64,000 nucleotides of DNA from Anaerolineales bacterium (GCA_019637805.1 JAHBVB010000002.1:263981-327980); one strand, 5' to 3'. Counted from the first letter of the stretch, positions 1 through 64,000 are shown. Notes: generated by a model not told the origin, from the letters alone. A program made the numbers and translations.

Positions 1-1748
1 ACTACGGCGTGCTGGCTGTGCAAACCGCCTACCTCAAGGCGCATTACCCGGTGGAGTACATGACCGCCGTGCTGTCAGTGACGCTGACCGATACGGACAA
101 GGTCGCCTATTACGCCCAAGACTGCCGCCGCATGGATATTGAAGTGCTGCCGCCGGACGTCAACTACAGCCATTGGGACTTCTCGATCCAGCAGGACGGC
201 GAGAAGACCGCCATCCGCTTCGGCCTGGGCGCCATCAAGAATGTGGGCCATGGCCCGGTCAACGCCATCCTGACCGGGCGCGGGGACGCGCCTTTCAAAG
301 ATCTGGTGGACTTTGGCGAGCGGGTCGACCTGCGCCAGGTGGGCAAGCGCGCCCTGGAGAGCCTGATCAAGTCCGGCGCGCTGGACGCCTTCGGCAACCG
401 CCATGCCATGCTCGAGATCCTGGAGCAGGTGGTTTCGATGAGCGCCGACCTGTTCCATGCCAGGGAAGTGGGCCAGATGAGCCTGTTTGGCGGCGATGTG
501 GTGGCCGGCCCGCAAATCGTGCTGGCCGCCCCGCGGCCGGAAGAGGAAGAAGCCACCCGCCGCGAACGGCTGAACTGGGAGCGTGAGCTGATCGGTCTGT
601 ACGTCTCCGACCACCCGCTCAACCCGCTCCTGCCGCAGCTCAAGGAAGTCGTCACGCACTTCTCCAGCGAGCTGGCCATGCTGGAAGGTGAAGAGCGCGT
701 ACGCGTGGCCGGCATGGTCAAAAGCTGGCGCAGCTTCGCCACCAAGCGCGGCAAGATGATGGCCTTTGTGACTATTGAAGATCCCTTCGGCACCATCGAC
801 ACGATCGTCTTCCCGGGGGTGTGGGAGAAGTTCGGCAACCTGGTGCAGAACGACAAAGTGCTGGTGATGGAAGGCAAGCTGGACCCGCAGAGCGGCGAGA
901 CCAAGCTGCTGGTGGACAAAGTGGACACCAACCTGAACATCACCACCCCCATGGCGGATGCCCCGCTGTCCTACCCGCCCAGCCCGCGGCCGGTCGCACC
1001 GGCCCCGGCGCTGCGCGAGCCGGACCCCGCCGAGCCGTCCAGCCTGCTGGACGCCCCGGAAGATTTTGACCTGGGCGCCATGCCAGAACCCCCAGAGTCC
1101 TTCCCGCCGGGCTGGGAGCTCTCGGTCGAAGATCATTTCCCCTTGGTGGGCAACACCGCCCCGCCAGAGCGGGACGAGCGCCAGCCCGAACTGCCTACCG
1201 AGCCGGAGGGGCAGGCCAGCGCCTCTCAGGCAGAGGAACGCGTGGATGACGCCCCAGACTTTGCCGCCTTTATTGAGCCGGCACCTTCGCTGAGCCGGAC
1301 GCGGGCGCCTGAACCGGCGGCTAAGCAGCCGCCGGCTGACCTGCCAGCCCGGGAGGCCGATGCCCCTGAGATCGCGGTTGGCGGGCTGAGCGTGGCCACC
1401 CAGCCGCCCGAGGCGCTGCCGGTGGCCCCGGCCATTGTGCGCCCCGGCGCGGGCAAACCCGCTCCGGCCGCACGGGCAGAAGGCGACAGTACGCCCAAGA
1501 TGCTGACGGTCTACATCCGCAGCACCGGCGACAAGCACCGCGACATCCTCGCCATTCGCCGCATCCACGGCGCCATCATCAGCTACCCAGGCGGGGACCG
1601 CTTTGCCTTCCAGGTCTTTGAGGGCCGCAGCAGTTACCTGCTCGACTTCCCCAACGACACCACCGACCTGGGCGACGAACTGATCGCCCGGTTGGAGACC
1701 ATGCTGGGCGGGAGCAATTTCCGCGTCGAAACCATCACCTTGCAGTAA
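1..1748 (+). CDS. dnaE: DNA polymerase III alpha subunit, C-terminal half (5' partial), with an atypical C-terminal extension
   Basis: The reading frame is open from the window edge. 'AYLKAHYPVEYMTAVLS' and the OB-fold region 'VRVAGMVKSWRSFATKRGKMMAFVTIEDPFG' are typical of DnaE. From about nt 951 it continues into a Pro/Ala/Glu-rich tract and then a structured ~80-aa terminal domain. Confidence 0.9.
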   Translation, partial: YGVLAVQTAYLKAHYPVEYMTAVLSVTLTDTDKVAYYAQDCRRMDIEVLPPDVNYSHWDFSIQQDGEKTAIRFGLGAIKNVGHGPVNAILTGRGDAPFKDLVDFGERVDLRQVGKRALESLIKSGALDAFGNRHAMLEILEQVVSMSADLFHAREVGQMSLFGGDVVAGPQIVLAAPRPEEEEATRRERLNWERELIGLYVSDHPLNPLLPQLKEVVTHFSSELAMLEGEERVRVAGMVKSWRSFATKRGKMMAFVTIEDPFGTIDTIVFPGVWEKFGNLVQNDKVLVMEGKLDPQSGETKLLVDKVDTNLNITTPMADAPLSYPPSPRPVAPAPALREPDPAEPSSLLDAPEDFDLGAMPEPPESFPPGWELSVEDHFPLVGNTAPPERDERQPELPTEPEGQASASQAEERVDDAPDFAAFIEPAPSLSRTRAPEPAAKQPPADLPAREADAPEIAVGGLSVATQPPEALPVAPAIVRPGAGKPAPAARAEGDSTPKMLTVYIRSTGDKHRDILAIRRIHGAIISYPGGDRFAFQVFEGRSSYLLDFPNDTTDLGDELIARLETMLGGSNFRVETITLQ

Positions 1749-1760
1749 ACTGTGCCTAGG

Positions 1761-2738
1761 ATGAGCGCCAAGATCAAACGCATAGGGGTGCTGACCTCTG
1801 GCGGCGATGCGCCGGGCATGAACCCCTGCATCCGCGCCGTGGTGCGCACCGGGCTGTTCAACGACTGCGAGGTCATCGGCATCCGTGACGGCTATGCCGG
1901 GCTGCTGAACGGTAGCTTTGAAGTGCTGGAGGCGCGCCAGGTGGGCGGCATTATCCAACGCGGCGGCACCATGCTGGGCACCGCCCGCTCGCCGGAAATG
2001 TACGAAGAGGCCGGCCAGCGGGCCGCCCTGCAGGCCCTGCGCCAGCACGAGATCGACGGCCTGATCGTCATCGGTGGCGACGGCTCAATGCGCGGCGGCC
2101 TGGCGCTGGCCGAGCGCGGCGTGCCGGTGGTGGGCATCCCCGGCAGCATCGACAACGACATGTGGGGCACCAACATGGCCATCGGCGTGGATACCGCCCT
2201 CAACACCCTGTGTGACGCCATCGACAAGCTGCGTGACACCGCCTCTTCCCACCGCCGCGCTTTCCTGGTCGAGACCATGGGACGCAACTGCGGCTACCTG
2301 GCGCTGATGGCGGGCGTGATCGGCGGCGCTGAGGTGATCCTGATCCCCGAGGCGCCCAGCACCATCGAGAAGGTGGCTGAGGCGCTGGTGGGCGCTTACC
2401 AGCGCGGCAAGACCCACTCGATCGTGGTCGTCTCAGAAGGGGCCAATATCAAAGTCGCCGAGCTGGCCCAGCACCTTGAGGAGCTGGGTGTCGGTTTCAG
2501 CACGCGCATGACCATCCTCGGCCACATCCAGCGCGGCGGGCGCCCCAGCGCTTTCGACCGCCTGCTGGCCACCCGCCTGGGTGTCAAAGCCGTGGACGCC
2601 CTGCTGGCGGGCTACAGCAACGTGATGGTCGGCCTGCGCGGCCGGGACATCGACCTGGTGCCGCTGGCCGACGTCGTCAGCCGCCAGCGCGAAGCCAACC
2701 TGGAATACTACGAGATGGCGAAGATGCTCGCGTTCTAA
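1761..2738 (+). CDS. pfkA: ATP-dependent 6-phosphofructokinase
   Basis: PfkA motifs 'IGVLTSGGDAPGMN', 'GIPGSIDNDMWGT' and 'ETMGRNCGYLA'. ATG 1761 is preferred; GTG 1752 is an alternative start. Confidence 0.9.
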   Translation: MSAKIKRIGVLTSGGDAPGMNPCIRAVVRTGLFNDCEVIGIRDGYAGLLNGSFEVLEARQVGGIIQRGGTMLGTARSPEMYEEAGQRAALQALRQHEIDGLIVIGGDGSMRGGLALAERGVPVVGIPGSIDNDMWGTNMAIGVDTALNTLCDAIDKLRDTASSHRRAFLVETMGRNCGYLALMAGVIGGAEVILIPEAPSTIEKVAEALVGAYQRGKTHSIVVVSEGANIKVAELAQHLEELGVGFSTRMTILGHIQRGGRPSAFDRLLATRLGVKAVDALLAGYSNVMVGLRGRDIDLVPLADVVSRQREANLEYYEMAKMLAF

Positions 2739-2794
2739 GAGTTGGCGTAAAATCGGGGGGTTTGTTATTAAGTACTTCCGTATATACTTGGCGG

Positions 2795-3151
2795 ATGAGG
2801 CGCATATCCTTGACTGAAGCGCACAGGCGCCTTTCTATCCTGCTGTCCAAGCTGGGCGAAGGGCCTATTACGCTTACCCGCCGCGGCAAGCCTGTGGCTG
2901 TACTGCTGGCGACCGAGGAATACGAGCGCCTGCACCGGCTTGAAATATCGCTTCGCTTTCAAAAAACGCAGGATCGCCTGGCTCGATTAAACGCGGACGT
3001 TCCTGAAGATGAGCTGGCTGCAGATATCCGCTCGGCTCGCCAGTCTATAACAGATGGGTACCTTGAGCAATTGCGTGGGTCTCTCAAGGGTGGCAACGCA
3101 CTGGAGACTCTAATGCGTGAGCGTGAGTGGGAGCGTAGTCGGGACGGGTAG
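2795..3151 (+). CDS. Phd/YefM-like type II antitoxin (orphan; no toxin gene recognised next to it)
   Basis: The N-terminus 'ISLTEAHRRLSILLSKLGEGPITLTRRGKPVAVLLATEEYERL' matches the prevent-host-death antitoxin pattern. The ATG at 2795 was verified in the sequence. The C-terminal ~60 aa are charged and helical. Confidence 0.6.
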   Translation: MRRISLTEAHRRLSILLSKLGEGPITLTRRGKPVAVLLATEEYERLHRLEISLRFQKTQDRLARLNADVPEDELAADIRSARQSITDGYLEQLRGSLKGGNALETLMREREWERSRDG

Positions 3152-3229
3152 ATAGGCTAAAAGAGTAATGCAAATGGCCGCTGCTGGTAGTGAGGTGTCA
3201 CAGGTCAAGCTGGAGGACAAAAACTTAAT

Positions 3230-3697
3230 ATGATCGATAAATTTGAGTATTATCACGGGGCTGCGCTTGTTCGCGTCGTGGATGACCCCAGGTGCTATTC
3301 GATAAAAAAGCGGGGCCAGCAGGGGTATTTAGTCAATGATGCGATTTTTGTCTTCCTTAAGTACTCTACTAAATCCCGCTCACCGTGGGAGTTTTCATTC
3401 GATGCAGAAGATGTTTTGCACAACAATCTTATGCAGGAGGAGTATGGAGAGGCTTTCCTGGGCCTTATATGTGGAGGTGATGGTATTTGCGGCTTAGGTT
3501 GGAGCGAAGCAAAAGAATTACTTGGTGGGCAAGCTGGTCGGATTGCCGCCGGCCGCAAACACAATCGAAGCTATTCTGTTTGGGGAACAACAGGTGAATG
3601 GAAGAGGAAGATATCCCTAAGGCGTTGGCCCGCTCTCCTCTTTGAACCGGTGACTGGAATTGAGATGTTAGGGGAAGAATATGCAACCTCAAACTAG
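3230..3697 (+). CDS. hypothetical protein (155 aa), first gene of the Z1/Dcm/Vsr operon
   Basis: GGAGGA at 3212-3217 lies upstream of the ATG at 3230. The 3' end overlaps the Z1 gene start by 17 nt. I could not recognise any family motif. Confidence 0.6.
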   Translation: MIDKFEYYHGAALVRVVDDPRCYSIKKRGQQGYLVNDAIFVFLKYSTKSRSPWEFSFDAEDVLHNNLMQEEYGEAFLGLICGGDGICGLGWSEAKELLGGQAGRIAAGRKHNRSYSVWGTTGEWKRKISLRRWPALLFEPVTGIEMLGEEYATSN

Positions 3698-5693
3698 ATT
3701 TGTTATTGAAGATGGTCAGCATACTAAAGAGGCCTTGAGCGTTCTAGCAGAAGAGATACAAGCTGAAGGCTCCCTGGAAGCTATTGTTGGAAGAGCAAGA
3801 AGAATATTGGAGCTTTCTGTTGACCCGGTAGCTGGAGCTGTCGATCCAAGTTATGGCCTGCTTTACGGACTTATTCAGAGTGGCAAGACGAGCATAATTA
3901 CGGTCACGGCAGCTATGGCTGCCGACAATGGATTCAAATGCATAATAATCTTAACTTCAGATATTAATCCGCTTTATGATCAAACATTACAACGTATCCG
4001 AAGTCAGTTAAGGGGATTAGCTGTTTTAGGAAAAGCGGATTGGAATGATTATCAAAAATTTGAAAGATATTTGCGGACTTCTCCGTTCGCGATTGTTTGC
4101 TCTAAAAACGCTAACCACCTGAGTAGCCTATTGGAGGCATTTAAAAAGGTCGGGGCCAAAGGAGCACGCGGATTAGCCACAATGATTATTGACGATGAAG
4201 CGGATCAGGCTAGCCTAAATACAAAAGCTCGGTTTAATGCAATACAAAGGACAAATGAACTCAGTAGGATAAATAACCTGATAACAGATTTGCGAAGCTT
4301 TTTTCAGGCCAATACTTATCTTCAAGTAACTGCAACCCCCCAAGCACTTTTTTTACAGAGACCTGACGGTTTTTATAGACCATCATTCACGGTTTTAAGT
4401 GAACCCGGCTTTGGATATGTTGGGGGAGAGGCTTTCTTTGAAGATGCATCAAAGTTCCTTGTTTATGTGCCTTTGGAGGAAACGGAGCAGTTGAAATCAG
4501 GACATCAGCCTCATGCTACAACCGCTATCCCGAGGGGAATGCGTAGAGCATTTTTGAGTTTTCTTGTAGGAGCAACAACAAGAAATTTGGCGCAAAGTTC
4601 TGACGCCTTCGCCTTTCTTGTACATATAAGTCATACCCGGGTTGATCATGAAAATGTTGTGACAGTGATTGATGCTTTTCGTGAAGAGGTGATGAATGCA
4701 CTTAATAATCCTGGAACGCCTGCTCATGAAAGGATGCGAGAGGAAATAGGTGCTGCTTATGCCGATATCGAGGAAACAGAAGGAGAATTACCCGATTTTG
4801 AAGTATTGGTGGATCGGATAAAGTTCCTCTTACCAGGCGCCAGCATAAAAACCATCAACTCGACTTCAGATTCGGCTATATCGTTGGATCACGTATATAG
4901 CATTTTTGTTGGCGGTAACAAGCTGGGGCGCGGCGTTACTATTCCAAATCTTATAACAAGTTATTACGGAAGGAATCCCAAATCTCCCAACGCAGATACG
5001 GTTTTGCAGCATGCCCGGATGTATGGTTATCGCGGTAAGCATTTGGGAATTACCAGACTATTCTTGCCTAAAAAATTGGCCGATCACTTTCGCATTATTC
5101 ACCAAATGGAAAAGGCTTTGCGAGACCTTGTTTCCAGGTATCCGGAGGGCAAGTTTGAGGGAATTTATATTTCTTCACCCCTCCGGCCTACCCGAGGAAA
5201 TGTTCTGGATCCGAATGCAATAGGGGTATATGTTGCTGGTGGATATTGCAATCCCCGTTACCCCTTACGGAATAAGGAAATAGCCAAAGACAGGGATTGG
5301 CTTGACCAAGAATTGTTGCCATTTGATGATCGGAATGAATACCACCCGTCGACAATAGATTTCATAAAGGAAATCATCAACAAGTGTAAGCATGATCCCG
5401 ATGAGGGTGCGGAAATGTGGGATATTCAAACTTTGGAGGTTGCACTTGACAAACTCAAGACCCTCAGGGGAAATAGAGCTTACCTTCGTGTGAGAACTGG
5501 GAGAAACCTCAACGAACCAAGGCGCGAGACACAAGGTTTCTTAACGGGCGGAGAAGAAGGTCTTGTTCCTTCTGATGCCCCAACTTTGTTCATCTACAGA
5601 ATTAATGAGAACGACCGCGGCGAAGCTGTTTGGTGGCCACAAATCAGATTTCCAGAAGGTAACTATGCGTTGGCTTTTAGCTTTGATAGGTAG
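3681..5693 (+). CDS. Z1-domain protein with an SF2 helicase-like P-loop NTPase core
   Basis: Walker A 'GLIQSGKTS', Walker B 'MIIDDEADQAS', motif III-like 'LQVTATP', and the Z1 / helicase motif VI-like 'GGNKLGRGVTIPNLITSYY'. It sits immediately upstream of dcm, which is the context described for Z1 (PF10593). Confidence 0.75.
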   Translation: MQPQTRFVIEDGQHTKEALSVLAEEIQAEGSLEAIVGRARRILELSVDPVAGAVDPSYGLLYGLIQSGKTSIITVTAAMAADNGFKCIIILTSDINPLYDQTLQRIRSQLRGLAVLGKADWNDYQKFERYLRTSPFAIVCSKNANHLSSLLEAFKKVGAKGARGLATMIIDDEADQASLNTKARFNAIQRTNELSRINNLITDLRSFFQANTYLQVTATPQALFLQRPDGFYRPSFTVLSEPGFGYVGGEAFFEDASKFLVYVPLEETEQLKSGHQPHATTAIPRGMRRAFLSFLVGATTRNLAQSSDAFAFLVHISHTRVDHENVVTVIDAFREEVMNALNNPGTPAHERMREEIGAAYADIEETEGELPDFEVLVDRIKFLLPGASIKTINSTSDSAISLDHVYSIFVGGNKLGRGVTIPNLITSYYGRNPKSPNADTVLQHARMYGYRGKHLGITRLFLPKKLADHFRIIHQMEKALRDLVSRYPEGKFEGIYISSPLRPTRGNVLDPNAIGVYVAGGYCNPRYPLRNKEIAKDRDWLDQELLPFDDRNEYHPSTIDFIKEIINKCKHDPDEGAEMWDIQTLEVALDKLKTLRGNRAYLRVRTGRNLNEPRRETQGFLTGGEEGLVPSDAPTLFIYRINENDRGEAVWWPQIRFPEGNYALAFSFDR

Positions 5694-6756
5694 AATAAAA
5701 AATTTACTCTTAGTCAGAAAGCCGCTCATTGCGATTGATGTTTTTTCAGGAGCGGGCGGAATGACTCTGGGTCTGAAACAAGCAGGCTTTAGAGTTATTG
5801 CTGCTGTTGAAGTTGATCAATTGGCAGTAGATACTTACAGAGTTAATCACCCCGAAGTTGAAGTCTGGCAGCAGGATGTCCGGCAAGTTAGCGGTGAAGA
5901 TATCCTGAAAGCTTTAAAATTGCGGGAAGGGGAATTAGATGTTTTGGCGGGTTGTCCCCCTTGCCAAGGGTTTTCATCTATAAGGACGCTAAACGGCAAG
6001 AAAAGACCGCGTGATGAACGCAATGATCTTATTTTTGATTTTCTAAGACTTGTTGAGGAATTGAAACCAAAAGTGGTCTTGTTGGAAAATGTTCCTGCAC
6101 TTGCTAAAAAAGAAAGATTGGTAAGGTTCACTCGGAGTCTGCGGAAGCTCGGTTATACCTTTAGTGGAACACCGATGATCCTTAACACCGCAGACTTTGG
6201 AGTTCCACAGCGTCGCAGAAGAATGATTTTCATTGGTAGCAGGGTGGGTGAAATAAAAATGCCTGAAAAGGAAGTGGAAGCAGTTACTGTACGGGCAAGT
6301 ATTGGCGATTTGCCTCTACCGGGTGAAAGTGGAGATCCGCTGCACGATATAAAAGAACAGCGCGCTCCACACACCGTGAAAATGATAAAAAAAGTTCCAA
6401 GAGATGGAGGGAGTCGGTCAGATTTACCTGAGGAGTATCATTTGCCTTGTCACAAAAAATCTCCTAATGGATTCAAGGATGTCTACGGGCGAATGTCTTG
6501 GGATAACGTGGCCCCAACTATTACGAGTGGATGCAATAACCCATCCAAAGGCCGCTTCCTCCACCCAACACAACATAGGGCAATAACATTGCGTGAAGCA
6601 GCTATTTTTCAATCTTTCCCGAAGGATTATTATTTTTCTCTCGAAAAAGGTAAGAACGGTGCTGCTATTATGATTGGTAATGCCTTGCCCCCTAAATTCG
6701 TTCAGAAGCAAGCTGTTGCAATTAAAGATGCTATACGTGCTTCCCGAACTTTGTAA
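5665..6756 (+). CDS. dcm: DNA (cytosine-5)-methyltransferase
   Basis: Motif I 'IDVFSGAGGMTLG', motif IV 'GCPPCQGFS', motif VI 'LLENV', motif VIII 'QRRRR', motif X 'GNALPP'. The ATG at 5665 was verified and overlaps the Z1 stop by 29 nt. Confidence 0.92.
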   Translation: MRWLLALIGRIKNLLLVRKPLIAIDVFSGAGGMTLGLKQAGFRVIAAVEVDQLAVDTYRVNHPEVEVWQQDVRQVSGEDILKALKLREGELDVLAGCPPCQGFSSIRTLNGKKRPRDERNDLIFDFLRLVEELKPKVVLLENVPALAKKERLVRFTRSLRKLGYTFSGTPMILNTADFGVPQRRRRMIFIGSRVGEIKMPEKEVEAVTVRASIGDLPLPGESGDPLHDIKEQRAPHTVKMIKKVPRDGGSRSDLPEEYHLPCHKKSPNGFKDVYGRMSWDNVAPTITSGCNNPSKGRFLHPTQHRAITLREAAIFQSFPKDYYFSLEKGKNGAAIMIGNALPPKFVQKQAVAIKDAIRASRTL

Positions 6757-6757
6757 C

Positions 6758-7171
6758 ATGGATAAGTTGACCAAGGAACAAAGAAGCAGAAATATGAGCA
6801 GGATTCGCTCATCTATGACTGGCTTCGAGCAAAAGATATTCAAAAAACTAAAAAATAAGCGTATTTATTTCCAAACTCATTACACCCGAGTAATTGGTAA
6901 GCCTGACATAGCTTTGCCGAGATCTCGCAAAGCGGTTTTTCTGCATAGTGACTTTTGGCATGGCTGGCGACTGCCCAGCTGGGAAAATGTACTCCCTAAC
7001 GAATTTTGGATTAATAAGCTGAGACAAAATCGAAAACGCGATAGAAAAGTAATTCGAAAATTGCGTCAAATGGGCTGGGATGTTTTTGTTTTATGGGAGC
7101 ATTCGTACAAAAAAGACCCAGATGGATCGATTGACAAAATTATTAACTTTCTAAAGAGCGATTCCCTGTAA
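6758..7171 (+). CDS. vsr: very short patch repair endonuclease
   Basis: 'RSRNMSRIRS', 'GKPDIALP' and 'AVFLHSDFWHGW' match Vsr family signatures. The ATG lies 1 nt after the dcm stop. Confidence 0.88.
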   Translation: MDKLTKEQRSRNMSRIRSSMTGFEQKIFKKLKNKRIYFQTHYTRVIGKPDIALPRSRKAVFLHSDFWHGWRLPSWENVLPNEFWINKLRQNRKRDRKVIRKLRQMGWDVFVLWEHSYKKDPDGSIDKIINFLKSDSL

Positions 7172-7334
7172 AGCAGACTACTGTTTAAAAGGAAAATAAT
7201 ATTACTTGTGGCTTGACTTCAACTGGAGTCTTCATGCTGCATATACCTGCCCATGCTTTAATACTGCTTGGGGCAAAATTTGTGAACCACAAATCCGCAT
7301 TCGGGGCGGCTCTCTGTCAAATGTAATACCTGGC

Positions 7335-7362
7335 TTGACACGCCCGCTCCCCCCAATAGTAT
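7335..7362 (+). promoter_or_regulatory. sigma-70-like promoter motif TTGACA-16nt-TAGTAT in the non-coding island tail
   Basis: TTGACA at 7335-7340 and TAGTAT at 7357-7362. No plus-strand gene lies downstream before the convergent mutase gene. Confidence 0.2.
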
Positions 7363-7565
7363 TGTTACAACTTGCACGGCTTTGCTGCACACCGTGTGCT
7401 GGAAAACGCAGATGACGCGTATCAAACCGAGAGGGATAAATGCTGTCTAGGTCAATTGCCGTCAAGCCATTGCCGGCCCAAAGTTGTATTAAAACCCCTG
7501 CCCCCCATCGCGTTAATATATCTTTTTCAAGCTGTTGGACAGAAATTGCCTGCAGTGAACTGCTA

Positions 7566-7610
7566 AGCCAACCGCTTTTGGGTTGGCTAGGCCTACCGCT
7601 TTTTGGTTGG

Positions 7611-7613
<3 letters not shown>
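7566..7613. repeat. Hairpin (AGCCAACC/GGTTGGCT) plus a 19-nt near-perfect direct repeat ACCGCTTTT(G/T)GGTTGGCTA x2
   Basis: Repeat copies at 7571-7589 and 7595-7613 differ at one position. The second copy overlaps the mutase stop codon (7611-7613). Possible terminator or island junction scar. Confidence 0.5.
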
Positions 7614-9290
<1,677 letters not shown>

Positions 9291-9392
9291 CTGGGCGTGT
9301 CCTCCAGGGTGAGGGCGAATAACGCCATTATAGCTGATTGAGCGTCCCTGACTGCCGCTGGCCAGTTCGCTCAGAACGGGGATAATCGCAGG

Positions 9393-10172
9393 ATGGACTT
9401 GATCTCTGCTTGGTTCCAAACCGGCGCGCTGCTGCTGGCCAGCGTTTTCCTGCTTTGGCTGCTCAGCCTGCGCCTGCGCGACGCCGGCATCATCGACAGT
9501 TTCTGGGGCCTGGGTTTCGTGCTCTCGGTCTGGGCCTATTTCGTCTGGCTGCCCGGCGGCCTGGCGGAGCGCAAATGGCTGCTGGCCGCCCTGGTCAGCA
9601 TGTGGGGCCTGCGCCTCTCAGCGCACATCACCTGGCGCAATTGGCGCCGCGGCGAAGACTTCCGCTATGCCAGCTGGCGAAAGGAGCACGGTCGCCGCTG
9701 GCCCTGGCGCAGCCTGTGGCAGGTGTTCATCCTGCAGGGCGCGCTGATCTGGCTGATCGGCCTGCCGCTGCTGGCCGCCCAGGCCAGTAGCGCGCCGCTC
9801 GGCTGGCTGGATGGGCTGGCCTTGGCCGCCTGGGCGCTCGGCTTCTACTTCGAAGCCGTCGGCGATTGGCAGTTGGCCCAGTTCAAACGCGACCCGGCCA
9901 ATAAGGGCAAGCTGCTCACCAGCGGGCTGTGGGCTTACACGCGCCACCCCAACTACTTTGGCGATGCGCTGCAGTGGTGGGCCTTTGGCCTGTTCGCCCT
10001 GGCCGGCGACGCCTGGTGGGCTCTGCTCAGCCCGCTGCTGATGAGCTGGCTGCTGCGCTATGTCTCCGGCGTGGCTATGCTGGAGAAGACGCTCAAGAAG
10101 CAAAAGCCCGGCTATGCCGGCTATGCCCGCCGCACCAACGCCTTCATCCCCTGGTTTCCCAAATCGGGTTGA
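9393..10172 (+). CDS. DUF1295 / steroid 5-alpha-reductase-like membrane protein
   Basis: Polytopic membrane protein with '[15 protein letters not shown]'. Confidence 0.7.
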
Positions 10173-10220
10173 TAGAATGAGCCAGGCAGGAATGCCTGGA
10201 ATGACAAACGGAGGCATAAC

Positions 10221-10463
10221 ATGCTGGAAATTCGGCCAAACTGCGAATGCTGTAACAAAGATCTGTTGCCCAGTTCAGCGGAGGTCTACATCTGCTCATT
10301 TGAGTGCACGTTCTGTGCAGATTGCGCACAAGACAAACTGGACTTGGTGTGTCCCAATTGCGGTGGGGGCCTCGTGCACCGGCCCATCCGCCCGGCGCAC
10401 AAGCTGCTGGAGCACCCTGCGTCTACCCAACGCGTCTACAAGCCTGAGGGCTGCACATCTTAA
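10221..10463 (+). CDS. DUF1272-like cysteine-rich small protein
   Basis: 'CECCNKDL...CSFECTFCADC...CPNCGG' is a multi-CxxC pattern typical of DUF1272. Confidence 0.65.
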   Translation: MLEIRPNCECCNKDLLPSSAEVYICSFECTFCADCAQDKLDLVCPNCGGGLVHRPIRPAHKLLEHPASTQRVYKPEGCTS

Positions 10464-11179
10464 GGGAAGTGGATACGTGGGTGTCCCAACACACCTTCGA
10501 TGAACACCGCGATCAGGGCGATCATCGGCAGCGCCAGTAAGAAGGTTGCCGGCGCGCATAGCAGCTGCGCCAGCCAGCGGGCGGGCCGGGCGCCGCGCCG
10601 GCGCGGCAGGCTGTAGGCGGGCAGGTAGACCATCAGCCCATAGACGAAGCACCAGAACGGGAAAGCCAGCAACATGGCCCCGCTGCCGGCAAAGAGGGCT
10701 TCGCTGAGGGTGCCCACGGCGCCAAAGGCGATGAAGACGGTGAAAGGGGAGAGATCATAGCGCGCCAGCAAAAAGGCCAGGGCGATGAAATAGGGGATCA
10801 GGACCACCACACTGTGCAGTAGGATCACATCGAAGTAGTTGGTCGAGGCGGTGATATAGGCTTCGCCAATCGGCGCCCCAAACCAGGGCGCCAGGTTGGT
10901 CATGGAGACCGTGACCACTTCTTCCAGGCAGGCCAGCAGCGTAGCAAAAAGCACGAACTTCACGCGCCAGTCCAGCCGCATGGCCAGCACCCGCTGCCGC
11001 ACCTGGCGCCGCAAGCGCCACATCAGCCCGCCGCCGGCAATCACCCACAGCAGCACCAGCCCGCTGGCCATGCCCGCCACCGCCCGCTCCGCCGCGCTCT
11101 GGGCGCCAAGGCGCATCACGGCCAGGATCAACAGCGCCGCGGCGAACAGCAGGCCCAGAGTGACCTTCTTAGCGTTCAC
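10460..11179 (-). CDS. hypothetical polytopic membrane protein
   Basis: Long ORF with multiple hydrophobic helices and positive-inside loops. No family recognised. Confidence 0.55.
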   Translation of the reverse strand: MNAKKVTLGLLFAAALLILAVMRLGAQSAAERAVAGMASGLVLLWVIAGGGLMWRLRRQVRQRVLAMRLDWRVKFVLFATLLACLEEVVTVSMTNLAPWFGAPIGEAYITASTNYFDVILLHSVVVLIPYFIALAFLLARYDLSPFTVFIAFGAVGTLSEALFAGSGAMLLAFPFWCFVYGLMVYLPAYSLPRRRGARPARWLAQLLCAPATFLLALPMIALIAVFIEGVLGHPRIHFP

Positions 11180-11273
11180 CTACAAAGTCTACTCCGTGGA
11201 CTTTGTAAGCGTGCATGGTAAAATACGGCGCTCTGTTTGGAAGTGGCTGTTGTTATCTGTGGCTTGAAAATAG

Positions 11274-11372
11274 CTGCCGTTGCAACGGCAAAACAAAAGG
11301 GTGAAGCCCTTTACACAGCTTACAAACCAACCTGCCGTTGCTTCGCAACGGCAAAACAAAGGGCGAAGCCCT
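11274..11372 (+). repeat. Tandem duplicated double-hairpin unit immediately upstream of tRNA-Glu
   Basis: Unit 1 is 11274-11310 and unit 2 is 11332-11372. Both read CTGCCGTTGC..GCAACGGCAAAACAAA(A)GGG(T/C)GAAGCCCT. Each holds a GCCGTTGC/GCAACGGC stem and a GGGYGAAGCCC mini-hairpin. Confidence 0.8.
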
Positions 11373-11377
11373 TGTTA

Positions 11378-11450
11378 GCCCTCATCGTCTAGTGGCCTAG
11401 GACGTGGCCCTCTCAAGGCCAAAACCGGGGTTCGACTCCCCGTGGGGGCA
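11378..11450 (+). tRNA. tRNA-Glu (anticodon CUC)
   Basis: The 73-nt cloverleaf was folded by hand: acceptor GCCCTCA/TGGGGGC, D arm GTCT..GGAC, anticodon stem TGGCC/GGCCA with loop CTCTCAA, T arm CGGGG-TTCGACT-CCCCG, discriminator A. CCA is not encoded. Confidence 0.9.
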
Positions 11451-11455
11451 CAACC

Positions 11456-11489
11456 AAAAACGCCTCGCTGAACTTCAGCGAGGCGTTTT
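11456..11489. terminator. bidirectional intrinsic terminator
   Basis: A-run, then stem CGCCTCGCTG / CAGCGAGGCG, then T-run. It lies between the tRNA (+) and the convergent minus-strand gene. Confidence 0.8.
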
Positions 11490-11504
11490 GCTTTCCAAAT
11501 GCGG

Positions 11505-11873
11505 TCAGCGTACCAGGTCCAGGTAAGCCTGGTAGTCGCCGCGCATCATCACCAGGATGATCGGGATAACGATCGCCGCGATCAGCAGGTAACGTTTGCG
11601 CCAGCTGGTGTGCCAAAGGCTGCCGACGTTGAACAAGATCACGCCGATGCTCAGTACCCCGGCGCCCACATTGATTAGCGGTGAAAAGGTGTTGGAGACG
11701 CCCAGCAGCGGCAGCAGCAAGGGCACCACAATGTATTGCAGGGTGCAGCGGATGGCCGTCAGCAGGAAAGGCACCCCGATCACCAAGGTGCCGAACTGCA
11801 TGACTGGCGGCATCTCCTGCGCGTCTTGCTCATGGCGTACCTGGATCTGGTGGGGGGTGCTTGCTTGGCTCAT
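11505..11873 (-). CDS. hypothetical small membrane protein
   Basis: Start 'MSQAST' (CAT at 11871-11873). Three or four hydrophobic helices. No family recognised. Confidence 0.5.
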   Translation of the reverse strand: MSQASTPHQIQVRHEQDAQEMPPVMQFGTLVIGVPFLLTAIRCTLQYIVVPLLLPLLGVSNTFSPLINVGAGVLSIGVILFNVGSLWHTSWRKRYLLIAAIVIPIILVMMRGDYQAYLDLVR

Positions 11874-11938
11874 TTGTCCTCGCGTATTTTCAAGTTCCAA
11901 GCAATTATAGCTCAGCCTTTTCGACCGAGGTGCAGGTC

Positions 11939-11968
11939 TTGACAAACCGTTGAAAATCGTCTTACAAT
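11939..11968 (+). promoter_or_regulatory. near-consensus promoter TTGACA-18nt-TACAAT for the LacI-family gene
   Basis: TTGACA at 11939-11944 and TACAAT at 11963-11968. Confidence 0.55.
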
Positions 11969-11981
11969 GGGAACGCTCCCA
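11968..11981. promoter_or_regulatory. LacI-type palindromic operator O1 (TGGGAACGCTCCCA)
   Basis: 14-bp palindrome with one mismatch, abutting the -10 element. Confidence 0.55.
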
Positions 11982-12030
11982 ATATCTAGCGAAATCGAGA
12001 AGCGTTATCCCTATTTTTGCGTCTAAAGAC

Positions 12031-12044
12031 TGGGAGCGCTCCCA
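12031..12044. promoter_or_regulatory. LacI-type palindromic operator O2 (TGGGAGCGCTCCCA, perfect)
   Basis: Perfect 14-bp palindrome with a central CG, 15 nt upstream of the regulator's TTG start. Confidence 0.6.
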
Positions 12045-12058
12045 GAAATGAGTAGATT

Positions 12059-13054
12059 TTGAGCACGATCGAAGAAATCGCCAAAAAAGCCGGGGTGTCC
12101 CGCTCCACCGTCTCTCGGGTGATCAACAATGACCCGAATGTGAACGAGCAGACCCGCGAGCGGGTCCTGCAGGTGGTCACCTCCAACAACTACGTGCCCA
12201 ACCGCGCCGCCCGCAAGCTGGCCGGCGGGCGCACCGGCATTATTGGCCTGGTGATCCCCACCGGTGTCTCCCGCCTGTTTGTCGAGCCTTTCTTCCCCAT
12301 CCTGATCCAGAGCGTCACCAACCACTGCAATCGCCTCAATCGTTCCGTCATGTTTTGGTTGGGCGAGCCGGAGCATGAGCGCAGAAGCATTACCCAGATT
12401 CTCAGCAATGACCTCCTCGACGGGGTCATTGTTTCATCCCTCAAGGACCGTGACCCCATCGTGGAGGCCCTGCACAATTCGCAAGTGCCCTTTGTGCTGA
12501 TTGGCCGTTACCGCGAAAACCTGCCCATCAACTTTGTCGATATTGACAATGAGAAATGCACCCAAATGGCGGTGAATTATCTGATCCAGATCGGGCGCCG
12601 GCGGATCGCCACGATTACCGGCGTGTCGGACACGATGGTCAGCCGCGAGCGTTTGGATGGCTACCGCGCCACGCTGGCCAAGGCAGGCCTTCCGGTCGAC
12701 GAGAACCTGATCGCCGAGGGCGGCTTTGTGGAGGAGGGCGGCTACGCTGCCATGGCCAAGATCTTCCCGCACAAACCGGACGCGGTCTTCGCCACCAGCG
12801 ATGCGATGGCGGTCGGCGCCATTCGTTTTCTCAAAGAGCAGGGCGTGCGTGTTCCGCAGGATGTTGCTGTGGTCGGCTTCGATGATGTGCCGCTGGCCGC
12901 CAGCTACAAGCCGGCGCTCACCACCATCGCCCAGCCCATCGAAGAGCTGGGCCAGCATGCAGTGGACATGCTGATCACGCTGATCGAACAGCGTCCAAAA
13001 GAACTGCTCACTGAAGTACTGCCTTCGAATTTGATCATTCGGGAATCGGCCTAG
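12059..13054 (+). CDS. LacI family transcriptional regulator
   Basis: HTH 'STIEEIAKKAGVSRSTVSRVINN' plus a periplasmic-binding-fold effector domain. TTG start. Confidence 0.9.
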   Translation: MSTIEEIAKKAGVSRSTVSRVINNDPNVNEQTRERVLQVVTSNNYVPNRAARKLAGGRTGIIGLVIPTGVSRLFVEPFFPILIQSVTNHCNRLNRSVMFWLGEPEHERRSITQILSNDLLDGVIVSSLKDRDPIVEALHNSQVPFVLIGRYRENLPINFVDIDNEKCTQMAVNYLIQIGRRRIATITGVSDTMVSRERLDGYRATLAKAGLPVDENLIAEGGFVEEGGYAAMAKIFPHKPDAVFATSDAMAVGAIRFLKEQGVRVPQDVAVVGFDDVPLAASYKPALTTIAQPIEELGQHAVDMLITLIEQRPKELLTEVLPSNLIIRESA

Positions 13055-13078
13055 AAGATATGGGCCGATTCTTTTTTT
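13043..13078 (+). terminator. intrinsic terminator after the LacI gene
   Basis: Stem GAATCGGCC / GGCCGATTC followed by T7. It overlaps the stop codon. Confidence 0.75.
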
Positions 13079-13189
13079 GTATCCCTTTGACGACTATGGC
13101 TTTCGGGTAGAGGAGGTGATGACAACAGGCGAACCTATGTGTCTTACAGCAAAAAAACTCAGTGATTCACTCACTACACAAGAGGAGAA

Positions 13190-14647
13190 GTGAACATCAT
13201 GAAAAAGCAATTCCAAGTGTTGTTCTCGTTGCTGCTGGTTGGCGCATTCGTACTCGGCGCCTGTGCAGCTCCGGCCGCGGCTACATCCGCTCCGGCTGAA
13301 GAGACCAACGGAGAAGAAGAGACGGGGGTTCTGGAGCCCGTCGCAGAGGCACAGGCAGACCGTGTCCAAATTTACTGGTACATCGGCCTGGGCACTGGCG
13401 CCCAACCGGATCAGATCCCCAAGGAGCGCGAATGGGTGGAGAAGTTCAATGCCTCCCAGGACCGCATCCAGCTGATCATGATCGTGGTGGACAACCGCTT
13501 CGCGCGTGACAACCTGACCGCTCAGATCGCGGCGGGCAACGCGCCCGACATCGTCGGCCCGGTGGGCACCGAGGGTCGTGGCTTCTTCCCGGATGCCTTC
13601 CTCGATCTGCAGCCACTGGTGGACCAGTTCCAATACGACACCAGCGACATTGATCCGGCCTTCCTGGAGTTCTACAAGGACCAAGGCTCCCTGGTGGGGC
13701 TGCCGTTCGCCATCTTCCCGTCGGCCGTGTTCTACAACCGCGACCTGTTTGACGAAGCGGGCCTGGCCTATCCGCCGCACGAGGTTGGTGAACCCTACAC
13801 TCTGGATGGACAGGAAGTCGAGTGGAATTTCGACACCCTGGCTGAACTGGCCCGCCGTCTGACGGTGGACACCGCCGGTAACGATGCCACCAGCGCCGCT
13901 TTCGACGCCAGCAGCATCGCCCAGTATGGTTTCGACTTCCAATGGACCAAGGACAGCCCACGCTGGTTCAGCGCCTACTTTGAACCCTTCTACCCCGTCG
14001 CCGCTGACGGCACCGCCGTGCTCTCTGATGGCCAGGTGGAAGCGATCAACTGGTACTACGATGCCATGTGGGGCGCCCAGCCCTTCCTGCCCTCGCAGGC
14101 CGCTATGGATAGCGACCTGATCAGCGGCAACTCCTTCAGCTCCGGCAAGGTGGCCATGGGCCTCACTCACCTGTGGTACACCTGCTGTATCGACAAGACC
14201 TCTGTCCCCAACTGGGACGTGGCTGTGGTTCCGTCTCACAATGGCGTCACCACGGCCAAGATGCATGGTGACACGTTCGCCATCATGAACACCACCGCGC
14301 ATCCGGAAGAGGCCTTCGAGGTCTACAGCTACATGTTGGGTGAAGGCTCCGCTGACCTGTATGCCATCTATGGCGGTTTGCCTGCTCGCAGTTCGCAGCA
14401 GCAAGCTTTCTTCGATGGTCAGGCCGCCAACTTTGCCCCCAATGAAGTGGACTGGGACGTCTTCCTGAAGATGATTTCGTATCTGGAAGTCCCCGGCCAC
14501 GAGCTGGTGTTGCCCAATGTGGCCAAGTCGCACGATGCCTTCCTGCAGCTCGGCAGCGACCTGCGCAGCAACCCGGACTTGGACGTTAGCGCTCGCCTAA
14601 CTCAATTCCTGGCAGATCTCACGGCGATCTACCAGGAAGTCGAGTAG
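13190..14647 (+). CDS. sugar ABC transporter substrate-binding lipoprotein (family 1 SBP)
   Basis: Lipoprotein signal 'LLLVGAFVLGAC', SBP-sized, followed by two MalF/MalG-type permeases. ATG 13199 is an alternative start. Confidence 0.85.
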   Translation: MNIMKKQFQVLFSLLLVGAFVLGACAAPAAATSAPAEETNGEEETGVLEPVAEAQADRVQIYWYIGLGTGAQPDQIPKEREWVEKFNASQDRIQLIMIVVDNRFARDNLTAQIAAGNAPDIVGPVGTEGRGFFPDAFLDLQPLVDQFQYDTSDIDPAFLEFYKDQGSLVGLPFAIFPSAVFYNRDLFDEAGLAYPPHEVGEPYTLDGQEVEWNFDTLAELARRLTVDTAGNDATSAAFDASSIAQYGFDFQWTKDSPRWFSAYFEPFYPVAADGTAVLSDGQVEAINWYYDAMWGAQPFLPSQAAMDSDLISGNSFSSGKVAMGLTHLWYTCCIDKTSVPNWDVAVVPSHNGVTTAKMHGDTFAIMNTTAHPEEAFEVYSYMLGEGSADLYAIYGGLPARSSQQQAFFDGQAANFAPNEVDWDVFLKMISYLEVPGHELVLPNVAKSHDAFLQLGSDLRSNPDLDVSARLTQFLADLTAIYQEVE

Positions 14648-14732
14648 TCGAGGTCTTTCCCCTTGGATAGCCTGGCAGGCTGGGCTTTTGCTCAGCCTGC
14701 CAGGCACCTGCTGCTTGGTTTTTCGAGGTACC

Positions 14733-15680
14733 ATGGAAAACACCCAAACGATTTCGGCCGTGGAGAAGAAGAAAGCTCCGCGCAACAACCAACTTAAGCG
14801 AGAGATCCGTTGGGGCTGGCTCTTCCTCAGCCCCTGGTTGGTTGGCTTGCTTGTTTTCACTTTGTTGCCCACTGTGGCTTCTTTGATCTTTTCTTTCACC
14901 AGTTACAACCCAATTCAGCCCGACCAGATCAGATTCATTGGTCTGACCAACTATGCCCGCTTGTTCACCGACCCCTTCTTTGGGCAGGCCGTGGGCGTCA
15001 CGCTGCGCTTTGTTCTTATTTCCGTTCCTTTTTCCTTGATCATTCCTTTGGGTTTGGCCCTGCTGGTTAATTCGGAGTATCTGTTCGGCAAAAACCTCTA
15101 CCGTGCTTTGTTCTTCATGCCGTCCATGATCCCCGTAGCGGTCAATGTGATGGTCTGGCGCGGCATCATGAATTCCGAATCGGGCTGGTTGAACAAATTC
15201 CTGGGCTTCCTTAGCATTAGCGGCCCCAACTGGTTTCAAGACGAAGTTTGGGTGCTGCCGGCCCTGACCCTGATGGGGGTGTGGGGAGTGGGCAACGCCA
15301 TGATCATCATGCTGGCGGGCCTGCAGAACGTCCCCACGGAACTTTACGATGCCGCCAAGGTGGACGGCGCCACGGGCTGGCAGCGCTTTCGGCATGTGAC
15401 CCTGCCGCTCATCTCTCCGATCATCTTCTACCAATTGGTGCTCTCGTTGATCGGCACCTTTCAGTATTTCACGCAGGCCTACATTATTAGCAACGGTCGC
15501 GGCGACCCGAATGGGGCCACCATGTTCTACAACCTGTACCTATACCGCACGGCCTTCAATTTCCTCGATATGGGCTATGGCGCCACCCTGGCCTGGGTGA
15601 TGTTCGCCTTTGTGCTGCTGCTCACCATCTTCCTGTTCCGCACTCAGCAACGCTGGGTGTACTACGCCGGAGGCGAATAA
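14733..15680 (+). CDS. carbohydrate ABC transporter permease (MalF-like)
   Basis: EAA-loop region 'DAAKVDGATGWQRFRHVTLPLISP' and six TM segments. Confidence 0.88.
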   Translation: MENTQTISAVEKKKAPRNNQLKREIRWGWLFLSPWLVGLLVFTLLPTVASLIFSFTSYNPIQPDQIRFIGLTNYARLFTDPFFGQAVGVTLRFVLISVPFSLIIPLGLALLVNSEYLFGKNLYRALFFMPSMIPVAVNVMVWRGIMNSESGWLNKFLGFLSISGPNWFQDEVWVLPALTLMGVWGVGNAMIIMLAGLQNVPTELYDAAKVDGATGWQRFRHVTLPLISPIIFYQLVLSLIGTFQYFTQAYIISNGRGDPNGATMFYNLYLYRTAFNFLDMGYGATLAWVMFAFVLLLTIFLFRTQQRWVYYAGGE

Positions 15681-15681
15681 C

Positions 15682-16758
15682 ATGGCAGACCAAACCACGA
15701 ACTCGCCGCAAAACCCCAGGCTCTCTCTGAAGTGGCCTTCCAAACGCGTCCTGCCTTATCTGGGCATCTCGATCTTTGGACTGGCTATTTTGCTCTTGTT
15801 CTTAGCGCCTTTGGCTTACATGAGCCTGACTGCTTTCAAGACGCTCAATCAGGTGCGTGATCCGCACTCGCAATTGCTGCCCTCCAGCCCGGTCAATTTC
15901 ACGTATGAGGGCCGAGAATATCCGCTGCTCAACGTGCCCATGGAAGACGGTCTGCGCCAATTGGCCCTGGTCAAGCCCGGCCGTGAGGCCAGCGATTATG
16001 TCGACCCCGAGAATTTGGAAGCCGGCGTGTTTATGGTCGAGGGGCGCTGGCGCACTTTTGACCCGGTCTATGAGTTCGATCCCACCCTGGATAATTTCCC
16101 GCTTTCCTGGGCGCAGATCAACCTGGGTCGCCTGTTCCGCAATACCATTTTCATTGCCGTGGTCGGCACGCTGGGCACACTCATCTCGTCCATCCTGGTC
16201 GCTTATGGGTTTGCCCGCTTCCGCGTGCCTGGGGTCAACATCCTCTTCATCATCCTGATCTCGACCATCATTCTGCCTTTCCAGGTCAAGCTGATCCCCA
16301 CCTATATTTTCTTCCGCGCCATAGGTTGGGGCGGCACGTGGTGGCCGCTGATCGTGCCGCATTTCTTTGCCAACGCCTACAACGTGTTCCTGCTGCGCCA
16401 GTATTTCCGCTCGATCCCCAAAGATCTGGATGAGGCCGCCACCCTGGATGGAGCTTCGCCCTGGCAGGTGCTCTGGCATGTCATCATCCCGCAGTCCTAC
16501 CCGGCCATTCTGGCGGTGGGCTTGTTTCACTTCTTCTATGCCTGGAATGACTTTTTCGAGCCCCTGGTCTACCTGCAGGGCCGTGAGGATCTGTACACCA
16601 TTTCTATCGGCATGACCCAGTTCAACAACATTTTCGCCGTCCAGCCCGGTCTGGCCATGGCAGCATCGATGATGGCGATCGCCTTGCCGTTGATCATTTT
16701 CTTCCTGGCCCAGCGTGTGTTTGTGCAGGGCATCGTCATTACCGGCGTGGAGAAGTGA
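15682..16758 (+). CDS. carbohydrate ABC transporter permease (MalG-like)
   Basis: 'LDEAATLDGASPWQVLWHVIIPQSYP'. The ATG lies 1 nt after the upstream stop. Confidence 0.88.
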   Translation: MADQTTNSPQNPRLSLKWPSKRVLPYLGISIFGLAILLLFLAPLAYMSLTAFKTLNQVRDPHSQLLPSSPVNFTYEGREYPLLNVPMEDGLRQLALVKPGREASDYVDPENLEAGVFMVEGRWRTFDPVYEFDPTLDNFPLSWAQINLGRLFRNTIFIAVVGTLGTLISSILVAYGFARFRVPGVNILFIILISTIILPFQVKLIPTYIFFRAIGWGGTWWPLIVPHFFANAYNVFLLRQYFRSIPKDLDEAATLDGASPWQVLWHVIIPQSYPAILAVGLFHFFYAWNDFFEPLVYLQGREDLYTISIGMTQFNNIFAVQPGLAMAASMMAIALPLIIFFLAQRVFVQGIVITGVEK

Positions 16759-18125
16759 GTTTGACCCTTTTGCGCCTCCCCATCCTTGCCGGTCTGTGCG
16801 CCGCCCTCTCGCTGGCGGCCTGCGTTGGCCCGGCGCCTGCACCAGCCACGCAACCCGCTGTGGATGCCAGCCCGACTCCCGCGGCCTTGCCCACGTTCAC
16901 GCCGGCCGTCCCGGTAACACATGCCGGGCTGTATGTGGACGCCAGCCTGGAGCAGGGGCTGATCAGCCCAATGGTGTATGGCACCAACTACGGCCCCTGG
17001 CTGTTTGTCCCGCTGCAAATGCAGCCGGCCGTGGCGGAGGCCAACCTGGGGGTCATTCGCTACCCTGGGGGAAACTGGGGCGACCGCAATGACATGGATG
17101 AGTGGAACCTGGACCAGTACATTGCGCTCACCCGCCAGTTTGGCGCTGAGCCGTATATTCATGTGCGCTTGCTGAACGGCACGGCGGAAAAAGCCGCCGA
17201 GATCGTCCGGCTGCTGAATGTGGAAAAGGGCTACAACGTGCGCTACTGGTCGATCGGCAACGAGCCCAATCTGTTCGGGGATGGCTACGAGCCGGAGCAG
17301 TTTGTGCGCGAATGGCGCCAGTGGGCCGAGGCGATGCGCGCCGTGGATGCAGACATCATCCTGATCGGCCCCGAAGTCAACCAGTTTTATGCCAATCCCA
17401 CCCAACCGCACCAGCTTGAGCTGGAGCGCTGGATGGTCGAGTTCCTCAAAGCCAACGGCGACATGGTGGACGTGGTCTCCTTTCACCGCTACCCCTTCCC
17501 CAGCTCTCAGTTGGCTGGGCCGCCTTCGGCGGATGAGCTGCGTACGGCCTCGGCGGAATGGGATCAGCTCATCCCCTATGTGCGTGACCTGATTCGCCAG
17601 CACACCGGGCGCGATATTCCCGTGGCGGTGACAGAGGCCAACTCCAGCTGGGCAGCCAGCAGCGGTGGTGACACCACGCTCGATTCGCACCTCAACGCCA
17701 TCTGGTGGGGGGATGCCCTGGGCCGCATGATCCGCGGCGGGGCTTACATGGTCAATCAGTTTGCCCTGGCCGGCGATTTCGGCATGCTCACCAATTACGA
17801 TGTCCGCCCGATCTACCACGTCTATCAAATGTACAAGGCATTCGGCCAGGAGCGTCTGTATGCTTCCTCGGACGACCCCCTGGTCTCCATCTTTGCCTCC
17901 CGCCGTGCCGATGGTGCCCTGGTCCTGATGGTGATCAACCTGGCTGCAGAGGCCCGAGAAATGGCTCTGCAGATTGACTCTCTTGATTTGCCCGCGACGG
18001 CGGAGGTGACCTTGTTTGACAAAGATCACCCTGCCGAAGCGTTGACCCCGTTGCAGGTTAGCGAGGGGATCCGCCTGCAACTCACCCCCGAATCCATGCT
18101 TTTGCTGGTTTTGCCGGCGCCCTGA
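16755..18125 (+). CDS. secreted lipoprotein glycoside hydrolase, clan GH-A (family not assignable by eye)
   Basis: Signal 'LAGLCAALSLAAC', 'IRYPGGNWGD', acid/base-like 'WSIGNEPN' and nucleophile-like 'VAVTEANS'. The GTG start overlaps the permease stop (GTGA). Confidence 0.7.
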   Translation: MSLTLLRLPILAGLCAALSLAACVGPAPAPATQPAVDASPTPAALPTFTPAVPVTHAGLYVDASLEQGLISPMVYGTNYGPWLFVPLQMQPAVAEANLGVIRYPGGNWGDRNDMDEWNLDQYIALTRQFGAEPYIHVRLLNGTAEKAAEIVRLLNVEKGYNVRYWSIGNEPNLFGDGYEPEQFVREWRQWAEAMRAVDADIILIGPEVNQFYANPTQPHQLELERWMVEFLKANGDMVDVVSFHRYPFPSSQLAGPPSADELRTASAEWDQLIPYVRDLIRQHTGRDIPVAVTEANSSWAASSGGDTTLDSHLNAIWWGDALGRMIRGGAYMVNQFALAGDFGMLTNYDVRPIYHVYQMYKAFGQERLYASSDDPLVSIFASRRADGALVLMVINLAAEAREMALQIDSLDLPATAEVTLFDKDHPAEALTPLQVSEGIRLQLTPESMLLLVLPAP

Positions 18126-18135
18126 TCGACTGGTC

Positions 18136-19416
18136 ATGATCGCTCCCACACCCCAACCATTCGTTCTGGGCGCCAATTACTGGCCGCGGCGCAAAGCCAT
18201 GTATTGGTGGAGCCAGTTTGACGCAGCAGAAGTACGGGAAGAATTCGCCCTGATGCGCGCCATCGGCTTGAGCGTAGTGCGCATCTTCCTGCTGTGGGAT
18301 GACTTCCAGCCCCAGCCAGACCAAGTCTCCCCCACGGCCCTGCAAGACCTGGAGACGGTCTGCACGATCGCTGCCGAGCACGGCCTCAAGCTGGACATCA
18401 CGTTCTTTACCGGCCATATGAGCGGGCCCAACTGGGCGCCGCGCTGGCTGTTGGGCGGCGAGCTGCCTCATCTGGACTGGATTCGCCAGGTGGTCAGTCG
18501 CGGACAGCTCAGTGACCAGGGCTACCGCAACCCATTCCATGACCCGCTGGCGCTTGACGCCGCCCGTCTTTTGCTGCGCACGGTGGTGACGCGCCTCAAG
18601 CATCACCCGGCGGTGTGGATGTGGAACCTGGGCAATGAGCCAGACCTGTTTGCCTGGCCCAACTCTGCTGCCGAAGGGCGTGCCTGGGCGCGCCAAATGA
18701 CCGATCTGATCCATGAGATCGACCCGCTGCACCCGGTCACCCTGGGCCTGCACAGCGGCAGCCTGCACGACCGCAATGGGCTGATGATCAGCGACATTTA
18801 CGCAGAAACCGACGTGGCCGTGATGCATTCCTACCCCATGTATGTGGACTGGTCGCGCCAGCCGCTGGACCCCGACTTTGTGCCCTACACTTGTGCGATC
18901 ACCGCCGCCCTGTGCGGCAAGCCGGTGTTGATGGAAGAAATTGGCGGCTGCACCACGCCGCCCGGAGAGCCATCCCAGTACTGGGAATGGGAGGCGCTGG
19001 GCCAGCAGTACAAGCGCTTCATGGCTTCGGAGGAAGACCTGGCCGACTACCTGCGCCTAGTGCTGCCCAAGCTGCAGCAAGTCGGCGCAACCGGCGCGGT
19101 GCTGTGGTGTTTTGCGGACTATATGGAGGCGCTCTGGGACCGGCCGCCTTGCGATGCCCAGCGCCACGAGCGCTTTTTTGGCCTGGTGCGCCCGGACGGC
19201 AGCCTCAAGCCGCACGCCGAGGTGATCAAACAGTTTGCGGAAACCCAGCCCATCGTTCAGCCTATCCCGGCTTGGGCGCAGCTGCAGGTGGACCCGGCAG
19301 AATTCAATCGTGACCCCAATGCGGGTGTGCGCAGGCATTACCCCGAGTATCTCGCCGCACTGCAGCGCTCCGAGGCGCAGCAATCCGACTCAAAAAACAT
19401 TGAGAGCAAACAATAA
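18136..19416 (+). CDS. cytoplasmic GH5-like (clan GH-A) glycoside hydrolase
   Basis: 'VRIFLLWDDFQP', 'WNLGNEPD' (acid/base) and 'VLMEEIG' (nucleophile). No signal peptide. Confidence 0.7.
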   Translation: MIAPTPQPFVLGANYWPRRKAMYWWSQFDAAEVREEFALMRAIGLSVVRIFLLWDDFQPQPDQVSPTALQDLETVCTIAAEHGLKLDITFFTGHMSGPNWAPRWLLGGELPHLDWIRQVVSRGQLSDQGYRNPFHDPLALDAARLLLRTVVTRLKHHPAVWMWNLGNEPDLFAWPNSAAEGRAWARQMTDLIHEIDPLHPVTLGLHSGSLHDRNGLMISDIYAETDVAVMHSYPMYVDWSRQPLDPDFVPYTCAITAALCGKPVLMEEIGGCTTPPGEPSQYWEWEALGQQYKRFMASEEDLADYLRLVLPKLQQVGATGAVLWCFADYMEALWDRPPCDAQRHERFFGLVRPDGSLKPHAEVIKQFAETQPIVQPIPAWAQLQVDPAEFNRDPNAGVRRHYPEYLAALQRSEAQQSDSKNIESKQ

Positions 19417-19431
19417 AGGACTTTTGAGGAC

Positions 19432-21237
19432 ATGCAATCGATAGACAAGAACGTGAATATTGCCGAGCGGATGGAAGACCTGCTGGCCCAAATGACCCTG
19501 GCCGAGAAGATCGGCCAGATGACCTTGGTGGAGAAGAACAGCATTTCTCCCAAGGAAGTGACCAGCTATTTCATTGGCGGATTGCTCAGCGGCGGCGGCG
19601 GTTTTCCCGCCCAAAACACGGCCGAGGGTTGGCGCGCAATGGTGCAGGGTTTCCAGGAAAGGGCCATAGCCACTCGCCTGGGCATCCCTATGATCTACGG
19701 CGTGGACGCGGTGCACGGCCACAACAACCTGGTGGGCGCCACCATCTTCCCCCACAACATCGGCCTGGGCGCGACGCGTAATGCCGACCTGGTGCGCCGC
19801 ATTGCGCGCGCCACGGCGATGGAACTGGCCGCCACCGGGATCTACTGGAACTATGCCCCAGCGCTGTCCGTACCGCAGGACATTCGCTGGGGCCGTACCT
19901 TTGAAGGCTTTAGTGAGCGCACCGACCTGGTGACCGAGCTGAGCGTCGCCTATCTGGAGGGTTTGCAAAACCCAGAGGGCGAACTGAACCTGGCCGCCCC
20001 CAGCGCGGTGCTGGGTACGCCCAAGCATTTCGTGGGCGACGGCGGCACTTCCTTCGGGTCTTCCACCACCTTCATTGAAGTCCAATACCTCTTGGACCAG
20101 GGCATCACCGATGTGGACGAGGCTACCCTGCGCACTGTGCACCTGGCGCCGTACCTGGATGCACTCAAGGCCGGGGCGCGTTCCATCATGGCTTCGTTCT
20201 CCAGTTGGGGCGGCATGAAGGTGCACGCCAACCGCTACCTGCTGACCGAATTGCTCAAGGAAGAGCTGGGTTTTGACGGGTTTATCGTCACGGACTGGGA
20301 AGCCGTTAACCAGATCTCACCCGACTATTACAAGGCAGTCGTCACTTCGGTCAATGCCGGCATCGACATGAATATGGTGCCCTTTGATTTCAAGAAGTTC
20401 ATCTTCAGCCTGACCCAGGCGGTGGAGAAGGGCGACGTTTCGCTGGAGCGCATTGACGATGCCGTGCGCCGCATCCTGCGCGTCAAGCTGGAAATGGGCC
20501 TCTTCGAGCGCGGCGCCGCTGATTCGGCGCTGCTGCGCCAGGTCGGTTCGCCGGAGCACCGTGCGCTGGCCCGCGAGGCCGTCGCCCAGTCCGCCGTCCT
20601 GCTCAAGAACGAAGGCGGCCTGCTGCCGCTGAGCAAGGACACACCGGTCATCTTCCTGGCCGGGGAGGCCAACAACATCGGCCTGCAGTCTGGCGGCTGG
20701 ACGGTGGAATGGCAAGGGAAGCCCGGCCCGATCACCCCCGGAACCACCATCCTGGATGGCATGCAGGATGGCGAGGCCACCGACAGCGAGATCATCTTCG
20801 ACCGCTTCGGCAACTTTGACGACCAGCGCACGCCGGACGGGCAGCTGCTGCAGGCGGACGTGGCCGTGGTGGTGTTGGCCGAATTCCCCTATGCGGAGGG
20901 GCGCGGCGACCGCGTCTCGCTCGAACTGCCCGAGGCCGACCAGGCTTTGGTGGCCCGCGTGCGCGCCCGCGCCAAAAAGCTGGTCGTGATCCTGCTCTCG
21001 GGGCGGCCGCTGATCATCACCGACGTGATTGACCGCGCCGACGCCTTTGTGGCCGCCTTTTGGCCGGGTACCGAGGGCGCCGGCATCGTGGACGTGCTCT
21101 TTGGCGACAAGCCTTTCACGGGCAAGCTGTCCTACACCTGGCCGCGCGACATGCAGCAGATCCCGCTCAACGGCGGCAAAGCGCGCGAGCCGCTCTTCCC
21201 CTTTGGGCACGGCCTGACTACCAAAGCCAACGCTTAA
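19432..21237 (+). CDS. glycoside hydrolase family 3 beta-glucosidase
   Basis: 'LAEKIGQMT', 'GVDAVHGHNN' and 'GFDGFIVTDWEA' (nucleophile Asp). Confidence 0.9.
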   Translation: MQSIDKNVNIAERMEDLLAQMTLAEKIGQMTLVEKNSISPKEVTSYFIGGLLSGGGGFPAQNTAEGWRAMVQGFQERAIATRLGIPMIYGVDAVHGHNNLVGATIFPHNIGLGATRNADLVRRIARATAMELAATGIYWNYAPALSVPQDIRWGRTFEGFSERTDLVTELSVAYLEGLQNPEGELNLAAPSAVLGTPKHFVGDGGTSFGSSTTFIEVQYLLDQGITDVDEATLRTVHLAPYLDALKAGARSIMASFSSWGGMKVHANRYLLTELLKEELGFDGFIVTDWEAVNQISPDYYKAVVTSVNAGIDMNMVPFDFKKFIFSLTQAVEKGDVSLERIDDAVRRILRVKLEMGLFERGAADSALLRQVGSPEHRALAREAVAQSAVLLKNEGGLLPLSKDTPVIFLAGEANNIGLQSGGWTVEWQGKPGPITPGTTILDGMQDGEATDSEIIFDRFGNFDDQRTPDGQLLQADVAVVVLAEFPYAEGRGDRVSLELPEADQALVARVRARAKKLVVILLSGRPLIITDVIDRADAFVAAFWPGTEGAGIVDVLFGDKPFTGKLSYTWPRDMQQIPLNGGKAREPLFPFGHGLTTKANA

Positions 21238-21248
21238 AATCAGCAGCG

Positions 21249-21285
21249 CTGCGCCGGATGGAACCCATCCGGCGCAGGTTTTTGT
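21249..21285 (+). terminator. intrinsic terminator after the GH3 gene
   Basis: Stem CTGCGCCGGATGG / CCATCCGGCGCAG followed by GTTTTTG. Confidence 0.8.
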
Positions 21286-21397
21286 TCTGATCAGATTGCC
21301 TATTGAAACTTTAAAAATCAGGCGTATATTGTTTTGTGTTGGAACGTTAACAGTGCATATCTCAGCAGGTTGCCCCCGACCGGGCAGGAGGGCCGTG

Positions 21398-22186
21398 ATG
21401 GCCGAGCACAACGCCTTTTATCAAAAGGTGAATTATTACGATATTGTCTTTGATCGAGATGTGCGTAAAGAAGTGGATTTTCTGTTGGGGGTCTATCACA
21501 AATACGCCGGCCATGCGGCTCAGTCCACCCTGGACGTGGCTTGCGGCCCGGCTTACCATGCCCGCGAGGTGGCCCGCCGCGGCCTGCGCTCCGTAGGCAT
21601 TGACCTGCGCCCTGAAATGGTGGAGTATGCCCGCCAGCGCGCCGAGGCCGATGGCTTACAGCTGGAATTGCGCAGCGCCGACATGCGGCGCTTCCGCCTC
21701 AAGCAGCCGGTGGACCTGGCCTTCATCGTCTTTGACGGTATTGATGCCCTGGTGGAGAACCGTGACCTGGTCTCGCATTTCCAGGCGATGGCCGCCAACC
21801 TCACCAGCCGCGGTGTCTACATTATTGACGTCAGCCACCCGCGCCACACCTCGCTGACCCATTACGGCAAGTTTCACTATCACGGCCAGCGCGGCGGCAC
21901 CTCGGTGGACATCCGCTGGGCGACCAACAAACCCCATGTGGATCTGCTCACCGGCATTGCCGACACGGAGATCGAGATCCGCGTCAAAGAGAAAGGCAAG
22001 CAGCCCGCCGTGATCAAGGACAAGGCGCGCGAACGCATTCTCTCCGCGCAAGAGATCACGCTGCTGGCCCAGCTCAGCAAGCGCTTGTCCGTGGTGGGCT
22101 GGTACGGCGACTATAATTTGAAGCAACCTTTGGATGACACCGATGCCTCGCAACGCATGATCGCGGTGCTGCAACGCAATGACTGA
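21398..22186 (+). CDS. class I SAM-dependent methyltransferase
   Basis: Motif I 'TLDVACGPAYHAREVARRG...GIDL'. AGGAGG lies 6 nt upstream of ATG 21398. Confidence 0.8.
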   Translation: MAEHNAFYQKVNYYDIVFDRDVRKEVDFLLGVYHKYAGHAAQSTLDVACGPAYHAREVARRGLRSVGIDLRPEMVEYARQRAEADGLQLELRSADMRRFRLKQPVDLAFIVFDGIDALVENRDLVSHFQAMAANLTSRGVYIIDVSHPRHTSLTHYGKFHYHGQRGGTSVDIRWATNKPHVDLLTGIADTEIEIRVKEKGKQPAVIKDKARERILSAQEITLLAQLSKRLSVVGWYGDYNLKQPLDDTDASQRMIAVLQRND

Positions 22187-22706
22187 TATACAAAAACAAA
22201 GCGCAACCAACTCCTGGCTTTCCGACAAACTGGAGATTCGCACCGACGAGACGATCGAGGGACGCGGCATGTTCGCCCTGCGACCCATCCAGCGTGGGGA
22301 GCGGGTGGCGGTTTGGGGTGGTGACGTGGTTACGCGGGCCTTCTTTGAGGCCCTGCAGCCGCACCAGCAGTCGCAGAGCGCTCAAGTGGAGGAAGACCTT
22401 TATCTGGTCTCCAGCAAACCCGGCTCAGGTGACTTCATCAACCACTCCTGCGACCCCAACGCCGGGTTGGAAGGGCAGATCGTGATCGTCGCCCTGCGAG
22501 ACATCGTACCGGGCGAGGAAGTCACCATCGATTACGCCATGTGCGATGGCGACCCCCGGGACTGGTTTGACTGCCTGTGCGGTTCCGCCGCCTGCCGCGG
22601 CCGCGTGACTGGCAATGATTGGAAGCTGCCGCAACTGCAACAGCGCTATGCAGGGCGCTTCTCGCCCTTTTTGCAGAAACGCATTCAAGCTCAGAAAGAA
22701 GGATAG
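22179..22706 (+). CDS. SET domain-containing protein (putative protein lysine methyltransferase)
   Basis: 'NHSCDPN', 'EEVTIDY' and the post-SET Cys cluster 'CLCGSAACRG'. The start overlaps the upstream methyltransferase gene by 8 nt. Confidence 0.8.
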   Translation: MTDIQKQSATNSWLSDKLEIRTDETIEGRGMFALRPIQRGERVAVWGGDVVTRAFFEALQPHQQSQSAQVEEDLYLVSSKPGSGDFINHSCDPNAGLEGQIVIVALRDIVPGEEVTIDYAMCDGDPRDWFDCLCGSAACRGRVTGNDWKLPQLQQRYAGRFSPFLQKRIQAQKEG

Positions 22707-22715
22707 GAGACAAAT

Positions 22716-23084
22716 ATGCTGCAAGAATTTCGTGATTTCGCCATGCGTGGCAACGCCATTGACCTGGCGATTGGTTTGGTGATCGGCTCTTCATTCACTT
22801 CGATCGTGGACACGCTAGTCAACGGCATCCTCATGCCGCCCATCGGCCTGCTGTTGGGCGGCGCCGACTTCAAGGACCTGTTCCTGGTGCTGAAGCCCGG
22901 CGAGGTGGCCGGGCCGTACGTCAATTTGGAAGCCGCTCAACAGGCGGGGGCCGTCACCGTTAACTATGGCGAACTGGTCACCGTCATCATTCACTTCGTC
23001 ATCGTGGCGTTTGCTATGTTCCTGGTGGTCAAAGCCTTCAATCGCCTACACAAGGGCAGCACGGTGAGCGGCAAAGCCGGCTAG
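22716..23084 (+). CDS. mscL: large-conductance mechanosensitive channel
   Basis: 'MLQEFRDFAMRGNAIDLAIGLVIGSSFTSIVDTLVNGILMPPIG' is a canonical MscL N-terminus. Confidence 0.92.
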   Translation: MLQEFRDFAMRGNAIDLAIGLVIGSSFTSIVDTLVNGILMPPIGLLLGGADFKDLFLVLKPGEVAGPYVNLEAAQQAGAVTVNYGELVTVIIHFVIVAFAMFLVVKAFNRLHKGSTVSGKAG

Positions 23085-23139
23085 CGGCTGGTACCCATGG
23101 GGGAAGGTTCGCCGGCGGGCAATCCGCTATAATCCCCGC

Positions 23140-23670
23140 ATGGTGGTTGGGATGCGAAATTTTTTGAAAAAAGTCTCTTCTGGACAGGGAACCCTGGAGT
23201 TCGCTCTGGTGATCCCCGTCCTGCTCTTGGTGATCTTCGCCATTTTTGAAGGAGCGCGGGCGGTCTTCATTTACCAATCCATCTCCACCGCCAGCCGTGA
23301 AGCGGCGCGCCTGGGCTCTTCAACTCAGTACTACTTGAACTGCACTGCCATTCGTGACAAGGCTTTGGAGTACGCTGGCGTGGCCAGAAGCACCGCCGGC
23401 GACATCGATATCTATTACGTGCGCGACGATTTGAGCAAAATTGGCGATTGCGGTTCGGTGACTGCAGCCCAGATCGAGACAGGCCACCGCATTGTGGTGG
23501 AAGTCACTGGGTACTTTGACCCGGCCGCCGCCATCCCGCTGATGCGCATTCCGCAAATGACCTTTAACTCCACCACGCGCCGCACCATTCTGAAAAGCGT
23601 GGAAGTCGGCCAAACTCTGCCAGCAGGCACAGAACTTGCTCAGCTGTATGAAGTGAGTGCCCTGCGCTGA
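23140..23670 (+). CDS. TadE/TadG-like pseudopilin
   Basis: 'GQGTLEFALVIPVLLLVIFAIFEGARA' is a TadE N-terminal motif. ATG 23152 is an alternative start. TATAAT at 23128-23133 lies just upstream. Confidence 0.75.
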   Translation: MVVGMRNFLKKVSSGQGTLEFALVIPVLLLVIFAIFEGARAVFIYQSISTASREAARLGSSTQYYLNCTAIRDKALEYAGVARSTAGDIDIYYVRDDLSKIGDCGSVTAAQIETGHRIVVEVTGYFDPAAAIPLMRIPQMTFNSTTRRTILKSVEVGQTLPAGTELAQLYEVSALR

Positions 23671-24095
23671 TGAAACAGCATCCTGCCTCCTCCCATCGCC
23701 GCTCTGAGCGCGGCCAGAGCCTGGTGGAATTCGCCATCACCTTCCTGGTCCTGGTGCTCATTTTGTCGGTCGTGGTAGATGTTGGCCGCTTGTATTTCGC
23801 CTCCGTCGCCGTGCGCGAAGCGGCAGAGGAGGGTGCTCTGTATGGTTCCACCGGAGCGTTTAGCGGCATCGAGACGCGCGTGCGCCAGTCCTCCACCAGT
23901 CCGATAGACATGATGGACGTTAGCAGGATCCAGGTCAGCCATTCCCCCACCACCCCCTGCGTTGGGCAGAGCCTGACCGTCACCGTCACGTATCAGTTCG
24001 AATTTGTGATGCCGCTGATTGCGCCTATAATTGGCAGCACTATTCTGCCTTTGTCGCATAGCGCCGTCACTACGGTGCTGCAATCGAGTTGCTGA
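23670..24095 (+). CDS. TadE-like pseudopilin
   Basis: 'ERGQSLVEFAITFLVLVLILSVVVDVGR'. The start overlaps the upstream stop (TGATG). Confidence 0.75.
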   Translation: MKQHPASSHRRSERGQSLVEFAITFLVLVLILSVVVDVGRLYFASVAVREAAEEGALYGSTGAFSGIETRVRQSSTSPIDMMDVSRIQVSHSPTTPCVGQSLTVTVTYQFEFVMPLIAPIIGSTILPLSHSAVTTVLQSSC

Positions 24096-24101
24096 GGCCT
24101 T

Positions 24102-24686
24102 ATGCCCAAATCCAAAATCATCTTCCGCGTCGCCCTGTTTGCTCTGCCAGTCGTGGTGTTCTTGTTCAGCGCCATCCCTGCCTCGGCGTTTCAACGCGTG
24201 GAGCGCCGCGAAGTTGAGCTCTTTTTCGACCGGGATTACGATGTCTCCATAGGCAACGGCGGCATTTTCATTGATGACTCCAAGTATCGCGGCACGCTGG
24301 TGCTGCGCGCTGAAGAATTTCCTGACGATCGGCCGGATTCCTGGCACAAGTTCACCCAGCGCATTCTCGATTTTCAGATCTACCGCGAGGATGGTAAGCC
24401 TTTCTTGTGGATGTATGGCTTGGTCCGGGTCTATTTCAATTTGGATAAGATCCAGTACGACAAGTGGAAAGACCAAGAATCGAATATGAGCATTTGGTAC
24501 TTTGACCACTTAGCAGGCGGTTGGCGCAAATGTTTCACCCATTGGCAGCCACAGGCCGGCAACCCTTACGGCCGCTTGTGGTGCGCAGCCGACAGGTATA
24601 CTCGCTACGGTGTGGCCTGGACCCAGCCAACCATCCTGATGAAGATGATCAAGCTGGGCACCGTGACGGTAACGCCAACGCCCTAA
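24102..24686 (+). CDS. hypothetical secreted protein co-transcribed with the TadE pair
   Basis: Signal peptide 'VALFALPVVVFLFSAIPASA'. Trp/Tyr-rich mature part. No family recognised. Confidence 0.55.
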   Translation: MPKSKIIFRVALFALPVVVFLFSAIPASAFQRVERREVELFFDRDYDVSIGNGGIFIDDSKYRGTLVLRAEEFPDDRPDSWHKFTQRILDFQIYREDGKPFLWMYGLVRVYFNLDKIQYDKWKDQESNMSIWYFDHLAGGWRKCFTHWQPQAGNPYGRLWCAADRYTRYGVAWTQPTILMKMIKLGTVTVTPTP

Positions 24687-24694
24687 ACGCAAAC

Positions 24695-24729
24695 AAAAGA
24701 CCCGGCTTTGATAGCCGGGTCTTTTTTTG
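24695..24729. terminator. bidirectional intrinsic terminator
   Basis: A-rich run, then stem AGACCCGGCT / AGCCGGGTCT, then T7. It lies between convergent genes. Confidence 0.85.
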
Positions 24730-24745
24730 TTGGAGTGTCTCTCGC

Positions 24746-26575
24746 TTACAAGCTTTCGTAGCGGTCTACGTTGGCGCCGATCACTTTCAGGCTGTCTTCC
24801 CAGAACTTCTTCTCACGGATGTTGATGCCGAAGCGCGCCGCCAGTGTGGCCGCGTCGCCTTCGCCGGTGCTGGCCAGCAGGTCCTGATAATCGGCCACGA
24901 AGGCGTCTCCGCGCTGCTGGTAGATGGCGTACAAGCCGGTGCCGAACAGCAGGCCAAAGGCATACGGGTAGTTGTAGAACGAGAAGCCGGCGTAGTAGTA
25001 ATGCGGCTTCCAGGTCCACATGTACTTATGCAGGTACTTGGGGTCCAGGCCGTCGCCGTAGGTTTGCAGCTGGGCGTCTTCCATGATGGCCGAGATCTCG
25101 TCCGCGGATAGTTCCGCCTTGGCTCGGCGCTCGAAGACTTCCTTCTCAAAGATGAAGCGTGAGGTGATGTCCACGATCACTTGGGCGGCGCCTTGCAGGT
25201 TCTGCTCCAGGATGGCCAGTTCTTCGTCTTTGTTCTTGGCCAGCTTCAGCGAGGCCTCAGACACGATCGTCTCGCACATGATCGAGGCGGTTTCGGCCAG
25301 GGTCATCGGCGTCAGTGTGCGCAGGAAGGGCTTGCCCACCAGGCATTCGTTGTGATAGGCGTGGCCCAACTCATGCGCCAGGGTGCTCAACTGGTCCATC
25401 GAGCCGTCGAAATTGGCCAAAATGCGTGATTCGTCCACGCCCGGCACATCCATACAGAATGCGCCGCCGCTCTTGCCTTCGCGCATTTCGGCGTCGATCC
25501 AGTTGTTGTCAAAGGCGCGCTTGGCCAGCCCCTGCAGGTGGTCGGAGAAGGTGCCGAACTGCTCCAGGATGAAGTCGCGCGCCTGCTCGTAAGTGTAGAC
25601 TGTGTCGGTCTTGCCGATCGGCGCGAAGATGTCGTACCAGGGCAGCTGTTCCTTGCCCAGCCGCTTGGCCTTGGCCTTGAAATAGCGCCGAAAGGTGGGG
25701 AAGGAATCGCGCATGGCTTCCATCATGGCTTCCAGCGTCTGGCGGTCAATGCGCGCCGTGTCCAGCGAATCGTGCAGCGCGTCAGTCCGCCCGCGGCGGG
25801 TGTCCAGAGTGAGCACTTCGCCCTTCACGCCGTTCAGGGCCGCAGCGTAAGGTTCCTTGTTTTTCTCCCAGGCGTCCATCTCGGCTTCGTAACCGCGCTT
25901 GCGCGTCTCGCTATCGGGATGGTTGCGCAGGTTGATCAGGGCCGGCATGGGCATCTTCTGGACTTCGCCGTCCAGCTCAAAGTCCACGCTCAGTTGGGAA
26001 GTGGTCGTATTGTGCAGTTTGCCCCAGGCGTTGGCGCCGCTCAGAGTCAGCTCGGCGGCCAGGTCTTCTTCGGCCGGGCTCATCAGGTAGCGGCTCTGCT
26101 CGTACACCTCTTGCAGGAAAAAGGCATGCTCGGCCAGGGTGCCCGGGCGCTTCAGCAGCTCGGGCAGCTTGTCGCCGAAGCCGCTCAGCCAGCCGCGGAA
26201 GGCCACTTCGTGCTTGCGCAGGCGCACGCCTTGCATCTCCAGCTCGGATTCAGCCCGGCGGGCTTCCTGGTTGAACGAGTCGGTCGTGGTGTATGAGGCG
26301 ATGAACGCGCCCAAAGTGCCGTACAGACGCGAAACCTTGTTGCGCTTGTCCACGGCTTCGGTCAGCACGCGGGCCAGATCATCCAGCTCGGTCTGCGCCG
26401 GACCGTTTTCACTCTTTTCAATGCGTTCTTGGCGCACGTAAGCTTCGATCTCGTCGAGCTGGTTCAGCAGGTCCTGGAAAGCCGCTTGGTACTCTTTGCT
26501 CTCCAGGCTGGGGTACACGTTGGTCAGGTCCCAACGCGGCACATTGCCTAAATTCTTGGTTTCACTCGTAGCCAT
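24746..26575 (-). CDS. pepF: oligoendopeptidase F (M3B family)
   Basis: Zinc motif 'HELGHAYH'. Length and overall pattern fit PepF. Confidence 0.88.
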   Translation of the reverse strand: MATSETKNLGNVPRWDLTNVYPSLESKEYQAAFQDLLNQLDEIEAYVRQERIEKSENGPAQTELDDLARVLTEAVDKRNKVSRLYGTLGAFIASYTTTDSFNQEARRAESELEMQGVRLRKHEVAFRGWLSGFGDKLPELLKRPGTLAEHAFFLQEVYEQSRYLMSPAEEDLAAELTLSGANAWGKLHNTTTSQLSVDFELDGEVQKMPMPALINLRNHPDSETRKRGYEAEMDAWEKNKEPYAAALNGVKGEVLTLDTRRGRTDALHDSLDTARIDRQTLEAMMEAMRDSFPTFRRYFKAKAKRLGKEQLPWYDIFAPIGKTDTVYTYEQARDFILEQFGTFSDHLQGLAKRAFDNNWIDAEMREGKSGGAFCMDVPGVDESRILANFDGSMDQLSTLAHELGHAYHNECLVGKPFLRTLTPMTLAETASIMCETIVSEASLKLAKNKDEELAILEQNLQGAAQVIVDITSRFIFEKEVFERRAKAELSADEISAIMEDAQLQTYGDGLDPKYLHKYMWTWKPHYYYAGFSFYNYPYAFGLLFGTGLYAIYQQRGDAFVADYQDLLASTGEGDAATLAARFGINIREKKFWEDSLKVIGANVDRYESL

Positions 26576-26642
26576 CGCACATCCTTTGAAGCTGGCAGGG
26601 ATTTGGGATTGTTGGGGCGTATTGTAACCGCGCTGCCCATTC

Positions 26643-26674
26643 CATAAAAGAAGCCCCTCTAGTCAGAGGGGCTT
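26643..26674 (-). terminator. intrinsic terminator overlapping the 3' end of the MscS-like gene
   Basis: Stem AAGCCCCTCT / AGAGGGGCTT followed, on the minus strand, by CTTTTAT. Confidence 0.6.
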
Positions 26675-27882
26675 TGGGGATTGACCAGAGCCGGGTCGAC
26701 GTTGTAGGTCAGCATCGTTGGCTGCTGGAAGACGCGCAGCCCAAATTCGGGAGCGATGGCCAGCAAATGGTCGAAGATGCTGGCCTGGATATTCTCGTAT
26801 TGCTCCCAGGCCGTGGTACTGCTGAAGGCGTAGATCTCCAGCGGCAGACCGGTGGGGCCGGGGTCCAGCTGGCGCACCAGCATGGTCATGTCCTTGCGCA
26901 GGTCCGGGCGGCTCCTCAGGTAGGCGACCACATAGGCGGTGAAAGCCCCCACGTTGGTCAGGCGCGGCTTAAGCTGCATTTGGCTCACCGGCTCTTCGCC
27001 CTGGGGCTCCCACTCGCGGTTCTCGATGAAAGATTTCATCAGTGGATTGCTCTTCAGCATCTCCATTTCGTCCGGGCGAACGAAATGAATGGTCTGGATG
27101 TCGACAAAGATCGAGCGTTTGATGCGGCGCCCGCCAGCCTGGTTCATGCCGCGCCAGTTTTTGAAAGCCACGTCCATCAATTTGTGCGTCGGAATCACGC
27201 TGAAGGTCATGTCAAAGTTTTGGATCTTGATCGAGTGCAGCGACATGTTGGTCACGTCGCCGTCGGCGCCGAAACTGGGTACCTCGATCCAGTCGCCTTC
27301 TTTCACCAGGTCATTGGCGGCGATCTGCACACTGGCCACCAGGGCCAGGATGGTGTCTTGGAAGATGAGCAGCAGCACGGCCGTCAGCGCGCCCAGCCCG
27401 CTGAGCAGCAAGACGGGCGACTGCTCGGTGAACAGCGATACGCTCAGGATGATGCCGACCGCTACGAAGAGAATCTTGATCATATCCAGGTAGCCCTGGA
27501 TGGCCACGCCGGTGTAGTTGGCCCGGCTTTCGTAGATGATGTTAACGGCGGTCAGCAGTGAGGTGATCGTGGCGATGCCCAACCAAAGCGCCAGGAACAG
27601 GACGCCCTTTTCCAGTGTGGGCTGAATGTCTGGCCAGAAATAGGCGAAGTAGTACACCACCACCAGCGGGGCCATCAGGGACAGGCGATAGGGATGCAGG
27701 TGCTTGACCAGCACGTCGTCCCACTGATTGTGAGTGCGCTTGGTCAGGCCGATCAGGCCGCGGGCGATAAAGAAGCGCGCGATCACGAAAGCGAGCACCG
27801 CAGCCACGGTCACCGCGAGGGCGGCCTGGCTGGGGTTGGCCTGCAAGGTCTCCAAAAGGGATTGAAAGGCTTCGAATGTCAT
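26659..27882 (-). CDS. mechanosensitive ion channel family protein (MscS-like)
   Basis: N-terminal TM helices followed by the MscS beta-domain pattern 'GDWIEVPSFGADGDVTNMSLHSIKIQNFD'. Confidence 0.85.
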   Translation of the reverse strand: MTFEAFQSLLETLQANPSQAALAVTVAAVLAFVIARFFIARGLIGLTKRTHNQWDDVLVKHLHPYRLSLMAPLVVVYYFAYFWPDIQPTLEKGVLFLALWLGIATITSLLTAVNIIYESRANYTGVAIQGYLDMIKILFVAVGIILSVSLFTEQSPVLLLSGLGALTAVLLLIFQDTILALVASVQIAANDLVKEGDWIEVPSFGADGDVTNMSLHSIKIQNFDMTFSVIPTHKLMDVAFKNWRGMNQAGGRRIKRSIFVDIQTIHFVRPDEMEMLKSNPLMKSFIENREWEPQGEEPVSQMQLKPRLTNVGAFTAYVVAYLRSRPDLRKDMTMLVRQLDPGPTGLPLEIYAFSSTTAWEQYENIQASIFDHLLAIAPEFGLRVFQQPTMLTYNVDPALVNPQSPSD

Positions 27883-28517
27883 TTTGCCTCCGGGGTGATC
27901 TGAGAAGGCGGCCGCCTCATCTCAAAAGTGTCACTGACGCGGTTGTAGCCATATCCGGCCAGGCGGCCCACGGGCTTGAAAGCCGCCATGTCGATCTTGT
28001 ACTCTGGCAGCAGGATCTCGTCCGCCACGTACAGATGCACAATTTCGCCGATCACGATCGAGCCTGAGCCGCGCGCTCCGTTGCCAATGTCCACGATCTG
28101 GGTCAGCCGGCACTCATAGCTCACCGGGCTCTGTGCCACCCGCAGCGGGCGCACTTTGTGCGCCGGCGCGGCGGCCAGCCCGGCGTGCTCAAATTCATTC
28201 ACTTCCGGCGGCAGTTCCGTAGCGGTCAGGTTCATCGCCTCGGCCGTGGCTTCGGTGACGATGTTGACCACGAACTCGCCGGTCGCCCGAATGTTCTTAA
28301 GCGTATCCTTGACCCCGCCATCGGTGCCGCGGATCTCCGGGCAGAACAGCAGGGTGGGCGGGGTGTAGCACACCAGGTTGAAGAACGAAAAAGGCGCCAG
28401 GTTGGGGCGGCCCTCGGCATTGACCGTGGAGACCCAGGCGATCGGCCGCGGCACCACCGTACTGACCATCAGACGGGTGAACATGCTGGCGGCGATCTCG
28501 CCGGGGCTAACTTCCAT
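27879..28517 (-). CDS. flavin reductase family protein
   Basis: 'VVPRPIAWVSTVNAEGRPNLAPFSFFN'. It overlaps the downstream gene by 4 nt. Confidence 0.85.
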   Translation of the reverse strand: MEVSPGEIAASMFTRLMVSTVVPRPIAWVSTVNAEGRPNLAPFSFFNLVCYTPPTLLFCPEIRGTDGGVKDTLKNIRATGEFVVNIVTEATAEAMNLTATELPPEVNEFEHAGLAAAPAHKVRPLRVAQSPVSYECRLTQIVDIGNGARGSGSIVIGEIVHLYVADEILLPEYKIDMAAFKPVGRLAGYGYNRVSDTFEMRRPPSQITPEAK

Positions 28518-28523
28518 GGACGA

Positions 28524-29177
28524 TTAGTCTCTCTTTAATTCCTGCCAAGTATTCCAGGCCAGCAGGGCCAGGCCCGCCAACATACCTGTAAAACGTAGCA
28601 ATTCGAAGATTGGTTGCGGGAAAGTGTATACCAAAATTCCGATGGGAACAAAAGCCACCAACAGTGTCCAGCGCAGCACTTTTTCCGTCAGGGTCTTATC
28701 CGGCAGCAGGAAGGCAAACAGGAACAGGCCCAGGTAGCTGCTGTGGAACTTGAGCTGGCTCCACACCATGCGGCTGTGCAGCATCTGCGGCTCGATCGCC
28801 CAGCCCAGCTGGCTCATGTCCAGGAAAGTGATCAGTTCGTGGTTCTCCTGCAAGTCCAGGTAGGCGGTCACCAGCAGCGCGCCCAAGGCCACGGCAATCA
28901 AGATCTGACCGCGCTCTTTGGACCACAAGCGGATCGCCAGAAAGATGAAGGCGGCCGTGTAGAAGGTCAGGAACAGATTGTCCAAGGTCAGGAAGACGCG
29001 CAGCGGCAGGTCAGTGGCCAGCAGGGCGGCTTGGTACTCGGTTGGGTCGGCCACCAGCGTGAAGTTGAAGGCATTCAATTGCGGCCAGACCAGCGAGGCG
29101 GCGAACATGCCGCCAATCATCAGGGCCGCGGCCAGGGCGCTGGCGAACAGGTAACGTTTGACCTGGGTTTTCTTCAT
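28524..29177 (-). CDS. hypothetical polytopic membrane protein
   Basis: The start 'MKKTQVKRY' (CAT at 29175-29177) was chosen so it does not overlap the hmgA stop. No family recognised. Confidence 0.5.
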   Translation of the reverse strand: MKKTQVKRYLFASALAAALMIGGMFAASLVWPQLNAFNFTLVADPTEYQAALLATDLPLRVFLTLDNLFLTFYTAAFIFLAIRLWSKERGQILIAVALGALLVTAYLDLQENHELITFLDMSQLGWAIEPQMLHSRMVWSQLKFHSSYLGLFLFAFLLPDKTLTEKVLRWTLLVAFVPIGILVYTFPQPIFELLRFTGMLAGLALLAWNTWQELKRD

Positions 29178-29181
29178 TAAA

Positions 29182-30369
29182 TTAACCGGCGGTGAAGAAG
29201 GCGCTTTCGCCATCGTCGGCCATCCAGCTGGCCTGGTATTCCGGTTTTTCCATTTCAAGCGCCTGAGTGGTCAGGTGCATGGGGTTGAAGGTGTCCACCA
29301 TCACCGCCAGCTCGTCGGTGCTCTTCTTGCCAATCGAGGCTTCGGTGGCGCCGGGCTGGGGGCCGTGCGGCAGGCCGAAGGGGTGCAGGGTGATGTCGCA
29401 GCGGTCGATGCCTTTGCGCGACATGAAGTTGCCCTCGGCGTAGTAGATCATCTCGTCCGACTGCACGTTGGAGTGGTTGTAGGGCGCTGGGATGGCATCC
29501 GGGTGGTAGTCGTACAGACGCGGCACGAAGGAGCACAGCACGAAGCCGCGTCCCTGAAAGGTTTGGTGCTCTGGCGGCGGCAGGTGTAGCGCGCCGGTGC
29601 GCGGCTCAAAATCGTGGATGCTGAAGATCCAGGGATACAAATAGCCATCCCAGCCCACCACATCGTGCGGGTGATGGTCGAGGATGTGGCGGCTGATCGT
29701 GTCGCGCACTTTTACGCGCACCTCGAAGTCGCCCTGGTCGGTGTGGGTGTCCAGCTGTTGCGGGACTTTGAAGTCGCGCTCGCTGAAGGGCGCATGTTCG
29801 CCCAGCTGGCCGTACTCGTTGCGATAGCGTCTGGGCGCCTGGATGTGCGAAGGGGTCTCGACGACCAGGAAGCGTGCTTCGCTCCCGGAGATCTCCATCT
29901 TCCAGGTGGTGCCGAACGGGATCACGACATAGTCGCCCGGTTGGAACTCCAGCACGCCGAACTGGGTACGTAGCACGCCGCTGCCCTCGTGGACATACCA
30001 GCATTCGTAGGCCTGCGCATTGCGATAGAAGTAGTCCATGCTCTGCGTCGGGCGGCTGAGGCCGATGGTCACGTCGTTGTTGCCCATCAGCACGCGCCGG
30101 GCGGCCACCGGATCGCCGCCCGCTGGCATATCGGCCGACTTGAAGGCGCGGTGGCGGATGGCGCCGAAGTCTACGTATTCCGGCTTGGCCGGGCCAAGCA
30201 GTTCGGCCGCTTTGACCCGCGGCGGCAGGAAGTGATGATAGAGCAGCGACTGGATGCCGGAAAAGCCCTCCAGCCCCATCACCTCTTCGCGGTACAGGCC
30301 GCCGTTGGGCTTGCGGAACTGGGTGTGGCGTTTCTTGGGGATGTCTCCGAGGGAGTGGTAGAAAGGCAT
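29182..30369 (-). CDS. hmgA: homogentisate 1,2-dioxygenase (short bacterial type)
   Basis: 'MPFYHSLGDIPKKRHTQFRKPNGGLYREEVMGLEGFSG', in an operon with hppD and a FAH-family gene. AGGAG lies upstream. Confidence 0.8.
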   Translation of the reverse strand: MPFYHSLGDIPKKRHTQFRKPNGGLYREEVMGLEGFSGIQSLLYHHFLPPRVKAAELLGPAKPEYVDFGAIRHRAFKSADMPAGGDPVAARRVLMGNNDVTIGLSRPTQSMDYFYRNAQAYECWYVHEGSGVLRTQFGVLEFQPGDYVVIPFGTTWKMEISGSEARFLVVETPSHIQAPRRYRNEYGQLGEHAPFSERDFKVPQQLDTHTDQGDFEVRVKVRDTISRHILDHHPHDVVGWDGYLYPWIFSIHDFEPRTGALHLPPPEHQTFQGRGFVLCSFVPRLYDYHPDAIPAPYNHSNVQSDEMIYYAEGNFMSRKGIDRCDITLHPFGLPHGPQPGATEASIGKKSTDELAVMVDTFNPMHLTTQALEMEKPEYQASWMADDGESAFFTAG

Positions 30370-30382
30370 GGGAACTCCTTTA

Positions 30383-30410
30383 TTAGCTGTCAGCTATCAG
30401 CCTTCAGCTT
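30383..30410. repeat. heptamer tandem array (TCAGCNN x4)
   Basis: ttagctg tcagcta tcagcct tcagctt. It is inverted relative to the array at 30761-30795. Confidence 0.8.
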
Positions 30411-30747
30411 TTTCATGAACGAGCTCAACATCTTTTTAACTTCAACGACTTGCTGATTGAGGCTTGTATGAACTTCTGAATTGATGAATTTTAGCTCAAA
30501 TGCCAGAAGGAGTTGGTATTCGAGTTCGCTGGCAGAACCAAAGGCAATTTGCAGCATCCTGCGCATATCGGCATCGCTGCCACGTCCCGCGCCTTCTGCG
30601 ATGTTTGAGGGATAGAAATTGCCGATCTTCTGGTCTGACTGGACAATCCGTACAGCTCAGAGCTTGGAAACGAACTGGTAGCTTGTACACTTCGAGCGCT
30701 AGCCGGTGCGATTTCTCCCAGACCTGCAATTTTCGGAAATCCTTCAT
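30390..30747 (-). pseudogene. four-helix-bundle protein (23S rRNA intervening-sequence protein family, PF05635-like) disrupted by two 1-nt frameshifts
   Basis: Three frames splice into a full family match: 'MKDFRKLQVWEKSHRLALEVYKL' / 'TSSFPSSELYGLSSQTRRSAISIP' / 'SNIAEGAGRGSDADMRRMLQIAFGSASELEYQLLLAFELKFI...KADS*'. The frameshifts lie near 30679-30681 and 30608-30611. Confidence 0.8.
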
Positions 30748-30760
30748 AGGCCCTTTGGTT

Positions 30761-30795
30761 GTAGCTGATTGCTGACCGCTGAAAGCTGAACGCTT
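30761..30795. repeat. heptamer tandem array (NNNGCTG x5)
   Basis: gtagctg attgctg accgctg aaagctg aacgctt. It abuts the FAH-family gene stop. Confidence 0.8.
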
Positions 30796-31703
30796 TACGC
30801 CACCTTGTTTTTTAGCACTCCAATGCCTTCAACTTCCAATTCTACGCTATCCCCAGCCTTCAGCCACGGCCCCTGGCCTTTGGTCAGCTCCAGCAGGCAG
30901 CCGGTGCCCACCGTCCCGGAGCCGATCACATCGCCGGGCAGCAGCTCCACGCCCTGCGAAGCGCGGGCGATGATCTCGCCGAACGAATAGTGGATGTCGC
31001 CCCAGTTGCCGCGTGAACGCTCTTCGCCGTTCAACCGCGCCGTCATGCCCAGCGTATACACGCCCGGGCGGCCGCTGGCAGCCTTGGCCAGTTCGTCCGG
31101 CGTCACGATCCAGGGTCCCAGGCTGGTGGCGAAGTCTTTGCCTTTGGCCGGGCCCAGGCCCACCTTCATCTCCTGACGCTGAATGTCACGCGCCGACCAG
31201 TCATTCATGATCGTGAAGCCAAATACGTGCTGCATGGCCTTCTCGGCGGGGATGTCCTTGCCGCGTTGCCCGATCACCACGGCCACTTCCAACTCGTAGT
31301 CCAGCGCCTGTGTGTAAGCCGGCATCTGCACGTCCTGGTCGGGGCCGTGGATGGTGTGCGGGTTGGTGAAATAGAAAGCCGGGAATTCGTACCACTCAGC
31401 GGGCACTTCCCGCCCGCGGTTCTGGCTGGCGGTGCGCACGTGGCCTTCAAAGGCGTAGAAGTCGCGCAGGGTGGGGGGGTGCTGCAGTGGAGTGTGCAGC
31501 TGCACGTCGCTGAGCGCCCACACCGAGTGTGTCTGGCGCGAGACCAGCTCCGCCAGCGCCCACATCTGCGGCCCGGCCTGGATGAACGAGAGCATGTCCA
31601 GCGGCAGGTCGCCGCGGGCCAGCGAGACCACCCGGTCCTCGGCCAATACTGCCCCCAAGCGCGGGCGTTCTTCTCCCGGCGGAGTGAATACCAGATAGCG
31701 CAT
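30795..31703 (-). CDS. fumarylacetoacetate hydrolase (FAH) family protein, short form
   Basis: 'FGFTIMNDWSARDIQ' and a FAH C-terminal fold pattern. At 302 aa it is shorter than canonical fumarylacetoacetase, so the exact substrate is inferred from the operon context only. Confidence 0.75.
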   Translation of the reverse strand: MRYLVFTPPGEERPRLGAVLAEDRVVSLARGDLPLDMLSFIQAGPQMWALAELVSRQTHSVWALSDVQLHTPLQHPPTLRDFYAFEGHVRTASQNRGREVPAEWYEFPAFYFTNPHTIHGPDQDVQMPAYTQALDYELEVAVVIGQRGKDIPAEKAMQHVFGFTIMNDWSARDIQRQEMKVGLGPAKGKDFATSLGPWIVTPDELAKAASGRPGVYTLGMTARLNGEERSRGNWGDIHYSFGEIIARASQGVELLPGDVIGSGTVGTGCLLELTKGQGPWLKAGDSVELEVEGIGVLKNKVA

Positions 31704-31708
31704 CGAGG

Positions 31709-32845
31709 CTAGTTGTCCAGGTTGCCGCGGCGGCCTTGTTCCAGCTCCAGGGCTTCGAACAATGCCTTGAAGTTACCCTTGCCGAAGCCGCGGCTGCCGT
31801 GGCGCTGAATGACCTCTACAAAGGAAGTGGGGCGGTCTTGCACGGGGCGCGAGAAGACCTGCAGCAGGTAGCCCTCGTCGTCGCGGTCCACCAGAATGCC
31901 CAGCTCATTGATCTTGTCCAGCGGCTCTTTGACGATGTCGCCGACGCGCTCCGGCAGCAGGTCGTAATACGCGTCCGGCACGCGCAGGAACTCGATGCCG
32001 TTGGCCTTCAGCTGCGTCATGGTCTCGATGATGTCGCCGGTGGCGATGGCGATGTGCTGCACACCCGGGGTCAGGTAATAGTCCAGATATTCTTCGATCT
32101 GACTCTTCTTCTTGCCCTCGGCCGGTTCATTAATAGGGAACTTGATGCGCCCGTTGCCATTTTCCATCACTTTGGACATTAGGGCGGAGTATTCCGTGCT
32201 GATGTCCTGGTCATCGAAGTGCTGCAGCTGGCGGAAGCCCATCACGCGGTGATAGAAGTTGACCCAATAGTCCATCTTGCCCAGCTGCACATTGCCCACG
32301 ATGTGGTCGATCGCCGCCAGGCCGGTGGACTGCGCTTCGTAACCCTCCAACGGCTTGTAGCCGGGCGCGAAAGGCCCTTTATAGCCGCTGCGGTCCACGA
32401 AGACGTGCAGCACTTCGCCATAGGTGTGGATGGCGGAGGTGCGGTAGACGCCGAACTCATCTTTCTCTTCACGCGGGGCCCAGGCGCTCTGCCCGCCGCG
32501 GCTGGTGGTCGCCTTCCAGGCTTCTTCCACATCTTTGACCTGAATGGCGATGGTTTTGACCCCATCGCCATGCGTCATGTGATGGCCGGCGATCTCATGT
32601 GAAGGCCCATAAGGGGCCGAAACCACGAAGCGGATCTTGCCGGATTCGAGCACATACGAAGCGGACTGGCGGTTGCCGGTCTCCAGGCCGGAATAGGCCA
32701 CGGGTTTGAAGCCAAAGCCTTTCCACCACCAATACATCGCCTGTTTGGCGTTGCCGACATAGAAGTGCAAGTGGTCGATGGCTTGAATTTGTAGATGGTC
32801 GCCCTCTTCAGTCATCGGGCGGGTTTTGGTCTGAGCTTGTGCCAT
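31709..32845 (-). CDS. hppD: 4-hydroxyphenylpyruvate dioxygenase
   Basis: Two VOC modules, 'GVQHIAIATGDI', and the C-terminal 'GFGKGNFKALFEALELEQGRRGNL'. Confidence 0.9.
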   Translation of the reverse strand: MAQAQTKTRPMTEEGDHLQIQAIDHLHFYVGNAKQAMYWWWKGFGFKPVAYSGLETGNRQSASYVLESGKIRFVVSAPYGPSHEIAGHHMTHGDGVKTIAIQVKDVEEAWKATTSRGGQSAWAPREEKDEFGVYRTSAIHTYGEVLHVFVDRSGYKGPFAPGYKPLEGYEAQSTGLAAIDHIVGNVQLGKMDYWVNFYHRVMGFRQLQHFDDQDISTEYSALMSKVMENGNGRIKFPINEPAEGKKKSQIEEYLDYYLTPGVQHIAIATGDIIETMTQLKANGIEFLRVPDAYYDLLPERVGDIVKEPLDKINELGILVDRDDEGYLLQVFSRPVQDRPTSFVEVIQRHGSRGFGKGNFKALFEALELEQGRRGNLDN

Positions 32846-33059
32846 ATGGGGCCTCCAGGGATGGGTTGGGGACTGTCCCCATTATAGTCCTGTGGGGCTG
32901 CTGTACAGCAAATAGTTCACAGCCGGCAGTTTATAGGTATTTCACCACAACGTCACTTCTAGCAATGACGGACGGCGCAGCTAGCGGCTAATCGCGAACA
33001 GCCAACCGCTCTCGCCCGCATGCTAAAATCATGGACTGTCTCGTTTTCCTGGGTCAGGA

Positions 33060-34463
33060 ATGCCATTGACGACCCGCATCCGTTCCGACCGCCTGCTTCT
33101 CTGCGCCCTGGCGCTGTGGCTGGCCGCCTGCACGCCGCCGGCCGCCTCAACGGGGCCGGTCTCCAGCGGCTATTTGGTGGAACCGGTCTTCGCCGAATTC
33201 CATGACTTCCTCGGCGGCCCGGCCCGCCTCGGCCAGCCGCTCACCCCGGTGATCGTCGAAGGCATCGTCCAGAAGCAATATTTCGAAAACGCCCTGATGA
33301 CCTACAACCCCGAGCTGCCGCCCAGCGAGCAGTATGCCCTGGCCCCGCTGGGTGAGCAGTTGGGCGTGTGGGATGCGCCGGTGGCCAATGCTGACCTGCA
33401 GGGCGCCGTGGTGGTGGATGGCTACATTATTTATGAAGGCTTTGTGCCGCTCTACCAACAGTTGGGCAGTCGCTACGTCGGCCGCCCGCTGACCGGCGTG
33501 CGCTATTCAGCCGAGCACAACCGCGCCGAGCAATACTTCCAGAACCTGGGCTTCTACATCAGCTTGGACCAGCCCGGCGAGGTGCGCCTGATGGCCTATG
33601 GCCGCCAGGCCTGCGGCGAGGCTTGCAGCCAGCCGCAGCCCGCCGCGGCGGCCATCATCCAGATCGACCTGCCCTATGGCGAGCCCTTCACCAGCACCGC
33701 TGCCCGCCTGGGCGACGCCTTCACTGGCGTCCGATTGGCCGGCCCCTACAAGAACGCTGACGGCAGCCTGGAGGTGATTTACCAGAACCTGGTCTTGTAC
33801 GCCCAGCCTGATTCACAGGTCGCCACGCCGCGGCCGCTGCCTGGTCTGCTGGGCATCACCCCCGAGCCGCTGGTCACCCAGCTCAACAGCCCGGTGATCA
33901 TGTTCTACAGCATCGACGGCCAGTACGGCTACAACATTCCGCTCTTCTTCACGGACTACATCGCCCGTCACGGCGGCTACGAACTGGTCGGGCTGCCGAT
34001 TTCCGAGATCAGAATGCAGCACGACGGCAGCGCTACGCAATGCTTCATCAATGTCTGTCTGCGCTATGTCGAAGGCAGCGTCCTCCCGCTGCCCCTTGGC
34101 GGCGAATACAAGGCGCGGGTCTACGACCAGCCCGCCCCCCAGCAAAGCCCGGGCGAGATCCGCATTCAGGTTTGGGAGCAATATTCGCAGATCAGTTCGC
34201 AGGAAGGGCAAACCATCTTCGCCACCCTCTACGCCGGCAACCAACTGCTGACTGGCCTGCAGCCTTTTCTGGAGGTCAGCCTGCCGACCGGCGGAGTCAG
34301 CATCCACCAGTTCCCGCCCAGCAATGAAAGCGGCCAGACCCAGCTGACTCTGCCGCCCATTGCCGCCGAGAACGGCAAGCTGGTGCCGTACCGGGTGTGC
34401 CTCTCCGCCTTTGGCTCCGCCGAAGTCTGCGTCAATGAATCGTTTATGATTTGGGGGAATTAG
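33060..34463 (+). CDS. hypothetical secreted lipoprotein with three LGFP-like repeats
   Basis: Signal 'LALWLAAC'. The pattern F..(F/Y)..LGG....G.P........Q.F.N recurs three times. No catalytic motif recognised. Confidence 0.55.
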   Translation: MPLTTRIRSDRLLLCALALWLAACTPPAASTGPVSSGYLVEPVFAEFHDFLGGPARLGQPLTPVIVEGIVQKQYFENALMTYNPELPPSEQYALAPLGEQLGVWDAPVANADLQGAVVVDGYIIYEGFVPLYQQLGSRYVGRPLTGVRYSAEHNRAEQYFQNLGFYISLDQPGEVRLMAYGRQACGEACSQPQPAAAAIIQIDLPYGEPFTSTAARLGDAFTGVRLAGPYKNADGSLEVIYQNLVLYAQPDSQVATPRPLPGLLGITPEPLVTQLNSPVIMFYSIDGQYGYNIPLFFTDYIARHGGYELVGLPISEIRMQHDGSATQCFINVCLRYVEGSVLPLPLGGEYKARVYDQPAPQQSPGEIRIQVWEQYSQISSQEGQTIFATLYAGNQLLTGLQPFLEVSLPTGGVSIHQFPPSNESGQTQLTLPPIAAENGKLVPYRVCLSAFGSAEVCVNESFMIWGN

Positions 34464-34473
34464 ACCCGCTCAA

Positions 34474-34514
34474 GAAAAAAAGACCGCTGGCCCTAGGGCC
34501 AGCGGTCTTTTTTT
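34474..34514. terminator. bidirectional intrinsic terminator
   Basis: A7, then a perfect 13-bp stem AGACCGCTGGCCC / GGGCCAGCGGTCT, then T7. Confidence 0.9.
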
Positions 34515-34532
34515 ATCGTTCAGGCGCTCAGG

Positions 34533-35477
34533 TTAGGTCCCCAGGCAGTTGAACGTGCCGCTCACTGGGAAGCTGCGCCCATCCGGTCCGGCGGCCTCAC
34601 CAAAGTACGAGCCGGACAAACCGTCGGGGTTACGCGTCAGGCTCATCCAGGTTGTCACATAGTTGACGCCGCCTACCCGCCAGGAAAGACCGGCGTTGCC
34701 GCTCTCGCCCGGCCCTACGCCGTCCTCCAGTATAAAGAGTGCCTGGTTGCCGCCGCGCTCGCCCACCACGATGCGGAAAGGCTCCGTGCTGCAGTGGGTG
34801 TTGGTCAGGTCCATCGGGTGTTCGCCGCGGATCGCCACAATGCCGGGCACGCAGGTGAACACGCCCCTCACCGGGATGACCACCTGCACGGGTACGCCGC
34901 TGCTGCCGCGGTGGGCCGTACCGTCAAAACGCCCGGAGAAGCCGTCGCCGTTGAGCGTGATCACAAATGTGTCCTGAGTGGATACGACTGCACCGTCTGT
35001 GTTGGCCGCGGAGGTCGCCCACACCAGCGTGCCGTTGCGTGTGGCGCCGGTGCCTGCGTAAATAATCAGTGAGGCATAGGGTGGCTCCGCATTGGCCGTA
35101 TTGGGAATGCTCAGGTAAGTGTCGCCATCCAGCATCTGGCATTCGCCGCCATGCAGTTCCAGCGGCAGGTCGCCGCCGATCACCAGCATGGCGCCTGCCC
35201 CCGCAGGTGGGCTGCCGGTGCCCGGCGGGATGACGGGCGGGTTTGATCCGGGCGGGGGCGGAACCAGCTGGGGCTGCGGCAGCCCGGTTTCCACGTCCAC
35301 CGGCCCCTCAGGCGCCGGATTCTGAGCCCCGCCCGTCTCCCCGCCGCCGGATGCCGGCGTGGGCGTGTTAGTCGGCGCGGCGAGCGAAGCTCCGCTGCCG
35401 CAGGCGGCCAACAATAAGGCCAGAAGCAGGACTGTCCAAACAACTTTGAAACGGTAGGAACCGAGTTTGCTTAGCAT
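34533..35477 (-). CDS. hypothetical secreted lipoprotein
   Basis: Signal 'LLLALLLAAC', a Pro/Gly-rich linker, then a beta-rich domain. No family recognised. Confidence 0.5.
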   Translation of the reverse strand: MLSKLGSYRFKVVWTVLLLALLLAACGSGASLAAPTNTPTPASGGGETGGAQNPAPEGPVDVETGLPQPQLVPPPPGSNPPVIPPGTGSPPAGAGAMLVIGGDLPLELHGGECQMLDGDTYLSIPNTANAEPPYASLIIYAGTGATRNGTLVWATSAANTDGAVVSTQDTFVITLNGDGFSGRFDGTAHRGSSGVPVQVVIPVRGVFTCVPGIVAIRGEHPMDLTNTHCSTEPFRIVVGERGGNQALFILEDGVGPGESGNAGLSWRVGGVNYVTTWMSLTRNPDGLSGSYFGEAAGPDGRSFPVSGTFNCLGT

Positions 35478-35578
35478 AGCTCTCCTTGGGGTGGGCGAAT
35501 TCTACAGGAAAAGCCCTTCCAACCCGCTGATTTATCTTGATAGCTTTTGAAAGCCCGCTTGCGGCTTAATCCACTTGT

Positions 35579-36874
35579 ATGAATTCGCCTACAGCAAAGC
35601 CATCATCCCGCATCTCCGGCTTCTATGATTTGTCCCTTGAAGAGCGCCAGGCGCGCCTGCGCGCCCTGGGGACGCTCAGCGAAGCGGAATTGAATGCGTT
35701 TGCCAGCGGCGGCCTGACCGCCGCCGCCGCTGACCCCATGATCGAGAATGTGGTCGGCACTTTCAACCTGCCGTTGGGCATTGCGCTGAATTTCGTGGTC
35801 AACGGCCGAGAAGTGCTGGTGCCGATGACGGTTGAAGAGCCGTCCGTGGTGGCTGGCGCCTCCTTCATGGCCAAGCTGGCCCGGCTGGCTGGCGGCTTCC
35901 GGACCAGCGCCGACGAGCCGCTGATGATCGGCCAGATGCAATTGTTGAACACGCCCGACTTGGACGCGGCCGCTGCGGCCATCACCGCTGCCGAAGCTGA
36001 GTTGCTCGCCGAGGCGGCCGGCATTGACCCCGTGCTGCAGAAGCTGGGCGGCGGGCCGCGCGGCCTGGAAGTACGCCGCATTGACGATTCGCCCATTGGG
36101 CCGTTCCTGGTCATCCATCTCATCTACGACGTGCGCGACGCCATGGGCGCCAACGCGGTGAACACCGCCTGCGAGCGCCTGGCGCCGCGCATCGAAGCGC
36201 TCACCGGCGGGCGGGTGCACTTGCGCATCCTCAGCAACCTGGCCGACCGCCGCCTGGCCCGCGCCGAATGCACCATCCAGCTGGAGCAACTGGCCTTCGG
36301 CGATTTTTCTGCCGAGCAGGTGCGCGACGGCATCATCGAGGCTTGGGCCTTCGCCGCCGCTGACCCCTACCGGGCTGCTACGCACAATAAGGGCATTATG
36401 AACGGCATCGACGCGGTGGTCATCGCCACCGGCAATGACTGGCGCGCCGTGGAAGCTGGCGCACACGCCTACGCGGCGCGCTCCGGGCGCTACACTTCGC
36501 TGAGCAGCTGGGGCAAGGACGCAGACGGCAACCTGGTGGGTTCGCTGGAGCTGCCCATGGCCGTCGGCATTGTCGGCGGGGCGACCAAGGTGCACCCGGC
36601 GGCCCAGGCCGCGCTCAAGCTGATGGGCGTATCCACGGCGGCAGAGCTGGCCCAGATCATCACCGCCGTCGGCCTGGCGCAGAACCTGGCCGCCCTGCGC
36701 GCCCTGGCCACCGAAGGCATTCAGCGCGGCCACATGAGCCTGCACGCCCGCCAGGTGGCCATCGCCGCCGGGGCGGCCGGTGAGCAGATCGAGCGCCTCG
36801 CCGCGCAGCTGGTCGCCGAAAAGACCGTGCGCGTGGACCGCGCCGAAGAGATTTTGAAGGAATGGGCGCAGTAA
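35579..36874 (+). CDS. mvaA: hydroxymethylglutaryl-CoA reductase, class II
   Basis: '[14 protein letters not shown]', '[11 protein letters not shown]', 'DAMGANAVN' and '[11 protein letters not shown]'. Confidence 0.88.
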
Positions 36875-36875
36875 G

Positions 36876-37961
36876 ATGACAGAACAACCCCACACCCACG
36901 AAACCGTCCGCCTGCTGAGGCCGGAGCACCCCGTCGGCATCGTCGGCTACGGCGCCTATGTGCCCCGCTACCGCCTGCCGGCCCGCGAGGTGGCCCGCGT
37001 CTGGACCAACGGCACCGGCGGCCTGCCCATCATCGAGAAGTCCGTGCCCGGCCTGGACGAAGACGTGGCCACCATGTCCATCGAGGCGGCCCGCAACGCC
37101 ATGGCCCGCGCCCAGATCAGCCCGCAAGACCTGCGCGCCGTCTGGGTCGGCTCCGAGTCGCACCCTTACGCAGTCAAGCCCACCTCCACCCTGGTGGCCG
37201 AGGCCATCGGCGCGGTGCCCAGCACCCAGGCCGCCGACTGGGAGTTCGCTTGCAAGGCCGGCACCGAGGCCATGGTGGCGGCGATGGGCTTCGTCGGCTC
37301 CGGCATGGCCCGTTATGCGCTGGCCATCGGCATGGACACTGCCCAGGGCCGCCCCGGCGACGCCTTGGAGTACACCGCTGGGGCGGGCGGGGCGGCCTTC
37401 GTCATCGGCCCCGCCGAAGAGTCGCTGGCCGAGATCGAAAGCTCTTACTCCTTCGTCACAGACACGCCAGACTTCTGGCGGCGGCAGTACGCCAAATACC
37501 CGGAGCACGGCCAGCGCTTCACCGGCGAGCCGGCCTATTTCAAGCACATCATTTCTGCGGGCGAGGCCATGCTGGAGGCGACCGGCACCACCGCGGAAGA
37601 CTACGCCTACGTCGTCTTCCACCAGCCCAACACCAAATTCCCGCAGCGCGCCGGGGCCATGCTGGGCTTCAGGCCGGAGCAGGTCGAGACCGGCCTGTTG
37701 GTGCCGCGCATCGGCAACACCTATTCCGGCGCGGCCATCATCGGCCTCACCGCCATCTTCGACATCGCCAAGCCCGGCGAGCGTGTGCTGCTGGTCTCCT
37801 TCGGCTCCGGGGCGGGCTCGGATGCGATGGTGCTGCGCATCACCGACAAGATCGCCGGCAAGCCGGGGCTGGCGACTACCACCGAAGACTACATCGCCCG
37901 CCGCACCGAGATCGACTACGCCGCCTATGTGCGCATGCGCGGCAAGTTGGAGATGAAGTAG
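36876..37961 (+). CDS. hydroxymethylglutaryl-CoA synthase, archaeal-type
   Basis: '[15 protein letters not shown]', '[11 protein letters not shown]' and '[11 protein letters not shown]'. The ATG lies 1 nt after the HMGR stop. Confidence 0.8.
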
Positions 37962-39125
37962 ATGAGCAAAGTCATCATCGCCGGCATCGGCCAGACGCCG
38001 GTCAATGAACAGTGGAATATCTCCCTGCGCGAGCTGGCCTTCCAGGCCATGGAGGCCGCCATGCAGGACGCCGGCGGCCTGCGCCCCAACGCGCTCTATG
38101 TCGGCAATATGCTGGCCGCGGCGCTCTCGCGCCAGGCGCAGCTGGGCGTCCTACTGTCCGACTTCGCCGGCCTGCACGGCATCGAGGCCGCCACCATCGA
38201 GGCGGCCGGCGCTTCGGCGGCGATGGCGCTGCGCGTCGGCTACCTGGCCGTCGCCTCCGGCCAGGTCGATGCCGCCCTGGTACTGGGCGTGGAGAAGCTC
38301 AGTGATCAAGTGCCCGCCGAGGTGGAGTACGCCATGGCTATGGCCAGCGACGCCGACTACGAAGCCGAGCAGGGCCTCACGCTTACCGCGCAGGCCGCCT
38401 TGCTGGCCCAGCGCTACTTCCACGAATTCGATGTGCCCCAGCACGCCCTCGCCGGCTTTCCGCTCACCGCTCACGCCAATGGGGTGCACAACCCCAACGC
38501 CATGTTCCGCAAGGCGGTCAAGGCCGAGACCTATGCCAAAGCCGGCATGGTCAGCGCGCCGCTGAACATGTTCGACGTGGCCCCCCACGCCGACGGGGCC
38601 GCCGCGCTGCTGCTGACCCGCGCCGACCTGCTGCCGCCCAAGTTCCCGCATCCCTTGGTCGAGATCAGCGGCTCCAGCGCGGTCAGCGACACGCTGGCCC
38701 TGCACGACCGGCCGGACCCGCTGGCCTTCAACGCCGCCCGGCTCTCCGTGGAACGCGCCTGCAAACAAGCTGGCATCCAGCCCGGCGATGCCGACTTCTT
38801 CGAATTGTTCGACGCCTTTTCCATATATAGCGCCCTCTCGCTTGAAGCCGCCGGCTTCTCCGAGCGTGGTCAGGGCTGGAAGTGGGCGCAGAACGGTGCG
38901 CTGGCCCCGGATGGCGAACTGCCCATCGCCACCCTGGGTGGCCTCAAGGCGCGCGGCTTCCCCGGTGGGGCGGCAGGCGCCTACCAGGCCGCCGAGGCTG
39001 TCTTGCAGCTGCGCGGTCAAGGGGGTGGGGCGCAAGTGAACGGGGCCAAGATCGGCCTGGTACAGAGCTTGGGCGGCCCCGCTGCCACGGCTGTGACCCA
39101 TGTTTTGCGAACTGTGAAAGATTGA
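37962..39125 (+). CDS. thiolase-domain protein (archaeal-type acetoacetyl-CoA thiolase)
   Basis: Thiolase-like fold of about 390 aa, 'GGLKARGFPGGAAGAYQAAE'. It abuts the HMGS stop. Confidence 0.8.
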   Translation: MSKVIIAGIGQTPVNEQWNISLRELAFQAMEAAMQDAGGLRPNALYVGNMLAAALSRQAQLGVLLSDFAGLHGIEAATIEAAGASAAMALRVGYLAVASGQVDAALVLGVEKLSDQVPAEVEYAMAMASDADYEAEQGLTLTAQAALLAQRYFHEFDVPQHALAGFPLTAHANGVHNPNAMFRKAVKAETYAKAGMVSAPLNMFDVAPHADGAAALLLTRADLLPPKFPHPLVEISGSSAVSDTLALHDRPDPLAFNAARLSVERACKQAGIQPGDADFFELFDAFSIYSALSLEAAGFSERGQGWKWAQNGALAPDGELPIATLGGLKARGFPGGAAGAYQAAEAVLQLRGQGGGAQVNGAKIGLVQSLGGPAATAVTHVLRTVKD

Positions 39126-39126
39126 G

Positions 39127-39561
39127 ATGGAAACCTTACGAACCCGCTTGGTCCAGGCCGCCGAATTGACCAACTCACTGGCCGCCCAGCTCTCGGCCGA
39201 GCAGCTCCAGAGCTACAACGGCGAAGCGCCCTCCAACAGCATCGGCGGCCAGTTCTGGTGCGTGGTCGGTGCGCGCGAAAGCTATGCCCGCGCCTTCACC
39301 GCCGGCGAATGGCAGGGCTTCAGTTGCAGCCTGCAGGACATCCAGACGCCCGGCAGCGTCCAGGCCGCCCTGGCGGACTCGCAAACCGCGTTGCTGAACG
39401 CCCTGGCCGTCACCGAGCAGCCCTGGGACGAAGCCCGCCTGAAGATCCTCTATGACCTGCTGGAACACGAAGCCCAGCACCACGGCCAGCTGATCCGCTA
39501 CTTCTATGCCAACAGCATCCCCTTTCCTGCCGACTTCGCCCATCGGTATGCTTTAAGCTAA
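39127..39561 (+). CDS. DinB-fold family protein
   Basis: Four-helix pattern with 'LLEHEAQHHGQLIRYF'. Confidence 0.65.
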   Translation: METLRTRLVQAAELTNSLAAQLSAEQLQSYNGEAPSNSIGGQFWCVVGARESYARAFTAGEWQGFSCSLQDIQTPGSVQAALADSQTALLNALAVTEQPWDEARLKILYDLLEHEAQHHGQLIRYFYANSIPFPADFAHRYALS

Positions 39562-39604
39562 CAGCTATTGGCTAATAGCTGTTAGCTATTTGATAGTTTC
39601 TGAT
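39556..39604. repeat. heptamer array (AGCTNNN) forming a perfect 14-bp-stem hairpin
   Basis: agctaac agctatt ggctaat agctgtt agctatt tgatagt ttctgat. The stem is 39556-39569 / 39574-39587 and it overlaps the DinB stop codon. Confidence 0.85.
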
Positions 39605-39642
39605 AGTTCCGCCCCGCTACAGTAGCCTCAGGAGAAACGCAA

Positions 39643-40050
39643 ATGGATATCCCGCGCCATTGGAGATTAAAGAAACAACGTTACGCCCTGGTGGGTGAGG
39701 TCTGCGAGCATTGCGACGCCAAGCTCTTCCCGCCGCGTGACATCTGCCCGGAATGCGGCGAAGAGGCCAAGACCCTCTTCCAGTTCAGCGGCAAGGGCGA
39801 GGTCTACTCCTACACCACCGTTTACGACGCGCCGCAAGGCTACGCCGAGCAGGCGCCCTACACCTTGGCGATGGTCAAGCTGGCCGAAGGCCCGCTGGTC
39901 ACCGCCCAGCTCACCGATCTGGGCGAGCAGCAGCCGGCCATCGGCATGCCGGTCGAGATGGTCACCCGTTTGCTGCGCTCCGCCACCGACGAGCGCGGCA
40001 TGCTCATCTACGGCTACAAGTTCCGCCCGGCAGTCGCCCAAGCCAGCTAA
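39643..40050 (+). CDS. DUF35 Zn-ribbon/OB-fold protein (thiolase/HMGS scaffold type)
   Basis: 'CEHCDAKLFPPRDICPECG' zinc ribbon followed by the OB-fold region 'GEVYSYTTVY'. GGAG lies 8 nt upstream. Confidence 0.8.
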   Translation: MDIPRHWRLKKQRYALVGEVCEHCDAKLFPPRDICPECGEEAKTLFQFSGKGEVYSYTTVYDAPQGYAEQAPYTLAMVKLAEGPLVTAQLTDLGEQQPAIGMPVEMVTRLLRSATDERGMLIYGYKFRPAVAQAS

Positions 40051-40055
40051 GCAGC

Positions 40056-40436
40056 ATGCTCCGCGTCGGCTCCATCGTTCTACGCGTGGATGACCTGCAA
40101 CGCATGGAAGCTTTTTGGACCGCTGCGTTGGATTATGTGCCGCGTGAAGGCTCGCGCAACCACGACTTCATCGTCCTACACCCCAGGGATGGCAACGGCC
40201 CCAATATCTCGCTTGACCAGCATCGCTCGGAACTGAGCATTCCACCGCGCATCCATCTCGACCTGTACACCGAGGATCAGCCAGGCGAAGTGGCGCGCCT
40301 TCTGGCGCTGGGCGCCACCGAGATCAACTGGGACAAGCGCCCGCCGGACGCCGACTACGTTATCCTGGCCGACCCGGAAGGCAATCGCTTCTGCGTGGTG
40401 GACGTGAGCGAACCCCAATCAACCAGCAGTTCGTGA
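40056..40436 (+). CDS. VOC/glyoxalase family protein
   Basis: 'MLRVGSIVLRVDDLQRMEAFW...ILADPEGNRFCVV'. The ATG at 40056 was verified in frame within ORF 39753..40436. Confidence 0.75.
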   Translation: MLRVGSIVLRVDDLQRMEAFWTAALDYVPREGSRNHDFIVLHPRDGNGPNISLDQHRSELSIPPRIHLDLYTEDQPGEVARLLALGATEINWDKRPPDADYVILADPEGNRFCVVDVSEPQSTSSS

Positions 40437-40480
40437 AATAAACTGATCTCGAATCCCTAATTACCCATTACCATTCCCCC

Positions 40481-41476
40481 ATGGAAAAATTCATCCGCGA
40501 CCGCTTCAACGATGCCATCCTGCACGAGGCCGCCGGCCGCTATGGCGTGGCGCCGGACGCCGTGCGCATGTTGGACAGCTTCGAGAGCTTCATCTTCGAA
40601 TTCTCGCGCCCAGACGGCGACTTCATCCTGCGCATCGGCCACAGTTCCCGCCGCAACCAGACCCTGATCGAGGGCGAAACCGAGTGGATCAATTACCTGG
40701 TTGCCGGTGGCGTCTCCGCCGCCCAGGCCATCCAGTCCCAGACTGGCAACCTGGTCGAGCCGATCGCCGACGGCCACGGCGCCGATTTCCTGGCGGTCGC
40801 CTTCGTCAAAGCCGCTGGCGGGCCGCCCTGGGAACGCTGGACGCCGGCGCTCTACGAGACCTACGGTGAGACCATCGGCCGCATGCATGCGCTCACCCGG
40901 GACTTCCATCGAGACGGCCAGCCGCGCAAGCGCCCCGAGTGGGACGACCCGGTCTTCGAGTTCGTCGACAGCTTCCTGCCGGCGCAAGAAATCATTGCCA
41001 GGGACAAGTACAAAGAGGTCTGCGATTATGTGCATAGCCTCCCCAAGGACAACGACTCCTATGGCCTGACCCATCAGGATGCTCACGGCGGCAATCTCTT
41101 CGTCGATGAGCAGGGCCGCATCACGCTCTTCGATTTCGACGATTGCGGCTACAACTGGCTGGTCAACGACATCGCCATGGTCCTCTTTTATATGGTGGCA
41201 GACGCCGAGCAGCCGGTGGCCCTTGCCAAGCAATTTATGACGCACTTCTTACGCGGCTACCGGCGGGCCTGCACGCTCGACGACCGCTGGCTGCAAGAGA
41301 TCCCGCATTTCTTGAAGATCCGTGAGATTGAGCTCTACGCCGTCATCCATCGCGACTTTGACGTGGAAAACATCGGGCACAGGTGGGCCGCCCAGTTCAT
41401 GGACGGCCGCAAAGCGCGCATCGAAAGCGGCGTCCCTTATCTGGATCTGGACTTTACCGCCCCCAGCCTGGGCTAG
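40481..41476 (+). CDS. aminoglycoside/choline-kinase-like phosphotransferase family protein
   Basis: Catalytic loop 'LTHQDAHGGNLFVDEQGRITLFDFDD'. Confidence 0.8.
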   Translation: MEKFIRDRFNDAILHEAAGRYGVAPDAVRMLDSFESFIFEFSRPDGDFILRIGHSSRRNQTLIEGETEWINYLVAGGVSAAQAIQSQTGNLVEPIADGHGADFLAVAFVKAAGGPPWERWTPALYETYGETIGRMHALTRDFHRDGQPRKRPEWDDPVFEFVDSFLPAQEIIARDKYKEVCDYVHSLPKDNDSYGLTHQDAHGGNLFVDEQGRITLFDFDDCGYNWLVNDIAMVLFYMVADAEQPVALAKQFMTHFLRGYRRACTLDDRWLQEIPHFLKIREIELYAVIHRDFDVENIGHRWAAQFMDGRKARIESGVPYLDLDFTAPSLG

Positions 41477-41484
41477 GAACAGCC

Positions 41485-42102
41485 ATGTACATTCCCCGCC
41501 TCTATCGCCAGGAAGACCGCGCCGAAATTCTGGCCTTCCTTAAGCACAACAGTTTCCCCGCCCTGGTGTCTTACGACGGGGAAAAGCCCGTGGCTACCCA
41601 CATCCCGGTGGAACTGGTCGAGGGTCCTGGCGAGCAGCTCAGCTTCCTAAGCCACATGGCCCGCGCCAACAAGCAGTGGCGCAATTTTGCCGATCGGGAA
41701 GTGCTGCTCATCTTTCAGGGGCCGCACACCTACATTTCACCCCGCTGGTACAACCACGCCAATGTGCCCACTTGGAATTATATGATCGCCCACGTCTACG
41801 GCCGCGTCCAGCCAGTGGAAGGTGATCAGCTTTACGGCTTGCTCAGCCGCCTGGTGCAGCGCTATGAAACGGGCACAGGCTACAGTCTGGAAGGCTTGCC
41901 GCAAGACTATGTCCAGCGTGAGATGCAGGCGGTCTATGGATTCGCTGTGGAGGTCACCCGCATCGACGCCGCCTTCAAGCTCAGCCAGAACCGGGACGAC
42001 CAGGACCACGCCAACATCATCGCTCAGCTGGAGCAGCGCCCGGACCAAGACTCGCAGCAGGTGGCCGCCGCCATGCGCCGCGGGCGGCCCTCAGGGGATT
42101 AG
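41485..42102 (+). CDS. FMN-binding negative transcriptional regulator (PaiB family)
   Basis: 'MYIPRLYRQED' and 'FQGPHTYISPRWY'. Confidence 0.8.
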   Translation: MYIPRLYRQEDRAEILAFLKHNSFPALVSYDGEKPVATHIPVELVEGPGEQLSFLSHMARANKQWRNFADREVLLIFQGPHTYISPRWYNHANVPTWNYMIAHVYGRVQPVEGDQLYGLLSRLVQRYETGTGYSLEGLPQDYVQREMQAVYGFAVEVTRIDAAFKLSQNRDDQDHANIIAQLEQRPDQDSQQVAAAMRRGRPSGD

Positions 42103-42689
42103 CCGCCCAGCGCGCTGGCCAGCCAGCTCAATGTGCCACTCTCCAGCAGAATAATGAGGCCCAGGCTCACCAGAACCAGGGGCACCACCCAGCGGCCCTG
42201 TCTCTGTATCGCCAGGGCCACTGCAGGCTGCCGGCTCAGCCGGTAACCCAGCCAGCACCAGGCTCCCAGCATCCCAAAGAAGACCACTATTGTCAGCGCC
42301 AGTTGTTGAGTGTTGCTGCTGGCGAACAAAGGCGTATAGATGCCAATGTTGTCGGCTCCATTCGCCATCGTCACCGCCGCCACTTGCAGGGTGGCGGGGT
42401 GGGGCAGCCCGCTGTGACTGGCGTTCGGGTCTTCTGGCTTCGCCAACCAGGCCCGCAACCCCAGCAGCACCGGCGCCAAGCCCAGCAGGCCGACCCATTC
42501 GCGGGGCAGCGCCAGGCTGCCCAGATAGCCGAGCAGGCTCAGCGCCACCAGCCCGGCGAAGCCCAGGAACTGGCCGGATACCACCGGCGCCCGCCGCGGC
42601 GACTGCGCGAAAAATAAGGTCACGATCAGGATATCATCCAGGTTGGTGGCCGCGAAGGCCAGCACAGCCGTCAGGGTCGTGGCTAACAT
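42099..42689 (-). CDS. CadD-family cadmium-resistance-like transporter
   Basis: 'LAFAATNLDDILIVTLFFAQ'. The upstream GTG at 42725 is an alternative start. Confidence 0.7.
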   Translation of the reverse strand: MLATTLTAVLAFAATNLDDILIVTLFFAQSPRRAPVVSGQFLGFAGLVALSLLGYLGSLALPREWVGLLGLAPVLLGLRAWLAKPEDPNASHSGLPHPATLQVAAVTMANGADNIGIYTPLFASSNTQQLALTIVVFFGMLGAWCWLGYRLSRQPAVALAIQRQGRWVVPLVLVSLGLIILLESGTLSWLASALGG

Positions 42690-42781
42690 GCCGCCATTGT
42701 AGCTGTACGCAGACTTTGGCTGCACTTGGTCGGCTGGTTGGCTTGACGCTGATTCCCTCCGTGTGCTAGTATCCCCACTGA

Positions 42782-43453
42782 ATGGATGTTCTGAGATCTA
42801 TGCCTCGTTTTGTACAAATCACCTTTTGGGTATCTCTGGCGCTGTTGCTGCCTGCCTGCACGCGCTCGGTCAGCAATTCCGCTCTGCCCACCGCCACGCA
42901 AGATACGCTCAGCGCGTTGTTCAGCACCATCGCCACGGAAACTGCCCTGGCCAACAGCGCCAAGAACCCCGACGCTGTGCTCACCCCGGACGCCTCGGCG
43001 CCAGCCGCCAGTCCCACGGCGCCCTTTGGCGCCACCGCCACGCTGGAGCTTTCACCCACGCCCGAAGCCACTGCCACCAACACCCCCGCGCCGATCAGTG
43101 AGCAAAGCGTGCCCTCCAGCTACACCCTGCGCCAGGGTGAATGGCCTTATTGCCTGGCCCGCCGCTTCAATATTGACCCGGCCGCCATCCTCAGTGCCAA
43201 CGGTCTCAGCGAGAGCCAGGCCGCCAACCTCAGTGTGGGCACTACCCTCACCATCCCGGTCGCCCAGGTGGGCACTTACGGCCCGGGTCGCCAGTTGCGC
43301 GCCCATCCCGCCACCTACGTGGCCAGCAGCACAGACACCTTCTACAGCATCGCCTGCGCCTTTGGCGATGTCTGGCCGCAGAACATCGCTGAGGCCAACG
43401 GCCTCACGCTGGATTCTGCGCTGCAGCCCGGCATGAATCTGCACATCCCCTAG
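42782..43453 (+). CDS. LysM domain-containing secreted protein (two LysM modules)
   Basis: Signal 'LALLLPAC'. 'YTLRQGEWPYCLARRFNIDPAAILSANGL' and 'YVASSTDTFYSIACAFG...IAEANGL'. Confidence 0.8.
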   Translation: MDVLRSMPRFVQITFWVSLALLLPACTRSVSNSALPTATQDTLSALFSTIATETALANSAKNPDAVLTPDASAPAASPTAPFGATATLELSPTPEATATNTPAPISEQSVPSSYTLRQGEWPYCLARRFNIDPAAILSANGLSESQAANLSVGTTLTIPVAQVGTYGPGRQLRAHPATYVASSTDTFYSIACAFGDVWPQNIAEANGLTLDSALQPGMNLHIP

Positions 43454-43455
43454 CC

Positions 43456-43995
43456 GTGAACTTCAAGGTTCTCAAAAGCGAGCGGGTCTATCAGGCGTAC
43501 AAGTTTGATGTACGCCAGGATTTGATCGAGCTGCCCAACGGCAAAACCGGCCTGTACGACATCGTCGTGCATAGCGGGGCGGTGGCCATGCTGCCGCTGG
43601 ACGCCGAAGGCAAGATCCACTTCGTGCGCCAGTTCCGCCCCAGCACCGGCAAGCCCATCCTGGAGATCCCGGCCGGCACCCTGGAACCTGGCGAGCAGCC
43701 CGAAGCCTGTGCCCAACGCGAACTGCGCGAGGAGATCGGCATGGCTCCCGGCCGCCTGACGCCGCTCAGCGATTTTTACTTGGCCCCCGGCTACTCCACC
43801 GAGCGCATGTACCTCTTCCTCGCTGAGGATTTGCGCCCCGAAACTCTGCCGGCCGATGATGACGAATTCCTCAAAGTGGAAAAGCTTTCCATGCACGAAG
43901 CCTTTGAGGCCATGCACAGCGGTGCGATCGAAGAAGCCAAAACCATGCTGGCTCTTTTCCTCGCGCGCCAACTCCTGCAGAAAAGGGCAGGCTAA
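43456..43995 (+). CDS. NUDIX hydrolase (ADP-ribose pyrophosphatase-like)
   Basis: Nudix box 'GTLEPGEQPEACAQRELREEIG'. GTG start. Confidence 0.85.
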   Translation: MNFKVLKSERVYQAYKFDVRQDLIELPNGKTGLYDIVVHSGAVAMLPLDAEGKIHFVRQFRPSTGKPILEIPAGTLEPGEQPEACAQRELREEIGMAPGRLTPLSDFYLAPGYSTERMYLFLAEDLRPETLPADDDEFLKVEKLSMHEAFEAMHSGAIEEAKTMLALFLARQLLQKRAG

Positions 43996-43998
43996 ATC

Positions 43999-44027
43999 TT
44001 GCCCTAAGCGGTTTTTTCCGCTATAAT
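43999..44027 (+). promoter_or_regulatory. candidate rho promoter TTGCCC-17nt-TATAAT with a ~140-nt leader
   Basis: TTGCCC at 43999-44004 and TATAAT at 44022-44027. Confidence 0.4.
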
Positions 44028-44167
44028 CATTTTGTTACCCCCCTGTACTTTTTTTAAAATCGAGCAGCCCAACTATCGCCATGCGCTTAAATGCGGAAAC
44101 GCCTGCCTGTGAGCGGGCAACCTGCATATAGAACCAATTAACCTGTACACCTGTAAAGAGACATTCC

Positions 44168-45445
44168 ATGACTTTACCCAATTTAGAAAATAGTTCTCTG
44201 GCCGATCTTCGCAAAGTTGCCAAAGACCTGGGCATCGACCGTCCCACCCGTCTCAAGAAAGAGGACCTGGTCGTGCACATCCGTCGTGCCGAGGCGGCCA
44301 AGCAGGGCCGCGAAGTGCGCGGCGGCATCCTCGAGATCATGAATGAAGGCGTTGGCTTCCTGCGCTCCGACCACTACCAGGGCGGGCCGGACGACGTCTA
44401 CGTTTCCCAGACCCAGGTGCGCCGCTACGGCCTGCGCAACGGTGACCTGATCATCGGCGAGGCTCGCCCGCCGCGCGAATCTGAAAAGCACTTCGGCCTG
44501 GTCAAGGTCGAATCGGTTAACGGCATGGATGCCGAAGCCGCCCGCAACCGGCCGCGCTTCGAGAACCTGACTCCCATCTTCCCGGACCAGCGCTTCGACC
44601 TGGAGACTGACCGCCGCGGCTTGGCCATGCGCATGATCAACCTGGTGGCCCCGGTGGGCCGCGGCCAGCGCGGCCTGATCGTATCGCCGCCAAAGTCCGG
44701 CAAGACCACCATCCTCAAAGAGATGGCCAACTCCATCTCCACCAACTACAAAGACGTGCACCTGATGATGGCGCTGATCGGCGAGCGCCCCGAAGAAGTC
44801 ACCGACATGGATCGCTCGGTGGACGCTGAGGTCATCTCCTCCACCTTCGACGAGCCGGTTACTTCGCATGTGCGCGCCGCCGAAATGGTCATCGAGCGCG
44901 CCAAGCGCTTGGTGGAGATCGGCCGCGATGTGGTCATCCTGCTCGACTCGATCACCCGCCTGGCGCGTGCCTATAACCTGGTGGTCACACCTTCCGGCCG
45001 CACGCTCTCCGGCGGTATCGACCCCTCGGCGCTCTATCCGCCCAAGCGCTTCTTCGGCGCCGCCCGCAATATTGAAGAGGGCGGCTCGCTAACCATCATT
45101 GCCACCTGCCTGGTGGACACCGGCTCGCGTATGGACGACGTGGTCTACGAAGAGTTCAAGGGCACCGGCAACATGGAACTGCACCTCTCGCGCCGCCTGC
45201 AGGAGCGCCGCATCTTCCCCGCCATCGATGTGGACCGTTCCTCCACCCGCCGCGAGGAGCTGCTGCTCGGCCCGGACATCACCCAGCACGTCTGGCTGAT
45301 GCGCCGTATGTACAACACCATGATCGCCGATCCCCCGCACGGCGCCGGCATGGATGTCGGCACCGCTGTGGAAGCCCTGTTGCAGCGCATGGCCAAGACC
45401 GACAGCAACCAGGAATTTCTGGAAGGTCTCAAGGACGAGGCCTAA
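44168..45445 (+). CDS. rho: transcription termination factor Rho
   Basis: N-terminal '[13 protein letters not shown]', an RNA-binding domain, and Walker A 'PPKSGKT'. Confidence 0.95.
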
Positions 45446-45459
45446 CGCTCCGAAGGCGT

Positions 45460-46443
45460 ATGAGCAAATCAGTTTTCTCGAAGCAGGTCCGGCGATGGCT
45501 TTTCGCGGGCCTGCTTTTTGCTGTCGGCGCCTGCGCTGCACCGCCTACGGCTGAGCTGCCCACTGCGCAGCTCAGCTCGCCCGCCGCCACGGAGGCTCTG
45601 GTGGCCACCAGCACGCTGGCGCCACAGCCCACCGCCGCGACCGAGCCGTTCACCTACACCGTGGGGCCGGGCGATACGCTCAGCAGCATCGCCGCCCGCT
45701 TCGGCCTGCGCCCGGAAACCGTCTTGTGGGCCAATCATGACCTGCTGCACGACATCCCCGATTTTCTGATGGAAGACATGCAGCTGCTTATCCTGCCGCG
45801 TGACGGTATTTACCATCAGGCGGGCGGCGGCGACTCGGCCTCCAGCCTGGCCAACTTCTTCAACGCCAGCATAGACGACATCATCGCCTGGCCTGCCAAC
45901 GGGCTTGACCCCCAAAACCCGCAAGTCTTTATCGGCCAATGGCTGCTCATTCCTGAGGGCCAGCGCGGCCTGCGCCGCCGCATCATGCCCAACTTGCCCG
46001 CCGGCGCTATGGCTGTGGCCAGCGAGGAGTACGGCAACGGGGCCTGCCCGCAGAACAGCGGCCTGGCAGGGCAGGGCACCGGCCAGTATGCCTGGCCGGT
46101 CGCCGGCCGCAGCTTGGCGGCCGAAGGTTACTGGAGCGGCCACCAGGCCGTGGACCTGGCCGTCGAGATCGGCGAGCCGGTCCTGGCCGCCGATGCGGGC
46201 GTGGTGGTCTATTCCGGTTGGTCGAACCTGGGTTACGGCCTGATGGTCATGCTGGACCATGGCAATGGCGATTACACGCTCTACGGCGGCCTGGGCGCCG
46301 CTACGGCGGTGTGCGGCAGCGCCGTGGCCCAGGGCCAGCCGGTCGGTTTGGGCGGCGTGATCGGCCATCCGGCGGGCACCTTCGTGCACTTCGAGATCCG
46401 CCGCGGCCCGGAATTTCTCAATCCGCTGGATGTGTTGCCCTAG
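45460..46443 (+). CDS. LysM + M23 family metallopeptidase
   Basis: LysM 'YTVGPGDTLSSIAARFGL'. M23 'HQAVDLAV', 'GYGLMVMLDHGNG' and 'GTFVHFEIR'. Confidence 0.88.
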   Translation: MSKSVFSKQVRRWLFAGLLFAVGACAAPPTAELPTAQLSSPAATEALVATSTLAPQPTAATEPFTYTVGPGDTLSSIAARFGLRPETVLWANHDLLHDIPDFLMEDMQLLILPRDGIYHQAGGGDSASSLANFFNASIDDIIAWPANGLDPQNPQVFIGQWLLIPEGQRGLRRRIMPNLPAGAMAVASEEYGNGACPQNSGLAGQGTGQYAWPVAGRSLAAEGYWSGHQAVDLAVEIGEPVLAADAGVVVYSGWSNLGYGLMVMLDHGNGDYTLYGGLGAATAVCGSAVAQGQPVGLGGVIGHPAGTFVHFEIRRGPEFLNPLDVLP

Positions 46444-46475
46444 TAGCTCTAAGCTATAAGCCGTAAGCTCTAAGC
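46441..46475. repeat. heptamer tandem array (NNTAAGC x5)
   Basis: tagtagc tctaagc tataagc cgtaagc tctaagc. Confidence 0.8.
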
Positions 46476-46477
46476 CT

Positions 46478-46517
46478 CCGTCATTGCGAGGAGTACTTGC
46501 GTAGCGACGAAGCAATC
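46478..46517. repeat. GAGSRG...CGAAG hairpin-element copy (short form)
   Basis: ccgtcattgcgaggag-tacttgcgt-agcgacgaagcaatc. It is related to the elements at 49083, 50476 and 50799. Confidence 0.55.
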
Positions 46518-46540
46518 TCCGAGATGGTTCCACAACGATG

Positions 46541-46575
46541 CAATCATCAATCGTCAATCAACAATCAGCAATCAC
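46541..46575. repeat. heptamer tandem array (CAATCNN x5)
   Basis: caatcat caatcgt caatcaa caatcag caatcac. Confidence 0.85.
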
Positions 46576-47063
46576 TAACCACTCAACTTAATCGGCATCC
46601 CATTCGCAAAAAAGAAATAGTCCTGCGCAAAGGTTGGCGCGCCCAGCGTGTGCAGCCCGGCCAGCATTTGCGCCCGGTGGTCCGTGCCGTGGTTGAGCAC
46701 ATGGAAGAGGATCTGCCACACCTTCACATTGGGCATAAAGTCGCGCTGCAGTGTCTCATCCTCCAACCTGCCCAAATATTCGCGCATCCCCGCTTCCACC
46801 GCATCCCACTTGCTGCGTACACTGGCGAAATCCGGGTAGGCCAACGGGTCAGCGAAGTCCGGAACGTCCAGCCCGCGCAGCCCGCTGAACCAGCGCTCAT
46901 CAATGTTCAGTAAGTGCACGCATTGGTTGCGCATGGAGCCTATCGAATAATTCACTTCCTGGGTGAATTGCTCCGGCGTCAGAGTTAAGATGCACTGCTC
47001 CCAAAGCTCGCGGTTGCGTGTCAGGTGGTACTCAAACAAATTGTTAAAACTCTTAGCGTCCAT
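46575..47063 (-). CDS. DinB family protein
   Basis: 'FNNLFEYHLTRNRELWE', 'SMRNQCVHLLNIDERW' and 'HVLNHGTDHRAQ'. Confidence 0.8.
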   Translation of the reverse strand: MDAKSFNNLFEYHLTRNRELWEQCILTLTPEQFTQEVNYSIGSMRNQCVHLLNIDERWFSGLRGLDVPDFADPLAYPDFASVRSKWDAVEAGMREYLGRLEDETLQRDFMPNVKVWQILFHVLNHGTDHRAQMLAGLHTLGAPTFAQDYFFFANGMPIKLSG

Positions 47064-48146
47064 CTAATCCTCCTTCGAAAATCCCCATTCAACGGGGATC
47101 CCCAGAAATTGGGCATAGTCTTCGGCGGCGGTGTCCAGCAGCTGGCGCTCTTGCGCGTTCAGGGGCCGCACGGGCCGGATGTGGGCGCGGACCCGCTTCT
47201 CATCCAGCACCCGCCGCCAGCTGCCCAGGATCACGCCGTCGGCCACCAGCGCATGCAAGAAGGCATTGTCGAACACGCCGGCCTCGCCGCCGCGCAGCAT
47301 GGCCGCCGAGCGGTCCTTGTACCCGCTGATGTACTCATCGTAGGCCGGCAACAGCCAGCCCCGCCGGGCAGGTGGGGCTGGGGCTTCTCCCGGCGACCAC
47401 CAGTGCTCCGCACCATCCACCAGGTCTACAGCCAGGCCGTCCTTGGCGTCTTCCAGGCCGCGGCGGGCTTCGCCCAGCGTCAGGCCCGACCAGTTGGCGA
47501 AGTCCTGCACTGTCGCTGGCCCGCGCGCCGCAAAATAGCGCGCTGCGAACCGCGTCAGCTCCTCCTCGCGCCCAAGCGGATGGGCTTCGGCGGGTACGCG
47601 CTCGTCAAACAGGGCGTAGGTGAATTGCTTGTCCCGCCGCGGCCCGCTGCAGATCGCCATCTCCAACTCGGCGTACATCACCATATAGGCCAGGCGAAAG
47701 CGCTTGGCCGCCAGGCCGGCTTGTTCCAGCGCCGCGGCCAGCTCCTCGCGGGTCAGGGACTGTCCGCCTTCCAGGGCTCGTTGCATCACATCCACCGCCC
47801 GCACCAGGGTCTCTGCATCCAGGCCTTCCTGGCGGTACATGCTGCCATTCACGGTGTGCACCCGCCCGGCCGTTAGCCGCAGCAGCATGCGCATATCTTC
47901 AGGCAGCACAAAATGCCAGGTGGGCCGCAGCACATGTGTGCGCAGGATCCGCCCGGCATTGAAGGCGGCTTCCACCGTCGCCCTGGTTGCCCCGGCTGTG
48001 CGCAGGCCCAACGACCACAGCGCGCCGGGGTAGTCTTGGGCCTGCGCCGCCACCAGATGGCGCAGGGCGGCTTCGGGCGTGGGCTGTGCGGGCTGGCTCA
48101 GGCCCTGGTGCTGCAGGCGCAGAGCGCGTATTTGAGCGGCTTGCAT
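47064..48146 (-). CDS. winged-helix DNA glycosylase-like protein (YcaQ/AlkZ, DUF1006 family)
   Basis: About 360 aa with N-terminal 'LRLQHQGL' (QxQ-type motif) and 'TWHFV'. Its stop abuts the DinB start. Confidence 0.65.
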   Translation of the reverse strand: MQAAQIRALRLQHQGLSQPAQPTPEAALRHLVAAQAQDYPGALWSLGLRTAGATRATVEAAFNAGRILRTHVLRPTWHFVLPEDMRMLLRLTAGRVHTVNGSMYRQEGLDAETLVRAVDVMQRALEGGQSLTREELAAALEQAGLAAKRFRLAYMVMYAELEMAICSGPRRDKQFTYALFDERVPAEAHPLGREEELTRFAARYFAARGPATVQDFANWSGLTLGEARRGLEDAKDGLAVDLVDGAEHWWSPGEAPAPPARRGWLLPAYDEYISGYKDRSAAMLRGGEAGVFDNAFLHALVADGVILGSWRRVLDEKRVRAHIRPVRPLNAQERQLLDTAAEDYAQFLGIPVEWGFSKED

Positions 48147-48274
48147 GCCTAAAAGTATAGTCGCCGCGCGGGCTGGTTTTGGCGTATACAGCGGGAACTT
48201 TTTTGGGAGATAATCCGTTAATCAGGTAAGTCAGGCCGCTGGGCTTGGCAAAACCGAAAAAACGGAGAAATCGT

Positions 48275-49009
48275 ATGGTTAAAAAGAATGTCTTGTTTGT
48301 TTTGTTGGCGGCCATGCTCTTGGCGGCTTGCGCTCCCACGTCGCCGGCTCCCATCGTGGTGCCTGGCGCAGGCGCGGCCACCACGGGTGTCACCGTCGGC
48401 GGCCGTGGCGAAGTTCGCCTGGAGCCCAACGTAGCCTACATCACTATTGGCGTGCGCAGCTTCGGCAGCAACGTCTCTGAGGTAGTGGCGGCCAACGCCA
48501 ACCAGGTCTCTGCCGTCATGGCTGCTCTGGCTGATGCCGGGGTTGCTCAGGCCGATATGCAGACCTCCAACTTCAATGTCTACGCCTCGGACAGCTACGA
48601 TCCGTCCACCGGGTTGCCTTCCGGCACCAACTACACCGTGGAGAACACGGTCAATGTGACCGCCCGTGACCTGGCCAACCTGGGCCAGCTGCTGGACAGC
48701 GCCGTCTCCGCCGGAGCCAACTCCATCTGGGGTGTCAGCTTCGATGTGGATGACAAGAGCGCGCCGCAGGCCGAAGCGCGTGACCTGGCCATCGCTGATG
48801 CGATCGCCGAAGCGCAGGCTGTGGCTGCCGCCGCCGGCGTCACCCTGGGCGACATCGTCAGCATCACCTACGCCGACACCAGCGGTATGTACTACCCGCT
48901 GTACGGCATGGGCGGCGGCGGTGGAGCCCTCACCGACCAGGCCACCAGCATCGTCCCCGGACGCATCACCGTGTCCGCTGACGTGACCGTGACCTTCGCC
49001 ATCCGCTAA
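48275..49009 (+). CDS. SIMPL (DUF541) domain periplasmic/secreted protein
   Basis: Signal 'LFVLLAAMLLAAC'. The overall pattern resembles the 26-kDa periplasmic immunogenic protein family. GGAG lies 7 nt upstream of ATG 48275. Confidence 0.7.
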   Translation: MVKKNVLFVLLAAMLLAACAPTSPAPIVVPGAGAATTGVTVGGRGEVRLEPNVAYITIGVRSFGSNVSEVVAANANQVSAVMAALADAGVAQADMQTSNFNVYASDSYDPSTGLPSGTNYTVENTVNVTARDLANLGQLLDSAVSAGANSIWGVSFDVDDKSAPQAEARDLAIADAIAEAQAVAAAAGVTLGDIVSITYADTSGMYYPLYGMGGGGGALTDQATSIVPGRITVSADVTVTFAIR

Positions 49010-49026
49010 GCGCATCGCGATTAAAC

Positions 49027-49058
49027 AAAAAGCCCTGCAGCAATGCAGGGCTTTTTGT
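49027..49058 (+). terminator. intrinsic terminator
   Basis: Stem AGCCCTGCA / TGCAGGGCT followed by TTTTTGTTTTTG. Confidence 0.85.
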
Positions 49059-49082
49059 TTTTGTTGCAAACTTGTCATTCTT

Positions 49083-49147
49083 CGCGTCATTCTGAGCGGG
49101 TGCCTAGATCCCCACCAGAACCGCCGAATCCGGATCAGCGAAGAATT
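49083..49147 (+). repeat. 65-nt GTCATTCTGAGCGG...CAGCGAAGAATT element, copy 1 (upstream of chrA)
   Basis: The first 18 nt and last 12 nt are identical to the copy at 50476-50540, with the internal ACCAGA and CGCCGAA blocks also shared. A 9-bp outer stem pairs ATTCTTCGC (49077-49085) with GCGAAGAAT (49138-49146). Confidence 0.8.
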
Positions 49148-49283
49148 AACAGAGCCACATCTTCCGTGGCCCGCACCCCGAAACGCCATTTTCTCACGAT
49201 TGTAATAAATAATGCAAAATAATGATAAAAAGAATAAATTATTGCATAGACCCCGTTAGCCCAAACCCTGCTATCATCGCCCG

Positions 49284-50408
49284 ATGCGAGAATTGCTGCT
49301 GCTCTTTTTGCGCCTCGGCTTCACCGCCTTCGGCGGCCCGGCCGCCCACGTCGCCATGCTGCACGACGAAGTCGTCACCCGCCGCGGCTGGCTGACCCAG
49401 GCCGAATTTATGGACCTGCTCGGCATCACCAACCTCATCCCCGGCCCCAACTCCACCGAAATGATGATCCACGTCGGCTACCGCCGTGCCGGTTGGCTCG
49501 GCCTGCTGGCCGCCGGCCTGGCCTTCATCCTGCCCGCCATGCTCATCGTGTTGGTGCTGGCCTGGCTGTATGTCGAATACGGCAGCCTGCCAGCCGCCGC
49601 TTGGCTGCTGTACGGCGTCAAGCCCGTCGTCATCGTGCTCATCCTGCAAGCGCTGTGGAAGCTGGCCCCCGGCGCGCTCAAAGGGCTGGGGCTGACCCTG
49701 CTTGGTCTGGCCGCCCTGGTGCTGTACTTTGCCGGCATCAACGAGATCTTGCTGCTCTTCGGCCTGGCCCTGCTGGTGGTTGCCCTGCGCGCCGCCCGCC
49801 GCGGCGATACGCCCGGCCTGGCGCTGCTCTTGCCGCCTCTGGCCGGCTTGGCGGCTCCGGCGGCGCTCTCAGCAGTTGCCTTCAGCCTGCCCGTGCTGTT
49901 CCTCTCGTTCCTCAAAATTGGGGCCGTGCTCTACGGCGGCGGCTATGTGCTGCTGGCCTTCGTCCAGGCCGAGTTCGTCGAACGCCTGGGCTGGCTGACC
50001 CAAACCCAACTCCTCGACGCCATCGCCATCGGCCAGGTCACCCCCGGCCCGCTCTTCACCACCGCCACCTTCATCGGCTACGTGCTGGGTGGGCTGCCGG
50101 GCGGCCTGCTGGCCACCCTGGGCATCTTCCTGCCCTCATTCATCTTCGTCGCCCTCACGCACCGCTGGATCGAACGCCTGCGCCACAGCCCACTGGCGGC
50201 CGCCTTCCTGGACGGCGTCAACGCCGCCTCGCTGGGCCTGATGGCCGCCGTGGCCCTGCAGTTGGCCACCGCCTCCTTTGTAGACCTGCCCACCGCCCTT
50301 ATCGGCTTGGCCGCTGCCGTGCTGCTCTTCCGCTTTAAAGTCAATTCCACCTGGCTGATCGTTGCCGGAGCGTTGGCCGGGTTGTTGGTTCATTTCCTGG
50401 CTGGGTAG
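49284..50408 (+). CDS. chrA: chromate transporter (CHR family)
   Basis: 'FGGPAAHVAMLHDEVV', with a second half 'GAVLYGGGYVLLAFVQAEFV' (internal duplication). Confidence 0.88.
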   Translation: MRELLLLFLRLGFTAFGGPAAHVAMLHDEVVTRRGWLTQAEFMDLLGITNLIPGPNSTEMMIHVGYRRAGWLGLLAAGLAFILPAMLIVLVLAWLYVEYGSLPAAAWLLYGVKPVVIVLILQALWKLAPGALKGLGLTLLGLAALVLYFAGINEILLLFGLALLVVALRAARRGDTPGLALLLPPLAGLAAPAALSAVAFSLPVLFLSFLKIGAVLYGGGYVLLAFVQAEFVERLGWLTQTQLLDAIAIGQVTPGPLFTTATFIGYVLGGLPGGLLATLGIFLPSFIFVALTHRWIERLRHSPLAAAFLDGVNAASLGLMAAVALQLATASFVDLPTALIGLAAAVLLFRFKVNSTWLIVAGALAGLLVHFLAG

Positions 50409-50475
50409 GGGCTGGCTAGGCAAGTAAGGCTGGTTGAGTAGGGGCGGCTTGCAAGCCGCCCCTGCTCCTTACTCT

Positions 50476-50540
50476 CGCGTCATTCTGAGCGGGGTCATAA
50501 AGCCTTTACCAGATCGCCGAACCCCAGCCAGCGAAGAATT
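50476..50540 (+). repeat. 65-nt GTCATTCTGAGCGG...CAGCGAAGAATT element, copy 2 (downstream of chrA)
   Basis: Same orientation and length as copy 1. Confidence 0.8.
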
Positions 50541-50798
50541 TATACTGGCATGGTTTCGGAATTGCCGCCAACTCGCCAATCACCCGCTTCTGCTTGACGC
50601 AACACCCCCAAGCGCCCCGAAATCCCCAATCGGCGCGATAACAGTCCCATGCCCACCAATCTATCTTTCGTCCGAGAAAAGTTTGATTAACCTGTCAAGT
50701 TTGATTAAACCCCCCGCCCCCCTGGAGGATTAATATATCTTTTTGATAAGCTGGCTGGAAGACTGGCGCTACTGTTAGTCCCGTAGGGCCGCAGCCTT

Positions 50799-50820
50799 GT
50801 CCCGAGCGGAGCGAAGGGAT
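50799..50820. repeat. compact GTCCCGAGCGGAGCGAAGGGAT hairpin element
   Basis: Same GAGCGG/AGCGAAG core without the internal insert. It is nested in a longer stem, AGGGC(C)GCAGC...GCTGCGCCCT, spanning about 50786-50830. Confidence 0.5.
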
Positions 50821-50862
50821 GCTGCGCCCTTGCCACTGTGGTTCGGTAAACAAGAAATGGGG

Positions 50863-52245
50863 CTAAAAATCGAAAGTGATCACATTGCGGCTGGTGTCCA
50901 CCACGCCGCTCAGGTCATACGGCATCGCCCCGGTGATGCGCACCGGCACGATCTCGCCCAGGGGCGGCTGGCCTTCCACGAAGACCAGCCCGTCGATCTC
51001 TGGTGCGTCGCGGTAACTGCGGCCCACCGCGATCGGTTCAGCGCTGCCTTCCACTTCGCCGTGGCCTTCGATCAGCACATCCAGCGTCTTGCCCACCAAG
51101 GCCTGGTTGTTCTCCAGCGAAATGCGCTGCTGGGCCAGCATCAAGCGCTCTTTGCGTTCATCCTTCACTTCCTGTGGCAGCGGGTCGCCCAGCGGCTCGC
51201 TGGTCGTCCCCGGTTCGAACGAGAAGGTGAACACGCCCAGGCGGTCAAAGCGGATCTCTTCAATAAACTCCATCAAGGCCTGGAACTCTTCTTCGGTCTC
51301 GCCCGGGTAGCCCACAATAAACGTAGAGCGCAGCGCCAGGTCGGGCAGGGCCGCCCGCATCTTGGCCAGCGTGCGGTGCACCCAGCCCATGTTGGCCGGG
51401 CGGCGCATGCGCTTCAGCGTCGCCGGGTGGGCGTGCTGCAGCGGCATGTCCAAATAGGGGATCAGTTGCTTGTGGCTTGCCATCACTTCGATCTGCCGGT
51501 CGGTCAACGAGCCGGGGAAGTTGTACAAAATGCGGATCCAGTCCACGCCTGGCGCGGTCTCCACCAGCGCTTCCAGCAGGCCGGCCAGCCCGTCCTTCAC
51601 GCCCAGCTCGTGGCCGTAGTCGGTGATGTCCTGGGCGATCAGGTTGATCTCGCGCACGCCGGCCGTTTCCAGGGCACGCGCCTCGGCCAAAATGCTCTCC
51701 CGCGGCCGGCTGACCAGCGTGCCTTTGATCAGCGGGATGGCGCAAAAAGCGCACGGCCGCCGGCAGCCGTCGGCGATCTTCAAATAAGCGCTGTACCCTT
51801 GTTGGGCCACGCGCAGCACATCACCCTCGTCGCGGCCCACCGTGGCGGCTTCATCCGGCAGGTGGTACAGCGGCTCCGGGCTGGTGCGCCGGCGCAGCTT
51901 GCCCACCAGCTCCAGCACATCCATCCAGCGCCGGGTGCCCAGCAGGGCATCCACGCCCGGCACGCGCTCGATCACTTCCGCGCCATAGCGCTGGCTTAGG
52001 CAGCCCGCCGCGATCAGCCATTGGTCGCCGCGCTTGCCTGCCGCCAGCTCGCCCAGCACCTGGTAGGACTCTTCTTTGGCCGGGCCAATGAAACCGCAGG
52101 TGTTAACGATCAGCACTTCGGCCTCGGCCGGGCTGCTGCTGGCGCGGTACCCGTCGCCCGCCAGCACCTGCGCCATCGATTCGGAATCGACCGTGTTCTT
52201 GGCGCAGCCCAGCGAAACCAAATGAAAGGACTTGGAGGAAGACAT
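50863..52245 (-). CDS. rimO: ribosomal protein S12 methylthiotransferase
   Basis: 'FHLVSLGCAKNTVDSE', radical-SAM 'CRRPCAFC' and a TRAM C-terminus. The ATG at 52254 is an alternative start. Confidence 0.9.
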   Translation of the reverse strand: MSSSKSFHLVSLGCAKNTVDSESMAQVLAGDGYRASSSPAEAEVLIVNTCGFIGPAKEESYQVLGELAAGKRGDQWLIAAGCLSQRYGAEVIERVPGVDALLGTRRWMDVLELVGKLRRRTSPEPLYHLPDEAATVGRDEGDVLRVAQQGYSAYLKIADGCRRPCAFCAIPLIKGTLVSRPRESILAEARALETAGVREINLIAQDITDYGHELGVKDGLAGLLEALVETAPGVDWIRILYNFPGSLTDRQIEVMASHKQLIPYLDMPLQHAHPATLKRMRRPANMGWVHRTLAKMRAALPDLALRSTFIVGYPGETEEEFQALMEFIEEIRFDRLGVFTFSFEPGTTSEPLGDPLPQEVKDERKERLMLAQQRISLENNQALVGKTLDVLIEGHGEVEGSAEPIAVGRSYRDAPEIDGLVFVEGQPPLGEIVPVRITGAMPYDLSGVVDTSRNVITFDF

Positions 52246-52255
52246 TCCAGCCATT

Positions 52256-53572
52256 CTAGGGGCTGCCACCGCTTGCGTCAACCGTATTGGTCGGCTGCGG
52301 GGTCAGCGTGGGCGTGGGGGATGGCGTGGGGCTGGGCGTCAGCAGGAAGTCGGCGGTGGCCGTCAAGATCGCCGGGTCAGTGGTCGGGGTTGGGGTTACC
52401 GTCGGCGTGGCCGCGCCTTGCTGGTTGAAGATGATATGCACTACGGCGCTGTAGTTGCCCAGCAGCCCCAGGTCTTGCTCGTTGAGGAAAGCCCGCACGG
52501 CCGCGCCGTTGCCGGCCACCAGTGTGATCTGGTTGAGCGCATTGAAGCTGTAGCTGCGGCCGGGCAGCGTGCGCCCCTCGAACTGGATCTCGCCGTCCAC
52601 AGTCACCTGCATCCAGGTGCGCTGCAGGGCCAGCAGGCGGATGGACACCGTGCCGCTGGCGCCCACTTCGATCGTCGCTTCGCCCAGCACGCCCGGGGTG
52701 GGGGTGGCCTGGTCGCCCAGCAGGTTGATCGATCCGGGCGTGCCCGCTGGCGCCTCGTCCACAGACGGCGGCGCCGGCGTATTCAGCAGCAGGCCGGTCA
52801 GGGGTGGGGCGGTGGGCTCTGGCTCCTGGTTGGCCTGGGCCGCTGCCACCCGGCCAATGCCCCAGGCCACAAAGACCAGCAGGGTCAGCCCCAGAAAACT
52901 GCCCAGCAGCAGGTCGCGCGAGAACAGCGTGCTCAGCCAGGGCGGCAGCCGCAGCACCAGCTTGGGCAGCTGGAAGCTGGGCCGTTTGATGCGGGGCTTG
53001 CTCGCCTGCCGGGCGGCGAAGCGCGCTTGCAGCGCTTCCGCATAACGCAGCAGCAGGCCTTCGCCTTCCAAGCCGAGGAAGTCGGCGTAATTGCTCAGCA
53101 GGCCGCGCGCCTGCGTGGGCGAGGGAAAGCTGTCAAAATCGCCCTTCTCCAGTCGCTGCAGTTGGTGTTCGGGAATGTGCGTGCTGGATTCCACTTCCGC
53201 GACGCTCAGTTGCAGGGCTTCGCGTTGCTGGCGCAGCTCGGCGCCGATCGCCGCAAATGTGGCTGCGCTGTGGTCGCCATCTGCCGCCGGGGCGATCGGC
53301 GCTGGCGTCGCCGGGTTCTCTTCGGCCGCGACGGGTTCAGGTTTGGGCTGCAGCAGGTCCAGCAGCGCTTTGCCGTCCAGCTCCAGGTAGGCGGCGTAGG
53401 CCCGCAAAAAGCCGCGCAGCTGCGCCGCCGAGGCCAGCTGGCTCAGGTCGCCGGCTTCCAGCGCCGCCAAATATTGCACGCGGATATGGGTGGCTTGTGA
53501 GACTTCGCCCAGGTCCAGACCGCGTCGTTCACGCGCCTGGCGTAATTGCTGGCCAACTTCAATTGCGCTCAT
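52256..53572 (-). CDS. RodZ-like cytoskeleton protein with duplicated HTH module
   Basis: Two XRE/RodZ HTH units, 'VGQQLRQARERRGLDLGEVSQATHIRVQYLAALEAGD' and 'IGAELRQQREALQLSVAEVESSTHIPEHQLQRLEKGD'. One TM helix and a DUF4115-like C-terminal domain. Confidence 0.75.
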   Translation of the reverse strand: MSAIEVGQQLRQARERRGLDLGEVSQATHIRVQYLAALEAGDLSQLASAAQLRGFLRAYAAYLELDGKALLDLLQPKPEPVAAEENPATPAPIAPAADGDHSAATFAAIGAELRQQREALQLSVAEVESSTHIPEHQLQRLEKGDFDSFPSPTQARGLLSNYADFLGLEGEGLLLRYAEALQARFAARQASKPRIKRPSFQLPKLVLRLPPWLSTLFSRDLLLGSFLGLTLLVFVAWGIGRVAAAQANQEPEPTAPPLTGLLLNTPAPPSVDEAPAGTPGSINLLGDQATPTPGVLGEATIEVGASGTVSIRLLALQRTWMQVTVDGEIQFEGRTLPGRSYSFNALNQITLVAGNGAAVRAFLNEQDLGLLGNYSAVVHIIFNQQGAATPTVTPTPTTDPAILTATADFLLTPSPTPSPTPTLTPQPTNTVDASGGSP

Positions 53573-53656
53573 TGTCGGGAAGAAAAATCAGCCTGCGGCA
53601 TGGGGACGCGCAGGCTGATAATCAAACATGGAAAGGCCTGCCCGTTGGGCAGTGGC

Positions 53657-54316
53657 TTAGTTCCCCTCGGCGTCTTCGTCCTCACCAGCGGTGTGGGCGT
53701 CCAGCTCCTCGCTGGCTTCAGCTTCGGGTTCACCCGCGGCTTCCGCGGCAGGTTCTGTGGCGGCTTCGGCCACTTCTTCGATCTCTTCAACCACGGCCGC
53801 CACCTGGGGTCCACCACCGCCGCTGGCAGCCGCCAGCTCTTCGGCGGCCATCATGTAGTTCTCGGGGTTCTCGCCTTCGCGGTACACGATCACCTCAAAC
53901 TCAGGGATGATGTCCACTGTCAAGCGCACGGCGGCCTTGTGCAGACCCAGCAGGCGCAGCGGATCGGTGTTGATCTGGCGCTTATCCAGCATCAGCCCCA
54001 GCTTCTCGTTCAGCTGGTCGGCCATCATCTGCGTGGTCACCGAGCCGTACAGTTTGCCGGTTTCACCGGCGCGGGCGGGGAAGAACAACTGCAGGCCCGC
54101 AAAGCGCTCGGCCACCACCTTCATCTCGGTGTTCAGCTGGTCGCGGCGCTTGCCAGCTTCCGCGCTAATGCGCTCGGCCATCTTGACCGCGCCCTTGGTG
54201 GCGGGCACAGCCAGACCCTGGGGGATCAGGAAGTTGCGGCCAAACCCGTTGGCCACTTTCTTCACCTGGCCGGCGCGGCCCAGTTTATATACATCTTCAA
54301 GCAATAAAACGTCCAT
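53657..54316 (-). CDS. rplI: 50S ribosomal protein L9 with acidic C-terminal extension
   Basis: 'MDVLLLEDVYKLGRAGQVKKVANGFGRNFLIPQGLA'. CAT at 54314-54316 with AGGA upstream. About 65 extra Glu/Ala-rich residues follow the L9 fold. Confidence 0.9.
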   Translation of the reverse strand: MDVLLLEDVYKLGRAGQVKKVANGFGRNFLIPQGLAVPATKGAVKMAERISAEAGKRRDQLNTEMKVVAERFAGLQLFFPARAGETGKLYGSVTTQMMADQLNEKLGLMLDKRQINTDPLRLLGLHKAAVRLTVDIIPEFEVIVYREGENPENYMMAAEELAAASGGGGPQVAAVVEEIEEVAEAATEPAAEAAGEPEAEASEELDAHTAGEDEDAEGN

Positions 54317-54414
54317 CGTATGGTTCCTTGGTCCTTTTGGGGCTTTCCGGGCCGGTTTAGCCCGGCGCAGGACGGGCTGAATTCTACCAGAGGGGGGTAC
54401 AAGCGTCAACGACC

Positions 54415-55572
54415 TTAAGGCCGTGCAGTGGCCGTGGCCAGCAGCCCATCCAGGATCCAGCCATAGGCATCCAGGCTGGGCACATACACCCGCAACCACA
54501 GCCGGCCGCCAGCGCTGGCCGGCGGCTCGGGTAGCAAGTGCACCACGCTTCCATTCAATACGGAGCTGATGGTTTGCCCGGCCGGTTCGGCGCGCACAAA
54601 GGCGCCATTGCTGTCGGGCACTGCGATCACTGCGATCACCGGCTGCGGCGTGGGGCTGGGGGTCTGTGAGGGCGTGGGGGTTGGCGACGGCGTACGTGTG
54701 GGTCTTGGGCTGGGCGTGGGTGTCTGGCTTGGCGTTGGGGTTTGTGTCTGGCTGGGCGTTACGCTGGGCGTCAGTGTGGGCAGCCCCAGGCGGGCGCCCA
54801 GCACGGCTCCCGCGCCGCTCAGGATCACGAAGAACAGCGCGGCCGCCAGCAGCAGCGCACCCCCAATGGAATAGCCGAGGAAGTTCGGCGGGCGGAAGCC
54901 GGCCAAAGCCAGGCCCAGCGCGCCGGCCAGCACGGCCGCCGCCAGGTGCAGGGCGAAGATCACCAGGCCATCCGGCCACAAGAAAGCGCCGCCACCGCCC
55001 AGCCCAAATCCGGCGGCCACTGCCGGGGCGAACAGGCCGTAGGCCAGCAGCAGGCTGGGCAGCTCGGCCTGCTGCTCACGCACCAGGGTGGCCGTGGTCA
55101 GCGCACCGGCGGCCAGCATCAGCAGCAGGGCCAGCCAGTCAAAGCGCGTATGGGTCAGGGCCAGGCTGCTGCCGCCTGCGCCGGCGGCTAGGCCGGCTAG
55201 CCAGCCGGCGCCCATTGCCAGCCCGCAGCCCAGCAGCAGGGCGGCCAGACCGCGCACAAACTGGCGCGGCGCACCCAGCGCCACGCCCAAGGCGATACCG
55301 GCCGCCGGCGTCATCGCCGGGGCCATCAACGCGCCCAGCAGCAGCAAGTAGGGCGCATTCCACAGAAAGGCCAGGGCCATCACCGCCCCGGAGAAAAGGC
55401 TGTATAAAAAGAAGTCCAGGTTGGGCGCCGCCTGCTGCGCCACGCGCTCCAGCGCTTGGCTGCGTTCATCGCTGTCCAGCGGGCCAAACAAGTTGCGGGC
55501 GTTCTGCCGCCGCCGGGCGGCGGGCAGCTGCGGGTCATTGTCTGGCTGGGTGTGGATCGGCGGTAGGTTCAT
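54415..55572 (-). CDS. DUF389-like membrane protein with C-terminal SH3b-like domain
   Basis: '[25 protein letters not shown]', a Thr/Pro/Ser linker, then '[25 protein letters not shown]...GWILDGLL'. The TTG at 55608 is an alternative start. Confidence 0.55.
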
Positions 55573-55613
55573 TCGCAGTGTGGGTTGCGCGGTATTATAC
55601 AAGAGCAACTTTT

Positions 55614-56597
55614 ATGAGACGCTTTTCTACCCATTTGTCCCTACTGGTATTGCTGGCTGTGCTCCTCTCCGCCTGCGGCGCCGGCCAGCCCACCACCCCC
55701 ACGCCCGAAGTGTCTGTGCCTCCTACCGCGGTCCCGACGCAGGAGGCGGCCCAACCGCTGCTCCTGCTGATCGCCCCGCCCGATGCCGACGCCGGCTTGC
55801 TGGCCGTGGCGGCTGAGATTGCCGCTGCCCGCGCCGCAGAAGCGGGCATGCGCTTCGAACAACGCCAAATGCTGGACGCCGCCCAAATACCCGCCGAACT
55901 GGACACCCTGGTCTTGTTGGCCCCGGACCCCGGCGCCGCCGCCTTGGCCGCTGCCGCGCCCCAGGCGCGCCTGGTCGCTGTGGGCTTTTCGCCGGCGGAA
56001 CCGGCCGCCAACCTCACCGCCTTGTCTTTGGGCGGGGGAGGCGGCAATTCCGCCGCCTTTTTGGCTGGCTATCTGGCGGCCGTCACCGCCACAGACTGGC
56101 GTGCGGGCGTGCTCTATTCGCCCTCCAGCCAGGCGCTGGCCCAGAGCTTTGCCGCCGGCGCCGAGTATTTCTGCGGCCTGTGCCGCCCCGCTGGCCCGCC
56201 AGATGTGGACTTGCCTATGCTCCAGCCGGCCGACCCGGGTAGCTGGCAGGCCGCCGCAGACCAATTGCTGTTCGGCGGGGTGCGCGTGGTCTATTTGCCG
56301 CCGGATCTGGAGAACAGCGGTGCGGCCCAATACCTGGCGGGTTACGGCGTGCTGATCATCGGCAACGGCGCACCGCCGCCTGACCTGGCGGCCAACTGGG
56401 TCGCCAGCGTCGGCGCCGACCCGGCCGCTGCCTTGCGCCAGCAGTTGCCCGCCGCCCTGGCTGGGCAGCCCCTGCCCAGCGCCGCCAGCGTGCTGGGCTT
56501 CAGCCATATCAACCCCCAGTGGCTCAGCCAGGGCCGCTTGGACCATATGGCCCTCATTATTGCTGAACTGGAACAAGGTCTGATTACCCTGGACTGA
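55614..56597 (+). CDS. putative lipoprotein, distant BMP/PnrA-like paralog
   Basis: Signal 'LLVLLAVLLSAC'. 'AFLAGYLAAVTATDWRAGVL' resembles the BMP family. It occupies only the 3' third of ORF 54666..56597. Confidence 0.5.
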   Translation: MRRFSTHLSLLVLLAVLLSACGAGQPTTPTPEVSVPPTAVPTQEAAQPLLLLIAPPDADAGLLAVAAEIAAARAAEAGMRFEQRQMLDAAQIPAELDTLVLLAPDPGAAALAAAAPQARLVAVGFSPAEPAANLTALSLGGGGGNSAAFLAGYLAAVTATDWRAGVLYSPSSQALAQSFAAGAEYFCGLCRPAGPPDVDLPMLQPADPGSWQAAADQLLFGGVRVVYLPPDLENSGAAQYLAGYGVLIIGNGAPPPDLAANWVASVGADPAAALRQQLPAALAGQPLPSAASVLGFSHINPQWLSQGRLDHMALIIAELEQGLITLD

Positions 56598-56720
56598 CGT
56601 ACAGCTTAAAAAATGCCCGCGCCGCTGAGCATTTTCTTGATTTGCCAAAATACTCATGCTACACTTAGTCAACTTGCGGCCCACTGGCTGCGTCTCACAA
56701 TCTTCTAGGAGGAAGACTGT

Positions 56721-57719
56721 ATGCATAAGAGATTTTCTACTTTGCTTGCCCTTACTGTGGGTCTGGCGCTGGTTTTGGCCGCCTGCGGGGGGACGGCGCC
56801 GGGCGCAGCCGACTTTAAGGCCTGCCAGGTAACCGATACCGGCGGCATCGATGATGCCTCCTTCAACCAGACCGCTTGGGCTGGTGTAGAACAGGCCGTT
56901 GCTGAGTTGGGCATTGAAAGCGCCTTCGTTGAATCCAACGAACAAGCCGACTACGAGCCCAACATCAACGCCATGATCGACCAGGGTTGTGACCTGATCA
57001 TCACCGTGGGTTTCCTGATGGGTGACGCCACCGCGGCTGCGGCGGCTGCCAATCCGGACCAGGCTTTCGGCATTATCGATGTCGATTATCTGGACTTCCC
57101 CAATCTGACGGGTCACGCCTTCGCCACCGACCAGGCTGCTTTCCTGGCTGGTTACCACGCGGCTGCCAACACGCAGACCGGCGTGGTGGGCACTTTCGGC
57201 GGCATCAACATTCCGCCGGTGACTGTCTTCATGGACGGCTTCTGGTACGGCGTGCAGTACTACAACCAAGAGCATGGCACCAACGTGCAGGTTCTCGGTT
57301 GGGATCCTGCTGTGCAGGATGGCCTGTTCACGGGCAACTTCGACTCCCTGGATGACGGGCGTGCCTTTGCTGAGAGCCTGATGGACGAAGGCGCCGACAT
57401 CATCATGCCGGTGGCCGGCCCCGTGGGCCTGGGCTCTGCGGCTGCCATTCAAGAGCGCGGCAATGCTTGGCTGATCGGTGTTGACAGCGATTGGTCCCAA
57501 ACCGCTCCGGAATACGCTGGCATCATTCTGAATTCGGTGCTGAAGAAGATGGATGCAACCGTCTTTGAGCACATTCAGGCTGCGATCAGCGGCGAGAGCG
57601 CCGGTGCGCTTATCGTGGGCACCTTGGAGAACGGCGGCGTAGGTGTAGCCACCAGCTTCCCCGAGATGCAGGCTCTGGTTGACGGCATCGTTGCCGGCGA
57701 CATCCAGACCGGCCCGTAA
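56721..57719 (+). CDS. BMP family (PnrA/Med-like) ABC transporter substrate-binding lipoprotein
   Basis: Signal 'LALVLAAC', 'DDASFNQTAWAG' and 'AAFLAGYHAAANTQTGVVGTFGG'. A strong SD (AGGAGG) lies upstream. Confidence 0.88.
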   Translation: MHKRFSTLLALTVGLALVLAACGGTAPGAADFKACQVTDTGGIDDASFNQTAWAGVEQAVAELGIESAFVESNEQADYEPNINAMIDQGCDLIITVGFLMGDATAAAAAANPDQAFGIIDVDYLDFPNLTGHAFATDQAAFLAGYHAAANTQTGVVGTFGGINIPPVTVFMDGFWYGVQYYNQEHGTNVQVLGWDPAVQDGLFTGNFDSLDDGRAFAESLMDEGADIIMPVAGPVGLGSAAAIQERGNAWLIGVDSDWSQTAPEYAGIILNSVLKKMDATVFEHIQAAISGESAGALIVGTLENGGVGVATSFPEMQALVDGIVAGDIQTGP

Positions 57720-57741
57720 TCTGGATCTTTGATGCAAGAGG

Positions 57742-57776
57742 AAAAGAGCCGAGTACTTGTACTCGGCTCTTTTTTC
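57742..57776 (+). terminator. intrinsic terminator/attenuator between the SBP and ATPase genes
   Basis: Stem AAGAGCCGAGTA / TACTCGGCTCTT followed by a T-run. Confidence 0.8.
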
Positions 57777-57851
57777 TGCATGGAGCAGGTGGTTTCTACG
57801 CTCATGGTAGAATGCCGTCTGACTATCCACAAGCAGCCGCTGAGGTAGCCG

Positions 57852-59423
57852 ATGCCCCCTGTTCTTGAACTTCGTAACATCACCAAACGCTTCCCTGGTG
57901 TGCTTGCCAATGACCGTATTGACCTGACGCTCAATCGTGGGGAAATCCATGCTTTGCTCGGGGAAAACGGGGCGGGCAAGTCTACCTTGATGAATATCCT
58001 CTATGGCCTCTACCAGCCGGATGAGGGCGAGGTCTTCATCAACGGCCAACTGGCCCGTATCGACTCCCCTACAGATGCCATTCATGCCGGCGTCGGCATG
58101 GTACACCAGCACTTCATGCTCATTCCGGTCTTCACCGTCACCGAGAATGTCATGCTGGGCTCAGAGAGCGTCAAAGCGGGCGGAGTGCTGGACCGCAAAA
58201 CCGCCGCTGAGCGTATCCGCGAGATTTCCTCTGCTTACGGATTGGCGGTAAACCCGGACGACTACGTGCGCGATCTGCCGGTCGGCGGCCAGCAGCGTGT
58301 GGAGATCATTAAGCTGCTGTACCGAGAAGCGGACATTCTCATCCTGGATGAGCCGACCGCCGTGCTGACTCCCCAGGAAGCGGACGAACTCTTCAAGATC
58401 ATGCACTCCCTGACCGAGCGCGGCAAATCCATTATTTTTATCACCCATAAGCTGCGTGAAGTGCTGGACATTGCCGACCGCATCACGGTCATCCGGCGCG
58501 GCCAGGTGGTTGGCTCCACCACGCCTAAACAGGCCGACCAAAACAAGCTGGCCTCCATGATGGTGGGCCGCGAAGTGGATCTCAAGCTGGTGAAAAAAGC
58601 CGCCAAACCCGGCGCGGTGGTCTTGGAGGTCGAGAACCTCAAGGTCGCCGATGACCGCAGCCAGATCGCGGTGGACGGCATTTCTTTCCAGGTGCATGCG
58701 GGCGAGGTGCTGGGTGTTGCCGGCGTTCAGGGCAATGGCCAAACCGAGCTGGTCGAAGCTGTCACTGGCTTGCGCAGCGCTTTGGAAGGTCATATTCACC
58801 TGTTGGGCGAAGATACCACGCAGGCCAGCCCGCGGCATATTACGGAGTTAGGCACCGCCCACATTCCAGAAGACCGCCAACGCGATGGTCTGGTGCTCAA
58901 TTTCCCCGTAGCAGATAACCTGGTCCTCAACACCTATTACAAACAGCCGTATTCCAAGGGCCTCATCATGCAGCACGAGCTGATTGCCGAAACAGCCAAA
59001 ACGCGGGTGGAGAACTTCGACATCCGTACTCCCAGTGTGGAAACCTCCGCGGGCAGCCTGTCCGGCGGCAACCAACAAAAGGTCATCGTGGCCCGTGAGC
59101 TCTCGCGCCCACTCAAGCTGGTGGTGGCTTCGCAGCCCACCCGCGGCTTGGACGTCGGCTCTATTGAATACATTCACGGTCGCTTGGTCGCCAGTCGCGA
59201 CGAAGGCGCGGCTGTGTTGCTGGTTTCTTCTGAGCTGGACGAGATCATGCAGCTCTCTGATCGCATTGCGGTTATGTATCGGGGCAAGATCGTAGACGTC
59301 CTGCCGGCCAAGGGCGCCAGCAAAGAACAGATTGGCTTGCTGATGGCAGGCCTACCTGGGCAAAAAACGCTCAAGAACGCCACTAAACCCGCCAAACGTG
59401 GTAAATCTCGCAAGGACGCGTGA
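57852..59423 (+). CDS. ABC transporter ATP-binding protein (duplicated ATPase, nucleoside/sugar type)
   Basis: Walker A 'GENGAGKST', a degenerate second site 'GVQGNGQTEL', and signature 'LSGGNQQKV'. Confidence 0.9.
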   Translation: MPPVLELRNITKRFPGVLANDRIDLTLNRGEIHALLGENGAGKSTLMNILYGLYQPDEGEVFINGQLARIDSPTDAIHAGVGMVHQHFMLIPVFTVTENVMLGSESVKAGGVLDRKTAAERIREISSAYGLAVNPDDYVRDLPVGGQQRVEIIKLLYREADILILDEPTAVLTPQEADELFKIMHSLTERGKSIIFITHKLREVLDIADRITVIRRGQVVGSTTPKQADQNKLASMMVGREVDLKLVKKAAKPGAVVLEVENLKVADDRSQIAVDGISFQVHAGEVLGVAGVQGNGQTELVEAVTGLRSALEGHIHLLGEDTTQASPRHITELGTAHIPEDRQRDGLVLNFPVADNLVLNTYYKQPYSKGLIMQHELIAETAKTRVENFDIRTPSVETSAGSLSGGNQQKVIVARELSRPLKLVVASQPTRGLDVGSIEYIHGRLVASRDEGAAVLLVSSELDEIMQLSDRIAVMYRGKIVDVLPAKGASKEQIGLLMAGLPGQKTLKNATKPAKRGKSRKDA

Positions 59424-60679
59424 GCATGGCAAAAAAAGACACTCAACCCCAGTCGTCCTCCAAGAAGAAAACCGCTTTCGGCATCTTTCTTGAGGAGCTC
59501 ACCCGCGGTTCGCTCCTCGTGCCGATCCTGGCCATCGTAACGGGTTTACTCCTGGGAGGCCTGATTGTGGGGCTGACCACGGAGCAGGTCTACACCACCT
59601 GGTCCGAGTCACCGTTGGAGGCCATCGGCATCGGCGTTAACGCCGCCTTGCGCTCGTATGGCGCGCTGTTCAACGGCTCAATTGGCAATCCCGAACGCAT
59701 CATCGATGCCTTGTCCAGTGGGGAAGAAGCCGCCATTCGGCGGGCCTTCAATCCTTTCCTTGAAAGCCTGACCAAGTCTGTGCCCTATATCTTCGCTGGC
59801 TTGGCGGTGGCGTTGGGTTTCCGGGCAGGTTTGTTTAATATCGGCGCGGAGGGTCAGCTGTTCATTGGCGCGATCACGTCGGTATATGTCGGCTTCGCCC
59901 TCACCGGTTTGCCGGCCATCATTCACCTGCCCTTGGCGTTGGGCGCCGGCGCTCTGGGCGGCGCGCTTTGGGGCTTCATCCCGGGTTGGCTGAAAGCCAA
60001 GACCGGCGGGCATGAGGTCATCAACACCATCATGATGAACTACATTGCCTTCCGCCTCAGTGAATACCTGCTGCGCGGTCCGCTGCAGCGCCCGGGCAGC
60101 ACCAACCCGATCAGTCCTTTTGTCGAAGCCAGTGCACAACTGCCGCGCTTCTTCGATAGTCCCATCCGCTTCCATCTTGGCTTCTTCATCGCTTTGGCCG
60201 CCGCCTATGGTGTGTATTGGCTGCTCTTTAAAACCCGGATTGGTTTTGAGCTGCGCACAGTGGGGGCCAACCCCAAGGCGGCCCGCTATGCGGGCATGAA
60301 TATCGTCTGGGTCACTGTGCTGGCCATGAGCTTGTCTGGGGCTTTGGCCGGGATGGCCGGTGCCAATGAAGTGCTGGGCGTAAACTACAATCTGGCGCCT
60401 GCCTTTTCCTCTGGTTATGGCTTCGATAGCATTGCTTTGGCCCTGATCGGGAAGAGTCACCCGCTGGGTGTGGTGCTGGCTGCGCTGCTGTTCGGCACCC
60501 TGCGCAACGGCGCCCTGCAAATGCAAATTGCAGCCAATGTTCCAGTGGACATCATCTCGGTTATGCAGGCGCTGATCCTGGCCTTCATCGCCGCCCCGGC
60601 CATCATCCGTACCATCTACCGCCTGCGCACTCCGGAAGATGATGACGACCAGCTGCATGTGCGTGGCTGGGGAGGTTAA
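59420..60679 (+). CDS. ABC transporter permease (BMP-system)
   Basis: Polytopic membrane protein overlapping the ATPase stop by 4 nt. Confidence 0.85.
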   Translation: MSMAKKDTQPQSSSKKKTAFGIFLEELTRGSLLVPILAIVTGLLLGGLIVGLTTEQVYTTWSESPLEAIGIGVNAALRSYGALFNGSIGNPERIIDALSSGEEAAIRRAFNPFLESLTKSVPYIFAGLAVALGFRAGLFNIGAEGQLFIGAITSVYVGFALTGLPAIIHLPLALGAGALGGALWGFIPGWLKAKTGGHEVINTIMMNYIAFRLSEYLLRGPLQRPGSTNPISPFVEASAQLPRFFDSPIRFHLGFFIALAAAYGVYWLLFKTRIGFELRTVGANPKAARYAGMNIVWVTVLAMSLSGALAGMAGANEVLGVNYNLAPAFSSGYGFDSIALALIGKSHPLGVVLAALLFGTLRNGALQMQIAANVPVDIISVMQALILAFIAAPAIIRTIYRLRTPEDDDDQLHVRGWGG

Positions 60680-60681
60680 GC

Positions 60682-61956
60682 ATGAGTTCCCAGTCGACCA
60701 CGATTCCAACTACCGTCGCCTTTGGCACAGCCCGGCGCCGCACCACAATGGGCATTGTTTTCCTGGCCCTGGCTGGAGTGATTTGGTACTTCTTCAGCCG
60801 CACTACTCAGGCAGGGATGATCACCACCTTCACCCTCAATCCAGGCGGCAGCCAGGCCAACTTCCCGGACCTGGTTTTTGGTACGTTGCCGATCCTCAAT
60901 GTTCTCGCTTCAGTCTGCGCACTGATGGGTGCCTTTCAATTGGTGCGTGGCTTTGGCAAGCGCACCAATGTAGTGTTGGGCTTGGTGGCCGCGTTGTTCA
61001 TCTTTGCCTTCCTCTCTTGGGTGGCCTCCGGCGCTTCGCTCAACCTGGCCGGCTTGCTGCGGGCCACGCTGATCCGGGCGATACCCATCACTCTGGGAGC
61101 ATTGTCCGGCATCTTGTGCGAACGGGCGGGCGTAGTCAACATCGCCATTGAGGGCATGATGCTGACCAGCGCCATGCTGGCCGCCATCTTTGGCAGCATG
61201 TATGGTTTGTGGGTCGGTTTGTTGAGCGGTGTGATCGCCGGCGGCCTCTTGGCCTTGGTCCACGCCATTCTTTCCATTAAATATAAAACTGACCAGATCG
61301 TTTCCGGCACGGTGATCAACATTTTTTCGATAGGCATCACCTCATTCATTTCTGCCAAGTATCTGGCCAGCAGTCGCCACCTCAACAATCCTGGCATTTT
61401 TTCGGAGATCCAGGTCCCCGGCCTGGTGGACATCCCCTTCATCGGCCCGATCGTCTTCTCTCACAACATCTTCTTCTTTGGCATGGTCATCTTGCTGGCC
61501 TTGTTGCACTTCGGTCTGTTCTTCACCCGCTGGGGGTTGCGCCTGCGCTCGGTGGGCGAACACCCTAAGGCTGCCGACACCCTGGGTATTAATGTCTTTA
61601 GGACCCGGTACATGGCGGTGATCCTGGGCGGCATGATGGCCGGTTTTGGCGGCGCTTACTTCACCCTGGGGTCAGTGGGGCGCTTTGATGAGGTCATGAC
61701 TGCTGGGCGTGGCTTCATTGGCCTGGCCGCCATGATCTTCGGCAACTGGAACCCCTTCGGGGCCTTTGGCGCCGGCCTGCTCTTCGGTTTTGCCGATATG
61801 CTGGCGGCGCGTCTTGCTATTCTGGGCGTACGCGTGCCCTCGGAATTTCTGCTGATGGCGCCGTACGTTGCCACCATGATCATCCTGGCTGGCGTGGTTG
61901 GCCGCGGTCAAATGCCCGCCGCCGACGGCCAGCCTTATGAGAAGGAAGGCCACTAA
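60682..61956 (+). CDS. ABC transporter permease (BMP-system)
   Basis: Polytopic membrane protein starting 2 nt after the upstream stop. Confidence 0.85.
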   Translation: MSSQSTTIPTTVAFGTARRRTTMGIVFLALAGVIWYFFSRTTQAGMITTFTLNPGGSQANFPDLVFGTLPILNVLASVCALMGAFQLVRGFGKRTNVVLGLVAALFIFAFLSWVASGASLNLAGLLRATLIRAIPITLGALSGILCERAGVVNIAIEGMMLTSAMLAAIFGSMYGLWVGLLSGVIAGGLLALVHAILSIKYKTDQIVSGTVINIFSIGITSFISAKYLASSRHLNNPGIFSEIQVPGLVDIPFIGPIVFSHNIFFFGMVILLALLHFGLFFTRWGLRLRSVGEHPKAADTLGINVFRTRYMAVILGGMMAGFGGAYFTLGSVGRFDEVMTAGRGFIGLAAMIFGNWNPFGAFGAGLLFGFADMLAARLAILGVRVPSEFLLMAPYVATMIILAGVVGRGQMPAADGQPYEKEGH

Positions 61957-62022
61957 ACACATTTCTTGCGCGTGGCTGCCGTTGCTTTTGTACAGTTCGC
62001 CATGACGAGTTTGGGAATTGAT

Positions 62023-62385
62023 ATGAAAAATATACTGCGCCTGGAAGAAATAGCCCTGTTCGCTCTGGGCTTGGCCGCTTATGCTCACACCGGGCTCAGC
62101 TGGGGCTGGTTCCTACCCCTGCTCTTCCTCCCGGATGCGAGCGGGATCGGCTATCTGCTGAATCCTCGCATTGGCGCGCTGCTCTACAATTTTGCCCATC
62201 ACCGTGGCGTGGCCGTCTTGTTCTACCTGGCGGGGCAGTGGCTGGCAGCGCCGCTGCTCACGATTGCCGGCGTGGTCTTGTTCATTCACATCGCCATGGA
62301 TCGCTTCTTTGGGTACGGCCTGAAATACCCGGATTCCTTCCACAATACGCACCTCGGCCCCATCGGCAAGGCGCGCCGCGCTTAG
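62023..62385 (+). CDS. small membrane protein (DUF4260-like, assignment from memory)
   Basis: 'MKNILRLEEIALFALGLAAYA...LPDASGIGYLLNPRIGALLYNFAHH'. Confidence 0.5.
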   Translation: MKNILRLEEIALFALGLAAYAHTGLSWGWFLPLLFLPDASGIGYLLNPRIGALLYNFAHHRGVAVLFYLAGQWLAAPLLTIAGVVLFIHIAMDRFFGYGLKYPDSFHNTHLGPIGKARRA

Positions 62386-62576
62386 GGTCTGAAAGCAGGC
62401 TGGAGCAGGCACGCTGGAGCAAGAGATTCGTGCCTTCTCCTTAGAAAGCTCTCATAAACGAAATTCCCCAGCGGATTGCCCTATACTGAAAGTAACCACT
62501 GGATTGTTCTTTGTCCTCTAAGGGGTGTATACAACTAGAGGGCCTCTTGCTCACCTCCCTTGGTTGGAGGGTTAAA

Positions 62577-63545
62577 TTGAATACTAGAAGATGTCTTAGA
62601 CTCTTAGTCATTCTAGGAGTGTGTTTGGCCTTGGCCCAGCCATCATTGGCCGCCTTGGCAAGACCACTTGCCGCCATATCGCCTACACTCGGCGCAGTTG
62701 GCAGCTATTCTGTATTAGCGGGGTCTCAAGTCACCAATTCCGGGCCTACCAGCATGCCCGGCGACTTGGGGGTCAGCCCAAGTATAGGGGTGCCGCCTCA
62801 TGTTATTGGTTTCCCGCCCGGCAGTGCAGGGCCGCCCGGCACCATCCATGACGCTGATGCACACGCCGCAGCCGCCCAAGCGGACAATACCGCCGCCTTT
62901 GCCTTCATTGACCAGATCTGCGATGTCAGCTATGCAGGCACCAAAGACCTCGCGGGAGAAAACCTTGTCGCCGGCGTGTATTGCGCGGATGCTTTTCAGT
63001 TATCCGGGACTCTGATTCTCAGCGGCGCTGGTGTGTGGATTTTCAAATCCGCCTCGGATCTGGTCACTTCAGGAGCGGCCAACGTAGTGGGCGGAGATGC
63101 TTGCAACGTGTGGTGGCGGGTGGTCAGCTCGGCCACACTCGGCACGAGTACTTCGTTTATCGGCAACATTCTTGCGCTTACGTCGATCAGCTTGCAGACC
63201 AACGCAAGCTTGCAAGGCCGCGCGCTGGCGCAAACCGGGCAGGTTTCTTTGGACTCGAATGTGATCACCGGAGCGGCCTGCCTCACGACTTCACCCGCAC
63301 CGACCCCCACTGCAACTCCGCTATCTGTGGCTGGCGGTGGGGCTGGGATAACCAGCACCGGCGGAAGCAGCGATGATGACGCTAGCAATGCGGGTGACCC
63401 AAATGCGGTGATCGGCGGGTTGCCAGATACTGGCGGTGCGCCCATCCGTACCCAAAACTTTGCACTGAATTTGTTGGTCTTTGGCATTGTGACCGCCCTG
63501 ATCCTGGGGGTTCTCTATCGACGCGCCTCTCAGACGAGACGGTAG
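62577..63545 (+). CDS. DUF3494 (ice-binding-like fold) surface protein with LPXTG-type sorting signal
   Basis: 'LGAVGSYSVLAGSQVTNSGPTSMPGDLGVSP'. C-terminal 'LPDTGG' followed by a TM helix and 'RRASQTRR'. TTG start with GGAGG 6 nt upstream. Confidence 0.8.
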   Translation: MNTRRCLRLLVILGVCLALAQPSLAALARPLAAISPTLGAVGSYSVLAGSQVTNSGPTSMPGDLGVSPSIGVPPHVIGFPPGSAGPPGTIHDADAHAAAAQADNTAAFAFIDQICDVSYAGTKDLAGENLVAGVYCADAFQLSGTLILSGAGVWIFKSASDLVTSGAANVVGGDACNVWWRVVSSATLGTSTSFIGNILALTSISLQTNASLQGRALAQTGQVSLDSNVITGAACLTTSPAPTPTATPLSVAGGGAGITSTGGSSDDDASNAGDPNAVIGGLPDTGGAPIRTQNFALNLLVFGIVTALILGVLYRRASQTRR

Positions 63546-63551
63546 GCCTCT

Positions 63552-64000
63552 ATGCAAAACGATAACAAGCCCAGCCCGAGACCCTCTCCCGGGTGGCTGT
63601 TTGCCTGCTTGATTGCATCAGGTCTGCTTGCTGGTTGTGCAGATGATGTCCGTGAAAGAGTCCTACCACCTGCGCGTGTGCTTCTGCAAACAGCTCAGCC
63701 ACTCATCCAGGCCTTGCCTACCGCCTATTATTTGGAGAACCTGGTCGATGTTGGCCTGCTGTTAGGCGCCGGTCCAGTCCAGATTCCCTTGCAGCTGGTC
63801 ATCCCTGCACTCGGCATTAGCGCCCCGATCCTGGCGGTGGGCCTGACATCCGAAAATCGGATGGATGCGCCTAAAGGTCCAATTGGCGACGCCGTATGGG
63901 GGTCCGCTTTCTGGTATCGAGGCGGGGGAAACCCCGGCGCGATTGGGACTGCCACAATCGCGGCCCATGTCAATGACCCCTTAGGTGTGCCGGAGATTTT
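63552..64000 (+). CDS. class F sortase (3' partial at window edge)
   Basis: My own translation reads 'MQNDNKPSPRPSPGWLFACLIASGLLAGC...LVIPALGISAPILAVGL...GAIGTATIAAHVND', which matches the class F sortase pattern. The ORF is open to the window end, so it is absent from the ORF track. Confidence 0.7.
   Translation, partial: MQNDNKPSPRPSPGWLFACLIASGLLAGCADDVRERVLPPARVLLQTAQPLIQALPTAYYLENLVDVGLLLGAGPVQIPLQLVIPALGISAPILAVGLTSENRMDAPKGPIGDAVWGSAFWYRGGGNPGAIGTATIAAHVNDPLGVPEI

Follow-up and report, generated by a model that had tools for sequence, protein, structure and literature searches.

Does an AT-rich block of four genes in an Anaerolineales genome encode a new kind of restriction system built around a Z1 domain, or a variant of one that has already been characterised? 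The earlier note on this window (the whole 64 kb stretch of DNA analysed here) had proposed a minimal Z1 system not described before, a stripped-down form of the MORC/Mza type with a Z1 NTPase at its centre. The sequence features listed in the note, motifs included, were all confirmed. Our results support a methyltransferase-linked restriction or defence cassette and give it a different affiliation. We consider it rather probable that it belongs, as an ATP-dependent restriction-modification system, to the mechanistic class of CglI and NgoAVII, with the nuclease supplied by a 155-aa protein of predicted restriction-endonuclease (RE) fold.

Four coupled genes in a horizontally acquired island

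The cassette consists of four co-directional genes on the plus strand, in the order R-H-M-V. The first encodes the 155-aa small subunit, a putative R partner (3230..3697), and is followed by the gene for a 670-aa H-subunit homologue, a predicted dsDNA translocase of the helicase-like DEAD-Z1 SF2 type whose C-terminal domain is that of the CglI type (3681..5693). A C5 cytosine DNA methyltransferase, the self-protection component M (5665..6756; 363 aa counted from the only ATG, 'MRWLL'), and a Vsr-like very-short-patch mismatch endonuclease of 137 aa (6758..7171) complete the set. The genes are translationally coupled as first described, with overlaps of 17 nt between small and H genes and 29 nt between H and dcm, and 1 nt from the dcm stop to the vsr start.

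Assignments of the methyltransferase and Vsr made from motifs hold up against family models. The methyltransferase matches Pfam DNA_methylase (E 4e-63) and TIGR00675 (173 bits, cut-off 100.65). The last gene matches Vsr in Pfam (E 1.8e-17, 63.4 bits against a 27-bit cut-off) and in PADLOC (E 1e-16), falls slightly below the cut-off of NCBIfam vsr TIGR00632 (93.1 versus 97.85 bits), and encodes the expected PD...FWHGW.

The cassette is carried by an AT-rich island (2750..7610) delimited by its GC and GC3 profiles. The four genes have a GC content of 0.39-0.48 and a GC3 of 0.35-0.47, compared with 0.65-0.68 and 0.84-0.88 for the neighbouring pfk-like gene on one side and methylmalonyl-CoA-mutase-like gene on the other, and this is the only strong GC trough in the whole window. 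Direct repeats, tRNA genes and integrases were looked for at the island flanks and none were found. We take the four-gene cassette to be horizontally acquired.

The 670-aa protein is homologous to the H subunits of CglI and NgoAVII

The motifs QSGKTS, DDEAD, TATP and GGNKLGRGVTIPNL are all present in the 670-aa protein, and Pfam confirms the Z1 domain (E 9e-36). Following the DEAD-Z1 signature definitions of Toliusis 2018 (PMC5861437), we recognise a Walker A with Q for G (QSGKTS), the DDEAD box with its loop (DDEADQASLNT), the motif VI QHAR (QxxR) and the H/H pair, H315 and H323, 8 residues apart; these signature motifs are invariant in 32 homologues.

The protein is no orphan. PADLOC Helicase_II ('Type II helicase domain protein') aligns with residues 57-660, covering positions 42-613 of the 621-position model (E 3.4e-97, 324 bits); for comparison, H.NgoAVII scores 1065 bits and the H protein of a Pediococcus plasmid 689 bits. 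The PADLOC check proposed in the earlier note thus identified the Z1 protein end to end and returned no match for the 155-aa protein. By BLASTP the protein is 30% identical to H.NgoAVII over 614 aa (E 3e-73), with about 20 extra N-terminal residues; the identity of the NgoAVII locus was checked through its R gene, which matches PDB 4rct at 100%. The best PDB match of the family profile is 6f1s, the C-terminal domain of H.CglI, which is colinear (E 0.013). Foldseek retrieves two-RecA SF2 motors, including HsdR of EcoR124I, and the model contains two RecA domains and a C-terminal domain only. Judged from these alignments, the 670-aa protein is an end-to-end homologue of the CglI/NgoAVII H subunit.

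CglI, NgoAVII and BceSIV are biochemically characterised three-gene systems composed of M, R and a DEAD-Z1 H, without GHKL or AIPR proteins (Zaremba 2014, PMC4267653; Toliusis 2017, PMC5737866; Toliusis 2018, PMC5861437). Since the motor is a homologue of their H subunit, a Z1 system lacking GHKL and AIPR is already known; these three systems, overlooked in the earlier note, are the nearest known relatives of the cassette. The two motors share a three-domain architecture (DEAD, Z1, C-terminal) and a set of unusual motifs (QSGKT, DDEAD plus loop, QxxR, H/H). In both cases a C5-methyltransferase is the modification arm.

The small protein is predicted to have a restriction-endonuclease-like fold

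Immediately upstream of H, and adjoining it, NgoAVII and the Pediococcus plasmid carry the R gene; here that place is taken by the 155-aa gene, with its 17-nt overlap. The CglI/NgoAVII R subunit is a protein of about 350 aa that combines a PLD nuclease with a B3-like DNA-binding domain, and R.NgoAVII accordingly matches Pfam RE_NgoFVII (E 3e-46), RE_NgoFVII_C (E 6e-46) and PADLOC REase_II (E 2e-190). In contrast, no PLD, B3 or REase_II match was found in the 155-aa protein using Pfam and PADLOC, and searches of Pfam, NCBIfam, PADLOC and PDB sequences returned no match of any kind. Its conservation nevertheless indicates a real gene: an indexed search recovered 73 homologues, and a full HMMER scan 791 cluster representatives at E<=1e-3.

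A confident AF2 model of the small protein (pLDDT 91, pTM 0.83) predicts an alpha-beta-beta-beta-alpha-beta core of the RE type, resembling Hjc, RecU and PvuII. The best Foldseek matches in PDB and BFVD are all PD-(D/E)xK nucleases (prob 0.97-1.0), headed by Hjc, RecU, PvuII, Cas4 and EcoRV in PDB and by RecU/phage resolvases in BFVD. As the E values are only about 3e-3 and the TM scores 0.4-0.55, the assignment is made at the level of fold only. The similarity to Hjc, RecU and R.PvuII, the best structural matches, extends to size (about 120-160 aa) and to the order of elements (helix, three or four strands, helix, hairpin), whereas there is no detectable sequence relationship and none of the three enzymes works with a motor subunit. 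The match is structural only, and none of the sequence profiles of the family reaches any nuclease family; one member has a weak match to a NACHT-associated 'inactive REase' Pfam family (E 0.065).

Within the family G10, W53, F55 and C81 are invariant, K44, P52, D84, G85 and G119 are near-invariant, and E/D6 in helix 1 is conserved at about 70-85%. The canonical PD-(D/E)xK D and ExK acids are absent, the positions expected for them on strands 2 and 3 being occupied by G32/Y33 and F42. The retained lysine is K44, and D84 sits on the next hairpin. An uncharacterised RE-fold partner of Z1 helicases, 'NRE', was already predicted in 2008 (PMC2292703), but with canonical E-D-ExK motifs that the 155-aa family does not have.

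The small protein and H form a conserved pair across phyla

In about 40 loci, drawn from many uncultured phyla, the small gene directly precedes the Z1 gene; the distance between the two runs from about -17 to +30 nt in some 40 of 43 loci. We regard the small protein as an obligate partner of the motor. The neighbourhood survey suggested in the earlier note was carried out on 38 related loci, including Patescibacteria, Acidobacteriota, Nitrospirota, Alphaproteobacteria and Tectomicrobia, among others. It bears out the architecture: Z1 is present in 37/38, a C5-methyltransferase in 35/38 and Vsr, in varying position and orientation, in 29/38. Vsr is thus usually part of small+H loci, unlike those of CglI and NgoAVII, where the gene order is M-R-H. 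A distant homologous pair on a Calothrix plasmid has no C5-methyltransferase within 4.5 kb, which counts against the restriction-modification reading.

No GHKL ATPase, AIPR protein or other conserved fifth gene was found in the island, in four annotated contexts or in the 38 related loci, in agreement with the gene content originally noted for this locus. The other recurring ORF families in the 38 loci are antisense shadows of cassette genes, with the sole exception of an HNH gene in 6 loci.

No nuclease-fold protein other than the small protein is universal to the related loci. Seven contain a conventional Type II REase beside the methyltransferase, so that restriction there need not depend on small+H alone; an HNH gene has this position in L022, L029, L030, L033, L034 and L042, and a DUF4928 gene in L020. 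About 29 loci, this window included, have no nuclease besides Vsr, and at least 7 of these are without Vsr too. Both loci with no methyltransferase in reach carry a broken H gene (truncated in L003, frameshifted in L017), suggesting toxicity of small+H on its own.

Pairwise identities of the small protein and H are correlated (r = 0.68), more strongly than those of either with the methyltransferase (0.37-0.38). This pattern fits a physical complex of small protein and H together with an independently acting M. With the translational coupling of the two genes, it gives indirect support for an R2H2 complex with dsDNA-stimulated ATPase and ATP-dependent site-specific cleavage, the hallmarks of the CglI/NgoAVII class. 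The module occurs with at least three C5-methyltransferase lineages. In L022 and L027 the small+H pairs are 63% and 76% identical, yet the methyltransferases only 30%, which is awkward if the small protein alone sets sequence specificity.

Alternative readings of the cassette

The most serious competitor, which we regard as possible and clearly less probable than an active nuclease, is that the small protein has the RE fold but no catalytic activity, and serves the DEAD-Z1 motor only as an adaptor or as a sensor of DNA or methylation state. DNA would then be damaged by another nuclease, whether a Type II REase at those loci that have one, Vsr, or an enzyme of the host; or the motor would act with no cleavage at all, for example by stripping or stalling replication or transcription on unmethylated DNA. 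The missing canonical acids and the weak match to the inactive REase family favour this reading, as do the seven loci with conventional REases and the tolerance of small+H for several methyltransferase lineages. Active-site migration is, however, well known in the PD-(D/E)xK superfamily, and K44 and D84 are kept at >=90% across sequences of about 29% mean identity, a pattern more typical of catalytic residues than of residues with a structural role only. Further arguments against a dead module come from the loci in which the small protein has no nuclease beside it except, at most, Vsr, and from the disrupted H in both loci devoid of a methyltransferase.

It is improbable that the cassette has no role in defence and is instead a self-contained module for 5mC maintenance and repair, in which the motor and an Hjc-like protein act at methylated sites on recombination intermediates or on the nicks made by Vsr. 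The small protein finds its best structural matches among Holliday-junction resolvases, association with Dcm is constant and with Vsr frequent, and Iyer, Abhiman and Aravind drew a parallel between Z1 operons and MutL-Vsr-UvrD repair (PMC2292703). Against this, the motor is homologous end to end to a restriction-enzyme subunit and not to a repair helicase, the small+H pair persists where Vsr is absent, and H is broken where the methyltransferase is missing. The sporadic occurrence across many phyla of a horizontally moving AT-rich island is typical of restriction-modification systems.

Very unlikely, in our view, is an incomplete Mza- or MORC-type system with its GHKL and AIPR partners encoded elsewhere in the genome. 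The Z1 helicases of MORC/paraMORC operons have the motif DThhQXuRhFG (Iyer, Abhiman and Aravind 2008, PMC2292703), for which the cassette has DTVLQHARMYG, and the association with Dcm and Vsr is also shared. MzaC models do match the protein, but over the Z1 segment only (PADLOC E 2.3e-24), and the NCBIfam equivalog NF041933 reaches 106 bits at residues 271-482, far under its cut-off of 1500 bits, whereas over its full length the protein matches the H family of CglI/NgoAVII. The GHKL/MORC ATPase and AIPR of the MORC/paraMORC-Z1 and Mza systems have no recurring counterpart in the 38 loci, and R and H alone suffice in CglI (PMC4267653).

Least credible is a toxin-antitoxin pair that has nothing to do with the Z1 gene, formed by the 155-aa gene and a Phd/YefM-like antitoxin-family gene (~2795-3151), which precedes it by 78 nt on the same strand and has no other toxin candidate. 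The comparative data effectively refute it: no Phd homologue adjoins the small gene in about 45 other loci (the best Phd tblastn match, E 0.01, is elsewhere and on the opposite strand), and what the small gene is coupled to, without exception, is the Z1 gene. In addition, phd has a GC3 of 0.60, above that of the cassette.

Proposed mechanism

Under the preferred reading, a restriction-modification system of the CglI/NgoAVII class, the C5-methyltransferase would act alone to mark host sites and Vsr would repair the T:G mismatches arising from deamination of 5mC. The 155-aa protein, probably a dimer like other small RE-fold enzymes, would bind unmethylated target DNA, reading its sequence, and form a complex with the DEAD-Z1 protein, which would hydrolyse ATP and translocate on dsDNA. 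Cleavage would be ATP-dependent and licensed only after communication along the DNA, as in CglI, with the active site provided by the small protein. The real difference from known systems is that this single-domain protein is found in place of the PLD+B3 R subunit, for which it may stand in as the nuclease.

Composition and gene coupling of the cassette

Four co-directional genes on the forward strand make up the cassette: the gene of a small 155-aa protein (3230-3697), the Z1 gene, encoding a 670-aa protein (3681-5693), dcm, encoding a C5-methyltransferase (C5-MTase) of 363 aa when counted from its sole ATG (5665-6756), and vsr, encoding 137 aa (6758-7171), all as in the ORF list. The tight coupling described in the earlier note was recovered exactly, with overlaps of 17 nt between the small and Z1 genes and 29 nt between the Z1 gene and dcm, and 1 nt from the dcm stop to the vsr start; every sequence motif quoted there was found in the cassette proteins. 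The Pfam matches are Z1 (E = 9e-36), DNA_methylase (E = 4e-63) and Vsr (E = 2e-17). The block is as strikingly AT-rich as had been described: GC is 0.39-0.48 in the four genes and 0.65-0.68 in the flanking genes, and GC3 is 0.35-0.47 compared with 0.84-0.88. Aside from the AT-rich block, no 1-kb bin of the 64-kb window has a GC below 0.54. Based on the GC and GC3 contrast with the flanks, we conclude that the block is foreign DNA.

Flanking direct repeats, a tRNA and an integrase were searched for at the island edges as marks of insertion and none was found, and promoter and terminator scans gave no signal above shuffled controls. At the right edge, two tandem 24-nt copies (GCTAAGCCAACCGCTTTTGGGTTG and GCTAGGCCTACCGCTTTTTGGTTG, 7562-7609) adjoin the stop of a mutase-like gene. 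At the left edge lies an orphan Phd/YefM-family antitoxin-like gene (2762-3151, forward strand, probable start ~2795; Pfam E = 3e-12, TIGR01552 E = 8e-8) with a long C-terminal extension, an intermediate GC3 of 0.60 and no recognisable toxin partner.

Relationship of the Z1 protein to H-subunits

The decisive observation is that the 670-aa protein is related over its whole length to a known restriction subunit and is not a stand-alone "Z1 NTPase". The PADLOC model Helicase_II ("Type II helicase domain protein") aligns with residues 57-660 over model positions 42-613 of 621 (E = 3.4e-97). A tblastn search of the plasmid collection returned a locus from two N. gonorrhoeae chromosomes filed as plasmids, in which three abutting ORFs encode a C5-MTase, R.NgoAVII and a 629-aa Z1 protein. 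Its R protein matches PDB 4rct over the full length (798 bits) and has Pfam PLD and B3 domains, which identifies the locus as the NgoAVII system. H.NgoAVII and the window protein are 30% identical over 614 positions (E = 3e-73; residues 41-619 against 60-658). Because Helicase_II scores H.NgoAVII at 1065 bits and the H protein of a Pediococcus plasmid at 689 bits, the model must be built on the CglI/NgoAVII enzyme class.

With a profile of 32 close homologues, the best PDB-sequence match was 6f1s, the C-terminal domain of H.CglI (E = 0.013), colinear over the C-terminal 140 residues. The AF2 model of the protein (pLDDT 75) resembles SF2 motors with two RecA domains, HsdR of EcoR124I among them. 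All four hallmarks of the DEAD-Z1 motor listed by Toliusis et al. (PMC5861437) are present and invariant across the family: a Walker A of the form QSGKT, with Q replacing G; DDEAD followed by a conserved loop; QHAR as the shortened, QxxR form of motif VI; and a pair of histidines, H315 and H323, spaced by eight residues.

The small protein family

The small protein has no match in Pfam, NCBIfam, PADLOC or PDB sequences, and an identical protein on record from an Anaerolineales MAG is labelled "hypothetical protein". An indexed search returned 73 homologues; with a full HMMER scan the family grew to 791 cluster representatives (E ≤ 1e-3), of which 411 remained at E ≤ 1e-10, so that it counts at least 791 clusters at 50% identity. 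A tblastn search of 72,556 plasmids gave no match at E ≤ 0.01. Nearly all members are stand-alone proteins of 130-175 aa. Two longer members, P0301 (591 aa) and P0278 (313 aa), have no Pfam domain hinting at function. P0301 carries two stretches matching the family profile in tandem, then a ~300-residue tail without a Pfam match, and may be a single-chain "dimer" form.

A confident AF2 model from 41 sequences (pLDDT 91, pTM 0.83) was compared with the PDB using Foldseek. Archaeal Hjc resolvases ranked first (probability 0.99, TM 0.45-0.53, E = 3e-3), followed by RecU, PvuII, Cas4, EcoRV and tRNA-splicing endonuclease; the named matches in BFVD were RecU, Holliday-junction resolvases and PD-(D/E)xK nucleases. 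The structural comparison proposed in the earlier note thus points to a restriction-endonuclease-like fold for the small protein and a two-RecA SF2 motor for its Z1 partner. The former assignment is at the level of the fold only, since no sequence or profile method ties the family to any nuclease. Neither Pfam at E ≤ 10 on 41 members nor PDB sequences compared with the single sequence and two profiles gave an assignment, and hhalign of a 101-sequence profile against an approximate S. solfataricus Hjc sequence gave a probability of 0.2%. PDB matches to the ClpC N-domain and SWD1 were rejected as noise.

Across 101 family sequences (mean identity 29%), G10, W53, F55 and C81 are invariant and K44, P52, D84, G85 and G119 are at least 90% conserved. 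K44 lies near the end of the third strand, in the place of the lysine in (D/E)xK. The expected acidic positions are occupied by G32/Y33 and F42, and a canonical PD-(D/E)xK active site is not evident in the alignment. The following hairpin has a CGGDG turn, whose acid D84 is conserved, and position 6 in helix 1 is acidic in ~70-85% of members. Active-site migration occurs elsewhere in the PD-(D/E)xK superfamily, and the strand topology of the model suggests that D84, K44 and E6 could form a migrated site. In the main alternative to a nuclease, the small protein would have no catalytic activity and would serve as a sensor or adaptor; the altered acidic positions speak for it and the conserved K44 and D84 against it, and we regard it as rather unlikely.

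Pairing and gene content in related loci

A scan of one genome per GTDB species gave 37 loci, and metagenome look-ups added seven. All of the 37 come from MAGs except one, from the uncultured Candidatus Cryosericum odellii. The loci span Patescibacteria, Acidobacteriota, Nitrospirota, Parvibaculum, Tectomicrobia, Babeliales, Eremiobacterota and others. In essentially all intact loci the Z1 gene is directly 3' of the small gene, with a spacing of about -17 to +30 nt in ~40 of 43. Three Z1 homologues picked independently of the small protein likewise have an upstream-adjoining ORF of 138-151 aa without a Pfam match. The pairing is consistent across these loci, nearly always beside a C5-MTase and usually with Vsr. 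All-against-all clustering of the ORFs of 38 loci recovered Z1 in 37, the small protein in 36, the C5-MTase in 35 and Vsr in 29; the remaining recurrent clusters are antisense shadows of cassette genes, save one family in six loci. Neither a GHKL ATPase nor an AIPR protein, nor any further component, is conserved across the 38 loci. The earlier note had read the cassette as an undescribed minimal Z1 system; the absence of GHKL and AIPR proteins holds, but "undescribed" does not, as CglI and NgoAVII had been overlooked and the homology to H.NgoAVII runs end to end.

The MTase and Vsr genes differ between loci in position and orientation, being downstream on the same strand, convergent, or divergent from an upstream position. 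Pairwise identities of the small and H proteins are correlated (r = 0.68), whereas those of either with the MTase are less so (0.37-0.38), a pattern consistent with small and H proteins in physical contact and an MTase that acts by itself. In both loci without an MTase in reach the H gene is damaged: in L003 it is truncated at ~180 residues, and in L017 it is frameshifted near residue 473, although this is a long-read assembly and sequencing error is possible.

A more distant pair, on Calothrix brevissima NIES-22 plasmid5 (569-6528), was reached only through its Z1 neighbour and hhalign. It comprises a 153-aa small homologue (hhalign probability 99.35%, E = 6e-21) and a 741-aa Z1 protein 33% identical to that of the window, preceded by the genes of an SNF2-family helicase and of a 346-aa protein without a Pfam match. 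The 4.5 kb around the pair contain no C5-MTase gene, and it may represent a system that uses a small-Z1 core and no methyltransferase. Genes for a TIR protein and a HipA-like kinase occur close by.

Methyltransferases, Vsr and co-resident restriction enzymes

The MTases of the loci belong to at least three lineages. In 27 loci, similarity to the window MTase is 48-68% in the target-recognition region, equal to or above that of the catalytic core (40-61%), which suggests a shared specificity; in nine others the MTases are just ~32% identical to it. The methylation site was sought through solved MTases, of which the closest (3g7u, DNMT1 and M.HaeIII) align on the catalytic core alone, and through plasmid MTases, of which the closest (Pantoea and Burkholderia) sit beside unrelated partners.

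In six loci with one MTase lineage (L022, L029, L030, L033, L034 and the decayed L042), the MTase-Vsr pair is accompanied by a protein matching Pfam HNH and PADLOC REase_II (L022 10292-11248; L029 8469-9449, reverse strand), of ~320 aa with two repeats of winged-helix-like form and an HNH motif at the C-terminus. Here the small-Z1 pair adjoins a seemingly complete conventional Type II system. In an Acidobacteriota MAG locus (L020, 3411-9726), the genes that precede the small gene encode a different C5-MTase, a DUF4928 protein (PADLOC REase_II, E = 3e-42) and Vsr. A further 278-aa gene without a family match lies between the small and Z1 genes, and the Z1 protein has an N-terminal extension of ~160 residues. 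Thus, small-H shares an MTase with a conventional restriction enzyme in seven loci. Between L022 and L027, the small proteins are 63% and the H proteins 76% identical, and the MTases 30%. The co-resident enzymes and MTase lineages do not contradict a restriction role of small-H; they complicate the matching of specificity to the MTase and the reading of the small protein as the nuclease. An odd pairing occurs in L004, where a small-Z1-Dcm cassette has an AspBHI-like 5mC-dependent Type IV enzyme (RE_AspBHI_N and Mrr_cat, 10667-11848) directly downstream of the C5-MTase, in the position held by Vsr in other loci: a methyl-directed enzyme beside a cytosine methyltransferase.

The Vsr-like protein of the window reads FLHSDFWHGW...VLWEHS. 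E. coli Vsr has zinc-binding cysteines at the corresponding places (HGCFWH...C, WEC), and the Vsr of L020 is canonical (FVHGCFWHGHDC...WEC). The window protein seems to belong to a subfamily without the zinc site; it scores slightly below the NCBIfam cut-off, and its C-terminal part also matches MTES_1575 and DUF559.

Discussion

Iyer et al. (2008; PMC2292703) described Z1 helicases travelling with Dcm, Vsr and an uncharacterised restriction-endonuclease-fold protein with a canonical E-D-ExK site, in operons that contained MORC; in contrast, no canonical site is evident in the small protein. A MORC-free M+R+H system is established for CglI, NgoAVII and BceSIV (PMC4267653, PMC5737866, PMC5861437). 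The cassette agrees with this class in each testable feature of the H-subunit and MTase but not in the R-subunit, which is a PLD+B3 nuclease in those enzymes, and so, on this comparison, it is best described as CglI-like in its working, with a partner that differs and lacks annotation. Taken model by model, PADLOC recognises the H, M and V genes and has no REase model covering the small protein, so present tools would probably not call a complete system here.

Based on motor homology, gene position and fold, we consider it reasonably probable that the cassette is a CglI/NgoAVII-like enzyme in which the small protein replaces the PLD+B3 R-subunit. The small protein, probably as a dimer, would bind the target and carry the nuclease site; ATP-driven translocation on dsDNA would come from the H-subunit and would license cleavage after communication along the DNA, for which the behaviour of CglI is the model (PMC4267653, PMC5737866). 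The C5-MTase would protect the host and Vsr would limit mutagenesis from 5mC deamination. The mechanism considered for CglI and NgoAVII involves an R2H2 complex, one PLD active site and one-dimensional communication.

Although resolvases head the fold matches, a repair role for the cassette is unlikely, and the restriction-modification reading first proposed is supported via the H-subunit homology. A partial Mza system, to which the Z1 domain might point, is also unlikely: the PADLOC MzaC match covers the Z1 segment alone (E = 2e-24), the NCBIfam MzaC equivalog gives 106 bits against a cut-off of 1500 bits, and GHKL and AIPR proteins are conserved in none of the 38 loci. A toxin-antitoxin pair of the small gene and the adjacent Phd-like gene is unlikely and was rejected, as the latter is not kept beside the cassette in any other locus.

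A bolder extension of the CglI-like reading, which we hold to be doubtful, is that the small protein founds an unrecognised restriction-endonuclease-fold family with a remodelled K44/D84 site and forms with the DEAD-Z1 motor a portable restriction module that plugs into any adjoining C5-MTase, with or without a conventional restriction enzyme. Discrimination would then depend on cytosine-methylation state sensed by small-H and not on a fixed R recognition sequence matched to one MTase.

To our knowledge, CglI and NgoAVII are the sole enzymes on a DEAD-Z1 motor studied so far. Here that motor is paired with a much smaller, unrelated partner from an abundant family. Members occur chiefly in uncultured lineages (Patescibacteria and Acidobacteriota, for example), in which current defence finders would register no more than an orphan Dcm/Vsr and a "helicase". 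Should the small protein prove to be the nuclease, it would rank among the smallest motor-dependent restriction subunits known and offer a tractable system for studying how nuclease action is licensed by a translocase, and a new REase model would be called for in REBASE, PADLOC and DefenseFinder. The case is that of a widespread, uncharacterised small partner of a little-studied restriction motor.
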